A DNA stretch of 5,496 nt, taken from IMG/VR virus record IMGVR_UViG_2609459846_000013, one strand, 5' to 3'. The position numbers and the translations under genes are program-made. The notes beneath the pieces were generated by a model. That model saw only the letters and a list, made by a program, of their open reading frames with translations. It was not told where the DNA came from and searched no databases. Positions within the stretch are counted from its first letter, which is position 1; the number at the start of each line of letters is the position of its first letter. This document shows, piece after piece, positions 1-5,496 of the stretch. The stretch is from a virus (lineage: Duplodnaviria; Heunggongvirae; Uroviricota; Caudoviricetes).

Positions 1-99
1 AAAAACGGTTGAGGCGCTGATGTGTAACGTCAGTCCGATACAACGGTTAGTCAGCTTCTTGTCGAACTTGAGCTGAAGGATCTTAAAACAGGTTTCCAT
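1..99 (-). CDS. Partial ORF (first 33 codons only; body lies beyond window start) with helix-turn-helix-like N-terminus; candidate transposase (IS21 IstA / Mu-like) or small-terminase/regulator
   Basis: Reverse complement of 1-99 reads ATG (99-97) then METCFKILQLKFDKKLTNRCIGLTLHISASTVF with no stop to the window edge. AGGAG lies 4 nt upstream of the ATG (rc of 101-109). The ...R.IG.TL.IS.STV pattern resembles N-terminal HTH motifs. Too short for the supplied ORF track. Identity is a guess. Confidence 0.3.
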   Translation of the reverse strand, partial: METCFKILQLKFDKKLTNRCIGLTLHISASTVF

Positions 100-203
100 A
101 GTGCTCCTGGATTTTCTCTTTCTGGACATTGACGTCTCCACTGGTTTAAACACGGCAATGGAGACTGTGGTGAAAAGAGTTAATTCCCGGAGTGACTGGC
201 AGG

Positions 204-350
204 ATGCCAATCAATGATCGGAAGCATGCCAAATCGTGATCGATTGTGATGCCAAACTGTGATCGGAGATGAATGCCAAATCATGATCGATTCGAATGCC
301 AAACTGCGATCGATTCAGATGCCATTTTGCAGGGTAAGCGTAGATCGGAT
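204..350. repeat. Tandem array of ~23-bp direct repeats, each containing a GATC (Dam) site; 5 well-conserved units at 204-325 plus degenerate units to ~350
   Basis: Units start at 204, 226, 249, 273, 296 and 319 (partial), all beginning ATGCCAA(A) and containing (T)GATCG; approximate consensus ATGCCAAAYNRTGATCGRNNNNN. A seventh GATCGG lies at 343-348 and CGGATAC occurs twice (346-352, 356-362). Six GATC sites in about 140 bp. Confidence 0.85.
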
Positions 351-867
351 ACAGGCGGATACTGACTTCATTCAGTTTTGGGGTTGCCGTCTGGTTACGT
401 GCCGCACCTTCTTCGCCGTGTCCCACGACCGCACCCCCGGCAGAAACCAGTTGCTTAAATTCATTACTGTGAATGGTTTTAACAGTACAGATTTTACGCA
501 TCACCGACTCATCAGAAAGCTGACGCATAATTTCTCTGTTCAGTTCCGGGATAACCGTATAACCACCATCAGCCGGAACACTGCCGGACAGGTTGCGGGT
601 TTCCCCGGTCAGAATGTAAGAGCGTAGCTCATTTTTGGTGATTTTATCTTCGACGGGAACACCAGGCTGGTTACGTTCTTCATCAGCCACAGACTCGAGG
701 CGGGAAATTTCTGTGTCGAGGGAATCGGCTTTTGCACGCAGTTCATCAAACTGTTTGCCTTCGTCATCGGTTAGACTGCGGTTTTCACTGTCGGCTTTTT
801 CCAGCAGGGATCGCATCTGGTTTTTCAGGGCGGTTTTTTGCTGGCGGAGTTCGATTAATTTCTTCAT
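211..867 (-). CDS. HK97-fold phage major capsid protein, N-terminal portion only (delta-domain coiled coil plus start of capsid core); probably truncated or interrupted
   Basis: ORF-track protein of 218 aa. The N-terminal ~65 aa are coiled-coil-like (MKKLIELRQQKTALKNQMRSLLEKADSENRSLTDDEGKQFDELRAKADSLDTEISRLE), followed by SGSVPADGGYTVIPELNREIMRQLSDESVMRKICTVKTI...AGGAVVGHGEEGAA, which matches the conserved G-G-Y-x-V-P-E...R-x-hydrophobic...V-G-E-G-A-A block of HK97-family capsids as I recall it. Full-length capsids are usually over 300 aa; here recognisable similarity stops by roughly nt 322-376 and the last ~36 codons are translated from the tandem repeats. Start ATG at 867-865 with only a weak RBS. 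Confidence 0.55.
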   Translation of the reverse strand: MKKLIELRQQKTALKNQMRSLLEKADSENRSLTDDEGKQFDELRAKADSLDTEISRLESVADEERNQPGVPVEDKITKNELRSYILTGETRNLSGSVPADGGYTVIPELNREIMRQLSDESVMRKICTVKTIHSNEFKQLVSAGGAVVGHGEEGAARNQTATPKLNEVSIRLYPIYAYPAKWHLNRSQFGIRIDHDLAFISDHSLASQSITIWHASDH

Positions 868-1100
868 GAAGGTTTTCTCGCATTGGTTAAGATTCAGGAC
901 GTGAAACCAACACGGGGGGAGCGCCGCCCGACACTCTCGGCATCTCGCAGATCAACCCGGCATCGCGCAGGGGGTCAGGCGGCATTGTGGCGGCTCACGT
1001 CTGAGTGCCACACGCCAACATATACATAAAAATCAGTATGTAAACATCAGCCAGAATCACCGAACAACCTGGAACAACCACGAACAAATAATTTACAAAA
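868..1100 (-). promoter_or_regulatory. Intergenic control region upstream of the capsid-like gene; contains paired direct repeats that could be operator/activator sites
   Basis: 233-bp non-coding gap between the terminator and the capsid-like start. Direct repeats CGGCATC(T/G)CGCAG at 938-950 and 958-970 (20 bp apart, two helical turns); CGAACAA at 1061-1067 and 1081-1087 with GAACAACC at 1062-1069 and 1072-1079. No convincing sigma70 -35/-10 pair found by eye on the minus strand, so an activator-dependent promoter is possible. Confidence 0.3.
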
Positions 1101-1104
1101 CCTG

Positions 1105-1136
1105 AAAAAAGGCCCGGAAAAAATCCGGGCCTTTAT
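1105..1136 (-). terminator. Rho-independent terminator (bidirectional hairpin) ending the minus-strand operon
   Basis: Perfect 8-bp stem GGCCCGGA (1111-1118) / TCCGGGCC (1124-1131) with a 5-nt loop. On the minus strand the hairpin is followed by TTTTTT (rc of 1105-1110); on the plus strand by TTTAT. Sits 5-10 nt downstream of the stop of the 1141-1389 ORF. Confidence 0.7.
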
Positions 1137-1140
1137 CGCT

Positions 1141-1389
1141 TTATTGTTTCACTGGCTCCCGCATTCTGCGTCTTATTTTCCACAAATATTCGATCATCGC
1201 TTCCACCTGCTCACGGTTGGTTGCGAAAATTTCCCCGGTCAGTGAGCTACGCAGAAAATCATGATGATCCACAAAAAATAACGCATCGGAAGAAAGCAAC
1301 CGACGATATTTTTTTGCTGTCGTGGTTTCCAGATCATCAAAACCATGAAGCTTTTTATGTTGCTGAACTTCTTCAAATGTCACTGGCAT
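1141..1389 (-). CDS. Hypothetical small protein (82 aa), last gene of the ori-proximal operon
   Basis: ATG at 1389-1387 preceded by AAGGGGGAT, overlapping the upstream gene's stop by 10 nt (ATGCCAGTGA). Basic C-terminus (KIRRRMREPVKQ). No family recognised by eye. Confidence 0.55.
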   Translation of the reverse strand: MPVTFEEVQQHKKLHGFDDLETTTAKKYRRLLSSDALFFVDHHDFLRSSLTGEIFATNREQVEAMIEYLWKIRRRMREPVKQ

Positions 1390-1919
1390 GTATCCCCCTT
1401 TGCTGCCCGGCGCTGGCGCTTGTGCTTCTCATTCAGCACCATCAGCCGTGTTTCTGCCTCCTGCTGTTCCTGTGGTGTCACTTCCCCACATGGCTGGCCT
1501 TTCAGGTCGTAACGTGCGCCACCAGCTATCAGGGCGCGGTAATAGCGCGGAGACTGCGCATAGGATGCCAGCGTCGCACGTAATACCCCCGACCCGAATG
1601 CCAGCCCCCTGACGGCGATATCCTGCATCAGGTCGTCGAATATCCCCACCTTAAGCGGCTTCGGTGCTTTATGGCTGAATAAGTCAGGCCACATCTCAGT
1701 GAGGCGGTTAACGCGTCGGCGGTTTTTGCGCTGCCTTTTGGTCATATGCTGCCACGGTGTCGCCCCTGCGGTCTTCTGTGGCTTCTGCTGTGCGTTCTGA
1801 TTGCCGGGTATCACTTTATGCGCCGATGTGGTTTTATCCTGCTCTTGCGCCGCCTGCGTCGTTTTCTGCGGCGTGCCGTAAATGCCTTTCGGCTTCCGGT
1901 TAATGGTCAGCGTTGTCAT
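1380..1919 (-). CDS. FinO/ProQ-domain RNA-binding protein (RNA chaperone-like), 179 aa
   Basis: The C-terminal half (PLKVGIFDDLMQDIAVRGLAFGSGVLRATLASYAQSPRYYRALIAGGARYDLKGQPCGEVTPQEQQEAE) aligns by eye with the E. coli ProQ N-terminal FinO-like domain as I recall it (PLKIGIFQDLV...[35 protein letters not shown]...). The N-terminal ~80 aa are Lys/Gln/Arg-rich and probably disordered, as in F-plasmid FinO. ATG at 1919-1917 with GGGGGAAGG RBS. Confidence 0.8.
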   Translation of the reverse strand: MTTLTINRKPKGIYGTPQKTTQAAQEQDKTTSAHKVIPGNQNAQQKPQKTAGATPWQHMTKRQRKNRRRVNRLTEMWPDLFSHKAPKPLKVGIFDDLMQDIAVRGLAFGSGVLRATLASYAQSPRYYRALIAGGARYDLKGQPCGEVTPQEQQEAETRLMVLNEKHKRQRRAAKGDTCQ

Positions 1920-1955
1920 GCCTTCCCCCGTAATTACTCTGTTCGCTGTTGTGAA

Positions 1956-2381
1956 TTAAAACGGTATGTTATCCCCGTACGGGTCATCGTGCTGGCTTGT
2001 CTGTTGTTTTGCCCTGTTCAGTGCGTCAGTGGCCTGGCCCTGTTGACCTTTTTTGCCGCCCGGTCGCGCCGTTCGCGCACTGATTACGCTGTCTGCAATA
2101 ACCTGCCAGCCCTGCCGCGTTTCCCCGTTCTGGCCTGTCCACTGGCTCACCTGCATGTTACCCGCCACGCTCACCAGTTCGCCTTTGTGGTGTTTTGCCA
2201 GTGCGTCGGCCTGTCTGCCAAACGCCAGGACAGATAACCACATCGTCGCCGTTCCGTCATCTGCCTGGCTGCACGGCAGGGGAACCGCCATACTCGCCAT
2301 CGCCATTTGTGTCCCTTTGCTGGTGGTCTTTAACTGCGGGTCAGCCACCAGCCGCCCGTAAGCCGCTATCTGTGCTGTCAT
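1956..2381 (-). CDS. ssb: Single-stranded DNA-binding protein (SSB), 141 aa
   Basis: OB-fold signature as in E. coli SSB (GRLVADPQLKTT...MWLSVLAFGRQADALAKHHKGELVSVAGNMQVSQWTGQNGETRQGWQVIADSV), a Gly/Gln-rich linker, and the acidic C-terminal tail ...DDPYGDNIPF (compare E. coli ...DFDDDIPF). ATG at 2381-2379 with GGAGAG RBS; ATGA overlap with the upstream ORF. Confidence 0.85.
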   Translation of the reverse strand: MTAQIAAYGRLVADPQLKTTSKGTQMAMASMAVPLPCSQADDGTATMWLSVLAFGRQADALAKHHKGELVSVAGNMQVSQWTGQNGETRQGWQVIADSVISARTARPGGKKGQQGQATDALNRAKQQTSQHDDPYGDNIPF

Positions 2382-2623
2382 GCTGTCTGCTCTCCGGTTT
2401 TAACGTTGATGGTTGTCACCTGTTCCGCTTCGGCAATCTCCCGTTCTGTCAGCGTGGCAAAGTTTGCCGCTGCCGTGGTCATGAATGCGCTTACCAGTTC
2501 GGGATGTGCTTTTGCGTACCCTTCTCCCGCGTTGCGGTCGATGATTTTTATCGCCACCCTCAGCCAGTGTTCTGTCAAATCAAGGGCGTGAGATTGTGGT
2601 TTTTTTGCGTGCTTCGTTGTCAC
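2378..2623 (-). CDS. Hypothetical small protein (81 aa), first gene after the origin
   Basis: Apparent GTG start at 2623-2621 preceded by TGAGGTAAAG; stop overlaps the ssb ATG (ATGA at 2381-2378), indicating translational coupling. No family recognised. Confidence 0.5.
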   Translation of the reverse strand: MTTKHAKKPQSHALDLTEHWLRVAIKIIDRNAGEGYAKAHPELVSAFMTTAAANFATLTEREIAEAEQVTTINVKTGEQTA

Positions 2624-2910
2624 AGGCTTTACCTCACAGCAATAAAATAAAATTTTTGCATTTTAACCCTTCACCTGTTCACCTTTTGATATTTTCCCTT
2701 TTTATTCATAATGTTAAGGGGTGAACAGTTTCACAAAAACTATTCACCAACTGTTCACCACTGTTCACCCTTAAAGCTCAATAAATAATCAAAAAGGTGA
2801 ACAGTGAATAGTTTGGTGAACAGTTCACAAATAACTGTTCACCCTATAATGTACTGATATAAAAGATATTTATAACAGGGTGAACAGTGGTGAACAGTTA
2901 TTCCATAAGT
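2624..2910. other. Probable origin of replication (iterons flanked by AT-rich unwinding tracts) immediately downstream of the primase-helicase gene
   Basis: Non-coding 287 bp between the primase stop (2911) and the next gene. AT-rich tracts at 2641-2667 and 2845-2876 bracket the iterons. Phage P4 ori/crr carry the same TGTTCACC octamer bound by the alpha protein (recalled knowledge). Confidence 0.7.
2668..2896. repeat. Iteron cluster: about 10 copies of the 8-bp motif TGTTCACC / GGTGAACA in both orientations (P4 type-I-iteron-like)
   Basis: TGTTCACC at 2676, 2752, 2762, 2836; GGTGAACA at 2720, 2796, 2815, 2879, 2889; near-copies TATTCACC 2741, CTTCACC 2669, GTTCACA 2824, GTGAATAG 2805. Two adjacent copies at 2879-2896. 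Confidence 0.85.
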
Positions 2911-4725
2911 TTAATTTTTGCTGTCGTCATTTGTGACCGATGCACATGATGGCATCCAGTCTTCTGAATCCTCTGTCAGTGTCACATTTGAACGCAAACC
3001 GTGCTTCGTTTTCCGTTTTATATACTCCCTGCCATATTCCGCCATTGCCCCCGGCATATCTTTACCGAAGCGCGTCAGTGTTACAGGTTTACCGAATCCG
3101 TGTGCCCTCATATATGCCAGATAGGCGTGATAAAGATACCTGCGCGGACTGAACGGAATAATTTCGGCATTACCCACTAACAGACCATCACACATTACCG
3201 ACGACATGAGATAGCCACAGAAGTCCACCAGCGAATCGCCCTCGCGTTTTATCACCAGAGCTTCTTCTGATTTCTGCTGCTCATACAGCAGGCGTTTAGC
3301 TTCGTCCTGGTCAGAAAAACGAGTAAGCAGATGGCGAATCACAACCGCCAGCTCTCCTTCTATTTTTTCTGCCAGCATGGGGTCGCGCTCGTTCTCCGGT
3401 ACAACCTCCGAAAAATTGAATATCACCCGACGACGTGAGATCCCCCCGCTGCGGTCACTGAATGACATGGCGTTATTGTTCACCGCCAGCACGACCGCCT
3501 GAATGCGTGTTGAGTAGGGGGCTTTATGCTTCGGGTCGATTGCCACCTTGTCACCGCCTGTAATAGCCTTAATTCCTGCGCCATCACCAGCGTAGCGGGT
3601 CATATCCGGCATGATAATCAGCGAAAAGCCAACCACTAACGCGCGTTCCCTTGCATCTTCCAGCGCCTTCATGCTTGCCGATACTGTGTTGGCCTTACCC
3701 GCCAGCATGGTGCAAATCTCCGCCATCACGCTTTTACCACTTCCCCCTGGACCTGTTACCTCAATGAATAACTGCCAGTCGTACCGGTTCGCCAGCACCA
3801 TGAATAATGCAGCCAGCACGCGATCCGTCTTGCGGTCATTCTCTGCCACCGAGCAGCGTAACCACTTCCAGAAATTCGGCGCATGTGTTGCCAGCGTTTC
3901 CCCCTCTGCTGGTGGGCTGAAAGGTAATTCACTGGCAATTAACAACCAGTCGTTTTTGTTATGCTCCCGAAAATTACCTGTTCTGGTATCAAATACCCCG
4001 TTACTGAATCCAATCAGGTTACGGGCTGTATTCCCCATTACAGGCAAACTTAACTTCATGGTATCGACCGCCGATTTAATGGCGTTCTGCGAATAGCTGA
4101 TCTCCGCATCAATGAAAATCTGCGCCATAGCACGCTGTAACTCTTTATCCTGAATCGGCTCCCATACAACGCCGTTGTAATGGTGAACAGTGTCAGAGTC
4201 GGCATGAATCGCCAGTTCACCGCCATAATGTGCCAGGAGAACTTCGCCGCGCTGGCTTGCTCCCATCTGGTTAAGCGCCAGTGGTGCGGCGCTGTCTTCT
4301 GTTTTTTTCTTAACAGGAAGCTGAATCACCAGACCATCAGAAAGATTCTGGCGCTCACGGGCCAGATATTCGCGCCAGTTCTGCACCTCCTGGCCGTGCA
4401 TACCCTCAGGATAAAAATTTGCATCCTGTACGCCTGCCGCCGCCAGCTTCTGACCAATCGCCTTTATCATTACTGGCGCAAGATATCCGGCCCTGAATAT
4501 GCGCACGGATTTTCTGCCTTCCGGCACAATTTGCAGCTTATCCAGTTCGGATAACTGCTGCTCCCCAAGCCACACAGGAGGCTCATTATCTCCGGCCATA
4601 CGCGCGTCATGTTCCTGCCATTGTTTTGCGTGTGACCAGGCATCACTACCCGCAAAAATAATGACTTCTGTTTCTTTGTGTTTTATGCCGCGTGACTGCT
4701 GTTTTACGTTCGGTGCCAGTTTCAT
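2911..4725 (-). CDS. Replication initiator primase-helicase, P4-alpha / D5 family (phage- or plasmid-associated primase C-terminal helicase domain), 604 aa
   Basis: Longest ORF in the window. Walker A GPGGSGKS at residues 325-332, followed by a hydrophobic stretch with an acidic residue (LVVGFSLIIMPDM) and an Asn-rich motif (AVNNN) typical of SF3/D5-type helicases. A D5_N-like region lies upstream (HYGGELAIHADSDTVHHYNGVVWEP). The C-terminal ~120 aa are basic and aromatic-rich and may bind the origin. ATG at 4725-4723 with GGGG RBS; ATGA overlap with the upstream ORF. Primase catalytic motifs were not identified by eye. Confidence 0.9.
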   Translation of the reverse strand: MKLAPNVKQQSRGIKHKETEVIIFAGSDAWSHAKQWQEHDARMAGDNEPPVWLGEQQLSELDKLQIVPEGRKSVRIFRAGYLAPVMIKAIGQKLAAAGVQDANFYPEGMHGQEVQNWREYLARERQNLSDGLVIQLPVKKKTEDSAAPLALNQMGASQRGEVLLAHYGGELAIHADSDTVHHYNGVVWEPIQDKELQRAMAQIFIDAEISYSQNAIKSAVDTMKLSLPVMGNTARNLIGFSNGVFDTRTGNFREHNKNDWLLIASELPFSPPAEGETLATHAPNFWKWLRCSVAENDRKTDRVLAALFMVLANRYDWQLFIEVTGPGGSGKSVMAEICTMLAGKANTVSASMKALEDARERALVVGFSLIIMPDMTRYAGDGAGIKAITGGDKVAIDPKHKAPYSTRIQAVVLAVNNNAMSFSDRSGGISRRRVIFNFSEVVPENERDPMLAEKIEGELAVVIRHLLTRFSDQDEAKRLLYEQQKSEEALVIKREGDSLVDFCGYLMSSVMCDGLLVGNAEIIPFSPRRYLYHAYLAYMRAHGFGKPVTLTRFGKDMPGAMAEYGREYIKRKTKHGLRSNVTLTEDSEDWMPSCASVTNDDSKN

Positions 4726-5021
4726 TTTTTACCCCTGAATCCGTTAATCATGGTTTTCAGCTTCTGGATGTTTGCCCGTGCCCTGGCGTTGCTGGTGGAC
4801 ACGTTATGCGGCGCGGTCTGTACCAGAGAAAAATCACGCCGGAACTGATAAACAGGCATCACGCAATCATATTCGTAACCTTCACGGCGGTAGGTTACGC
4901 GCCGTTCTTCCACGTCCTTAATCATTACCGTGCCGCCGTACTGGTCGCGGTAAATATCGCCGCGCGTAAATTTAGGGTGAGTGTTGCCACTGGCAGTTAA
5001 GCCAGAATATTTAAGTTTCAT
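4722..5021 (-). CDS. Hypothetical protein (99 aa) translationally coupled to the primase-helicase
   Basis: ATG at 5021-5019 with GGAGA RBS; stop overlaps the primase ATG. No family recognised. Position is analogous to the small ORFs preceding alpha in P4-like left operons (inference only). Confidence 0.6.
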   Translation of the reverse strand: MKLKYSGLTASGNTHPKFTRGDIYRDQYGGTVMIKDVEERRVTYRREGYEYDCVMPVYQFRRDFSLVQTAPHNVSTSNARARANIQKLKTMINGFRGKK

Positions 5022-5026
5022 TATTT

Positions 5027-5260
5027 TTATTCTCCGGTGTGCTGTTCTTTATATCTGTCGTGCAATAGATCTATTTCTTGCAGTTCCATTATTACAGGCT
5101 CAAGAAGCGTTATTAATGCCGTGGCAATTCTTGATTTTTGTTTGTCGCGTTCATTGTCGCCAAGTGTTTCAAGCCATATGCGCAATATTTCCAGCATGTT
5201 TTCACTGTGAGAAAGTGCAAGAAATGCGCGGTCTATTGTTTCGTGGTAAATATCACGCAT
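5027..5260 (-). CDS. Hypothetical small protein (77 aa), predicted helical
   Basis: ATG at 5260-5258 preceded by GAGGATG; lies 5 nt upstream of the next gene and overlaps the preceding ORF by 8 nt (ATGCGTGA). Confidence 0.55.
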   Translation of the reverse strand: MRDIYHETIDRAFLALSHSENMLEILRIWLETLGDNERDKQKSRIATALITLLEPVIMELQEIDLLHDRYKEQHTGE

Positions 5261-5486
5261 GGCTTACATCCTCAGGAAATTTTCTTCTATAACGCGCCTC
5301 TGCCACATATTCCGCATAATCGGCGGCGATATTCAGTACATCAAGCCCCGTTGATTTATATTCTCTCGTGGAAAGTAAGAAAAAAGCCGCTCTAATAAGC
5401 TCTGGCATTGACGAAAGCGCATCAGCCGCATCATCAGGAACGCCGGAAAATTCCTGTTTCAGGGAATTAAAACGATCATCACGCAT
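5253..5486 (-). CDS. Hypothetical small protein (77 aa or more; reading frame stays open to the window end)
   Basis: ATG at 5486-5484, but no in-frame stop between it and the window edge, so the true start may lie beyond 5496. Directly preceded on the minus strand by a G8 run. Acidic and helical; no family recognised. Confidence 0.45.
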   Translation of the reverse strand: MRDDRFNSLKQEFSGVPDDAADALSSMPELIRAAFFLLSTREYKSTGLDVLNIAADYAEYVAEARYRRKFPEDVSHA

Positions 5487-5496
5487 AACCCCCCCC

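Follow-up and report, generated by a model that had tools for sequence, protein, structure and literature searches.

The window analysed here is a stretch of 5,496 nucleotides (L001 6001-11496 of the source record) in which an array of short tandem repeats lies between the 5′ parts of two genes, both on the minus strand. On the left are the first 33 codons of istA (1-99, with the PGAP start at 99), and on the right is the 5′ fragment, about 178 codons, of an HK97-type major capsid gene (332-867). The part of this gene encoding the capsid C terminus lies past istB and outside the window, and beyond this remainder follow genes for a prohead protease, a portal, a head-tail connector, an HNH protein and a P27-family small terminase. 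The opposite side of the capsid gene carries genes for an SSB, a ProQ/FinO protein, a D5-type primase and an Icd-like protein. Judged by its genes, the layout is that of a capsid-forming phage-inducible chromosomal island (PICI-like satellite).

An AT-rich stretch at 2640-2900, bounded by a small ORF and the gene for the D5-type primase (2911-4725, minus strand), is dense in direct and inverted copies of GGTGAACAG(T), from which TRF picks 2738-2769 and 2874-2898; this is presumably the island's own iteron origin. Furthermore, 2.7 copies of CGAACAACCA (1061-1087) precede a GC-rich hairpin, GGCCCGGAAAAAATCCGGGCC, with an A-run and a short T-run at its flanks. The hairpin, within the segment 1061-1137, resembles a bidirectional terminator separating the capsid gene from the next ORF.

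The array consists of six phased units at 197-331, with a period of 22-24 bp. TRF reports a period of 23 at 226-324 (4.3 copies, score 91) and a period of 47 at 202-312 (2.4 copies, 81% matches, score 141), both covering the same DNA and together spanning 202-324, and a direct-repeat search over the array returns families of 45 nt and 20 nt. Tandem repeats of about 23 bp, as described in the first-pass annotation, are therefore real, since both searches and the motif positions agree. The array had been placed at 204-350 with six GATC sites. Six sites do lie in this region (at 216, 238, 261, 285, 308 and 343), of which only five belong to the array, the sixth (343-346) being capsid DNA; the right limit of the array is 331, and its innermost unit starts at about 197. 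The four TGATCG hexamers noted earlier (215, 237, 260 and 284) are all inside the array and occur nowhere else in the window. ATGCCA, which is TGGCAT on the minus strand, is found at 204, 226, 249, 273, 296 and 319, accounting for six of its nine occurrences in the window, so that TGGCAT is present in all six units and GATC in five. As a bare statistic the GATC cluster is modestly unlikely, five GATC within 128 bp being reached in 20 of 2000 dinucleotide shuffles (p ~0.01). What marks the array as non-random is its regular phasing, the co-phased TGGCAT and the conservation in relatives described below, rather than the GATC count.

The insertion in the capsid gene and its empty site

The array meets the capsid gene at the tip of an insertion sequence. 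The element (L001 3693-6331) is 2,639 bp long and has the termini 5′-TG...CA-3′ (TGCAAAATGG...GGAATACGCA). Its left part, 331 bp, lies at 1-331 of the window on the minus strand, and the remainder, comprising the rest of istA, istB and the right end, extends beyond window position 1. The tip is at 331 and capsid DNA resumes at 332, where a 7-bp target-site duplication, GGGTAAG, occupies 332-338, with its second copy at L001 3686-3692. In the intact allele of strain WP8-S18-ESBL-07, GGGTAAG is present once and the sequence reads ...GGTTTTCGGGTAAGCGTAGATCGG..., while the two junctions in the source strain read ...GGTTTTCGGGTAAG/TGCGTATTCC... (from L001 3693 onwards) and ...GCCATTTTGCA/GGGTAAGCGTAGATCGG... 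(window 331/332). Indeed, in-silico deletion of the element together with one copy of the duplication restores an uninterrupted capsid ORF of 381 codons that is identical to the intact allele at 1145 of 1146 positions. The capsid gene had been called truncated where it meets the array; the contact is as described, and the gene is interrupted, with its other half beyond the element and outside the window. The insertion thus explains the "truncated" gene to an annotator, and with the gene broken by the element at about codon 178, the island copy in this one strain is probably unable to build its own capsids.

We searched for the array within intact capsid genes and within intact islands without istAB, and did not find it. 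The first-pass annotation had named exactly this, repeats inside an intact capsid gene, as the observation that would make them part of the gene. It had also proposed looking leftwards for a DDE transposase, at the far end for a matching inverted array, on the flanks for a target-site duplication and at intact capsid genes for the breakpoint. These lead, respectively, to the HTH-protein ORF being the start of istA, followed by istB, to a shorter inverted array, to GGGTAAG on both flanks and to the junction at 331/332.

The element contains only istA and then istB. IstA (511 aa) matches the NCBIfam model NF033546, "IS21 family transposase", above its cut-off (E 2e-84), and also Pfam rve and the Mu-transposase C-terminal domain (PF22483, E 3e-20). 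IstB matches NF038214 (E 9e-77) and PF01695, IstB_IS21 (E 1e-60), and is named by PGAP "IS21-like element ISSso4 family helper ATPase". The PGAP name of IstA in the source record is generic. In an exact look-up in the protein collection, IstB was found and IstA was not; IstA does, however, share 97.8% identity with a protein encoded on a plasmid and named "ISSso4 family transposase" by PGAP; the copy of the element that encodes this protein has nearly identical left and right arrays. ISSso4 is a listed insertion sequence of Shigella sonnei 53G (10.1101/680777). The element would thus be ISSso4 or a close isoform, a name that comes through the PGAP annotations. The istA-istB order, TG...CA termini, two-block repeats at both ends, duplication with an empty site, and multiple copies are all those of the IS21 family.

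Copies elsewhere show that the element moves. When window positions 1-900 were compared with complete E. coli genomes by megablast, one full-length match was found, in the E203449 chromosome (NZ_CM128603.1), and hundreds of other E. coli genomes match only from 332 (325 with gapped extension), in genes annotated "phage major capsid protein". The full-length copies compared are identical or 99.7-99.8% identical, share the same first and last 24 bases and lie in unrelated places: in a plasmid of the source strain (duplication GTATT), between fragments of a nuclease-domain gene and a DEAD-box helicase gene (TTACCTG), and within a TPR gene (GTATCC). A 96.5% variant lying between an ISL3 fragment and a traE fragment has no duplication. 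The source strain itself holds about 12 copies at 100% identity, 10 of them chromosomal and 2 plasmid-borne. A near-full copy is present in 226 of 5426 E. coli genomes, the capsid insertion in one of them, and 302 records have a copy covering at least 80% of the element. The identical copies, the duplications and the restriction of the capsid insertion to a single genome together point to a recent insertion by an active element.

Duplication lengths vary among the copies (5, 7, 6 and 7 bp at L003, L004, L005 and L001), and several target sites include GTAT or TTAC. Some copies of the array stand without the element. In E. coli O157 644-PT8, an orphan truncated left array lies beside terW (L007 2487-2605), with its tip intact, five TGGCAT units and one GATC mutated to GCTC; an IS66-family tnpA starts about 85 bp further on. 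In approximately 950 E. coli records the best match to the element is at 90-95% identity, and those sampled, many of them EHEC O157, O26, O103 and O111, contain short unannotated matches to the array alone. Such GATC clusters therefore mark ISSso4-type ends, including many orphan arrays in EHEC genomes. IS66-family elements repeatedly adjoin or truncate copies of the element (L003 4753-5639, L007 2690-4259 and three further matches), and the N terminus of IstA (residues 6-70) resembles the IS66 accessory TnpA model NF038385 (E 9e-15, below its cut-off). The adjacency and the likeness may be coincidence, or may reflect a shared HTH or target preference.

Organisation and conservation of the terminal repeats

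On the minus strand and reading inwards from the tip, the left end consists of L1 (312-331, 5′-TGCAAAATGGCATCTGAATC), which is the terminal unit, lacks GATC and has its tip set by the empty site, followed by L2 (289-311, GATCGCAGTTTGGCATTCGAATC), L3 (265-288, GATCATGATTTGGCATTCATCTCC), L4 (242-264, GATCACAGTTTGGCATCACAATC), L5 (220-241, GATCACGATTTGGCATGCTTCC) and the innermost L6 (197-219, GATCATTGATTGGCATCCTGCCA). The spacings from TGGCAT to TGGCAT along L1-L6 are 23, 23, 24, 23 and 22 bp. Each unit is built of two conserved blocks, GATCA (block A) and TTGGCAT (block B), about one helical turn apart, and the repeat recurs about every two turns. Next to L6, alignment of the left and right ends and comparison with relatives reveal an inner conserved motif, GTCACTCCGGGAATTAACTCTTTTC (172-196, minus strand), which recurs inverted just inside the right-end array as GATCAACCGGGAACTTAACTTTTTC and which in several relatives begins with an additional GATC.

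The right end reads, inwards from its tip, R1 (TGCGTATTCCGCTCTATTC), R2 (GATCACGGATTGGCATCGAAGTCC) and R3 (GATCAGCGATTCGCATCCATTC), and then GATCAACCGGGAACTTAACTTTTTC; R1-R3 are left-type units in inverted orientation. The ends of the element are thus long imperfect inverted repeats, the left being longer by three units. Their terminal units, TGCGTATTCCGCT on the right and TGCAAAATGGCAT on the left, match poorly. Eight of the 13 GATC sites of the element fall within the 225 bp of the terminal arrays (five left, three right), all of them in block A. Furthermore, the pairs L5-L4 and L3-L2 are 84% identical with a higher-order period of 47 bp, which suggests that the left array grew by duplication of a two-unit block.

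The same arrangement is found in related elements. A scan with IstA, using one genome per species, gave 11 loci with 79-92% identity over the best segment (79-89% in the unit analysis), in Serratia, Erwinia, Klebsiella, Buttiauxella, Rahnella, Enterobacter and an unclassified Enterobacteriaceae isolate. Wherever the upstream DNA of these relatives is present and intact, an array of 4 to 7 units precedes istA. Among 31 distinct units from Serratia, Klebsiella, Buttiauxella, Rahnella and Enterobacter, the four letters of GATC are kept in 29, 31, 31 and 31, respectively, and the A after them in 28. The TGGCAT block hardly varies, which is partly built in as it served as the search anchor, and the T before TGGCA is present in all 31. 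Little information resides in the 3-4 bases that separate the blocks or in the 5-7 bases that follow them.

More distant cousins (42-47% IstA identity) have the same architecture, and block A differs among them: TGATC in ISBmu3 (Burkholderia), GATC in ISEc12 (E. coli and Klebsiella), TGACC in IS1162 (Pseudomonas), TGAAC in ISAs29 (Aeromonas) and CGGCC in ISPre4 (Pseudomonas). As in the ISSso4 clade, a tip of the form TGC(G/A)nATT is combined with phased direct units of about 23 bp; the cousins have four such units, with a block B of ATTTCGG or similar. In ISBmu3, IS1162, ISAs29 and ISEc12, two to four copies of the unit in inverted orientation, 100-250 bp upstream of istA, come between the direct units and this gene. 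The ISSso4 clade lacks such inverted copies; it has a larger number of direct units and, in place of the copies, a hairpin.

This hairpin (GTCTCCATTG-12 nt-CAGTGGAGAC, 134-165, minus strand) has a 10-bp stem, lies 5′ of istA and gives an RNA fold z of −2.74. The stem is kept in 9 relatives, with minimal covariation (one of the 10 pairs is compensatory). Its 3′ arm includes GGAG, six nt ahead of a conserved in-frame ATG at 129 on the minus strand, and the hairpin could occlude the ribosome-binding site on read-through transcripts. Starting at this ATG would add MSRKRKSRST to IstA. The annotated IstA proteins of ISEc12, ISAs29 and ISBmu3 extend about 8 residues beyond the point aligned with start 99, and that of ISPre4 about 1, and with these cousins reaching past the annotated start, the ATG at 129 may be the true start of istA. 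The distance of about 105 bp between the array and the HTH-protein ORF given in the first-pass annotation is correct for the start at 99; it becomes about 75 bp for the ATG at 129. A scan of window positions 1-420 for sigma-70 promoters and terminators on both strands found none, and a relaxed promoter scan of the abutted right and left ends, with 0-7-bp spacers, found none spanning the junction. A relaxed internal scan gave one weak 8/12 candidate, too near the ATG to convince. With no convincing candidate from these scans, we claim no promoter for istA and no junction promoter of the IS21 type.

The identity and boundaries of the element, the duplication, the empty site, the mobility and the conservation pattern of the units are direct observations, and there is very little doubt that the capsid gene of the PICI-like island was invaded by an IS21-family element, ISSso4 or a close isoform, whose left terminal inverted-repeat region is the array. 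The repeat array is an ordinary, already-known part of a catalogued insertion sequence.

The GATC sites and other readings of the array

Block A is TGATC in ISBmu3 of Burkholderia, to our knowledge a genus without Dam, and TGAAC in ISAs29, which comes from the Dam-positive genus Aeromonas. This distribution argues for GATC serving IstA, as part of a recognition block of which it would be one of several states, and against a Dam device. A role for methylation could be superimposed on recognition by IstA, with Dam methylation of the end GATC sites modulating IstA binding and hemimethylated DNA favouring or blocking transposition, as in IS10 and IS50. The end GATC sites will be methylated in E. 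coli, and their concentration in block A, their retention in the enterobacterial relatives and the GATC found in every unit of the enterobacterial cousin ISEc12 all fit such a layer, as does the position of N6-methyladenine, which projects into the major groove, the face that HTH domains read. Against these stand the block A of ISBmu3 and the TGACC and TGAAC of IS1162 and ISAs29, and we consider a Dam layer of this kind unlikely. A full-text literature search on the IS21 family together with Dam or GATC returned no paper linking them.

A more specific form, in which methylation of the eight Dam sites per element of the ISSso4 clade gates transposase loading, for example with only the hemimethylated, just-replicated ends being competent, is distinctly doubtful. 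If true, the IS21 family would gain its first described case of Dam-coupled control, and the long left array could be a methylation-sensing operator for istA. Like the ends of IS10, IS50, IS903 and IS3, those of the ISSso4 type have GATC within the transposase-binding sequence and a Dam-positive host. In those four elements there are one or two GATC sites, with demonstrated effects of Dam, whereas the ISSso4-type ends have eight, and GATC is likewise present in the cousin whose host genus is not known to have Dam.

The remaining readings concern what the array belongs to. The first-pass annotation had offered, as one option, transposase-binding terminal repeats with 5′-TG units, from an IS21-, Mu- or Tn7-like element in the capsid gene; this is borne out in its IS21 form and fails in the others. 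A Tn7-like or Mu-like transposon end would share the multiple phased transposase sites, the 5′-TG termini and the PF22483 domain of the transposase. Nevertheless, the element is only 2,639 bp long and has no genes besides istA and istB, whose products are both assigned to the IS21 family by NCBIfam equivalog models, and there are no TnsA, TnsC, TnsD or MuB genes and no cargo. This gene content rules such an end out, and we regard it as very improbable.

A second option was a Dam-regulated pac site of the island, similar to that of phage P1, with the HTH ORF as the small terminase. The pac site of P1 has clustered TGATC(A/G) hexamers in two clusters flanking the cleavage region, and the array, with four TGATCG and one CGATCG within about 100 bp, shares clustered hexamers of this type. 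The neighbouring ORF, however, is IstA and not a terminase, and the island's own P27-family small terminase and HNH genes are several kb away. Intact copies of the island lack the array, which travels with the element to plasmids and unrelated chromosomal genes. Unlike the P1 site, the array is not phage or island DNA, has no adjacent pacase gene, and has its hexamers in a single orientation at a fixed 22-24-bp phase rather than in two clusters around a cleavage site. The likeness is coincidental, the empty-site comparison refutes a P1-type pac site, and the probability we attach to one is close to nil. Similarly negligible is the third option, in which the array would be a second iteron-type replication origin of the island or one of its operators, sensitive to Dam. 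Direct repeats phased at about two helical turns have a superficial likeness to iterons, yet the unit is unrelated to the island's own GGTGAACAG iterons beside the primase gene, and the array is always at the tip of the element and moves with it. An iteron origin belongs to its replicon and lies beside the initiator gene, whereas the array is missing from intact islands, and the empty-site comparison thereby refutes this option too.

Proposed mechanism and comparison with IS5376

Cryo-EM and biochemistry of the IS5376 IstA established that ends in this family contain multiple direct repeats (L1/L2 and R1/R2) 23 bp apart, that HTH-1 and HTH-2 contact a pair of conserved segments, some 10 bp apart, within each repeat, and that integration needs two complete repeats at each end (PMC10122671). 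The two-HTH, DDE and β-barrel architecture of IstA has been confirmed (PMC12486865). From homology and the IS5376 biochemistry (PMC10122671), we infer that IstA binds the repeats of the element described here and, with IstB, transposes it. Each unit of about 23 bp would be an IstA binding site, with GATCA and TTGGCAT each read by one of the two N-terminal HTH domains, the assignment of domain to block being drawn by analogy. An IstA tetramer on the outermost two units of each end would synapse L1/L2 with R1/R2 and cleave at the terminal CA, and IstB would deliver the target DNA, giving rise to a 5-7-bp duplication. L3-L6 would most likely be accessory or loading sites and, as they lie between the tip and istA, may also serve as an autoregulatory operator.

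In a phmmer search against the PDB, IstA aligns to the IS5376 protein from residue 75 only (E 1e-13), with HTH-1 outside the alignment, and a relaxed Pfam scan of residues 1-130 gives a weak HTH_23 at 12-43 (E 0.16); with so late an alignment and so weak an HTH match, the two-HTH architecture of the ISSso4-type IstA is presumed from family membership only. The literature was also searched for a review describing "multiple repeated sequences" at the ends of IS21, and no usable statement was found.

Together, the ends described here resemble those of IS5376 and IS21 (IstA tetramer, PDB 8B4H and 8Q4D) in their direct repeats of about 23 bp, each with two blocks about 10 bp apart, and share with them the terminal CA, the istA-istB operon and the presence of repeats at both ends. 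The blocks differ, being GATCA and TTGGCAT here and the GC-rich CS1 and CS2 in IS5376, and the IstA protein is only distantly related to that of IS5376. The number of units also differs: IS21 itself has three and two terminal repeats and IS5376 two per end, compared with six on the left and three on the right here, and the six left-end units exceed the "usually at least two" of the family.

Follow-up and report, generated by a model that had tools for sequence, protein, structure and literature searches.

A 218-codon open reading frame (ORF) with capsid motifs, located near one end of a draft contig, is almost certainly the 5′ stump of a normal 381-codon major capsid gene that was split by the insertion of an IS21-family element. 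The split is documented by the inserted element and its ends, by the duplicated target site, by the exact restoration of the gene upon in silico excision, and by the rarity of the junction among sequenced genomes. The window, meaning the whole stretch of DNA analyzed here (5496 bp), is the entire draft contig JNQF01000088.1 (GCA_000704005.1) in reversed orientation.

The chimeric reading frame and the split capsid gene

In the list of ORFs of the window, the minus-strand ORF at 211..867 encodes a product of 218 aa. The first-pass annotation had regarded this product as the N-terminal part of a major capsid protein, and that identity was borne out by several results. Both capsid motifs on which it relied were located (GGYTVIP, residues 101-107, and VGHGEEGAA, residues 148-156), and the Pfam Phage_capsid profile (PF05065) matched residues 101-180 only, corresponding to profile positions 1-81 of 280 (E = 2.7e-12). 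Because the match is restricted to these positions, the 218-aa ORF is an N-terminal capsid fragment. It does not cover the profile at full length (N-arm, E-loop, P domain and A domain), and hence represents a fragment of a member of the HK97 gp5-type family rather than a complete member. The annotation had named membership in a short non-capsid family, or a lack of any capsid similarity, as grounds for withdrawing its reading; the profile search returned a Phage_capsid fragment instead.

Residues 1-179 of the ORF are identical to the intact 381-aa capsid protein of the strain FDAARGOS_1249 (locus L002), and the two sequences diverge totally after this point. Residues 180-218 are read from the tandem repeats at the end of an insertion sequence (IS). 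The annotation was correct in deriving the tail of the protein from tandem repeats, whereas its length is 39 codons and not about 36, and the identity of the repeats as IS terminal repeats was missed. Since these 39 codons come from IS terminal repeats, the tail has no meaning at the protein level. The capsid portion absent from the ORF amounts to 202 residues, in line with the annotation's expectation that a further 200 or so would be needed. The features of the region are listed below in window coordinates, except where L001, the corresponding island of E. coli E203449, is named.

1..331, minus strand: istA-proximal end of the IS, with the terminus ...TTTTGCA finishing at base 331; the window stops within the IS
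1..99, minus strand: first 33 codons of istA, with the ATG at 97-99; the gene leaves the contig
204..331: multiple terminal repeats of the IS, five 17-nt copies and a terminal partial copy at a spacing of about 23 bp
204-220, 226-242, 249-265, 273-289 and 296-312: the full 17-nt repeat copies
319-331: terminal partial repeat carrying the reactive CA end, sequence TGCAAAATGGCAT
211..867, minus strand: chimeric 218-aa ORF, comprising capsid codons 1-178, junction codon 179 and 39 IS-end codons
211-213, minus strand: stop of the chimeric ORF
Junction codon 179 of the 218-aa ORF: CC/T across the junction, with proline retained
332..338: copy of GGGTAAG adjoining the istA-proximal IS end
332..867, minus strand: 5′ fragment (536 nt) of an HK97-type major capsid gene (PF05065), DNA-identical to L002
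About 568-588, minus strand: predicted maturation site SGSVPAD, residues 94-100
868..1140, minus strand: non-coding region upstream of the capsid gene, 273 nt, with no long ORF on the strand of the gene
L001 6686-6692: second copy of GGGTAAG
L001, next to 6076-6692: IS end sequence TGCGTATTCC, abutting the capsid 3′ half that occupies these coordinates

When bases 1-1200 of the window were compared with 5426 complete E. coli genomes by megablast, the sole full-length match was to E. coli E203449 (99.9%); many other genomes matched from base 325 or 332 onward only, inside an uninterrupted gene for a "phage major capsid protein". All 5496 bases of the window align with E203449 at 99.76% identity, with 4 mismatches and one 9-bp indel. 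The gene order in E203449, read in the direction of the genes, is a capsid pseudogene missing its C-terminus, istA, istB, and a capsid pseudogene missing its N-terminus. Both capsid halves are therefore already flagged as pseudogenes in RefSeq, in which the equivalent of 332..867 is labeled "phage major capsid protein, incomplete, missing C-terminus". The annotation had proposed a search for the missing C-terminal half elsewhere in the genome, and this half, 202 codons in length, was found directly across the IS in E203449. The far fragment covers positions 77-279 of the 280-position Phage_capsid profile, and the intact 381-aa allele (FDAARGOS_1249, L002) covers positions 1-279.

The IS is flanked on both sides by a 7-bp target-site duplication, GGGTAAG. 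Removal in silico of the IS together with one copy of GGGTAAG from the E203449 sequence yielded a 1146-nt ORF with 0 nucleotide differences from the intact gene of FDAARGOS_1249 and 4 differences from the second copy of the gene in E203449. No sequence was lost at the junction.

Short-read assemblies usually break inside multi-copy IS elements. E203449 harbors two near-identical islands and approximately 10 copies of the IS end, which was located at 11 places in the record. Because the contig breaks inside this multi-copy IS, the C-terminal half of the capsid gene is absent from the window; in the window's own strain, it would be expected to lie across the IS, judging from the E203449 junction. 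The annotation, which described the gene as truncated, overlooked that the window ends inside istA and that the "missing" half is off the contig.

A 200-nt probe centered on the junction was covered in full in one of the 5426 complete E. coli genomes. In addition, the junction is present in two draft contigs, JNQF01000088.1 itself and JOSO01000136.1 (GCA_000713745.1, 1807 bp), the latter carrying the same chimeric ORF and being 100% identical to the window over 1713 bp. The short form is thus not common to homologous elements, a point that the annotation had suggested checking. Matches covering 80% or more of the intact capsid gene were obtained in 47 genomes, of which 46 lack the insertion and 29 reach an identity of at least 99%; more divergent matches were found in about 100 more. 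The second island of E203449, located between allC and allE (L005), contains an intact capsid gene and a different integrase. Given the junction in a single complete genome and the intact sister island, the insertion occurred recently, is confined to one lineage and affects one of the two sister islands, and a conserved short form is excluded.

The intact capsid protein was aligned with PDB entry 9GYI (E = 3.8e-184, 74% identity over the alignment), which is the capsid of the capsid-forming phage-inducible chromosomal island (cf-PICI) EcCIEDL933, a protein of the HK97 fold that assembles into a T=4 shell (depositors' preprint). The EcCIEDL933 capsid protein matures via N-terminal cleavage at residue 93, and its maturation motif, SxGxxAD, is common to EcCIEDL933 and HK97 (depositors' preprint). 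Residues 1-93 of the protein described here align with the pro-region of 9GYI, and SGSVPAD (94-100) is aligned with S93, at which the mature EcCIEDL933 protein begins, although the glycine of SGSVPAD is one position off compared to SxGxxAD. The likeness to the HK97 gp5-type family (PF05065) is apparent from the intact allele: the profile is matched over its whole length, the protein begins with a delta domain followed by the predicted maturation site, and a prohead protease gene is adjacent (L001, L002). In the alignment, residue 178 of 9GYI is the counterpart of the last capsid residue before the break (179), a position that we take, from textbook HK97 domain boundaries, to be approximately the end of the E-loop. 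Thus delimited, the fragment at 332..867 would cover the delta domain, which is scaffold-like, and, beyond the predicted maturation site, the N-arm and the greater part of the E-loop region. The stump would keep the delta domain, the N-arm and approximately the E-loop; absent from it would be the whole A domain, the spine helix and most of the P domain. In EcCIEDL933, single substitutions in the capsid part that is missing here, as well as a deletion of residues 232-247 within that part, reduce or abolish transfer (depositors' preprint). We infer that a stump lacking the whole A domain and the rest of the P domain would be unable to build a capsid shell.

The IS21-family element and its terminal repeats

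The insertion is a 2639-bp element of the IS21 family, located at L001 6693-9331 in E. coli E203449 and encoding istA and istB. Both genes expected for the family are present, istA for a DDE/rve transposase and istB for an AAA+ helper ATPase: Pfam domains rve and Mu-transpos_C_2 were found on IstA and IstB_IS21 on IstB (E = 1e-60), and the RefSeq annotation agrees. RefSeq labels istB as "IS21-like element ISSso4 family helper ATPase", and the family name used here is RefSeq's label. The istA gene is annotated at L001 7564-9099, with window base 99 corresponding to L001 9099. The ends of the element are 5′-TG...CA-3′, as is typical of the IS21 family.

Three further copies of the 2639-bp IS (two on plasmids and one chromosomal) have identical ends and length, and interrupt or adjoin unrelated genes. 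Since these copies share both ends and length, the boundary of the IS is fixed at base 331. A mis-assigned IS end or target duplication was considered when other copies gave BLAST matches extending 6-11 nt past base 331, and was rejected; the duplications of the other copies resemble GGTAA(G/C), which accounts for the extra matching bases.

The three other copies are flanked by the duplications GGGTAAC, GGTAAGC and TGGTC (5-7 bp), and thus a short direct target duplication, characteristic of the IS21 family, accompanies this copy and all three others. Among the four insertions inspected, the duplications are 7 bp long and GGTAA(G/C)-like, with the 5-bp TGGTC as the one exception, and this resemblance hints at a target preference of the IS. 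Target duplications in the IS21 family are 4-8 bp long. With its istA-istB layout, TG...CA ends, length of 2.6 kb, short target duplications and multiple copies on chromosome and plasmids, the element resembles other members of the family. Its 7-bp duplications (5 bp in one copy) differ from those of the family member IS5376, for which the target duplication is 5 bp (PMC10122671).

The tandem repeats at the junction were detected by TRF across 202-324 with periods of 23 (4.3 copies) and 47 (2.4 copies), and the motif ATGCCAAWNNNTGATCG occurs five times compared to 0.10 expected by chance. The repeat consensus is CGATCAnnnWTTGGCAT, and, when the IS is read in the istA-to-istB direction, the copies start at positions 20, 43, 67, 90 and 112 within the first 128 nt. 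The opposite, istB-distal end carries two inverted copies of the repeat within L001 6693-6760. Terminal inverted repeats of IS21 are made of multiple direct repeats with a 23-bp spacing, integration by IstA in vitro requires two complete repeats, and the reactive 3′ end is a CA (PMC10122671). The spacing observed here is 23-24 bp, in agreement with multiple direct repeats of the IS21 family, and the tandem repeats are IS terminal repeats of the kind that IstA recognizes in elements of this family. Prototypical IS21 has two repeats per end (PMC10122671), whereas this element has five and a partial copy on the istA side and two on the istB side. The differences in repeat number and duplication length belong to this individual IS and do not affect the conclusion on the capsid gene. 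A search of the whole window against Rfam gave no family at the gathering score; the repeats are thus not a known RNA, and the same applies to the region upstream of the capsid gene.

The host satellite island and its other regions

In E203449, the island carrying the interrupted gene (L001) sits between two halves of yifB and is approximately 17.6 kb long with the IS and 15.0 kb without it. The early genes of the island encode a tyrosine integrase, an HTH regulator, an Icd-like protein, a DUF4222 protein, a D5-type primase, SSB and a ProQ/FinO protein. After the ProQ/FinO gene come the genes for head and packaging, beginning with capsid and continuing, downstream of the far capsid fragment in L001, with an HK97-family prohead protease, portal, head-tail connector, HNH, TerS and TerL. 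The protein accessions of the protease, portal, connector and HNH are the same in the split L001 and in the intact islands. No tail or holin/lysis genes are annotated between the yifB halves (L001), between phoQ and roxA (L002), or between allC and allE (L005).

The annotated gene lists of these three islands were compared with the published definition used by SatelliteFinder, which gives the defining gene set of cf-PICIs (PMC10085698). The core gene set of a cf-PICI is present, its capsid component being split in the window's copy, and the components "forbidden" in a cf-PICI (tail and holin/lysis) are absent according to the annotation. On these gene lists, the host element is classed as a satellite whose genes are those of a capsid-forming PICI. 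It resembles the prototype EcCIEDL933 in gene order, in a length of about 15 kb without the IS, and in its lack of tail and lysis genes, and differs from it in that the capsid gene of the window's copy is interrupted; for this reason, the window's copy presumably makes no capsids of its own. By analogy with the experimentally characterized EcCIEDL933, with which the capsid protein shares 74% identity, the intact islands may undergo induction by a helper phage and package their DNA into small capsids of their own that are fitted with helper tails.

The islands L001 and L005 of E203449 and L002 of FDAARGOS_1249 are near-identical, and occupy three chromosomal sites with three different integrases (WP_028120185.1, WP_032255557.1 and WP_000085267.1), the replication and packaging proteins being common to the islands. 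This suggests that integrase modules have been swapped among otherwise identical satellites.

The region upstream of the capsid gene (868-1140) is 99-100% conserved in the intact islands and is left untouched by the insertion. It presumably holds the promoter or regulatory region of the capsid gene, and may be a control region of the late operon of the satellite. A promoter and terminator scan of bases 1-1400 detected one weak sigma-70-like site (1044-1017, minus strand), no more than was obtained with shuffled sequences. The same region contains 2.7 copies of a CGAACAACCA repeat at 1061-1087, and a GC-rich hairpin at about 1108-1135, located just after an 82-aa ORF.

The ProQ/FinO-family gene (1380-1919) encodes a protein of 179 aa in the window compared to 176 aa in L001, L002 and L005. 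The three additional residues are due to the single 9-bp difference from L001, which maps near 1769-1800, where TRF also reports an imperfect 12-nt tandem repeat (1767-1799). The presence of a gene for a ProQ/FinO RNA chaperone within a phage satellite is worth attention by itself. An AT-rich non-coding stretch (2675-2897) lies between an 81-aa ORF (2378-2623) and the D5-type primase gene (2911-4725). It contains nine copies of GTGAACAG in both orientations, with 0.17 expected by chance, and looks like a candidate iteron-type replication origin of the island.

Competing explanations and consequences

The first-pass annotation had offered two interpretations, a gene disrupted in a satellite-type element and a purposely short capsid-derived protein. 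The first holds in the form of an insertion, given the IS21-family element, the 7-bp duplication and the cf-PICI gene set, and the second had to be abandoned. That the ORF encodes a scaffold, a decoy, or a size-redirection protein like Cpm or Sid of other satellites appears next to impossible to us, even though the stump has a complete delta domain, which is scaffolding-like, together with the first part of the HK97 fold, resides in a satellite, and is present as the same chimeric ORF in three assemblies. The final 39 residues of such a protein would be encoded by the terminal repeats of an IS, the missing half of the gene is intact at a distance of 2.6 kb, and its reunion with the stump on excision leaves 0 differences from the intact allele. 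Both halves are pseudogenes in RefSeq, and the junction occurs in one of 5426 complete genomes, whereas 46 others match at least 80% of the gene without it. Moreover, a full-length capsid protein is what cf-PICIs use to build small capsids of their own, and a need for a redirection factor has not been described for them.

An assembly artefact, in which the draft contig falsely joins an IS end to the capsid gene, would have to be reconciled with the occurrence of the same junction in two draft assemblies and one chromosome-level assembly, the last of which contains both junctions with a perfect 7-bp duplication, the signature of real transposition. A 5496-bp draft contig that ends in a multi-copy IS does invite this explanation, and E203449, with its two near-identical islands and numerous IS-end copies, is prone to mis-joins; we nevertheless assign it a negligible probability. 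Equally negligible is the probability of a decaying remnant from which the capsid 3′ half, and perhaps downstream genes, have been deleted. The window taken by itself would fit such decay, as it shows nothing downstream of codon 179, but E203449 retains the capsid 3′ half and the entire series of genes from protease to TerL, and the junction is free of any loss of sequence.

Under the preferred explanation, namely an IS21-family insertion into an otherwise normal capsid gene, the 2639-bp element transposed into capsid codon 179, and the 7-bp target GGGTAAG was duplicated in the process; no observation speaks against this model. Translation that begins at the intact start codon of the capsid gene would run into the IS terminal repeats for 39 codons and reach a stop. 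The C-terminal 202 codons are intact beyond the IS. As the upstream region at 868-1140 is untouched, the stump may still be translated, and its domain content argues that the product would be non-functional. The istA and istB genes are transcribed in the direction of the capsid operon, and the IS is probably polar on the downstream protease, portal and terminase genes. With its capsid gene split and its downstream genes subject to polarity, this copy of the island would be unable to package itself without help, and could spread only if capsid and packaging proteins were supplied in trans, for example by the sister island.

A further effect of the stump is conceivable and, in our view, very improbable. 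Expressed with its 39-aa IS tail from the intact capsid promoter on helper induction, it could co-assemble in the procapsids of the near-identical intact sister island of E203449 at the all locus, and poison or alter their assembly. If this were true, the stump would act as an accidental dominant-negative regulator of satellite spread.

All of the components described here belong to known families, i.e., IS21 elements, cf-PICI satellites and HK97-type capsids. The biological weight of the finding is very small, as pseudogenes made by IS elements are commonplace in mobile elements. The case does carry a caution for the annotation of draft genomes, in that an IS junction should be looked for before a short capsid-like ORF at a contig end, with a tail encoded by repeats, is taken for a new capsid-derived factor. 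Furthermore, the occurrence of an immobilized cf-PICI-type copy beside its intact twin in one genome offers a possible natural control for transfer experiments.

Follow-up and report, generated by a model that had tools for sequence, protein, structure and literature searches.

We analysed a window of 5,496 nucleotides, the whole stretch of DNA presented from IMG/VR virus record IMGVR_UViG_2609459846_000013. It contains four minus-strand genes between a replication origin and a truncated capsid gene, with the following features:

1–324, no strand assigned: one end of an ISSso4-like element of the IS21 family, which interrupts the capsid gene; placed by a break in coverage.
331–867, minus strand: 5′ part of an HK97-type major capsid gene (Pfam Phage_capsid, 2.7e-12).
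865–1011, minus strand: structured 5′ leader of the capsid operon (covariance model R1, 62.8 bits).
1017–1100, minus strand: candidate packaging-operon promoter region (conserved TTTGTAAAT box, phased repeats, −35/−10-like boxes).
1102–1134, minus strand: intrinsic terminator closing the left (replication) operon (fold and compensatory variants).
1141–1389, minus strand: p82 gene (82 aa), from the open reading frame list; final same-strand gene ahead of the packaging operon.
1380–1919, minus strand: FinO/ProQ-domain gene (179 aa), from the open reading frame list and Pfam ProQ.
1956–2381, minus strand: SSB gene (141 aa), from the open reading frame list and Pfam SSB.
2378–2623, minus strand: p81 gene (81 aa), from the open reading frame list; GTG start, first gene after the origin.
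2650–2900, no strand assigned: AT-rich origin with P4-type iterons, from the iteron count.
2911–4725, minus strand: D5/P4-type primase-helicase, the replication initiator (604 aa; Pfam D5_N, DUF5906, Pox_D5).

An earlier note had described the four genes as one coupled unit with good ribosome-binding sites, and the open reading frames and sequence confirmed this arrangement in full. The p81 stop overlaps the SSB start (plus-strand TCAT at 2378–2381, which is ATGA on the minus strand), and the FinO-domain gene overlaps the p82 gene at 1380–1389. The ribosome-binding sites are GAGG, 9 nt 5′ of the GTG, for p81, GGAGAG for SSB, GGGGGAAGG for the FinO-domain gene, and AGGGGGA for p82. RefSeq annotates the same four coding sequences in near-identical E. 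coli chromosomes. Scanning the sequence revealed no minus-strand terminator-like sites inside the unit and no sigma-70-like promoter between the primase and p81 genes, while plus-strand terminator-like sites within the genes were not enriched (4, compared with 2.9 in shuffles). A single transcription unit for the four genes is plausible because the scan shows no minus-strand terminator inside it and no promoter between the primase and p81 genes, a strong terminator stands 3′ of p82, and the capsid operon carries a promoter-like site and a leader of its own. We infer that an AlpA-dependent promoter would drive the unit together with the primase gene.

The proposed boundaries of the unit, an iteron origin upstream and a strong terminator downstream, also proved correct. 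The iteron GGTGAACAG occurs in 10 exact copies, in both orientations, between 2675 and 2897, and the total of 15 matches in the window was reached by none of 200 shuffles. Its complement, CTGTTCACC, contains TGTTCACC, which we take to be the type I iteron of the P4 ori/crr. As with P4 and its alpha protein, the gene next to the origin is a D5-type helicase annotated as a primase (phrog_864 “DNA primase”, 5e-193; RefSeq name “DNA primase family protein”). Unlike P4, however, the island lacks psu, delta, and sid, has capsid genes of its own, and encodes an initiator of 604 aa that scores 96 against TIGR01613, under the cut-off of 108.7.

On the other side of the unit, the terminator consists of a minus-strand hairpin (1108–1134; −25.3 kcal/mol, z = −5.6) followed by a U-run, and its stem carries compensatory variants in relatives (GGCCCGGA/TCCGGGCC versus GGCCTGGA/TCCAGGTC). 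The candidate packaging promoter beyond it has a −35-like TTTACA (1039–1044), a −10-like TATGTT (1017–1022), and three TTGTTC repeats with 10-bp phasing (GAACAA on the plus strand, 1062–1087). The capsid leader comprises an invariant 25-nt hairpin (P1), a variable long hairpin or three-way junction (P2), and a hairpin covering the ribosome-binding region (P3). In an alignment of 41 distinct leader sequences, 95.8% of cells pair; sliding the partners lowers this to 33–52%, and 17 pairs have changed on both sides. No Rfam family matched at the leader. This RNA probably merits more attention than the four-gene finding itself. The capsid gene that follows is labeled “phage major capsid protein, incomplete” by RefSeq. 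Intact relatives match the window only from position 325 or 332 onward, and in one annotated locus (L001) istA and istB of IS21 directly adjoin the truncated capsid gene; the “gatgccaaa..gtgatcg” repeats at about 200–320 fall within the insertion-sequence end.

From its gene content, we identify the element as a capsid-forming PICI (cf-PICI) in the E. coli chromosome. cf-PICIs, a recently recognised kind of satellite, make capsids of their own and cross between bacterial genera. The island reads, in order, int, an AlpA-like HTH gene, an Icd-like gene, DUF4222, primase, origin, the four genes, and an HK97-type packaging operon comprising HK97 capsid, protease, portal, connector, HNH, TerS, and TerL, with tail and lysis genes absent. 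Elements of this class have a packaging module of their own, no tail or lysis genes, and a length of ~10–18 kb; an intact relative (L002, in E. coli strain 100248) spans ~14.7 kb from int to the last gene, with the full packaging module and no tail or lysis genes. In both L001 and L002, the annotation places an integrase and an AlpA-type regulator at one end and, after them, a replication gene with its origin; Pfam Phage_AlpA or HTH_17 was detected in the relatives’ islands. The element is neither a plasmid nor P4. The island has two chromosomal integration sites, one in each of two strains, and 2425 of the 2427 places matching the region in E. coli are chromosomal.

We assigned the element to the cf-PICIs because its neighbours and its missing tail and lysis genes fit their description (bioRxiv 10.1101/2022.09.08.507074). 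The island has the same architecture as cf-PICIs with prototype EcCIEDL933 (Alqurainy et al., bioRxiv 10.1101/2022.09.08.507074; He et al., bioRxiv 10.1101/2025.02.11.637232), and shares with them a size of ~15 kb and variable regions on both sides of the packaging operon. Unlike the cf-PICIs of those two papers, the copy studied here is defective, with the IS21 element within its capsid gene. Neither paper’s text describes the origin-to-capsid genes, and the text on EcCIEDL933 allows no match of its gene 1792 to any gene here. The earlier note could not place the combination of genes beside a P4-type origin in any described system; the element type is in fact already described, and one paper already counts a ProQ/FinO-like gene as accessory in a classical PICI (PMC13612085).

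The four genes are not one module but independently shuffled cassettes at the end of the cf-PICI replication operon. Among 58 distinct loci anchored on a primase at least 87% identical to that of the window, 46 carry the p81 and SSB pair, 14 the p82 gene, and 2 the FinO-domain gene, and the complete set occurs in just one; a pooled sample of 130 loci gave 6 complete sets. The genes thus assort separately, and the “new four-gene system” does not hold up: the note had made its coherent module depend on co-occurrence across related elements, and co-occurrence is what we found lacking. The same unevenness is seen in the wider collections. The region is matched in part by 1846 E. coli genomes, of which 44 cover at least 80% of its length, and IMG/VR yielded 46 matches for p82, 76 for the FinO-domain gene, 358 for p81, and 405 for SSB. 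Among annotated islands, there are examples with a FinO-domain gene but no SSB, and others in which the gene after SSB is PerC or, immediately adjacent, p82.

Part of the accessory-module reading survives. The slot adjacent to the primase corresponds to a region of PICIs published as accessory or variable (PMC11364771; bioRxiv 10.1101/2025.02.11.637232), and the variable genes between the replication and packaging genes that mark a PICI hotspot are present, with p82 as the conserved exception. The pri-adjacent accessory region that holds Tai defence genes (He et al. 2024, PMC11364771) occupies the same island position and is likewise variable in content. The proteins here are unrelated to those of the Tai region, however, and p82 is conserved rather than variable; in the cf-PICIs examined here, opposite-strand cargo genes stand between p82 and the capsid gene. 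Some slot genes may have a defence or counter-defence role, because the pri-adjacent slot of other PICIs holds anti-phage genes (PMC11364771).

The note had further regarded both small proteins as members of no nameable family, and the profile searches bore this out. Neither p81 nor p82 matched Pfam, NCBIfam, or PADLOC, or gave a tblastn match in 50,697 phage records, and their only families are PHROG families of unknown function (phrog_1231, 2e-49, for p81 and phrog_1957, 4e-36, for p82). The idea that both are accessory effectors did not survive for p82. This gene was found in 37 of 41 capsid-anchored loci as the last gene before the capsid gene, with some copies, 34–46% identical, standing directly after the initiator. 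A profile search recovered 172 p82 proteins, none with a Pfam domain, from genera including Klebsiella, Serratia, Enterobacter, and Citrobacter. Its position is the same in Klebsiella, Serratia, and E. coli islands, and 20 of the 36 loci taken from GTDB species representatives (30 genomes) carry it there as well. Judging by this distribution, p82 is a near-core gene of HK97-type cf-PICIs that is tied to the capsid operon, and not an accessory effector. Its AF2 model, built from a shallow alignment with no divergent homologues, reached a pLDDT of only 50.6.

Structure prediction was more informative for p81, which was modeled confidently (pLDDT 85) as a plain helical hairpin with predicted helices at residues 9–32 and 41–70; a fold search of this model against the PDB returned no match at E ≤ 0.001. 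The protein has 162 close and 203 remote homologues and a conserved motif, ID..G.GYAK.HPEL.AAFM.TAA.DF, and 66 remote relatives compared with Pfam matched no meaningful family. Among 136 distinct SSB contexts, an upstream reading frame with the ATGA overlap is present at the SSB start in 112, and a p81-like frame lies just upstream in 109. By gene order and overlap, p81 and SSB form a conserved, translationally coupled pair that E. coli PICIs commonly carry. A strict functional link between the two is unsupported, as remote p81 relatives are not consistently beside SSB: some stand directly before p82 (L342 and L343) and others adjoin integrases. The remote relatives’ contigs are mostly short, and in the longer ones the gene follows primase genes or lies beside integrase or excisionase genes. 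Because p81 relatives exist without SSB, p81 need not act through it.

The identification of SSB itself was borne out by Pfam SSB (PF00436; 59.4 bits against a cut-off of 26, 4e-16) and by TIGR00621 in NCBIfam (62.7 against 53.95), and the protein is far from E. coli SSB (3.8e-5). In E. coli SSB, the acidic C-terminal tip binds partner proteins. The protein here ends in an SSB-Ct-like tail, ...DDPYGDNIPF, and about 75 of 90 distinct variants retain the IPF end. The gene is missing from 12 of the 58 primase-anchored relatives and is therefore not essential for replication. The note’s analogy with the leading regions of conjugative plasmids failed: the element is a chromosomal satellite, SSB matched 47 of 72,556 plasmid records (41 non-mobilizable, 2 conjugative), and the FinO-domain protein is only ~34–36% identical to F-plasmid FinO over the domain. 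By these comparisons, SSB is not of the conjugative-plasmid leading-region type and belongs to a different SSB lineage.

The FinO/ProQ-domain product was likewise recognised correctly, with Pfam ProQ/FinO (PF04352) scoring 85 bits against a cut-off of 27 (4.5e-24, profile positions 5–108 of 109). The NCBIfam models for FinO (67.7 against 136) and ProQ (59.1 against 127) remained below their cut-offs, and on these scores the protein is a member of the FinO/ProQ family that is an orthologue of neither FinO nor ProQ. The FinO domain spans residues ~65–171, the basic N-terminus (residues ~1–60) is probably disordered, and the Tudor-like C-terminal domain is absent. PDB matches were the ProQ N-terminal domain (8e-12) and FinO (6e-11), and its RNA-binding region gives a good alignment with E. 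coli ProQ. The domain and its aligned PLK.GIF..L and S.RY motifs are shared with FinO, FopA (IncI), and ProQ (reviewed in PMC9977716). FinO of F-like plasmids has a basic N-terminal extension, as does the protein here; FinO and FopA are also encoded by mobile elements, but the carrier here is a phage satellite rather than a plasmid. Rfam searches over the window and the whole island gave nothing above chance and no RNA partner for this protein; the candidate hairpins near its gene are the terminator and the capsid leader. The gene was present in none of the 36 loci from species-representative genomes, and it is a rare, optional cassette that alternates with PerC at one position. Provided that its ligands can be identified, a FinO-domain chaperone in a satellite would place this RNA-binding family in a new context.

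The explanation that we consider probable is that the four genes lie farthest from the promoter in the left operon of a cf-PICI, the one on the replication side. They would fill a slot prone to recombination, with the P4-type origin on one side and the separately controlled packaging operon on the other, and this slot would hold three independent units. The gene identities, architecture, element type, and lack of co-occurrence are established, and the biochemical roles that follow are inferred. SSB would coat single-stranded DNA made by the island’s primase-helicase at the adjacent origin and recruit host enzymes through its IPF tail, with p81 as an SSB-coupled co-factor. The optional FinO/ProQ cassette, in the place of PerC, would supply an RNA chaperone acting on terminator-type hairpins of island or host transcripts. 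p82, always just before the terminator and packaging promoter, would serve the island’s own life cycle rather than being cargo. In the literature searched, we found no study of the origin-to-capsid genes of cf-PICIs and no paper on the SSB, p81, or p82 of PICIs; a core set (p82, the terminator, the packaging promoter with its phased repeats, and the covariation-supported leader RNA) is now separated from a cargo set (p81/SSB, the FinO-domain gene, and PerC).

We weighed this explanation against three others. The four genes could instead be an early-expressed counter-defence or anti-SOS module resembling the ssb-psiB-ardA leading region of conjugative plasmids, in which an extra mobile-element SSB likewise stands beside small genes. 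The slot is indeed variable, its small proteins are uncharacterised, and it adjoins the primase as Tai defence genes do elsewhere (PMC11364771); the cf-PICI authors expect immune systems in the regions flanking the packaging operon (bioRxiv 10.1101/2025.02.11.637232), and the fact that none of the four proteins matches a known defence family in PADLOC leaves room for a new activity. We nevertheless find this reading quite unlikely, given that the four genes assort independently and that they lie downstream of the primase and origin with no promoter of their own found, which does not amount to an early position. Satellites arrive in the cell packaged as double-stranded DNA, so no single-stranded stage of entry needs protection; unlike in a leading region, oriT is absent and the genes here are downstream of the replication origin. 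The very few conjugative plasmids matched by SSB, and the way p82 is conserved alongside the capsid operon throughout Enterobacterales, as a core gene would be, also argue against it.

For the FinO-domain cassette, a role as host-directed cargo is unlikely, if slightly less so. PerC-family proteins activate LEE virulence genes, and the FinO-domain gene, which alternates with PerC, might similarly rewire the host small-RNA/ProQ network (virulence, persistence, fitness) rather than serve the island. Its rarity in both locus samples fits optional cargo, the good alignment of its RNA-binding region with E. coli ProQ is consistent with such a target, and FinO-domain and PerC genes have been classed as “host-interaction” accessory genes of PICIs (PMC13612085). 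Against this, the gene appears to lie inside an inducible operon with no sign of independent expression when integrated, and the well-studied FinO-domain proteins of mobile elements mainly target their own element’s RNAs, such as FinO/FinP and FopA/Inc (PMC9977716). We regard as very improbable the proposal that p81 and SSB hinder the helper phage, through competition for host SSB partners or poisoning of replication, instead of aiding island replication. PICIs interfere with their helper phages, the SSB keeps the IPF tip on an OB domain strongly diverged from that of the host, and the pair is dispensable in some relatives, all of which would suit interference; yet its place after the origin with two unrelated initiators (primase or RepA helicase) better fits a general replication accessory, and interference by such a pair has neither precedent nor direct evidence.

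We also considered whether the distal genes and the leader RNA might make up a single post-transcriptional control point, at which p82, together with the FinO-domain chaperone where present, would act on the terminator hairpin and the invariant P1/P3 leader to time capsid translation. If true, this would be an RNA-based late switch undescribed for any phage satellite. We hold it to be highly doubtful: the leader is present in many FinO-less islands and some p82-less ones, and promoter-repeat type shows no correspondence with p82 type. As for the phased repeats themselves, p82 was rejected as their binder, with near-identical p82 proteins accompanying different repeats in two islands (L260 and L261), and TTGTTC repeats occurring both with p82 types 38–46% identical and in a p82-less island. 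The primase is an unlikely binder as well, the same repeats being found in islands with a RepA-type initiator. In the intact relative L002, the phased TTGTTC repeats occur also near int and at the island’s far end (7, compared with 0.16 expected).

E. coli chromosomes match the whole window at 99.8% identity, and the same island is found at two different chromosomal sites in two strains. Its left part encodes a tyrosine integrase, a helix-turn-helix (AlpA-type) regulator, an Icd-like protein, several small genes, DUF4222 and a D5/P4-type primase. It continues with the origin, the four genes, an HK97-type major capsid protein, a prohead protease and a portal, and ends with a head-tail connector, an HNH gene, and the small and large terminases. 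The island gene content, which spans ~15 kb, includes no tail or lysis genes. This architecture is shared with phage-inducible chromosomal islands of the capsid-forming kind (cf-PICIs; bioRxiv 10.1101/2022.09.08.507074; 10.1101/2025.02.11.637232). The earlier note had spoken of a P4-type origin; the origin type was right, and the gene order identifies the element itself as a known kind of phage satellite, a cf-PICI, which is neither a plasmid nor P4.

The capsid gene in the window (325-867) is split by an IS21-family element (with ISSso4-like istA/istB in L001, the E. coli locus with the truncated capsid gene), so this copy of the island is unable to build its own capsid. The insertion occupies one edge of the window:

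1 to ~324, strand not given: end of the IS21-family element; other genomes match only from 325 or 332 onward

The 'gatgccaaa..gtgatcg' repeats at ~200-320 fall inside this IS end, and a 218-aa ORF at 211-867 begins in capsid sequence and crosses into that of the IS. The stretch upstream of the primase gene (4722-5486, minus strand) contains two 77-aa genes, which match only PHROG families without known function, and the DUF4222 gene (83 bits). DUF4222 precedes the initiator, primase or RepA helicase alike, in nearly every related island.

The four genes were called as ORFs, and the RefSeq annotation of near-identical E. coli chromosomes has the identical set of coding sequences:

2378-2623, minus strand: p81, 81 aa, GTG start
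1956-2381, minus strand: SSB, 141 aa
1380-1919, minus strand: FinO/ProQ-domain protein, 179 aa
1141-1389, minus strand: p82, 82 aa

The p81 stop overlaps the SSB start in an ATGA at 2378-2381, a 36-nt gap separates SSB from the FinO-domain gene, and the latter overlaps p82 by 10 nt. Read from the sequence, a purine-rich Shine-Dalgarno sequence precedes every one of the four starts. In the AT-rich stretch upstream of p81, GGTGAACAG occurs ten times without mismatch, in both orientations, a count reached by none of 200 shuffles; the complement of this repeat contains TGTTCACC, the P4 type I iteron. Downstream of p82 stands a GC-rich hairpin followed by a U-run (-25.3 kcal/mol, z = -5.6). A pattern scan found no minus-strand terminator within the four-gene unit; nor did it find a sigma-70-like promoter in the interval from the primase gene to p81. 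The ORFs, overlaps, ribosome-binding sites, iterons and terminator were thus confirmed in every detail.

The proposal that these genes form one module, which the earlier note had tied to their co-occurrence across related elements, did not survive that comparison. IMG/VR matches numbered 46 for p82, 76 for the FinO-domain gene, 358 for p81 and 405 for SSB. Among 130 distinct pooled loci with sufficient flanking DNA, all four genes were jointly present in six, and the commonest layouts were primase-p81-SSB alone, primase-FinO alone, and p81-SSB-p82-capsid. When loci were anchored on a primase at least 87% identical, 46 of 58 distinct loci carried p81 and SSB, 14 carried p82, two carried the FinO-domain gene, and a single locus carried all four. 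Some part of the region was matched in 1846 of 5426 complete E. coli genomes, and at least 80% of it in 44. In annotated examples, the FinO-domain gene may come straight after the origin without SSB, while SSB is followed by a PerC-family regulator or, elsewhere, directly by p82; the differing layouts were found with two unrelated initiators, a primase or a RepA-type helicase. The 'four-gene system' is not a real unit, and the element type, the variable slot, and the SSB and FinO domain families are already known.

Upstream of SSB, an ORF in ATGA overlap with the SSB start was present in 112 of 136 distinct contexts and was p81-like in 109. We recovered 162 close and 203 remote p81 homologues, with the conserved core ID..G.GYAK.HPEL.AAFM.TAA.DF. 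None of 66 family members had a meaningful Pfam domain, and the AlphaFold model of p81, a confident helical hairpin (pLDDT 85), had no fold match in the PDB. Remote relatives lie directly downstream of primase genes in other satellites. Since in two loci (L342 and L343) p82 comes straight after a p81 relative and SSB is absent, and further relatives adjoin integrase or excisionase genes, the p81-SSB tie is common, not obligatory. In three SSB contexts, the overlapping ORF encodes a 257-267-aa protein ending in ...GPVKNGEHTA, resembling the p81 end ...VKTGEQTA; this similarity suggests a recombination joint at the p81 3' end.

The SSB is a short, divergent family member (Pfam 4e-16; E. coli SSB only 3.8e-5) whose best PDB match is a Thermus SSB. 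Read from its sequence, the aromatic positions of the OB-fold are kept, and IPF closes the acidic tail of ~75 of the 90 distinct variants. This SSB type was matched in 47 of 72,556 plasmids, two of them conjugative. The plasmid records are mostly small and non-mobilizable (10-40 kb; for example, NZ_CP066105.1, 15,459 bp; OW969629.1, 10,592 bp; and NZ_CP033626.1, 22,859 bp) and could be satellites, either excised or circular, or else phage-plasmids that were entered in the database as plasmids.

The FinO-domain protein combines a basic N-terminal extension with a FinO domain (Pfam 85 bits) and reaches neither the FinO nor the ProQ cut-off of NCBIfam. It aligns to the ProQ N-terminal domain (8e-12) and to FinO (6e-11), keeps the PLK.GIF and S.RY stretches, and is ~34-36% identical to F-plasmid FinO over residues 77-171. 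Its gene alternates with PerC at one position and was found in none of the 36 capsid-leader loci from species-representative genomes. ProQ/FinO-like and PerC genes were listed as classical-PICI accessory genes, from annotation alone, in a 2026 survey (PMC13612085). Rfam searches of the window and of the island turned up no RNA partner for the protein.

The earlier note had cast p82 as a possible accessory effector, a role that its distribution contradicts. In 37 of 41 distinct capsid-anchored loci, a p82-family gene comes last among the same-strand genes that precede the capsid gene, including copies 34-46% identical that come straight after the initiator without SSB, the FinO-domain gene or PerC. 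A profile search retrieved 172 proteins from Klebsiella, Raoultella, Enterobacter, Citrobacter, Serratia, Kosakonia and others, all annotated 'hypothetical' and none with a Pfam domain; the structure model, built from a shallow alignment, was unreliable (pLDDT 50.6). Its conserved position across loci and genera makes p82 near-core in this satellite lineage. Islands of Klebsiella, Serratia and other E. coli run from primase and origin to p82, opposite-strand cargo genes and the capsid gene, an arrangement shared by 20 of the 36 loci (30 genomes) of the GTDB species-representative set. Many cf-PICIs carry one or two such opposite-strand genes, of 75-257 aa and without a Pfam domain, between p82 and the capsid leader (for example, L003 4475-4981, L004 4531-5004, L321 6299-7072 and L326 6296-7599); the window's island has none there. 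This position appears to be the actual cargo (possibly defense) slot 'before the packaging operon' of bioRxiv 10.1101/2025.02.11.637232.

The identities, order and boundaries of the genes, and the division into variable and conserved parts, are direct observations. We consider the overall picture of how this replication-side slot of a cf-PICI works fairly probable; any single biochemical role is much less secure. Following PICI biology as described in the cited papers, helper induction would lead AlpA to switch on the left operon, whose transcription would pass the primase gene and the origin, take in the four genes and end at the terminator. SSB would support replication from the adjoining origin, drawing in host enzymes via its tail, and the FinO-domain protein could bind terminator-type hairpins, the usual ligands of the FinO/ProQ family (PMC9977716), in island or host transcripts. 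p82 would act on behalf of the island itself, perhaps when packaging is about to begin.

The likening of the four genes to a plasmid leading region, that is, to a counter-defense module, is weakened: they assort independently and are promoter-distal, satellite DNA enters double-stranded, and the SSB lineage is rare on plasmids, conjugative ones in particular. For single genes the idea retains some footing, as the slot holds Tai defense genes in other PICIs (PMC11364771). By analogy with PerC, a host-directed role for the FinO-domain cassette is plausible; interference of p81 and SSB with the helper phage is no more than a possibility. Beyond the slot reading, what seems worth keeping is the split between core and cargo, the leader RNA described below, and the p81-SSB pair and near-core p82, which represent two uncharacterized satellite protein families.

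The packaging operon forms a unit apart, having a promoter-like site and a leader of its own. The stretch from p82 to the capsid gene (865-1140, minus strand) has a layout conserved across the order: terminator, TTTGTAAAT box, three 10-bp-phased repeats, weak promoter and ~147-nt leader. Its features, and the repeat sites in L002, the intact E. coli relative, are:

1088-1100, minus strand: conserved TTTGTAAAT box, preceding the TTGTTC repeats
1062-1087, minus strand: three TTGTTC repeats at 10-bp phasing (GAACAA x3 on the plus strand), just upstream of the packaging-promoter -35
865-1011, minus strand: structured 5' leader of the capsid operon, from the covariance model; also L002 12539-12685 and the 36 species-representative loci L413-L448
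L002 12736-12761, 19035-19070 and 5741-5756, strand not given: phased repeat sites from the repeat search

In L002, the phased repeats (seven matches vs 0.16 expected) are found again in the interval from the AlpA-like gene to int, and also at the island's far end, and repeats phased alike, of different sequence, occupy the same place in other island types. The repeats resemble arm-type integrase sites, or sites bound by AlpA/excisionase, that have been put to further use at the late promoter.

The leader begins, at its predicted 5' end, with P1, an invariant 25-nt hairpin (GUGGCACUCAGACGUGAGCCGCCAC), followed by P2, which is long and variable and takes the form of a hairpin or three-way junction. 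In P3, GGUUUC.ACG and CG(A)GAAACC pair immediately ahead of the AUG, covering the ribosome-binding region. A seven-sequence covariance model detected the leader in 63 of 82 sources, every match ending at the capsid start codon, and in all 36 GTDB species-representative loci (30 genomes) holding the exact P1 25-mer, which itself occurs in ~20 genera of Enterobacterales, from Proteus to Pectobacterium. Across 41 distinct sequences, 95.8% of cells were paired vs 33-52% with slid partners, a contrast that is still large given that an alignment fitted to the model leans toward structure. Both sides change in 17 pairs, 11 of 12 P2-base pairs are compensatory, and none of the pairing measures was reached by any of 500 shuffles. 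Rfam 15 gave no match to the leader region above chance. The leader is present whether or not an island carries the FinO-domain gene, and likewise for p82, and is thus independent of both.

The capsid leader is also present in LR881103.1 ('Escherichia phage vB_KppS-Ant', 16,548 bp), deposited as an induced prophage, which has cf-PICI gene content and termini adjoining the small terminase gene. This record has no annotated genes between the primase and capsid genes, and the annotation assigns a tape measure protein to one of its genes, an unusual feature in a cf-PICI.

What the first reader, a model, noticed from the sequence alone, without database searches (positions are those of the whole stretch)
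1380..1919. Mobile-element-encoded FinO/ProQ-domain RNA chaperone with a long basic disordered N-terminus
Seen: the C-terminal ~95 residues align by eye with the ProQ/FinO fold (PLKVGIF.DL...Y..S.RY...L.AGG.R.DL.G.PCGE), and the N-terminal ~80 residues are low-complexity and rich in K/Q/R/T. Established: FinO-domain proteins bind structured RNAs and terminator hairpins and control plasmid conjugation (FinO/FinP) or global sRNA networks (ProQ). Inference: in a satellite/prophage context this could tune the element's own replication or packaging transcripts, or reprogram host or helper-phage RNAs.
Basis: partly seen in the sequence, partly recalled or inferred. Interest (0 to 1): 0.6.

Follow-up and report, generated by a model that had tools for sequence, protein, structure and literature searches.

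The report
Satellite-encoded FinO-type RNA chaperone
A phage satellite (a capsid-forming PICI) in the E. coli chromosome carries a genuine but unstudied relative of the plasmid RNA chaperone FinO; the domain call is correct and already in public annotation, so it is a new member of a known family whose RNA targets remain unknown.

Summary
Window 1380-1919 (minus strand) encodes a 179-aa protein that matches Pfam ProQ/FinO (PF04352) at 85 bits against a cut-off of 27. Its AlphaFold model matches only FinO-domain structures in the PDB. Residues 1-53 are predicted disordered and basic, but under purifying selection.

The architecture is FinO-like, not ProQ-like: tail, long N-terminal helix, core, C-terminal helix, and no Tudor domain. 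The extreme N-terminus carries a short motif (L-T-I-N-R-K-P-K-G) that also occurs in F-plasmid FinO and in many distant FinO-domain proteins. The 3'-nucleotide pocket residues are conserved. The hairpin-binding Ser-Lys N-cap is replaced by G-x-G.

The gene lies in a capsid-forming PICI satellite, at the distal end of the early/replication operon, overlapping a small downstream ORF and followed by a strong terminator. Relatives occur in about 20% of complete E. coli genomes, always on the chromosome. The experimentally studied prototype EcCIEDL933 lacks the gene, so it is an optional module.

It most likely binds terminator-type 3' ends and promotes RNA pairing. The targets are unknown. NCBI already names it "ProQ/FINO family protein". 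Verdict: new member of a known kind, moderate interest.

The parts
1380..1919 (-). CDS of the FinO-domain protein (179 aa plus stop codon)
   Evidence: ORF list; Pfam PF04352 at 85 bits; structure model and FinO-only fold matches; PGAP name 'ProQ/FINO family protein' in 99.8%-identical records
1921..1929 (-). Shine-Dalgarno sequence GGGGGAAGG of the long (179-aa) form
   Evidence: Sequence upstream of the ATG. The commonest variant in related loci reads GGGGAAGG.
1878..1919 (-). Codons 1-14: conserved N-terminal motif M-T-x-L-T-I-N-R-K-P-K-G-I-Y, shared with FinO
   Evidence: M1, L4, T5 and K9 are at least 90% conserved in the family. The relaxed motif occurs in 24 of 113 distant representatives within their first 25 residues, against 0.33+/-0.56 in shuffles. 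FinO begins MAEQKRPVLTLKRKTEG. Synonymous sites vary freely here (pS 0.295, dN/dS 0.31), so the constraint is on the protein.
1755..1877 (-). Codons 15-55: basic, T/Q/K-rich disordered spacer of variable length
   Evidence: pLDDT below 50; composition; dN/dS 0.35; all indels in frame. A 3-aa indel here is the only difference from the protein of the closest record. Distance from the motif to the WPxLF anchor is 59-74 residues in the family.
1680..1754 (-). Codons 56-80: Arg-rich segment TKRQRKNRRRVNRL forming the long N-terminal helix
   Evidence: Helix 61-76 at pLDDT about 87-89. K65, R69 and L73 are invariant; T60, Q63, R64, N66 and R72 are at least 90% conserved. dN/dS 0.17.
1476..1679 (-). 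Codons 81-148: FinO-domain core with the 3'-nucleotide pocket (K90, G92, Y126, R136), R114, and the G109-x-G111 substitute for the Ser-Lys N-cap
   Evidence: Alignments to ProQ, FinO and RocC. Residue roles from PMC7192607 and PMC9674577. Conservation.
1383..1475 (-). Codons 149-179: long basic C-terminal helix; its end is variable in the family
   Evidence: Helix 149-175; dN/dS 0.56 and 22% gaps
1141..1389 (-). orf82 (82 aa, PHROG 1957, no Pfam family). Its start overlaps the ProQ/FinO stop by 10 nt. It travels with the capsid module.
   Evidence: The overlap is conserved in 21 of 21 cf-PICI-type loci. A 40%-identical homologue (E=2e-21) precedes the capsid gene in EcCIEDL933, which has no ProQ/FinO gene. 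Not related to PerC.
1105..1134 (-). Intrinsic terminator closing the operon: AAAGGCCCGGA-UUUUU-UCCGGGCCUUU followed by UUU. Candidate ligand of the protein.
   Evidence: 11-nt arms 100% complementary. dG -23.2 kcal/mol, z=-4.75, 0 of 200 shuffles fold as well. Strongest canonical sense-strand terminator of the element. Present in 21 of 21 cf-PICI loci with a compensatory C-G to U-A variant. A-U pairing extended below the stem is typical of ProQ ligands (PMC12001967).
1956..2381 (-). SSB gene, immediately upstream in the same operon (36-nt gap)
   Evidence: PF00436 at 59 bits, TIGR00621 at 63 bits. SSB lies directly upstream of ProQ/FinO in 31 loci.
2378..2623 (-). orf81 (PHROG 1231, unknown function), overlapping the SSB start by 4 nt; first gene after the ori-like region

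Best explanation
The gene encodes a functional FinO-family RNA-binding protein with the architecture of plasmid FinO. It has a conserved N-terminal peptide, a basic disordered spacer, a long Arg-rich helix, the FinO core and a C-terminal helix. It has no ProQ-type linker or Tudor domain.

It is an optional module at the distal end of the early/replication operon of AlpA-type PICI satellites, here a capsid-forming PICI. That operon is AlpA-dependent by inference from published PICI biology. The gene is translationally coupled to the next small ORF, so it should be made when a helper phage induces the satellite.

Mechanism, inferred from the solved RocC-RNA complex and from ProQ and FinO mutagenesis: the conserved pocket (K90, G92, Y126, R136, plus R114) clamps the 3'-OH end and the lower stem of an intrinsic-terminator hairpin. 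This would protect that RNA from 3' exonucleases. [quoted passage not shown]

The most likely ligands are a few of the satellite's own transcripts. First is the conserved terminator that ends its own operon at 1105-1134. A possible second is an antisense transcript next to alpA. Binding would tune the satellite's early-to-packaging programme after transcription.

Shown here: family, fold, conserved contact residues, selection, synteny and the terminator. Inferred: RNA binding itself, the timing of expression and the targets.
For: Family and fold: PF04352 at 85 bits against 27; PDB sequence hits only to FinO-domain proteins; confident model, with the top 26 fold hits all FinO domains.

Contact residues, mapped with numbering checked against the papers: ProQ K35, R58, Y70, R80 = K90, R114, Y126, R136; RocC K50, G52, R75, Y87, R97 = K90, G92, R114, Y126, R136. 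All are at least 90% conserved in the family.

Real, selected protein: dN/dS 0.17-0.35 across tail, helix and core; all indels in frame.

FinO-like architecture: hhalign probability 98.3 to FinO 76-170; the N-terminal motif is shared with FinO and with 24 of 113 distant representatives; motif-to-domain spacing is 73 residues here and 75 in FinO. Extensions of FinO-family proteins carry the chaperone activity (review PMC9977716).

Setting: always last in int-alpA-Icd-DUF4222-primase(-orf81-SSB)-ProQ in about 80 loci. The gene is overlapped by orf82 in 21 of 21 loci, or by PerC in 54 of 63 loci.

Candidate ligand: a strong terminator with U6 and an A-rich 5' flank, conserved with compensatory changes. 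Characterised mobile-element FinO proteins (FinO/FinP, FopA/Inc) act on RNAs of their own element.
Against: No RNA partner is demonstrated.

The terminator after the gene is canonical in all 21 cf-PICI loci. In the PerC-class relatives it is canonical in only about half the loci; the rest have a degenerate hairpin or a broken U-run. An equivalent terminator also exists in EcCIEDL933, which has no ProQ/FinO gene. So the terminator is an ordinary operon end, not a dedicated ligand.

The prototype cf-PICI is induced, packaged and transferred without this gene, so any role is modulatory.

The highly conserved N-cap Ser and Lys (RocC S70/K71; ProQ K54, whose K54A change strongly reduces binding) are replaced by G109-S110 within a family-wide G-x-G. 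Hairpin recognition may therefore differ or be weaker.

The antisense-RNA candidate near alpA is mostly explained by protein-coding conservation. Rfam finds no known RNA in the element.
Confidence: 0.5

Rival explanations
1. Same biochemistry (a FinO-type RNA chaperone), but the gene is accessory cargo that acts in trans on host or helper-phage RNAs. In this reading it resembles the PerC virulence regulator to which it is coupled in most relatives. It would reprogramme host sRNA networks, or compete with chromosomal ProQ, rather than regulate the satellite itself.
For: The gene is optional. It is absent from EcCIEDL933, where PerC occupies the same slot between SSB and the orf82 homologue. In 54 of 63 capsid-less relatives it overlaps a PerC-family activator gene by 4 nt. 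It stays 85-90% identical while the adjacent primase is swapped (43-100% identity, or absent), so it is not tied to one replication system. [quoted passage not shown]
Against: Characterised FinO-like proteins with N-terminal extensions on mobile elements are narrow-specificity regulators of their own element. The gene sits inside the early operon, with only a 36-nt gap after SSB and no room for its own promoter. It is therefore probably silent in the uninduced state, which limits any standing effect on host physiology. No host or helper target is known.
Confidence: 0.3
2. The protein works in satellite DNA replication with the neighbouring SSB and P4-type primase, for instance by binding RNA primers, RNA-DNA hybrids or single-stranded DNA at the iteron-rich origin just upstream, rather than acting as a riboregulator.
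For: The position is constant: directly after the ori-like iteron region, or after orf81-SSB. The protein is strongly basic overall, pI 10.4 and net charge +18.
Against: The gene is retained beside unrelated or very divergent replicases, and it is missing from EcCIEDL933, which replicates. The conserved pocket recognises a 3'-terminal ribose of an RNA hairpin tail. No FinO-domain protein is reported in the papers read here to act in priming.
Confidence: 0.07
3. The gene is a decaying or misannotated relic: either the long N-terminal extension is not translated (real start at M59), or the gene has no function.
For: Some database entries are short forms of 113-121 aa that start near M59. This copy of the satellite is itself damaged, with an IS21-family element splitting the capsid gene.
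Against: dN/dS is 0.33 over codons 1-55. All 55 unique alleles differ in length by multiples of 3. A strong SD lies before the upstream ATG. The N-terminal motif is conserved down to about 30% overall identity. The family is in 1095 of 5426 complete E. coli genomes.
Confidence: 0.03

Closest known systems
FinO (fertility inhibition protein of F-like IncF plasmids; PDB 1dvo)
   Same: FinO-domain core (34% identity over 95 columns, hhalign probability 98.3, rmsd 2.1 A over 102 columns). Same order of parts: short conserved N-terminal peptide (FinO LTLKRKTEG, here LTINRKPKG), basic disordered spacer, long N-terminal helix, core, C-terminal helix, at almost the same spacing. Encoded on a mobile element.
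   Different: Scores 67.7 bits against the 136-bit cut-off of the NCBIfam FinO model. Chromosomal satellite, never on plasmids (0 of 1565 places). Not at the end of a tra operon. No FinP/traJ-like pair identified. The N-cap is G-x-G.
ProQ (enterobacterial global RNA chaperone; N-terminal domain, PDB 5nb9)
   Same: Best sequence match of the core (72.6 bits with the family profile). K35, R58, Y64, Y70, R80, D82 and G85 are conserved. Its own operon terminator has the A-rich 5' flank typical of ProQ ligands.
   Different: 59 bits against the 127-bit cut-off of the ProQ equivalog model. No linker or C-terminal Tudor-like domain: the protein ends at residue 179 after one helix. It has an N-terminal extension instead. 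ProQ K54 corresponds to Ser/variable here.
FopA (FinO-domain protein of Salmonella plasmid pCol1B9, partner of the Inc antisense RNA)
   Same: A FinO-domain protein encoded on a mobile element. As described in the review, it stabilises an element-encoded antisense RNA that controls the replication initiator. This is the functional model most comparable to a satellite gene placed beside the replication genes.
   Different: No Inc/repZ-like antisense pair was found in this satellite.
Minimal FinO-domain proteins NMB1681 (N. meningitidis ProQ, PDB 3mw6) and RocC (L. pneumophila, PDB 7rgt and 7rgu)
   Same: Best structural matches (E=2e-6, target-normalised TM 0.78-0.83). The 3'-nucleotide pocket seen in the RocC-RocR complex is fully conserved.
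   Different: Those are chromosomal, and their extensions are C-terminal. The RocC N-cap S70-K71 is not conserved here.

Membership tests
ProQ/FinO domain family (Pfam PF04352) | Sequence matches the family HMM above the curated gathering score | tested here: met
   85 bits against 27, E=4.5e-24, profile positions 5-108 of 109
ProQ/FinO domain family (Pfam PF04352) | FinO fold | tested here: met
   AF2 pLDDT 87-95 over residues 61-170. The top 26 Foldseek PDB hits are all FinO-domain structures, target TM 0.6-0.83, rmsd 2.1-2.6 A for the best-fitting chains. The next hit has E=3.
ProQ/FinO domain family (Pfam PF04352) | Conserved 3'-terminal-nucleotide pocket (RocC G52, Y87, R97; ProQ G37, Y70, R80) and the near-invariant Arg (RocC R75, ProQ R58) | tested here: met
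   G92, Y126, R136 and R114 are present and at least 90% conserved in the family. Roles from PMC9674577 and PMC7192607.
ProQ/FinO domain family (Pfam PF04352) | Helix N-cap motif that binds the hairpin backbone (RocC S70-K71-S72; ProQ K54) | tested here: not met
   The aligned residues are G109-S110-G111. The family consensus is F-G-x-G-A-L-R, with G109 and G111 at least 90% conserved and the middle position variable. The helix position is kept in the model. Whether a Gly N-cap still binds phosphates is unknown.
ProQ/FinO domain family (Pfam PF04352) | Binds structured RNA (terminator hairpin plus a 3' tail ending in 3'-OH) | not testable with these tools
   Needs EMSA, ITC or CLIP
FinO proper (NCBIfam NF010317) | Scores above the curated cut-off of the FinO model | tested here: not met
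   67.7 bits against 136
FinO proper (NCBIfam NF010317) | Encoded on an F-like conjugative plasmid and acting with the FinP antisense RNA on traJ | tested here: not met
   All 1565 places in E. coli genomes are chromosomal. The context is a PICI satellite. No tra genes or FinP-like RNA are present, and Rfam finds nothing.
FinO proper (NCBIfam NF010317) | Disordered basic N-terminal extension followed by a long N-terminal helix | tested here: met
   The pairwise similarity of the two tails alone is weak (p about 0.02 for the first 25 residues, not significant over the whole tails). The support comes from the many intermediates.
ProQ proper (NCBIfam NF003434 equivalog) | Scores above the curated cut-off; N-terminal FinO domain plus linker plus C-terminal Tudor-like domain | tested here: not met
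   59.1 bits against 127. The domain lies in the C-terminal half, and the protein ends after one helix at residue 179.
Capsid-forming PICI (cf-PICI), the element that carries the gene | [quoted passage not shown] | tested here: met
   Annotated regions L001 and L002; AlpA PF05930 at 66 bits; definition from bioRxiv 10.1101/2022.09.08.507074. L002 sits at the same phoQ-roxA site as the prototype EcCIEDL933. In the window's own copy the capsid gene is split by an IS21-family element.
Capsid-forming PICI (cf-PICI), the element that carries the gene | Induction by a helper phage, and packaging into its own small capsids | not testable with these tools
   Shown experimentally only for EcCIEDL933
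Known anti-phage defence systems (PADLOC) | Match to a defence-system protein model | tested here: not met
   No hit for the protein, orf82, orf81, SSB or PerC

The most novel reading that the evidence does not exclude
The protein is one half of a FinOP-like 'fertility inhibition' circuit for phage satellites. Made from the AlpA-induced early operon, it would stabilise a small cis-antisense RNA transcribed opposite the gene that follows alpA. The candidate unit lies in the same element at L001 18641-18725: an extended -10 box TGATATAAT, a roughly 70-nt RNA, and a GC hairpin with U7. The protein would promote pairing of that RNA with the alpA-proximal transcript. The result would be negative feedback on satellite induction, analogous to FinO/FinP acting on traJ. 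The shared N-terminal motif would then mark an ancient FinO lineage exchanged between plasmids and satellites.
Probability: 0.1. Interest if true: 0.7.

Novelty: new member of a known kind. Interest (0 to 1): 0.4.

Why it matters
FinO-domain proteins are the third major class of bacterial RNA chaperones. The characterised mobile-element members, FinO and FopA, control plasmid conjugation and replication. None has been studied on a phage satellite.

This subfamily is in about one in five complete E. coli genomes. It sits in the induction and replication operon of PICIs, which move virulence and defence genes between bacteria. In most relatives it is translationally coupled to a PerC-type virulence activator.

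If it controls satellite or helper RNAs, it would add a post-transcriptional layer to satellite-helper conflict. It would also mean that many pathogenic E. coli carry a second or third ProQ-like protein that could confound ProQ interactome studies.

Two smaller points would interest specialists. An N-terminal motif is shared by FinO and many FinO-like proteins, which argues against fully independent origins of their extensions. And the Ser-Lys N-cap is replaced by G-x-G.

Tried and rejected
1. Rfam scan of the whole element at E<=1: only chance miRNA-like hits on the palindromic iteron region.
2. Consensus promoter and terminator scan: counts no higher than in shuffles. It also missed the real terminator, because the stem extends into the T-run.
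3. My own permissive sigma-70 scan paired with terminators, looking for antisense RNAs: 178 promoter-like sites on one strand, so uninformative and abandoned.
4. orf82 as a divergent PerC: no alignment at all, and no Pfam hit even at E<=10.
5. Direct pairwise similarity of the query tail and the FinO tail: not significant over the full tails, p about 0.02 for the first 25 residues. The motif became convincing only with the distant intermediates.
6. sRNA candidate between alpA and hyp57: looked strong at first, with an invariant extended -10 box, two hairpin variants with compensatory pairs, presence in 55 of 64 loci and in 1091 genomes. Controls then showed three things. It lies inside the 5' coding region of a minus-strand ORF. 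The largest locus groups lack both the -10 box and the U-run yet keep the encoded peptide. Its 3' part occurs in the ProQ-less EcCIEDL933. Its conserved 12-mer has no complementary site elsewhere in the element. Kept only as a side observation.
7. The operon terminator as a dedicated, universally conserved ligand: rejected, because it is degenerate in many PerC-class loci and is present without ProQ in EDL933.
8. Defence-system role: no PADLOC hits.
9. Literature: the cf-PICI papers and one held supplement never mention ProQ or FinO. [quoted passage not shown]
Full report
**What is there.** Window 1380-1919 (minus strand) is an ATG-initiated ORF of 179 codons. A strong Shine-Dalgarno sequence, GGGGGAAGG, lies just upstream of the ATG.

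The protein matches Pfam PF04352 (ProQ/FinO) at 85 bits against a gathering score of 27. The match covers nearly the whole profile, at residues 67-171. Against PDB sequences it hits only FinO-domain proteins: the E. coli ProQ N-terminal domain, FinO, NMB1681, a Legionella ProQ homologue and RocC.

An AlphaFold2 model built on 48 family members is confident over residues 61-170, with pLDDT 87-95. It shows a long helix at 61-76, a helical core with a small beta-hairpin at 93-146, and a long helix at 149-175. The top 26 Foldseek matches in the PDB are all FinO-domain structures, with rmsd 2.1-2.6 A for the best-fitting chains. After them nothing is significant.

**The N-terminal tail.** Residues 1-53 have pLDDT below 50. 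Residues 1-66 have pI 10.9, net charge +10, 50% K/Q/R/T and 14% hydrophobic residues. So "long, basic, disordered" is right. The disordered part is about 55 residues rather than 80, because residues 56-80 form the Arg-rich helix that leads into the core.

The tail is translated and selected. dN/dS is 0.33 over codons 1-55, against about 0.2 for helix and core. All 55 distinct alleles differ in length by multiples of three. The only difference from the protein of the closest public record is a 3-residue in-frame indel inside the tail.

The tail is not a featureless spacer. M1, L4, T5, K9, D28 and K29, and the block T60-L73, are conserved in at least 90% of the family.

**A motif shared with FinO.** The first 14 residues (M-T-x-L-T-I-N-R-K-P-K-G-I-Y) recur at the N-terminus of distant FinO-domain proteins. 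Examples are MTEQKRPTLTIKRKPK, MEEQKRPVLSLKR and MTEKRPTLSIKRKP.

A relaxed pattern is found within the first 25 residues of 24 of 113 representatives. Shuffles give 0.33+/-0.56, and other 25-residue sequence windows give 0.3%. F-plasmid-type FinO, fetched from a real plasmid record, begins MAEQKRPVLTLKRKTEG. The distance from the motif to the WPxLF anchor of the domain is 73 residues here and 75 in FinO.

Two caveats apply. The pairwise tail similarity alone is weak. The representatives were ranked by a search that included the tail, so the 24 of 113 figure is enriched by the way they were selected.

The 2023 family review calls the extensions extremely dissimilar and independently acquired, and it does not mention such a motif. 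I did not find the motif described, but my literature access is partial.

**Contact residues.** I checked E. coli ProQ numbering against the mutant table of PMC7192607, and RocC numbering against PMC9674577.

- The 3'-nucleotide pocket is intact. RocC K50, G52, Y87 and R97 (ProQ K35, G37, Y70 and R80) correspond to K90, G92, Y126 and R136.
- The near-invariant RocC R75 (ProQ R58) corresponds to R114.
- All of these are at least 90% conserved in the family.
- The helix N-cap that binds the hairpin backbone (RocC S70-K71; ProQ K54, where K54A strongly reduces binding) is G109-S110-G111 here. The family consensus is F-G-x-G-A-L-R.

This is a real departure from the family norm. Its consequence cannot be judged without experiments.

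**Which family member it is.** It is neither FinO nor ProQ proper. It scores 67.7 bits against the 136-bit cut-off of the NCBIfam FinO model, and 59.1 bits against the 127-bit cut-off of the ProQ model.

It is roughly equidistant from both in the core, at about 35% identity. In architecture it is FinO-like, with no linker or Tudor domain.

At 50% clustering, 2125 protein clusters in the public library match at E<=1e-3, but only 9 match at E<=1e-30. It therefore belongs to a narrow enterobacterial branch of a large superfamily.

**Where it sits.** The window is E. coli chromosome, 99.8% identical over its full length to strain E203449. The surrounding element of about 15 kb runs:

- integrase, AlpA (PF05930), two small genes on the opposite strand, and Icd-like;
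- three small ORFs, DUF4222, a P4-type primase, and an iteron-rich region;
- orf81, SSB, ProQ/FinO, orf82, and a terminator;

There are no tail or lysis genes. This matches the published definition of a capsid-forming PICI. A sister copy occupies the same phoQ-roxA site as the prototype EcCIEDL933. In the window's own copy an IS21-family element splits the capsid gene, so this particular island is probably unable to make capsids.

**Distribution and synteny.** A blastn search with the gene finds relatives in 1095 of 5426 complete E. coli genomes. There are 1565 places, all chromosomal, with up to 9 in one genome. The only phage matches are distant, below 41% identity. The plasmid matches are FinO itself, at about 35% identity.

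In about 80 IMG/VR loci and 2 Escherichia genome loci, the gene is always the last gene of the int-alpA-Icd-DUF4222-primase(-orf81-SSB) block. It stays 85-90% identical while the primase next to it ranges from 43% to 100% identity, or is replaced.

Two classes follow it. In 21 cf-PICI-type loci, orf82 overlaps its stop by 10 nt and the capsid module comes next. In 54 of 63 capsid-less PICIs, a PerC-family activator (PF06069) overlaps its stop by 4 nt.

**The decisive control.** The prototype EcCIEDL933 has no ProQ/FinO gene at all (tblastn finds nothing). Its order is DUF927 replicase, a small ORF, SSB, PerC, an orf82 homologue (40% identity, E=2e-21), then capsid.

That element is induced, packaged into its own capsids and transferred. 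So this gene is an optional module in a variable slot, not part of the core satellite machinery. This also explains why the cf-PICI papers never mention it.

**Candidate RNA partners.** The operon ends 6 nt after orf82 in a textbook intrinsic terminator at 1105-1134 on the minus strand. It has 11-nt perfectly complementary arms and a U-run. Its dG is -23.2 kcal/mol with z=-4.75, and it is the strongest canonical sense-strand terminator in the element.

Its A-rich 5' flank can extend pairing into the U-tail. Published work associates this feature with ProQ ligands, whereas FinO ligands have a purine-purine mismatch at that position.

The terminator is present in all 21 cf-PICI loci with a compensatory C-G to U-A variant. 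A related hairpin (GCCGGGAUUUUUCCCGGC plus U6) follows PerC in many capsid-less elements. In a large subgroup, however, the hairpin is degenerate or the U-run is broken. EDL933 has an equivalent terminator without the gene. The terminator is thus a plausible ligand but not a dedicated one.

A second lead was a promoter-hairpin-U7 unit on the opposite strand next to alpA. Controls largely dissolved it (see the list of things tried).

No Rfam family is present, and there is no defence-system signature.

**How it most likely works.** What is shown: a selected, FinO-fold protein with an intact 3'-end pocket, a FinO-type N-terminal extension, a constant place at the end of the satellite's early operon, and translational coupling to the next ORF.

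What is inferred from established family knowledge: it binds the 3'-OH end and lower stem of terminator-type hairpins, it protects them, and it uses the basic extension to promote RNA-RNA pairing.

FinO-like proteins with N-terminal extensions on mobile elements are narrow regulators of their own element. I therefore favour satellite transcripts as targets, at about 0.5 for the whole statement. The biochemical class alone I put near 0.95. The main rival, at about 0.3, is that the gene is trans-acting cargo aimed at host or helper RNAs, like its frequent partner PerC. A replication role and a relic gene are unlikely.

**Novelty.** NCBI's pipeline already names the product "ProQ/FINO family protein". 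A 2026 survey lists such a gene as PICI cargo, and the family review notes phage-encoded homologues in general terms. I found no experimental study of this subfamily.

It is a new member of a known kind. The side findings of moderate interest are the FinO-type N-terminal motif, the G-x-G N-cap, the coupling to PerC, the optional-module status, and the presence in about 20% of complete E. coli genomes.

Noticed in passing
window 1-330 (L001 9792-12330): An IS21-family element (istA/istB, ISSso4-like) is inserted in the major capsid gene. Only the first 179 or so codons of the capsid gene remain in the window (331-867, minus strand), so this copy of the satellite is probably unable to build capsids. 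Only one public record, E. coli E203449, shares this junction.
   Followed up: partly
window 2663-2912: Dense array of CTGTTCACC / GGTGAACAG repeats in both orientations (23 inverted pairs, 4 direct-repeat families), between the primase gene and orf81. It looks like an iteron-type origin. From memory, the TGTTCACC core matches the phage P4 ori/crr iterons bound by the alpha primase. It produced spurious miRNA-like Rfam hits.
   Followed up: partly
window 868-1104 (spacer between the terminator and the capsid ATG): The spacer between orf82 and the capsid gene is almost invariant across cf-PICI loci, even where the capsid gene is only 68% identical. It holds a 13-nt direct repeat CGGCATC(T/G)CGCAG at 938-950 and 958-970, 20 nt apart, which is a candidate regulator-binding site or leader element of the packaging operon.
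   Followed up: partly
window ~1040-1090; L001 19328-19390: Three GAACAAC repeats (GTTGTTC on the coding strand) lie just downstream of the operon terminator. They are conserved in EcCIEDL933, and similar GTTGTTC/GTTGTGTC repeats lie beside the integrase gene. They could be AlpA/Vis-type or integrase arm-type sites. Seen by eye only, with no statistics.
   Followed up: no
L001 18641-18725, plus strand (about 1.2 kb beyond the right end of the window, same element): sRNA-like unit opposite alpA: an extended -10 box TGATATAAT, a roughly 70-nt transcript with a near-invariant GGUUAAUUGUUC, and a GC hairpin with U7. It overlaps, in antisense, the 5' coding part of the ORF that follows alpA. The full unit is present in only about 19 loci. 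Elsewhere only the coding sequence is kept. The 3' part is also present in the ProQ-less EcCIEDL933. It could be a cis-antisense RNA, but this is unresolved.
   Followed up: yes
L042 9528-9815 and 54 other loci: In capsid-less PICIs the ProQ/FinO gene is translationally coupled (4-nt overlap) to a PerC-family transcriptional activator gene. PerC/Pch proteins are known activators of the LEE virulence island. The pairing of an RNA chaperone with PerC does not appear in the papers searched.
   Followed up: partly
L091 (E. coli O157:H7 EDL933, 3054562-3068993): The prototype cf-PICI EcCIEDL933 has a different replicase (DUF927) and carries PerC but no ProQ/FinO gene in the slot between SSB and the orf82 homologue. 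That slot is a variable cargo site of these satellites.
   Followed up: yes
window 1141-1389 (orf82); L091 8480-8704: orf82 (PHROG 1957, no Pfam family) is the conserved small gene directly upstream of the capsid module, both in this element and in EcCIEDL933 (40% identity). Its position suggests a role in the packaging module or its control. Function unknown.
   Followed up: partly
L002, just after the capsid gene (record orientation about 11372-11387): A second canonical terminator (GGGGGCUUCGGCCUCC plus U5) lies 9 nt after the major capsid gene stop. This may raise capsid mRNA over the downstream head genes, as in many phages.
   Followed up: no
L042 14294-16024: The capsid-less PICI carries a 576-aa ORC/CDC6-like AAA ATPase with a C-terminal zinc ribbon in its distal accessory region. 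It has only a marginal PADLOC hit and may be an uncharacterised defence candidate.
   Followed up: no

Follow-up and report, generated by a model that had tools for sequence, protein, structure and literature searches.

An intact bacterial-type SSB gene in the replication module of an Escherichia coli island with the gene set of a capsid-forming PICI

[quoted passage not shown] As far as profiles and a structural model can tell, its product is almost certainly a functional SSB, and it probably supports the replication of the satellite island that carries it, coating the forks and recruiting host replisome proteins via the IPF tip at its C-terminus. An earlier interpretation made from the letters of the DNA (below, the sequence-only reading) had noticed OB-fold motifs, a conserved acidic tip and a short linker in an element-encoded SSB close to iterons, and had suggested that this SSB may compete with or complement host SSB during origin firing and could be a trigger or decoy for host defences. 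The features noticed in the sequence are confirmed, while the trigger or decoy is unsupported. The gene and the parts of its product are as follows.

1956..2381, minus strand: ssb coding sequence, 141 aa plus a stop codon at 1956-1958, ATG start
2073..2381, minus strand: predicted OB-fold ssDNA-binding core, residues 1-103 (AlphaFold2 model and Foldseek)
1989..2072, minus strand: disordered linker, residues 104-131, 28 aa (pLDDT below 50 and composition)
1959..1988, minus strand: C-terminal tip DDPYGDNIPF, residues 132-141 (translation and family consensus)

The translation of the minus-strand ORF ends in ...QHDDPYGDNIPF; listed again for the 141-aa product starting from the ATG, its last residues are ...TSQHDDPYGDNIPF. 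The product matches the Pfam SSB family PF00436 (E = 4e-16; 59.4 bits, the gathering cut-off being 26), PHROG 44, "single strand DNA binding protein" (E = 1.5e-39), and TIGR00621 (62.7 bits, above the curated cut-off of 53.95), and a sequence search of solved structures matched it to 26 distinct SSB sequences. The sequence-only reading would have been abandoned if a profile search had shown no SSB or OB-fold similarity, or if the gene were frameshifted in homologous elements. The profile searches are positive, and 84 of the 85 homologous loci carry the ORF intact, at a median dN/dS of 0.08.

In the AlphaFold2 model, which was computed for the monomer from a 15-sequence family alignment, residues 1-103 form a confident OB barrel (block-mean pLDDT 76-92), with strands at residues 3-11, 16-19, 25-36, 44-54, 69-82 and 88-101; the helix at residues 55-62 corresponds to the canonical SSB helix between strands 3 and 4. 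When this model was compared with the PDB by Foldseek, the 50 matches listed were bacterial SSBs throughout, with probability 1.0 and a target-relative TM of approximately 0.8. Staphylococcus aureus SsbA and SsbB were the best structural matches, and the others included Bacillus subtilis SsbA, SSBs of Mycobacterium and Klebsiella, and the E. coli structure 1EQQ.

The whole C-terminal tail (residues 104-141) has pLDDT below 50. Its linker is basic, with five K/R residues against one D, and it is indeed short, as had been noticed from the sequence: the 28 residues (104-131) are K/R/Q-rich, whereas the linker of E. coli SSB is G/Q/P-rich and comprises 56 residues. In relatives, indels fall in the linker (deletions of 13 and 7 aa, and an insertion of 8 aa), which is expected of an intrinsically disordered tether. 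The tip follows the consensus DDPYGDxIPF across 120 close homologues, with IPF and the D at position -5 conserved and position -4, occupied by N in the window, being the sole variable one (N, G, E, D or S). The OB core, the linker and the tip are all approximately 84-88% conserved in the close homologues, so that no contrast between the parts is seen at that divergence; since domain conservation in close homologues is uninformative, we judged conservation by the indel pattern and dN/dS.

An exhaustive HMMER search yielded 7449 clusters (50% identity) with matches at E <= 0.001. Of the 150 top-scoring clusters, 111 were full-length, the median length was 143 aa, and 42 of the 111 full-length distant relatives ended in [ILVM][PS]F. 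Thus, a short-tailed SSB with a host-type tip is the norm for the clade and no peculiarity of the 1956-2381 gene.

The satellite SSB, as modelled, has the OB fold in common with E. coli SSB (P0AGE0; PDB 1EQQ, 1EYG), the OB cores being just 26% identical. Three of the four aromatic residues that stack with ssDNA are kept, as W54, F60 and W88 of E. coli SSB correspond to W48, F54 and W81, all of them invariant in the family, whereas W40 is replaced by Q38. At the tetramer interface, H55 is replaced by L49, and the satellite protein is basic (pI 8.9, compared with 5.4 for E. coli SSB). With W40 and H55 replaced and a basic pI, the satellite protein may oligomerise differently from the host SSB and may also bind DNA in another mode; mixed tetramers with E. 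coli SSB seem unlikely, because of the 26% identity and the missing H55. In both proteins the tail is disordered, its last residues are D-x-I-P-F, and position -7 is aromatic (F in E. coli SSB, Y in the satellite SSB). The satellite tip, GDNIPF, is less acidic than DDDIPF of E. coli SSB (DFDDDIPF), and this lower acidity could make its binding to partners weaker or narrower.

The short-tailed SSBs of Firmicutes temperate phages (such as Staphylococcus phage PVL and Streptococcus phage 5093) are similar in size (approximately 130-150 aa), share the PF00436 fold and align with the satellite SSB over the full length, but the identity is only 28-30% and the hosts differ. Among the phage records of INPHARED none has at least 60% identity to the satellite SSB, and the best are these Firmicute phage SSBs at about 28-30%; hence, within INPHARED, the lineage appears to be specific to satellites. 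The SSBs of the T7 gp2.5 and T4 gp32 types, which trigger Retron-Eco8, DARNA and AbpAB, use an OB fold for ssDNA binding and carry an acidic tail at the C-terminus, features common to the satellite SSB type, but they belong to another family and have another architecture than the PF00436-type satellite SSB.

The neighbourhood of ssb in the window comprises the following features, given in the direction of transcription of the minus strand.

2911..4725, minus strand: D5/P4-type primase-helicase, 604 aa, presumed initiator (Pfam D5_N, DUF5906, Pox_D5)
2675..2897, no strand assigned: iteron field and putative satellite origin with ten GGTGAACAG repeats (motif count and GC content)
2378..2623, minus strand: 81-aa ORF located between the iterons and ssb (phrog_1231, E = 2e-49)
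1380..1919, minus strand: ProQ/FinO-domain gene, directly downstream of ssb (PF04352, E = 4.5e-24)
1141..1389, minus strand: 82-aa ORF, final gene of the operon, annotated as hypothetical (phrog_1957, E = 4e-36)
1100..1134, minus strand: intrinsic terminator, an 11-bp GC-rich hairpin with a U6 run (RNA fold)
325..867, minus strand: HK97-type major capsid gene, 5' fragment cut by an insertion sequence (IS) (Pfam Phage_capsid, phrog_10)
1..324, no strand assigned: end of an IS21-family element inserted in the major capsid gene (alignment to uninterrupted islands)

The TGA of the 81-aa ORF overlaps the ATG of ssb (ATGA), and a Shine-Dalgarno sequence for ssb, GGAGAG, lies within the 3' end of this ORF, 8 nt upstream of the ATG. 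At the other end, the terminator at about 1100-1134 folds with -25.3 kcal/mol (z = -4.96) and closes the operon running from the primase through ssb and proQ. The start-stop overlap and the presence of a terminator after the 82-aa ORF indicate that the 81-aa ORF, ssb, the proQ-like gene and the 82-aa ORF form one operon. A consensus scan of positions 850-3000 for promoters and terminators gave counts at the shuffle level and missed the terminator that folding showed; in the same region it found no sigma-70 promoter-like site on the minus strand for the operon starting with the 81-aa ORF and ssb.

The primase (2911..4725) matches phrog_864, DNA primase, with E = 5e-193, and scores 96 bits against TIGR01613, below the cut-off of 108.7. 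For the 81-aa ORF (2378..2623), the profile search gave no Pfam match, and its AlphaFold2 model is a helical hairpin of moderate confidence (pLDDT 66). In related islands, the ProQ/FinO gene is replaced by PerC/pchE or other genes.

The GGTGAACAG copies at 2675-2897, nine exact and one with a single mismatch, occur in both orientations. In the whole window there are 15 matches, compared with 1.2 expected, and this number was reached in 0 of 200 shuffles. GC content drops to 33% across the field, which is situated just 3' of the primase gene, with ssb approximately 290 nt downstream of it; PICI (phage-inducible chromosomal island) origins have been mapped just 3' of the primase gene (PMC10111431). 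The sequence-only reading placed the iterons adjacent to ssb: ten copies are indeed found at 2675-2897, but the 81-aa ORF (2378-2623) stands between them and ssb. The sole match of an Rfam scan (E <= 0.1), a plant miRNA family within the iteron field, was rejected as noise, as it scored 32 bits where the gathering score is 150.

The window comes from the E. coli chromosome. Its best match, strain E203449, has 100% coverage and 99.8% identity, and in 20 genomes the match extends over at least 80% of the window. In two annotated copies (L001 and L002; 99.7-99.8% nucleotide identity to the window) the island is approximately 14-15 kb long. It starts with a tyrosine integrase, an HTH regulator, an Icd-like gene, small ORFs, DUF4222, the D5/P4-type primase and the iterons, continues with the 81-aa ORF, ssb, the ProQ/FinO gene, the 82-aa ORF and the HK97-type capsid gene, and then comprises a prohead protease, a portal, a head-tail connector, HNH, TerS (P27) and TerL. 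Between the flanking host genes of the island, neither copy has annotated genes for tail or lysis functions. This gene set is that of the published list of components of the capsid-forming PICI (cf-PICI) core (PMC10085698). Since the full set, lacking tail and lysis genes, matches that list, the window can be assigned, on gene content, to a cf-PICI of E. coli.

The element, which the sequence-only reading had left unnamed, would hence be a cf-PICI satellite, neither a plasmid nor a phage. A plasmid origin was rejected, as the PLSDB matches prove to be IS21 copies, parts of modules or chromosomal fragments filed in error; in one such "plasmid" match, CP061267.1, phoPQ and roxA flank the island. 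A prophage origin was rejected as well, given the lack of annotated tail and lysis genes and an element size of only about 14-15 kb.

The same layout is seen in the E. coli O157 Sakai element annotated as "prophage Sp7; untypable", which occupies the phoQ/roxA site and carries its ssb (ECs_1587) beside pchE, in the same slot as in the window's island. The prototype cf-PICI is EcCIEDL933, for which HK106 is the helper in the published system. We infer that Sp7 is its Sakai counterpart, as the two have the gene layout and the O157:H7 background in common.

Uninterrupted islands align to the window only from position 325, and positions 1-337 match IS21-family copies carried by plasmids at 99.7% identity. 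The capsid gene is a pseudogene in the annotated island L001, with istA/istB adjoining, and is intact in L002. As the IS21-family element (istA/istB) splits the capsid gene, the island copy in the window is probably defective for helper-induced packaging, and, with the capsid gene carrying the insertion, ssb in this particular copy may no longer serve transfer.

If the island is defective, ssb could be just a decaying or functionless passenger in it. Two observations agree with this possibility, namely the disruption of the capsid gene by the IS21-family element in the window's own genome, and a truncated 115-aa allele without the tip in one of the 85 loci. On the other hand, the remaining 84 loci retain the intact ORF, there are 57 distinct nucleotide alleles, and the dN/dS ratio is low, with the median of 0.08 and the maximum of 0.26 (Nei-Gojobori, 1431 pairs with dS > 0.1). 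Thus, ssb is under purifying selection. The comparison with Sakai Sp7 shows the same: the genes have approximately 80% nucleotide identity over the 77% of the gene that aligns, with dS = 1.03 and dN = 0.17, and both the tip and the OB core are conserved although synonymous sites are near saturation. We therefore consider a passenger role barely credible, and for the ssb family as a whole the low dN/dS effectively refutes it.

Of 5426 complete E. coli genomes, 1372 carry genes related to ssb, which PGAP labels as SSB; 1621 of their 1622 places are chromosomal. Relatives are also encoded by 374 IMG/VR contigs, many of them 9-15 kb long. A scan of species-representative genomes, with back-translated patterns that are narrow, yielded one locus, in E. 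albertii; by protein name, relatives are found in Salmonella, Citrobacter, Shigella and E. albertii.

In these elements ssb is kept while the genes around it vary. The replicase is represented by three primase variants or by an AAA/RepA-type helicase; the late module may be of the cf-PICI type or, as in Nissle, comprise a lambda-like capsid, a decoration protein and TerS; and the gene downstream of ssb may be ProQ, PerC or another one. Since ssb persists through swaps of both the replicase and the late module, the pattern fits a generic fork protein and not a partner of one particular replicase. This SSB lineage, present in roughly one in four complete E. coli genomes, outlasts such swaps and is among the most stable genes of the enterobacterial PICI/cf-PICI replication module.

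As ssb sits in the replication module beside the putative iteron origin, the most straightforward interpretation, supported by the gene arrangement, is that its product acts at the replication forks of the element itself. Primase, SSB and DUF5906 have been listed as PICI replication genes colocalising with mapped origins (PMC10111431). The sequence of events could be the following. A helper phage would induce the island, as suggested by the literature on the cf-PICI family, and the D5/P4-type primase-helicase would open the iteron origin at 2675-2897. The operon of the 81-aa ORF, ssb, the proQ-like gene and the 82-aa ORF, with its observed gene order and terminator, would then be expressed and supply the SSB. 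The modelled OB core (residues 1-103) would coat ssDNA at the satellite forks. Host proteins that read the tip of E. coli SSB include the Pol III chi subunit, PriA, RecQ and ExoI, and, by analogy with the biology of E. coli SSB, the D-x-I-P-F tip on its short linker would dock onto such readers. The satellite would thus amplify fast, independently of the limited pool of host SSB, on which the helper also draws.

The last step can also be seen from the side of the helper. The satellite SSB might compete for ssDNA or for the host partners of the tip, biasing resources towards the satellite. PICIs are known to interfere with helper phages, and the host-type tip could titrate host partners; lambda replication relies on host SSB, and the lambdoid helpers HK106 and HK022 are expected to do so too. 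However, the sequence contains nothing specific to interference, and the SSB is retained across both cf-PICI and lambda-capsid PICI late modules, presumably with different helpers. Such interference would, moreover, be hard to tell from the plain role in replication. We consider it unlikely as the function of this SSB, and prefer the replication of the satellite's own DNA.

A plasmid example shows how an SSB supplied by a mobile element may work. SsbF of the F plasmid and the satellite SSB are both mobile-element paralogues of the host SSB; SsbF is a close relative of E. coli SSB, and the satellite SSB, by contrast, represents a distant lineage. SsbF colocalises with the host Ssb at replication forks and partially complements ssb mutants, and its deletion does not lead to the loss of transfer efficiency (PMC9849209). 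Its gene is located in the plasmid leading region, alongside psiB and promoters of the single-strand type, and ssDNA entry leads to its expression (PMC9849209). The setting of the satellite gene differs, since it belongs to the satellite replication operon and is almost always chromosomal (1621 of 1622 places), and its neighbours are satellite genes, not psiB or ssDNA promoters. By analogy, SsbF may nevertheless be taken as a functional precedent for an element-supplied SSB.

A literature search found no experiment on any PICI SSB, and SSB is not listed among the core genes in two cf-PICI papers, including PMC10085698. This absence from the core lists, and the unimpaired transfer after deletion of SsbF, suggest that the satellite ssb may be of use to the island without being essential.

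As for host immunity, the satellite SSB might be sensed by abortive-infection systems and hence act as a trigger, or might be a decoy that shields ssDNA or soaks up the sensor. Defences sensing SSBs do exist, in particular Retron-Eco8, DARNA and Hachiman, and AbpAB and Hna are also SSB-sensing as they are cited in the papers on these three systems. By sequence, with 26% identity to the host SSB, the satellite protein could be perceived as foreign. According to the DARNA preprint, a host-type SSB sequesters ssDNA and blocks activation, and hence an extra host-type SSB could dampen ssDNA-sensing immunity.

The documented triggers all are gp2.5, gp32, T5-type or RecA-like phage proteins. The fold and profiles of the satellite SSB are instead of the PF00436 type, with no sign of the gp2.5, gp32 or T5 D11-type trigger architecture, and the E. 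coli PF00436 SSB does not activate Retron-Eco8 or DARNA. PADLOC, applied to ssb and its seven neighbours, gave zero matches to defence or anti-defence genes. Satellites usually carry defence and counter-defence cargo in variable accessory slots, whereas ssb is fixed in the replication module, outside such slots. Finally, if its SSB triggered common host systems, an element that resides in one out of four E. coli genomes should be counter-selected. Because the PF00436 SSB does not activate Retron-Eco8 or DARNA and the PADLOC result is empty, the suggestion of a trigger or decoy, made by the sequence-only reading, is unsupported, and we regard it as highly improbable.

A related possibility, which we consider very unlikely, is that the satellite SSB is overproduced once the island is induced and serves either in counter-defence, hiding ssDNA from abortive-infection systems that sense ssDNA or SSBs, or in the capture of resources for the satellite origin. 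The counter-defence variant is modelled on the in vitro behaviour of host SSB with DARNA, and the basic short linker and the variable residue at position -4 of the tip could be relevant to it. In the resource-capture variant, host proteins binding the tip could be preferentially channelled to the satellite origin. If true, either would benefit the satellite, and perhaps its helper too. At stake in these alternatives and in the replication role is whether a satellite can out-replicate its helper only with an SSB of its own, and whether host-type SSBs of mobile elements modulate ssDNA-sensing immunity.

The satellite ssb is already known and annotated as an SSB gene (in RefSeq, as Sakai ECs_1587, and in PMC10111431), and its architecture is ordinary for the clade. 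Our result thus bears out a routine annotation, and the satellite family to which it assigns the window is well described. RefSeq entry WP_000126639.1 is the SSB annotation under the island copies that are 99.7-99.8% identical to the window. In PICIs and cf-PICIs with annotated ssb genes (ECs_1587, WP_000126639.1), the gene occupies the same slot as here, in the order primase, small ORF, ssb, ProQ or PerC, capsid. The ECs_1587-type SSBs also share the tip family with the product of the window's gene, from which they show no difference in kind.

The SSB encoded by the satellite is a basic protein, with a pI of 8.9, whereas that of E. coli SSB is 5.4. The linker of the satellite protein (window 1989-2072, minus strand) contains five K/R residues and one D, unlike the G/Q/P-rich linker of the host SSB, and includes a conserved GQATDALNRAKQQ segment, predicted at low confidence as a helix (residues 116-127) in the AF2 model. 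Among the 85 homologous loci we observed a single disrupted ssb copy, namely, a truncated 115-aa allele in the locus L016 (IMGVR_UViG_2541047882_000003), in which the last part of the linker is missing together with the IPF tip.

The ssb gene is flanked on both sides by genes of the same strand.

2378-2623, minus strand: 81-aa ORF (phrog_1231), its stop codon overlapping the ssb start (ATGA)
1380-1919, minus strand: ProQ/FinO-domain protein gene (PF04352, E=4.5e-24), immediately following ssb within its operon

The 81-aa ORF, for which no match was found in Pfam and whose AF2 model is a helical hairpin only (pLDDT 66), was detected beside ssb in 60 of the 85 loci, and its homologues, when the source provides a name, are labelled Escherichia, Shigella or Citrobacter. 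In related islands, other genes occupy the slot of the ProQ-like gene, among them one for a PerC-family regulator (in Sakai Sp7, pchE). The presence of an RNA chaperone gene in the replication operon of a satellite may be of interest in its own right. The length of this gene is 540 nt in the window versus 531 nt in the best-matching genome (L001, 16380-16910), the difference being a 9-nt in-frame indel; hence, none of the retrieved records is identical to the window.

Near-identical islands occupy two chromosomal sites, each with a different integrase protein: in L001, the window's own genome, the island is situated inside yifB, whereas in the near-identical uninterrupted island L002 and in Sakai Sp7 (L003) it is located between phoQ and roxA. 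Some "plasmid" records of PLSDB containing the island are in fact chromosomal DNA: in CP061267.1 (locus L086) the island is flanked by phoPQ and roxA, and the record NZ_CP141089.1 (hit H20) is 4.9 Mb in size. Thus, the plasmid counts for ssb are inflated.

The capsid gene and the region preceding it have the following features.

1-324, and L001 12792-15099: IS21-family element (istA/istB, ISSso4-like) inserted in the satellite HK97-type major capsid gene, with its end in the window
868-1100: non-coding stretch of about 230-270 nt that separates the start of the capsid gene (867) from the terminator of the operon (about 1100-1134)

The N-terminal capsid fragment is a 218-aa ORF at 211-867 that runs on into the end of the IS, and the alignment of uninterrupted islands begins at position 325; the satellite copy in the window is probably unable to build capsids. 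No Rfam family matched the non-coding stretch, in which the late promoter, a site for packaging or a regulatory region could lie.

The iteron motif GGTGAACAG also occurs far from the origin field, as an additional inverted pair.

4182-4190, plus strand, and 4213-4221, minus strand: GGTGAACAG pair within the primase coding region

One copy in this pair is exact and the other has one mismatch; the pair could be a secondary binding site, an autoregulatory site, or a chance occurrence.

Follow-up and report, generated by a model that had tools for sequence, protein, structure and literature searches.

A predicted P4-type replication origin of two inverted iteron modules in a yifB-integrated capsid-forming PICI

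RESULTS AND DISCUSSION

Gene content of the island

The window (the whole stretch of DNA analyzed here, 5,496 nucleotides in length) shares 99.8% identity with a segment of the Escherichia coli E203449 chromosome, where it lies inside an island of approximately 17 kb that splits yifB. The genes of this island, almost all of which are located on one strand, specify an integrase, an AlpA-like HTH regulator, an icd-like product, small open reading frames (ORFs), a DUF4222 protein, and a 604-amino-acid (aa) protein annotated as a "DNA primase family protein," which is referred to below as the initiator. The initiator gene is followed by a gap containing repeats, a small ORF, and the genes for a single-stranded DNA-binding protein (SSB) and a ProQ/FinO protein, while the packaging module (annotated in L002 at 6935-15867) encodes an HK97-type capsid protein, a protease, portal and connector proteins, an HNH protein, TerS, and TerL; tail genes are absent. 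Capsid-forming PICIs (cf-PICIs) are described as carrying this set of genes (PMC10085698; bioRxiv 10.1101/2022.09.08.507074), and, judged by its gene content, the element is a cf-PICI residing in yifB. It shares with the EcCIEDL933 family of cf-PICIs the int gene, the AlpA-like regulator, the initiator, the full capsid-to-TerL set, and the lack of tails, but differs in that an IS21-family element (ISSso4) interrupts the capsid gene of this copy; its replication module is not specific to cf-PICIs, being common to classical PICIs.

The terminal part of the window, as far as approximately position 330, belongs to the inserted element (Table 1), and the sequence matched in other genomes starts at window position 325/332. 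Five or six direct copies of ~GATGCCAAAyNrTGATCG were observed at positions 203 to 335 and are interpreted as the multiple terminal repeats that IS21 ends typically display. As the insertion lies in the major capsid gene, it accounts for the "capsid fragment" which, together with the SSB and FinO genes, had led the first-pass annotation to describe the gene content as not classically P4-like; that content is explained by a cf-PICI with an IS21-split capsid gene. This copy of the island probably cannot produce capsids of its own, and the element, its capsid gene being split, may no longer be mobile. The island-encoded SSB, which is codirectional with the initiator gene, is likely to be an accessory replication factor. 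The phrog_1231 ORF, the SSB gene, the ProQ/FinO gene, and the phrog_1957 ORF are all situated between the predicted origin and the capsid gene. Where the island harbors its DUF4222 gene, P4 instead carries cnr/orf106 (DUF5375), the P4 copy-number regulator; no cnr is found in the island, and the rest of the window element is likewise of PICI type rather than P4 type.

TABLE 1 Features of the window and of related loci (window positions unless a locus is named)
Feature	Position	Strand	Remarks
IS21-family element end (ISSso4)	1 to ~330
istA start codon	99	-
218-aa ORF	211-867		Capsid N-terminal fragment (331-867) reading on into IS sequence
82-aa ORF	1141-1389	-	phrog_1957
ProQ/FinO protein gene	1380-1919	-
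SSB gene	1956-2381	-	Island encoded; PF00436, E 4e-16
Conserved 81-aa ORF	2378-2623	-	phrog_1231
Whole intergenic origin region, predicted	2624-2910	None	287 bp, GC ~0.33; aligns with EcCICFT073 ori region
Exact TGTTCACC in gap	Starts 2676, 2752, 2762, 2836	+
Exact TGTTCACC in gap	Starts 2720, 2796, 2815, 2879, 2889	-
Two-mismatch copy CCTTCACC	2668	+	In register with array
One-mismatch copy TATTCACC	2741	+
Two-mismatch copy TATTCACT	2803	-	In register with array
Two-mismatch copy AGTTCACA	2822	+	In register with array
Gene-distal module	2668-2769		Inverted copy of ori-type module; positional equivalent of P4 crr
Distal-module iterons	2668-2675(+, 2 mismatches), 2676-2683(+), 2720-2727(-), 2741-2748(+, 1 mismatch), 2752-2759(+), 2762-2769(+)
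T-rich spacer of distal module	2684-2719		36 bp
A/T-rich dyad center between triple arrays	2770-2795		26 bp; alternative candidate unwinding site
Gene-proximal ori-type module	2796-2896		Collinear with P4 ori 9310-9413, same orientation, 82/107 identical
Proximal-module iterons	2796-2803(-), 2803-2810(-, 2 mismatches), 2815-2822(-), 2836-2843(+), 2879-2886(-), 2889-2896(-)
AT-rich spacer between inverted iterons, proximal module	2844-2878		35 bp; candidate unwinding site
Initiator gene	2911-4725	-	604 aa: N-terminal 136-aa domain, D5_N + SF3 helicase, C-terminal winged-helix origin-binding domain
Origin-binding domain, residues 496-592	2950-3240	-	P4 alpha origin-binding domain structure PDB 1KA8, E 3.3e-24
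Predicted beta-hairpin wing, residues 565-585 (GREYIKRKTKHGLRSNVTLTE)	2971-3033	-	Differs in TGTCTACC-iteron relatives
D5_N + SF3 (DUF5906) helicase core, residues ~161-480	3286-4245	-
N-terminal domain, residues 1-136	4318-4725	-	No Pfam/NCBIfam match; predicted alpha/beta fold
DUF4222 gene	4722-5021	-	Overlaps initiator start codon (ATGA)
Second iteron specificity, (A)ACTGTCTACC	L006 8520-8855; L011, L016, L019, L026; L089 33997-34284		Same origin layout

Iteron array downstream of the initiator gene

The repeats lie in the interval that runs exactly from the initiator stop codon to the start of the 81-aa ORF. Exact copies of TGTTCACC/GGTGAACA occur 11 times on the two strands of the full window, against an expectation of 0.22, and no more than three copies were obtained in any of 200 shuffles of the window. 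Nine of the 11 are located inside the gap, between positions 2676 and 2896, with the nearest iteron lying 14 bp past the stop codon of the initiator gene. When up to two mismatches are permitted, positions 2624 to 2910 harbor 14 sites, compared with the approximately two to three expected. The conserved unit, at 10 to 11 bp, is longer than the octamer and reads (A/C)AC-TGTTCACC, position -1 being C in 10 of 10 copies and position -2 being A in 9 of 10. The GC content across positions 2600 to 2900 is 0.31 to 0.35, whereas the genes on either side have a value of approximately 0.5 or above. The first-pass annotation had listed nine exact and four near copies in both orientations, had put the chance expectation at about 0.2 octamers per window, and had described the surroundings of the repeats as AT rich; its count proved correct, its coordinates were likewise exact, and the other two statements agree with the values given above.

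The two remaining exact octamers lie within the initiator gene, at 3477-3484 (+) and 4182-4189 (-), where they form in-frame codons for the conserved peptides LAVNNN and DTVHHY. Their candidacy as additional binding sites was rejected, since they are coding and are absent at the DNA level from the same-iteron relatives L003 and L005; they look like coding coincidences.

DnaA boxes (TTWTNCACA) were absent from positions 2624 to 2910, the sole match in the window being at position 1176, and the array consequently departs in this respect from DnaA-dependent iteron plasmid origins, in which such a box is expected beside the iterons. The window yielded no Rfam match, which rules out a known RNA family. 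As the genes are all co-oriented, transcription must traverse the array, and iteron-binding initiators are often autoregulatory, both of which would fit an array functioning mainly as a transcriptional operator, where the protein, bound between its own gene and the downstream SSB, ProQ, and packaging genes, would govern read-through or regulate its own expression without the array acting as an origin. Positions 2350 to 3050, however, contain neither a terminator-like site nor a promoter-like site on the gene strand (a single promoter-like site, on the opposite strand, occurs at chance frequency), while the architecture of the array matches those of P4 ori and of an experimentally tested PICI ori region (see below). 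Regulation could, moreover, coexist with origin function, and we consider an operator devoid of origin activity to be very unlikely.

Two inverted modules and their relationship to P4 ori and crr

The gap is organized as an imperfect palindrome of approximately 230 bp, composed of two inverted ori-type modules. Each module consists of two tandem iterons, an AT-rich spacer of 35 or 36 bp, one inverted iteron, and three tandem iterons with a phasing of approximately 10 bp, the iteron unit of both being (A/C)ACTGTTCACC. The triple arrays of the two modules face each other over the A/T-rich dyad center. In a scan of positions 2400 to 3100, the least stable 30-mer started at position 2845 (dG of -27.7, compared with a window-wide mean of -41.3 and a standard deviation of 3.6), which places it inside the 35-bp spacer of the proximal module.

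The P4 record annotates TGTTCACC as an "ori type 1 repeat" in both ori (9310-9413) and crr (4291-4590), thus bearing out the type I iteron that the first-pass annotation had named, and locates crr directly downstream of the alpha gene. TGTTCACC is the octamer to which the P4 initiator binds. The first-pass annotation had also proposed an alignment with P4 ori and crr, and this alignment placed the proximal module collinear with P4 ori (Table 1): between window positions 2785-2910 and P4 positions 9299-9425, six of six iterons are in register, and the AT spacer is of equal length at 35 bp. The left half of the palindrome (2660-2775) aligned with the reverse complement of P4 ori at 79/110 positions (score of 34) and with the reverse complement of the right half at 78/108 (score of 33), compared with 64 to 66 of 103 positions (scores of 14 to 15) for the P4 crr units. 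A reading in which the left half corresponds to a unit of P4 crr, whereby the region would represent an "ori plus crr fusion," was rejected owing to the higher scores of the two reverse complements. All that the distal module and P4 crr have in common is the succession of two iterons, a 35-bp spacer, and an inverted iteron, along with the same inversion relative to ori; the distal module is, on this comparison, the positional and probably also the functional counterpart of crr and not a close copy of it.

The region thus resembles its P4 equivalent in the octamer itself, in the order, orientation, and spacing of the six ori iterons, and in possessing a second module in inverted orientation, to which initiator binding is predicted here. 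It differs in that P4 ori and crr lie approximately 4.7 kb apart and flank the alpha operon, whereas the modules of the window are adjacent, with 26 bp between them, and in that the second module, which in P4 is a 120-bp crr-type unit, closely repeats the ori module in inverted orientation in the window. No second iteron cluster was found elsewhere in the ~17-kb island, and a single cluster of adjacent modules does not represent the bipartite P4 organization, in which ori and crr are separated by kilobases.

Palindromic arrangements of this kind have a precedent in the origins recognized by the SV40 large T antigen and papillomavirus E1, in which inverted initiator sites surround AT-rich DNA and a single initiator protein contains both an SF3 helicase and a domain for DNA binding. 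The island shares both properties, although its binding domain and sites are not homologous to those of the viral systems, and the analogy suggests head-to-head helicase loading, or assembly of a double hexamer, at the island origin.

Domain composition of the initiator

The initiator is homologous to the P4 alpha protein across most of its length, with residues 137 to 599 sharing 49% identity with residues 313 to 776 of alpha (E 6e-161), and its Pfam matches are D5_N, DUF5906, and Pox_D5. Like alpha, it comprises an SF3 helicase and a winged-helix origin-binding domain (OBD), the latter matching the structure of the alpha OBD. The two proteins differ in that alpha, at 777 aa, contains a Zn-ribbon/Toprim primase, which the 604-aa island protein lacks. 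The variable C-terminal segment of the OBD is inferred to form the beta-hairpin wing, based on the alignment with 1KA8 and on winged-helix topology (PMC2777425); the placement depends on these sources because an AlphaFold model of the OBD, run without an alignment, attained a pLDDT of only 38.

The N-terminal 136 residues have no counterpart in alpha, as the alignment of the two proteins revealed no similarity of this part to the Zn-ribbon/Toprim region. Searches of residues 1 to 136 against Pfam and NCBIfam gave no match, assignment was to a PHROG labeled as being of unknown function, and profile comparison with alpha-type Toprim domains was not significant. The Toprim Glu and DxD signature was not seen at conserved positions of the alignment, albeit by eye, which is a weak form of inspection. 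Structure prediction confidently assigns an alpha/beta fold that bears a weak resemblance to Toprim, and the invariant motif of the domain is TEVIIFAGSDAW.

Since an unrelated 136-aa domain replaces the zinc-ribbon/Toprim part of alpha, the "primase" label is unsupported, while the sequence comparisons support the identity of the protein as a helicase and origin-binding initiator. Of the "604-aa primase-helicase" proposed in the first-pass annotation, the SF3 helicase and the OBD are therefore retained and the primase is not; its broader description of the element as a P4-alpha-family replicon holds, given the alpha-homologous helicase and OBD, the P4-type iterons, and the ori spacing. In view of the lack of a recognizable primase domain, primers are most likely supplied by the host primase. 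It is possible that the PICI-type initiator has lost primase activity and may have come to depend on the primase of the host, and such initiators are probably misnamed by the annotation "DNA primase family protein."

Homology with the tested origin region of EcCICFT073

The Gram-negative PICI EcCICFT073 (L089 27931-38655) provides the nearest functional reference, as a plasmid containing its cloned pri-rep and ori was maintained at the restrictive temperature, whereas deletion of rep or ori impaired or reduced plasmid maintenance (Fillol-Salom et al., 2018; PMC6092414). In the same study, Pri-Rep was termed "different in sequence" from alpha and the organization of ori was termed unique (PMC6092414). 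The 288-bp gap that follows pri-rep (33997-34284) was found to align position by position with the gap of the window, TGTCTACC-type iterons (core CT) being situated where the window has TGTTCACC (core TC), and the window region is, therefore, a homologue of a tested origin region. In both elements, ori lies directly 3′ of the initiator gene, two sets of iterons surround AT-rich DNA, and the neighboring genes are the same (the DUF4222 gene, a small ORF, and the SSB gene). EcCICFT073 differs in its iteron type and in the helicase and C-terminal domain of its initiator, which are far more diverged. The literature searched contained no mention of a relationship between the PICI ori and P4, nor any paper in which the octamer occurs together with the word "iteron."

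The N-terminal 136 aa of the window protein and of EcCICFT073 Pri-Rep are approximately 97% identical, compared with 55% for the whole proteins, and the window initiator is a recombination mosaic with respect to Pri-Rep. The same 136-aa domain was also seen fused to RepA-family (PF13481) helicases. With its high identity beside a diverged remainder, and with these fusions, the N-terminal domain behaves as a mobile module.

The assignment of the region as "the element's ori" by the first-pass annotation is upheld by its collinearity with both P4 ori and the EcCICFT073 ori region, with the amendment that it comprises two inverted ori-type modules and not ori alone. The position of the array directly downstream of the initiator gene is that of crr in P4, and the distal module and the crr units have the "++, 35-bp spacer, -" arrangement in common, so that the array could be envisaged as an auxiliary, crr-like cis element which merely binds the initiator and enhances replication from a true origin elsewhere in the island. 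The ~17-kb island, however, has no other TGTTCACC cluster, the proximal module fits P4 ori far better than crr, and the homologous EcCICFT073 region acts as an ori (PMC6092414); we regard an exclusively auxiliary role as improbable, to about the same degree as the operator considered above.

Covariation of the initiator C terminus and the iteron sequence

A scan of relatives, which was limited to one genome per species and returned 80 loci, detected an iteron cluster within 450 bp after the gene in every intact homologue. Among the approximately 75 relatives with a readable C terminus, some 70, which come from several genera and in which the layout of the window recurs, combine a standard wing, in which the C-terminal segment reads K..(T/S)K.G(I/L/V)(R/Q)(S/T)N, with TGTTCACC-type (TGT-TC-ACC) clusters just after the gene. 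The loci with a GPDKGR wing insertion (5 residues), which originate from E. coli, Escherichia ruysiae, Kluyvera, Enterobacter, and Lelliottia, carry TGTCTACC-type (TGT-CT-ACC) clusters and zero exact copies of TGTTCACC in five of five cases, these five perhaps forming one clade that arose through one or two events, such that independent instances of covariation are few.

L006 illustrates the pattern at close range. Its protein is 75% identical to that of the window, being near-identical up to approximately residue 565 and diverging over the final ~35 residues; the L006 origin contains ACTGTCTACC iterons in a layout similar to that of the window. In L006-type relatives, the position corresponding to residues ~565-585 is occupied by KEYKRAKCTKGPDKGRTITNVLL, while the putative recognition helix is nearly unchanged relative to the window protein. 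EcCICFT073 pairs its TGTCTACC iterons with a C terminus that has diverged differently. It may be the wing of the OBD that determines which central dinucleotide an iteron has (TC, CT, or AC), which would define specificity groups. The first-pass annotation had named the protein the "cognate initiator" of the array, and the shift in iteron type with the C-terminal segment across relatives supports that designation, if not the "primase" part of the label.

The Oceanisphaera locus L084, which derives from a "Candidatus Oceanisphaera" metagenome-assembled genome, has ACTATACAC iterons; this third type, ~AACTATACAC, is present in 7 to 11 copies in the 450 bp after the gene. The L084 wing, KLRTKHGMRTNLDL, is close to the wing of the TGTTCACC-type Zobellella locus L083; because a similar wing is thus accompanied by a different iteron, determinants outside the wing must also matter. 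In L019 (Enterobacter hormaechei), (A)ACTGTCTACC iterons occur together with a long, Toprim-containing N terminus, a combination which implies that the modules at the two ends of the protein assort independently of each other.

In a comparison of 17 loci that represent seven genera, the columns of the iterons were conserved at 0.90, compared with 0.70 for the other columns (Mann-Whitney P of 1e-11), and the 43-bp start-to-start spacing across the proximal spacer was retained in 42 of 73 loci.

Occurrence in other islands

The region was identified in 786 of 5,426 complete E. coli genomes. It is present in the cf-PICIs L002 and L005 and in the classical PICIs with PerC genes L004 and L006, as well as in L003, an induced particle that was submitted as "phage" vB_KppS-Ant. 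The genes of the L003 record (LR881103, "Escherichia phage vB_KppS-Ant," 16.5 kb) correspond to those of a cf-PICI, comprising int, a regulator, the initiator, the capsid module, and the terminase, plus one annotated tape measure protein, and the record contains the same origin.

The IS21-family element that interrupts the major capsid gene raises the question of whether the array is an intact-looking but inactive relic of a decaying island. Nine of its approximately thirteen iterons are nevertheless perfect, the initiator ORF is full length, many genomes harbor a near-identical copy in an island that lacks the insertion, and the insertion in the capsid gene leaves the replication module unaffected; inactivity is, in our estimation, marginally less probable still than the operator or the purely auxiliary element. 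The mere occurrence of repeats in a mobile element is all that recommends a packaging (cos/pac) or recombination site. The octamer is that bound by the P4 initiator, the repeats shift with the C terminus of the initiator and not with the terminase or the integrase, and the module is also found in the classical PICIs L004 and L006, which lack terminase genes, so that this last interpretation is scarcely credible.

Proposed origin function and its implications

Taken together, the enrichment and phasing of the iterons, the collinearity with P4 ori, the homology of the initiator to alpha, the covariation of C terminus and iteron, the conservation of iteron columns, the alignment with EcCICFT073, and the island context make it highly likely that positions 2624 to 2910 constitute the vegetative replication origin of the yifB-integrated cf-PICI, organized as two inverted modules. 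The best-supported type for this predicted origin is an initiator-dependent, theta-type origin.

We propose that, following induction, the island would express the 604-aa protein encoded just upstream of the array, whose C-terminal winged-helix domain would bind the iterons, the wing probably reading the central dinucleotide (TC, or CT in the variant family). The SF3 helicase domains would then assemble on both of the inverted modules, where they would melt an AT-rich spacer, after which replication would be performed by the host polymerase with the SSB of the island, the host primase being the probable source of primers.

The origin of the window is very probably an ordinary, widespread example of a known origin type, the PICI origin of the P4 alpha family, and the current understanding of how such origins work is unchanged by this result. 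What is gained is a tie between the replication module of a satellite that is very common in E. coli and the best-studied satellite origin, that of P4, which renders P4 biochemistry usable as a guide. Furthermore, natural variants whose differences are almost confined to the iteron core and a short stretch of the C terminus offer a ready specificity swap. As P4-like satellites and many PICIs share the TGTTCACC group, co-resident elements could cross-fire or compete for origins, and satellites of the two kinds with one shared iteron might thus interfere with each other in replication.

Origin layout among full-length alpha homologues

A compact two-module origin is also found directly after the genes of full-length, Zn-ribbon-containing alpha homologues (~810 aa), which are encoded by Xenorhabdus and Photorhabdus (L028-L081) and by Zobellella (L083), whereas in P4 and the E. 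coli P4-like element L007 only a crr-type cluster follows the gene, ori being located approximately 4 kb away. As the two-module layout accompanies short and full-length homologues alike, the compact arrangement is common, and the split arrangement of P4 looks exceptional. It is conceivable, if on balance doubtful, that the compact palindromic origin is general among alpha-family initiators and perhaps represents their ancestral state, from which the separated ori and crr of P4 would be derived. In several species of the Xenorhabdus/Photorhabdus/Zobellella group, one genome contains three or four loci of this kind.

Follow-up and report, generated by a model that had tools for sequence, protein, structure and literature searches.

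What are the three small genes that lie immediately upstream of the primase-helicase gene in the window, the whole stretch of 5,496 nucleotides analysed here? We found that the cassette is ordinary and largely already known, because it belongs to a well-known E. coli satellite type and carries the characterised gene rgdR. What had been less apparent is how closely this gene is joined to replication initiators.

A coupled series of genes

The lengths, overlaps and gap of the three ORFs (Table 1) are all as the initial annotation described them, and the ribosome-binding sites it considered plausible are well supported, with anti-SD complementarity of -6.6 to -10.5 kcal/mol at every start against a background of -2.6 +/- 2.7 kcal/mol over the whole window. 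Given the overlaps, the short gap and these SD-like sites, ORF1, ORF2, rgdR and pri-rep are most likely translated as a single coupled series that ends with the replication initiator. All three ORFs are under purifying selection (dN/dS about 0.14-0.4 versus diverged alleles), and the ORF1-ORF2-ORF3 cassette is present in 792 of 5426 complete E. coli genomes at 80% coverage or more, so they are not chance ORFs. They are real, tightly coupled phage-satellite genes, as had been proposed, and their homologues are syntenic in related elements.

Promoter and terminator signals are no more numerous in positions 2600-5496 than in shuffled sequence, and the operon limits are not defined by them. A single promoter-like site lies within ORF2 (5116-5088, minus strand). 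There were no matches above gathering scores in an Rfam scan of the island, none in an NCBIfam scan of ORF1-3, and none below E 0.1 in PDB sequence searches with single proteins and profiles.

Table 1. Positions of the cassette genes, their junctions and the neighbouring features in the window.
Feature	Position	Strand	Description
ORF1	5253-5486	-	77 aa, acidic
ORF2	5027-5260	-	77 aa, acidic (charge -7) helical hairpin (predicted); ECs1580 slot of Sakai Sp7
ORF3 (assigned as rgdR orthologue)	4722-5021	-	99 aa, DUF4222 domain
pri-rep (replication initiator, D5-type primase-helicase)	2911-4725	-	604 aa; Pfam D5_N, DUF5906, Pox_D5
ORF1 stop/ORF2 start overlap ATGCGTGA	5253-5260	-	8 nt
ORF2/ORF3 gap AAATA	5022-5026		5 nt
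rgdR stop/pri-rep start overlap ATGA	4722-4725	-	4 nt
poly-G tract, 3' end of ORF0	5489-5496	-	8 G here; also SD-like site of ORF1

The element is a capsid-forming PICI

The window is from an E. coli capsid-forming PICI of the EcCIEDL933/O-island-51 type. An intact copy in FDAARGOS_1249, which is 99.7% identical to positions 325-5496, has an early block in the order int, alpA, icd-like, ORF0, ORF1, ORF2, rgdR, pri-rep, ssb and proQ-like, and a late block of HK97 capsid, protease, portal, connector, HNH, terS and terL genes with no tail genes. We took a capsid-forming PICI to be an element of ~15 kb with int, alpA, pri-rep and a head and packaging set and with no tail or lysis genes, and this gene set is complete in the annotated locus L001, which occupies ~14 kb between phoQ and roxA. 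The AlpA of the island belongs to PF05930. In the window itself there are pri, ssb, the proQ-like gene and the 5' part of the capsid gene, which is interrupted by an IS21-family element.

ORF3 corresponds to RgdR

None of the ORFs had been assigned to a recognised family, which does not hold for ORF3. It matches DUF4222 (PF13973) over the entire model (positions 1-53 of 53) with 83.3 bits, where the cut-off is 27, and an E value of 8.3e-24, and it is 79% identical without gaps to RgdR (ECs1581), both proteins being 99 aa long. By its sequence, ORF3 is an orthologue of RgdR, a small basic DUF4222 protein that is already published (PMC3378721). The RGD motif is at residues 20-22 (F-T-R20-G-D), and R20 is invariant across 5 aligned sequences and nearly invariant across 54. 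The pI is 10.05 for the whole protein and 12 for its C-terminal 29 residues, and the predicted fold is a Tudor/KOW-like beta-barrel core followed by a very basic C-terminal helix. In a BFVD fold search, the matches to ORF3 were all either small barrels without characterisation or DUF1653 proteins.

RgdR was described in 2012 as an O-island-51 regulator of type III secretion and motility that binds DNA without sequence specificity, raises LEE1 expression and type III secretion, lowers motility and increases Congo-red binding, activities that are established by experiment for ECs1581, C1493 and ECED1_1787 only (PMC3378721). The suggestion that the ORFs encode novel regulators is therefore half right for ORF3, which is a regulator but one already characterised. 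The level of RgdR in uninduced lysogens suffices to affect type III secretion (PMC3378721), so RgdR is not strictly an induction-phase protein. A 2018 report found rgdR in all E. coli PICIs analysed (PMC6092414). The element type and the RgdR gene have both been published, as has the presence of this gene in E. coli PICIs, and ORF1 and ORF2 are common satellite genes that have been deposited thousands of times as hypothetical proteins. The "unknown ORFs" should be relabelled as rgdR and two conserved PICI genes.

DUF4222 genes adjoin unrelated replication initiators

We noted that the end of a DUF4222 gene nearly always overlaps the start of a gene for a replication initiator and that the initiators are of at least four unrelated types, a pattern that seems to be unremarked in the literature we searched. 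Among the 17 species-representative-genome loci in which the DUF4222 ORF could be delimited, the initiator starts between 35 nt before and 9 nt after the DUF4222 stop in 15. The adjoining gene encodes a D5-type primase (the window, L012 and others), a RepA/AAA_25 helicase (L017, L021, L044, L047), a DUF927 protein (L026 and the O157 matches H102-104) or, in lambdoid prophages, an O-like HTH_36/DnaD_N/Phg_2220_C initiator. The 4-nt overlap is also kept in relatives with a RepA/AAA_25 helicase or DUF927 gene downstream. An exception is L033, where an Ash/Rha gene follows the DUF4222 gene. The joining of a family member to an initiator is seen in roughly one in four complete E. coli genomes, and also in prophages across many other Enterobacterales.

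Because the overlap is found whatever the type of initiator, the native role of RgdR is probably linked to replication. RgdR has hitherto been seen as a virulence-related accessory, but it appears to be almost always translationally joined to the initiator, and this family-wide joining speaks for a core function in the life cycle of the element itself. One could instead regard the cassette as moron cargo kept for host benefit, with RgdR mainly a virulence and motility regulator and its neighbors unrelated passengers. Deletion of rgdR or OI-51 does lower type III secretion, adherence and sheep colonisation (PMC3378721), and the PICI literature lists RgdR among virulence-related accessory genes (PMC6092414). 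However, LEE-negative strains such as ATCC 25922 and Nissle carry these genes too, short DUF4222 homologues are found in prophages of Serratia, Providencia, Enterobacter, Ewingella and others, and stop/start overlaps with initiators of unrelated types would not be expected to be conserved if the genes were cargo, so we consider the cargo explanation unlikely.

ORF2 is a conserved acidic hairpin family

ORF2 is a distant homologue of ECs1580, and its family is very small and found in Enterobacteriaceae only. The exact protein was matched in 24,849 index blocks of public assemblies. The hairpin has two helices and is predicted with confidence, which gives this tiny, lineage-restricted family a predicted structure. 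ORF2 may act on the basic RgdR tail as its partner or antagonist. An obligate pairing of ORF2 with RgdR was rejected, as an RgdR-like gene in E. albertii has an ECs1578-like neighbor and no ORF2 upstream.

ORF1 and ORF2 are equal in length, both start with MRD and share the ATGCGTGA junction, and a natural chimera of the ORF1 N-terminus and the ORF2 C-terminus exists (P0322), which together raised the idea that they are paralogs; this was rejected with an hhalign probability of 0.3%.

ORF1 and the poly-G tract

As first noted, no stop codon closes the ORF1 reading frame before the window edge, but the conserved start is the ATG at 5486, and M1-R2-D3-D4 are invariant in 11 aligned alleles. Upstream is a separate gene, ORF0, whose end supplies the eight G, and the window ends inside or at this tract. 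Complete genomes have tracts of G7, G8, G9 and G10 with otherwise identical 36-nt flanks, counting the full-length matches listed only, since partial alignments inflate the band of 99% identity or more; G11 and G12 are inferred from protein variants. The G7 and G10 forms fuse ORF0 and ORF1 into 154/155-aa proteins, whereas in G8 and G11 alleles ORF0 is joined to ORF1 by the same ATGCGTGA octamer. The 19 fetched loci with the ORF0 type of the window comprise G8 (12), G9 (5), G7 (1) and one interrupted run.

Such fusions raise the question of whether ORF1 is only the C-terminal half of a protein of 154-155 aa that a frameshift within the poly-G tract has divided, either as a pseudogene or as a sequencing artefact. 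There are many full-length ORF0-ORF1 proteins, and phrog_2512 is a family of 154 positions that spans both genes and matches ORF1 at positions 78-154, while phrog_24341 matches ORF1 over all 77 of its positions. Against this, stand-alone 77-aa alleles occur on at least 1000, 991 and 402 contigs compared with 2-84 for each fused sequence, the commonest tract among the fetched loci is G8, ORF0 alleles without a G tract (P0124, P0126) have a normal stop that overlaps the ORF1 ATG, and in L005, L013, L016, L020 and L021 ORF1 is preceded by a different gene of 121-122 aa. We believe that a split gene is extremely improbable. ORF1 is an independent gene in most relatives, where a variant with a 73-aa C-terminal form is also known, the exact protein is on at least 1000 contigs, and its dN/dS versus diverged alleles is 0.35-0.38.

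Disruption in close relatives, which the initial annotation had named as evidence against the ORFs, was found in part and for ORF1 only, which is frameshifted or replaced in some relatives (frameshifted in L012, L014, L018 and L025, a pseudogene in L046). We infer that ORF1 is the most dispensable of the three. On a reading that we think rather unlikely, the G7-G12 tract could switch ORF0 and ORF1 heritably between two separate products and a fusion.

Helper interference and the P4 epsilon analogy

The ORFs had also been proposed to be novel regulators or helper-exploitation factors like P4 epsilon, acting in helper prophage derepression or phage interference. The position is as in P4, where a cI/icd-like gene is followed by epsilon, orf151, orf106 and alpha, the ORF0 N-terminus MHNKTTPD resembles the MHNKNTPQ of epsilon variants, and BLASTP finds a 22-residue patch between ORF0 and epsilon (E 0.004, six-protein database). 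However, P4 epsilon matches the "Derepression" family PF25738 at 9e-51 and none of ORF0-ORF3 does at E <= 0.1, and hhalign of the ORF0 and epsilon families gives a probability of 1.3%, so homology of ORF0 to epsilon is unsupported and the MHNK.TP start in both probably reflects a conserved junction with the upstream icd/cI-like gene. BLASTP of ORF1-3 against P4 epsilon, orf151 and orf106 gave nothing significant, and the comparison with epsilon and orf151 that had been suggested supports no similarity by either BLASTP or Pfam. P4 orf151 was rejected as a DUF4222 relative, having a weak BLASTP patch only (E 0.035, six-protein database) and no Pfam match.

A PADLOC scan of ORF1-3 and their neighbors found no anti-phage defence match at E <= 0.1. 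In Gram-negative PICIs the helper phage turns on AlpA, which activates PICI genes, so it is the helper that induces E. coli PICIs and not the PICI that induces the helper (PMC6092414). Helper induction via AlpA, together with packaging in small capsids that the element makes itself and that receive helper tails, is known for EcCIEDL933 only, and EcCIEDL933 is reported not to block helpers or reduce helper titres (10.1101/2022.09.08.507074). With a different activity already described for ORF3, we find a helper derepression or interference function very unlikely.

A probable replication-linked role for RgdR

Taken as a whole, the explanation that we favor, and think likely to be correct, is that these are bona fide early-block genes of an EcCIEDL933/O-island-51-type PICI in which RgdR is probably linked to replication. 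The cassette is part of the PICI early block for regulation and replication, and the native job of RgdR would probably be connected with the replication module. Produced alongside the initiator, RgdR would act on DNA, the nucleoid or the transcription machinery in a way that favors island replication, and its effects on host virulence and motility would be by-products or a secondary use. The slot 5' of an initiator could also be merely permissive, as the end of a regulatory region, and both the Ash/Rha gene of L033 and the action of RgdR in uninduced lysogens (PMC3378721) are observations against a replication link.

A broader reading, which we offer tentatively and think rather unlikely, combines DUF4222 proteins as general initiator-coupled, host-acting factors with ORF2 as a partner and the G tract as a switch. 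DUF4222 proteins may be small Tudor/KOW-like factors produced in a fixed ratio with the initiators, of any type, of enterobacterial temperate phages and satellites. Their targets would be the host nucleoid or RNA polymerase, for example in countering H-NS-type silencing or in engaging polymerase by analogy with the Tudor domains of UvrD, CarD and Mfd, and they would thereby serve to open the origin of the element or to activate it by transcription. The acidic ORF2 hairpin would act as buffer or partner of the basic RgdR, just ahead of which it is made, and the RgdR effects would look like an hns-deficient phenotype as a spill-over of the anti-silencing or polymerase activity.

Comparison with known systems

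The assignment to an EcCIEDL933/O-island-51-type PICI is reflected in the genes that the island has in common with EcCIEDL933, the capsid-forming prototype, and EcCICFT073, a classical E. coli PICI (int, alpA, pri-rep, ssb and rgdR) and in L001, which like EcCIEDL933 has a complete head and packaging module without tails, a length of ~14 kb and integration at a PICI attB. The IS21-family insertion in the capsid gene sets the window copy apart from these PICIs.

The closest counterpart of ORF3 is ECs1581 of O-island 51/CP-933C/Sakai Sp7 in E. coli O157:H7, whose R20-G21-D22 and K35 are kept. In Sakai, ECs_1581 has the same 4-nt overlap with the replication gene, ECs_1582, and the same 5-nt upstream gap, and Sp7/OI-51 shares the roxA-phoQ site with the intact relative L001. 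ORF3 differs from ECs1581 at 21 positions, mostly in residues 6-19 and 68-95, has A10 and R45 as in the variant of the commensal ED1a, and carries a G36D change absent from the other alleles compared. The LEE1 and motility effects known for ECs1581 are putative for the ORF3 allele. The initiator after ORF3 is D5-type while its Sakai counterpart is a 710-aa protein, the island has a ProQ/FinO-domain gene where Sp7 has the PerC-like pchE, and between the icd-like gene and rgdR there are ORF0 and ORF1 instead of ECs1578/1579.

In the left operon of P4 (cI, epsilon, orf151, orf106, alpha), as in the island, small genes precede a related helicase-type initiator, pri-rep being 49% identical to residues 313-776 of alpha (the C-terminal 464 aa), and both have an AlpA/Vis-like gene upstream. 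In contrast, ORF1-3 have no detectable homology to epsilon, orf151 or orf106/DUF5375, and sid, delta and psu are not annotated in L001 or Sakai Sp7, which have a complete HK97-type head module instead. Unlike P4, this type of island builds its own capsid, as known here from its genes.

In lambdoid prophages of the e14/SfIV/mEp460 type, the DUF4222 proteins are short (55-73 aa), without the N-terminal 15 residues and basic C-terminal helix of RgdR, and are near-neutral (pI about 8, compared with 10.05 for ORF3), and their genes sit out of frame within an annotated ymfM-like gene. They nevertheless share 20 invariant core residues with RgdR, including R20, and the stop of each gene overlaps the start of the replication initiator, as that of rgdR does.

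Layout and coding status of the small genes

The small genes ahead of the primase-helicase are the early-gene block of a phage-inducible chromosomal island (PICI) with rgdR, an ordinary feature that is largely known already. The initial annotation placed three small ORFs on the minus strand at 4722-5496, and their lengths and junctions were borne out exactly. We noted that the cassette genes are coupled in layout: the octamer ATGCGTGA is common to ORF1 and ORF2, 5 nt separate ORF2 from ORF3, and ORF3 shares ATGA with the replication protein gene. The ribosome binding site thought plausible for each ORF also held up, with pairing to the 16S rRNA 3' end of -6.6 to -10.5 kcal/mol upstream of each start against a window background of -2.6 +/- 2.7. 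No promoter or terminator signals defining an operon were found above chance.

ORF1-ORF3 are genes and not chance ORFs, because dN/dS against diverged alleles is low (0.26-0.39 for ORF3, 0.14-0.23 for ORF2, 0.35-0.38 for ORF1) and the exact proteins and the cassette occur widely. The exact ORF2 protein is found in 24,849 index blocks of public assemblies and that of ORF1 in at least 1000 contigs, while the whole cassette (at least 80% coverage) is present in 792 of 5426 complete E. coli genomes, and the rgdR end or more in 1357.

Features of the small-gene block and of DUF4222 genes elsewhere. L numbers are fetched relative loci (L001, the island of E. coli FDAARGOS_1249); H102-104 are O157 genome matches.
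Feature	Location	Strand	Remarks
ORF1	5253-5486	-	77 aa
ORF2	5027-5260	-	77 aa
ORF3 (rgdR)	4722-5021	-	99 aa; DUF4222
Replication protein	2911-4725	-	604 aa; D5_N/DUF5906/Pox_D5
ProQ/FinO-domain protein	1380-1919	-	PF04352, 4.5e-24; downstream of SSB
Poly-G tract	5489-5496 and beyond edge; L001 12890-12898	-	8 G shown, then window ends
Out-of-frame DUF4222 ORFs	L023 3438-3659; L022 3438-3692; L024 2980-3159; L027-L043 around 3900-4200
D5-type primase-helicase after DUF4222	window, L012 and others
RepA/AAA_25 helicase after DUF4222	L017, L021, L044, L047
DUF927 protein after DUF4222	E. albertii L026; O157 H102-104
O-like HTH_36/DnaD_N/Phg_2220_C initiators after DUF4222	lambdoid prophages and phages

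ORF3 is RgdR

None of the ORFs had been thought to resemble a known family, but ORF3 matches Pfam DUF4222 (E 8.3e-24) and is 79% identical, with no gaps, to ECs1581, the published RgdR. ECs1581 is a 99-aa protein of pI 10 from O-island 51 (Flockhart et al. 2012, PMC3378721) that increases LEE1 promoter activity, type III secretion and Congo-red binding and represses motility; in gel shifts it bound DNA without sequence specificity, and its activity is affected by residue 20 of the RGD motif and by K35. Deletion phenotypes imply basal rgdR expression in uninduced lysogens (PMC3378721). R20-G21-D22 and K35 are kept in the window RgdR, and the O157 gene is entered in RefSeq as 'rgdR: prophage regulator RgdR' (H104). 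Based on the RgdR paper, this RefSeq name and the E. coli PICI study of Fillol-Salom et al. (PMC6092414), which reported rgdR in every E. coli PICI analysed, ORF3, the most prominent of the three supposedly unknown ORFs, is a published gene in a published context, and we are highly confident of both its identity and its place in a PICI early-gene block. Residue 36, next to the functionally important K35, is Asp in ORF3 and Gly in the other compared RgdR-type (95-99 aa) alleles.

RgdR is predicted to be a basic barrel-plus-helix protein. The AlphaFold2 model, made from an alignment of 54 diverse DUF4222 sequences (mean pLDDT 79.5, about 92 across residues 20-70), has a five-stranded SH3-like barrel with a short helix, followed by a further helix spanning 77-96. 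Fold-level likenesses listed for the model are CarD, TraI, DUF1653 and NusG, with scores that reflect fold class and not function. The last 29 residues have a charge of +7 and a pI of 12, the barrel is only mildly basic, and the short prophage DUF4222 homologues are near neutral and have no basic tail. This tail probably accounts for the non-specific DNA binding.

ORF2, ORF1 and the poly-G tract

ORF2 has no match in Pfam, NCBIfam or PADLOC and belongs to phrog_2196. It is a distant homologue of ECs1580, which occupies the same slot in the Sakai prophage Sp7 (26% identity, pair E 2e-8) and itself matches phrog_2196 (E 6e-11). An exhaustive HMMER pass over 1.84 billion representatives gave 9 cluster representatives of the family, and all named members are from Escherichia or Shigella. 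The protein is acidic (charge -7) and is modelled as a hairpin. In every recovered context, exact ORF2 is followed by 5 nt, the 99-aa DUF4222 gene and then the replication gene. A universal ORF2-RgdR pairing was rejected: in E. albertii the gene next to the RgdR-like one is instead ECs1578-like.

No relationship between ORF1 and ORF2 was detectable. In the 78-aa protein P0322, a natural chimera, the first ~51 residues come from ORF1 and the last ~27 from ORF2, consistent with a deletion of one gene length between these equally long neighbours.

The ORF1 frame is open to the window edge, as first annotated, but its true start is ATG 5486, given that the four N-terminal residues (MRDD) do not vary among 11 aligned alleles and that the 77-aa protein on its own greatly outnumbers every alternative form. 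Upstream is a separate gene of about 78 aa, ORF0, with poly-G in its last codons. Tracts of G7, G8, G9 and G10 have otherwise identical 36-nt flanks, protein variants point to G11 and G12 as well, and one genome has two island copies, with G8 (L010) and G9 (L011). With G8/G11, the commonest length being G8 (12/19 fetched loci), ORF0 ends ...GGGYA* and overlaps ORF1 by ATGCGTGA, as at the ORF1-ORF2 junction; with G9/G12 it gains nine out-of-frame residues and stops 28 nt into ORF1; with G7/G10 the two are fused into 154/155-aa proteins, which explains the 154 positions of phrog_2512. Some ORF0 alleles lack the G tract altogether and terminate at a normal stop, and a G6/G9 tract is also found upstream of ORF1 where the preceding gene encodes a different protein of 121-122 aa. 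Either a mutational hot spot or a phase switch could underlie this variation. From these comparisons ORF1 is the least constrained cassette member, since it has a 73-aa C-terminal variant, is preceded in some islands by the 121-122-aa gene, and is frameshifted in five loci: L012, L014, L018, L025 (Shigella flexneri) and L046 (E. coli).

DUF4222 genes and replication initiators

The linkage between DUF4222 genes and initiators goes beyond the literature searched. Whatever the initiator type, the DUF4222 stop overlaps or nearly abuts the initiator start. A scan of species-representative genomes gave 19 loci, with a delimitable DUF4222 ORF in 17, and in 15 of these a replication initiator begins within the interval from 35 nt upstream to 9 nt downstream of the DUF4222 stop; the two exceptions are an Ash/Rha gene and a 98-aa ORF of unknown type. 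Hosts with O-like initiators are Escherichia, Shigella, Klebsiella, Enterobacter, Atlantibacter, Citrobacter, Providencia, Dryocola and Symbiopectobacterium. Lambdoid prophages and phages of the e14/SfIV/mEp460 type have a DUF4222 ORF of 55-73 aa that is embedded, out of frame, in the 3' end of the gene annotated as ymfM-like and overlaps the beginning of the O-like replication gene. Most of this hidden ORF would be present in the ymfM filamentation clones that have been published.

AlpA switches on PICI genes when the helper phage is active (PMC6092414), and RgdR binds DNA non-specifically and shifts host transcription (PMC3378721). We infer that ORF0-ORF1-ORF2-rgdR-pri would be translated by coupled ribosomes, so that RgdR would be made along with the initiator. 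Its primary role might be in island replication or a host-takeover step, although we consider a replication-linked role possible rather than probable; the effects on LEE, motility and curli-type binding would then be secondary, and ORF2 may bind or buffer the basic tail. Taken together, the LEE, motility and binding phenotypes may be read as resembling the loss of H-NS silencing in hns mutants.

The host island

Several E. coli chromosomes match window 4600-5496 at 100% identity. In FDAARGOS_1249, phoQ and roxA flank the surrounding 14 kb, in which all genes have the same direction: integrase, AlpA (PF05930), Icd-like, four small genes, primase-helicase, SSB, ProQ/FinO-domain protein and a capsid module (HK97-type major capsid, S78 protease, portal, head-tail connector, HNH, TerS, TerL). 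This island has no tail or lysis genes. In the window copy, an IS21-family element (istA), which forms the left end of the window, interrupts the major capsid gene (junction near 325-331), so this island copy probably cannot build its own capsids. Window 1-324 has no match to island DNA in four related copies (L001, L004, L007, L010), and among complete genomes the junction is shared only by CM128603.1, in its second island copy, with a match to the full window at 99.76%.

The RefSeq Icd-like CDS (135 aa; L001 13110-13517, minus) is head-to-head with a divergent YlcI/YnfO gene (13516-13695, plus), reaching 2 nt inside it. The RefSeq start is probably set too far upstream, as the gene is only 66-68 aa long in other assemblies, and the ~200 nt there would be a divergent promoter region. 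A sub-threshold Rfam match to SymR antisense RNA (L001 13317-13389, plus; 32.8 bits, gathering score 61, E 0.004) is antisense to the 5' end of this gene, which heads the small-gene block; chance is quite possible.

Comparison with P4 and capsid-forming PICIs

Overall, the initial observation stands and its interpretation is partly borne out, with ORF3 a regulator and homologues syntenic in related elements; the reading of the genes as novel helper-derepression factors is unsupported. In P4, alpha is preceded by cI, epsilon, orf151 and orf106, and its residues 313-776 are 49% identical to the window replication protein. The derepression reading lacks support because ORF1-3 have no significant similarity to epsilon, orf151 or orf106, and neither the window proteins nor ORF0 match PF25738, the Pfam family of epsilon; profile comparison of ORF0 with epsilon gave 1.3% probability. 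It also fits PICI biology poorly, as the helper induces the island through AlpA (PMC6092414) and helper yield is not depressed by EcCIEDL933 (10.1101/2022.09.08.507074).

The FDAARGOS_1249 island has the same architecture as the capsid-forming PICIs, of which EcCIEDL933 is the prototype (10.1101/2022.09.08.507074). Sp7 (O-island 51 / CP-933C of EDL933) shares the roxA-phoQ site and the layout, and has the PerC-like regulator PchE at the slot of the window's ProQ/FinO-domain protein, an RNA chaperone domain within a phage satellite that may merit separate attention.
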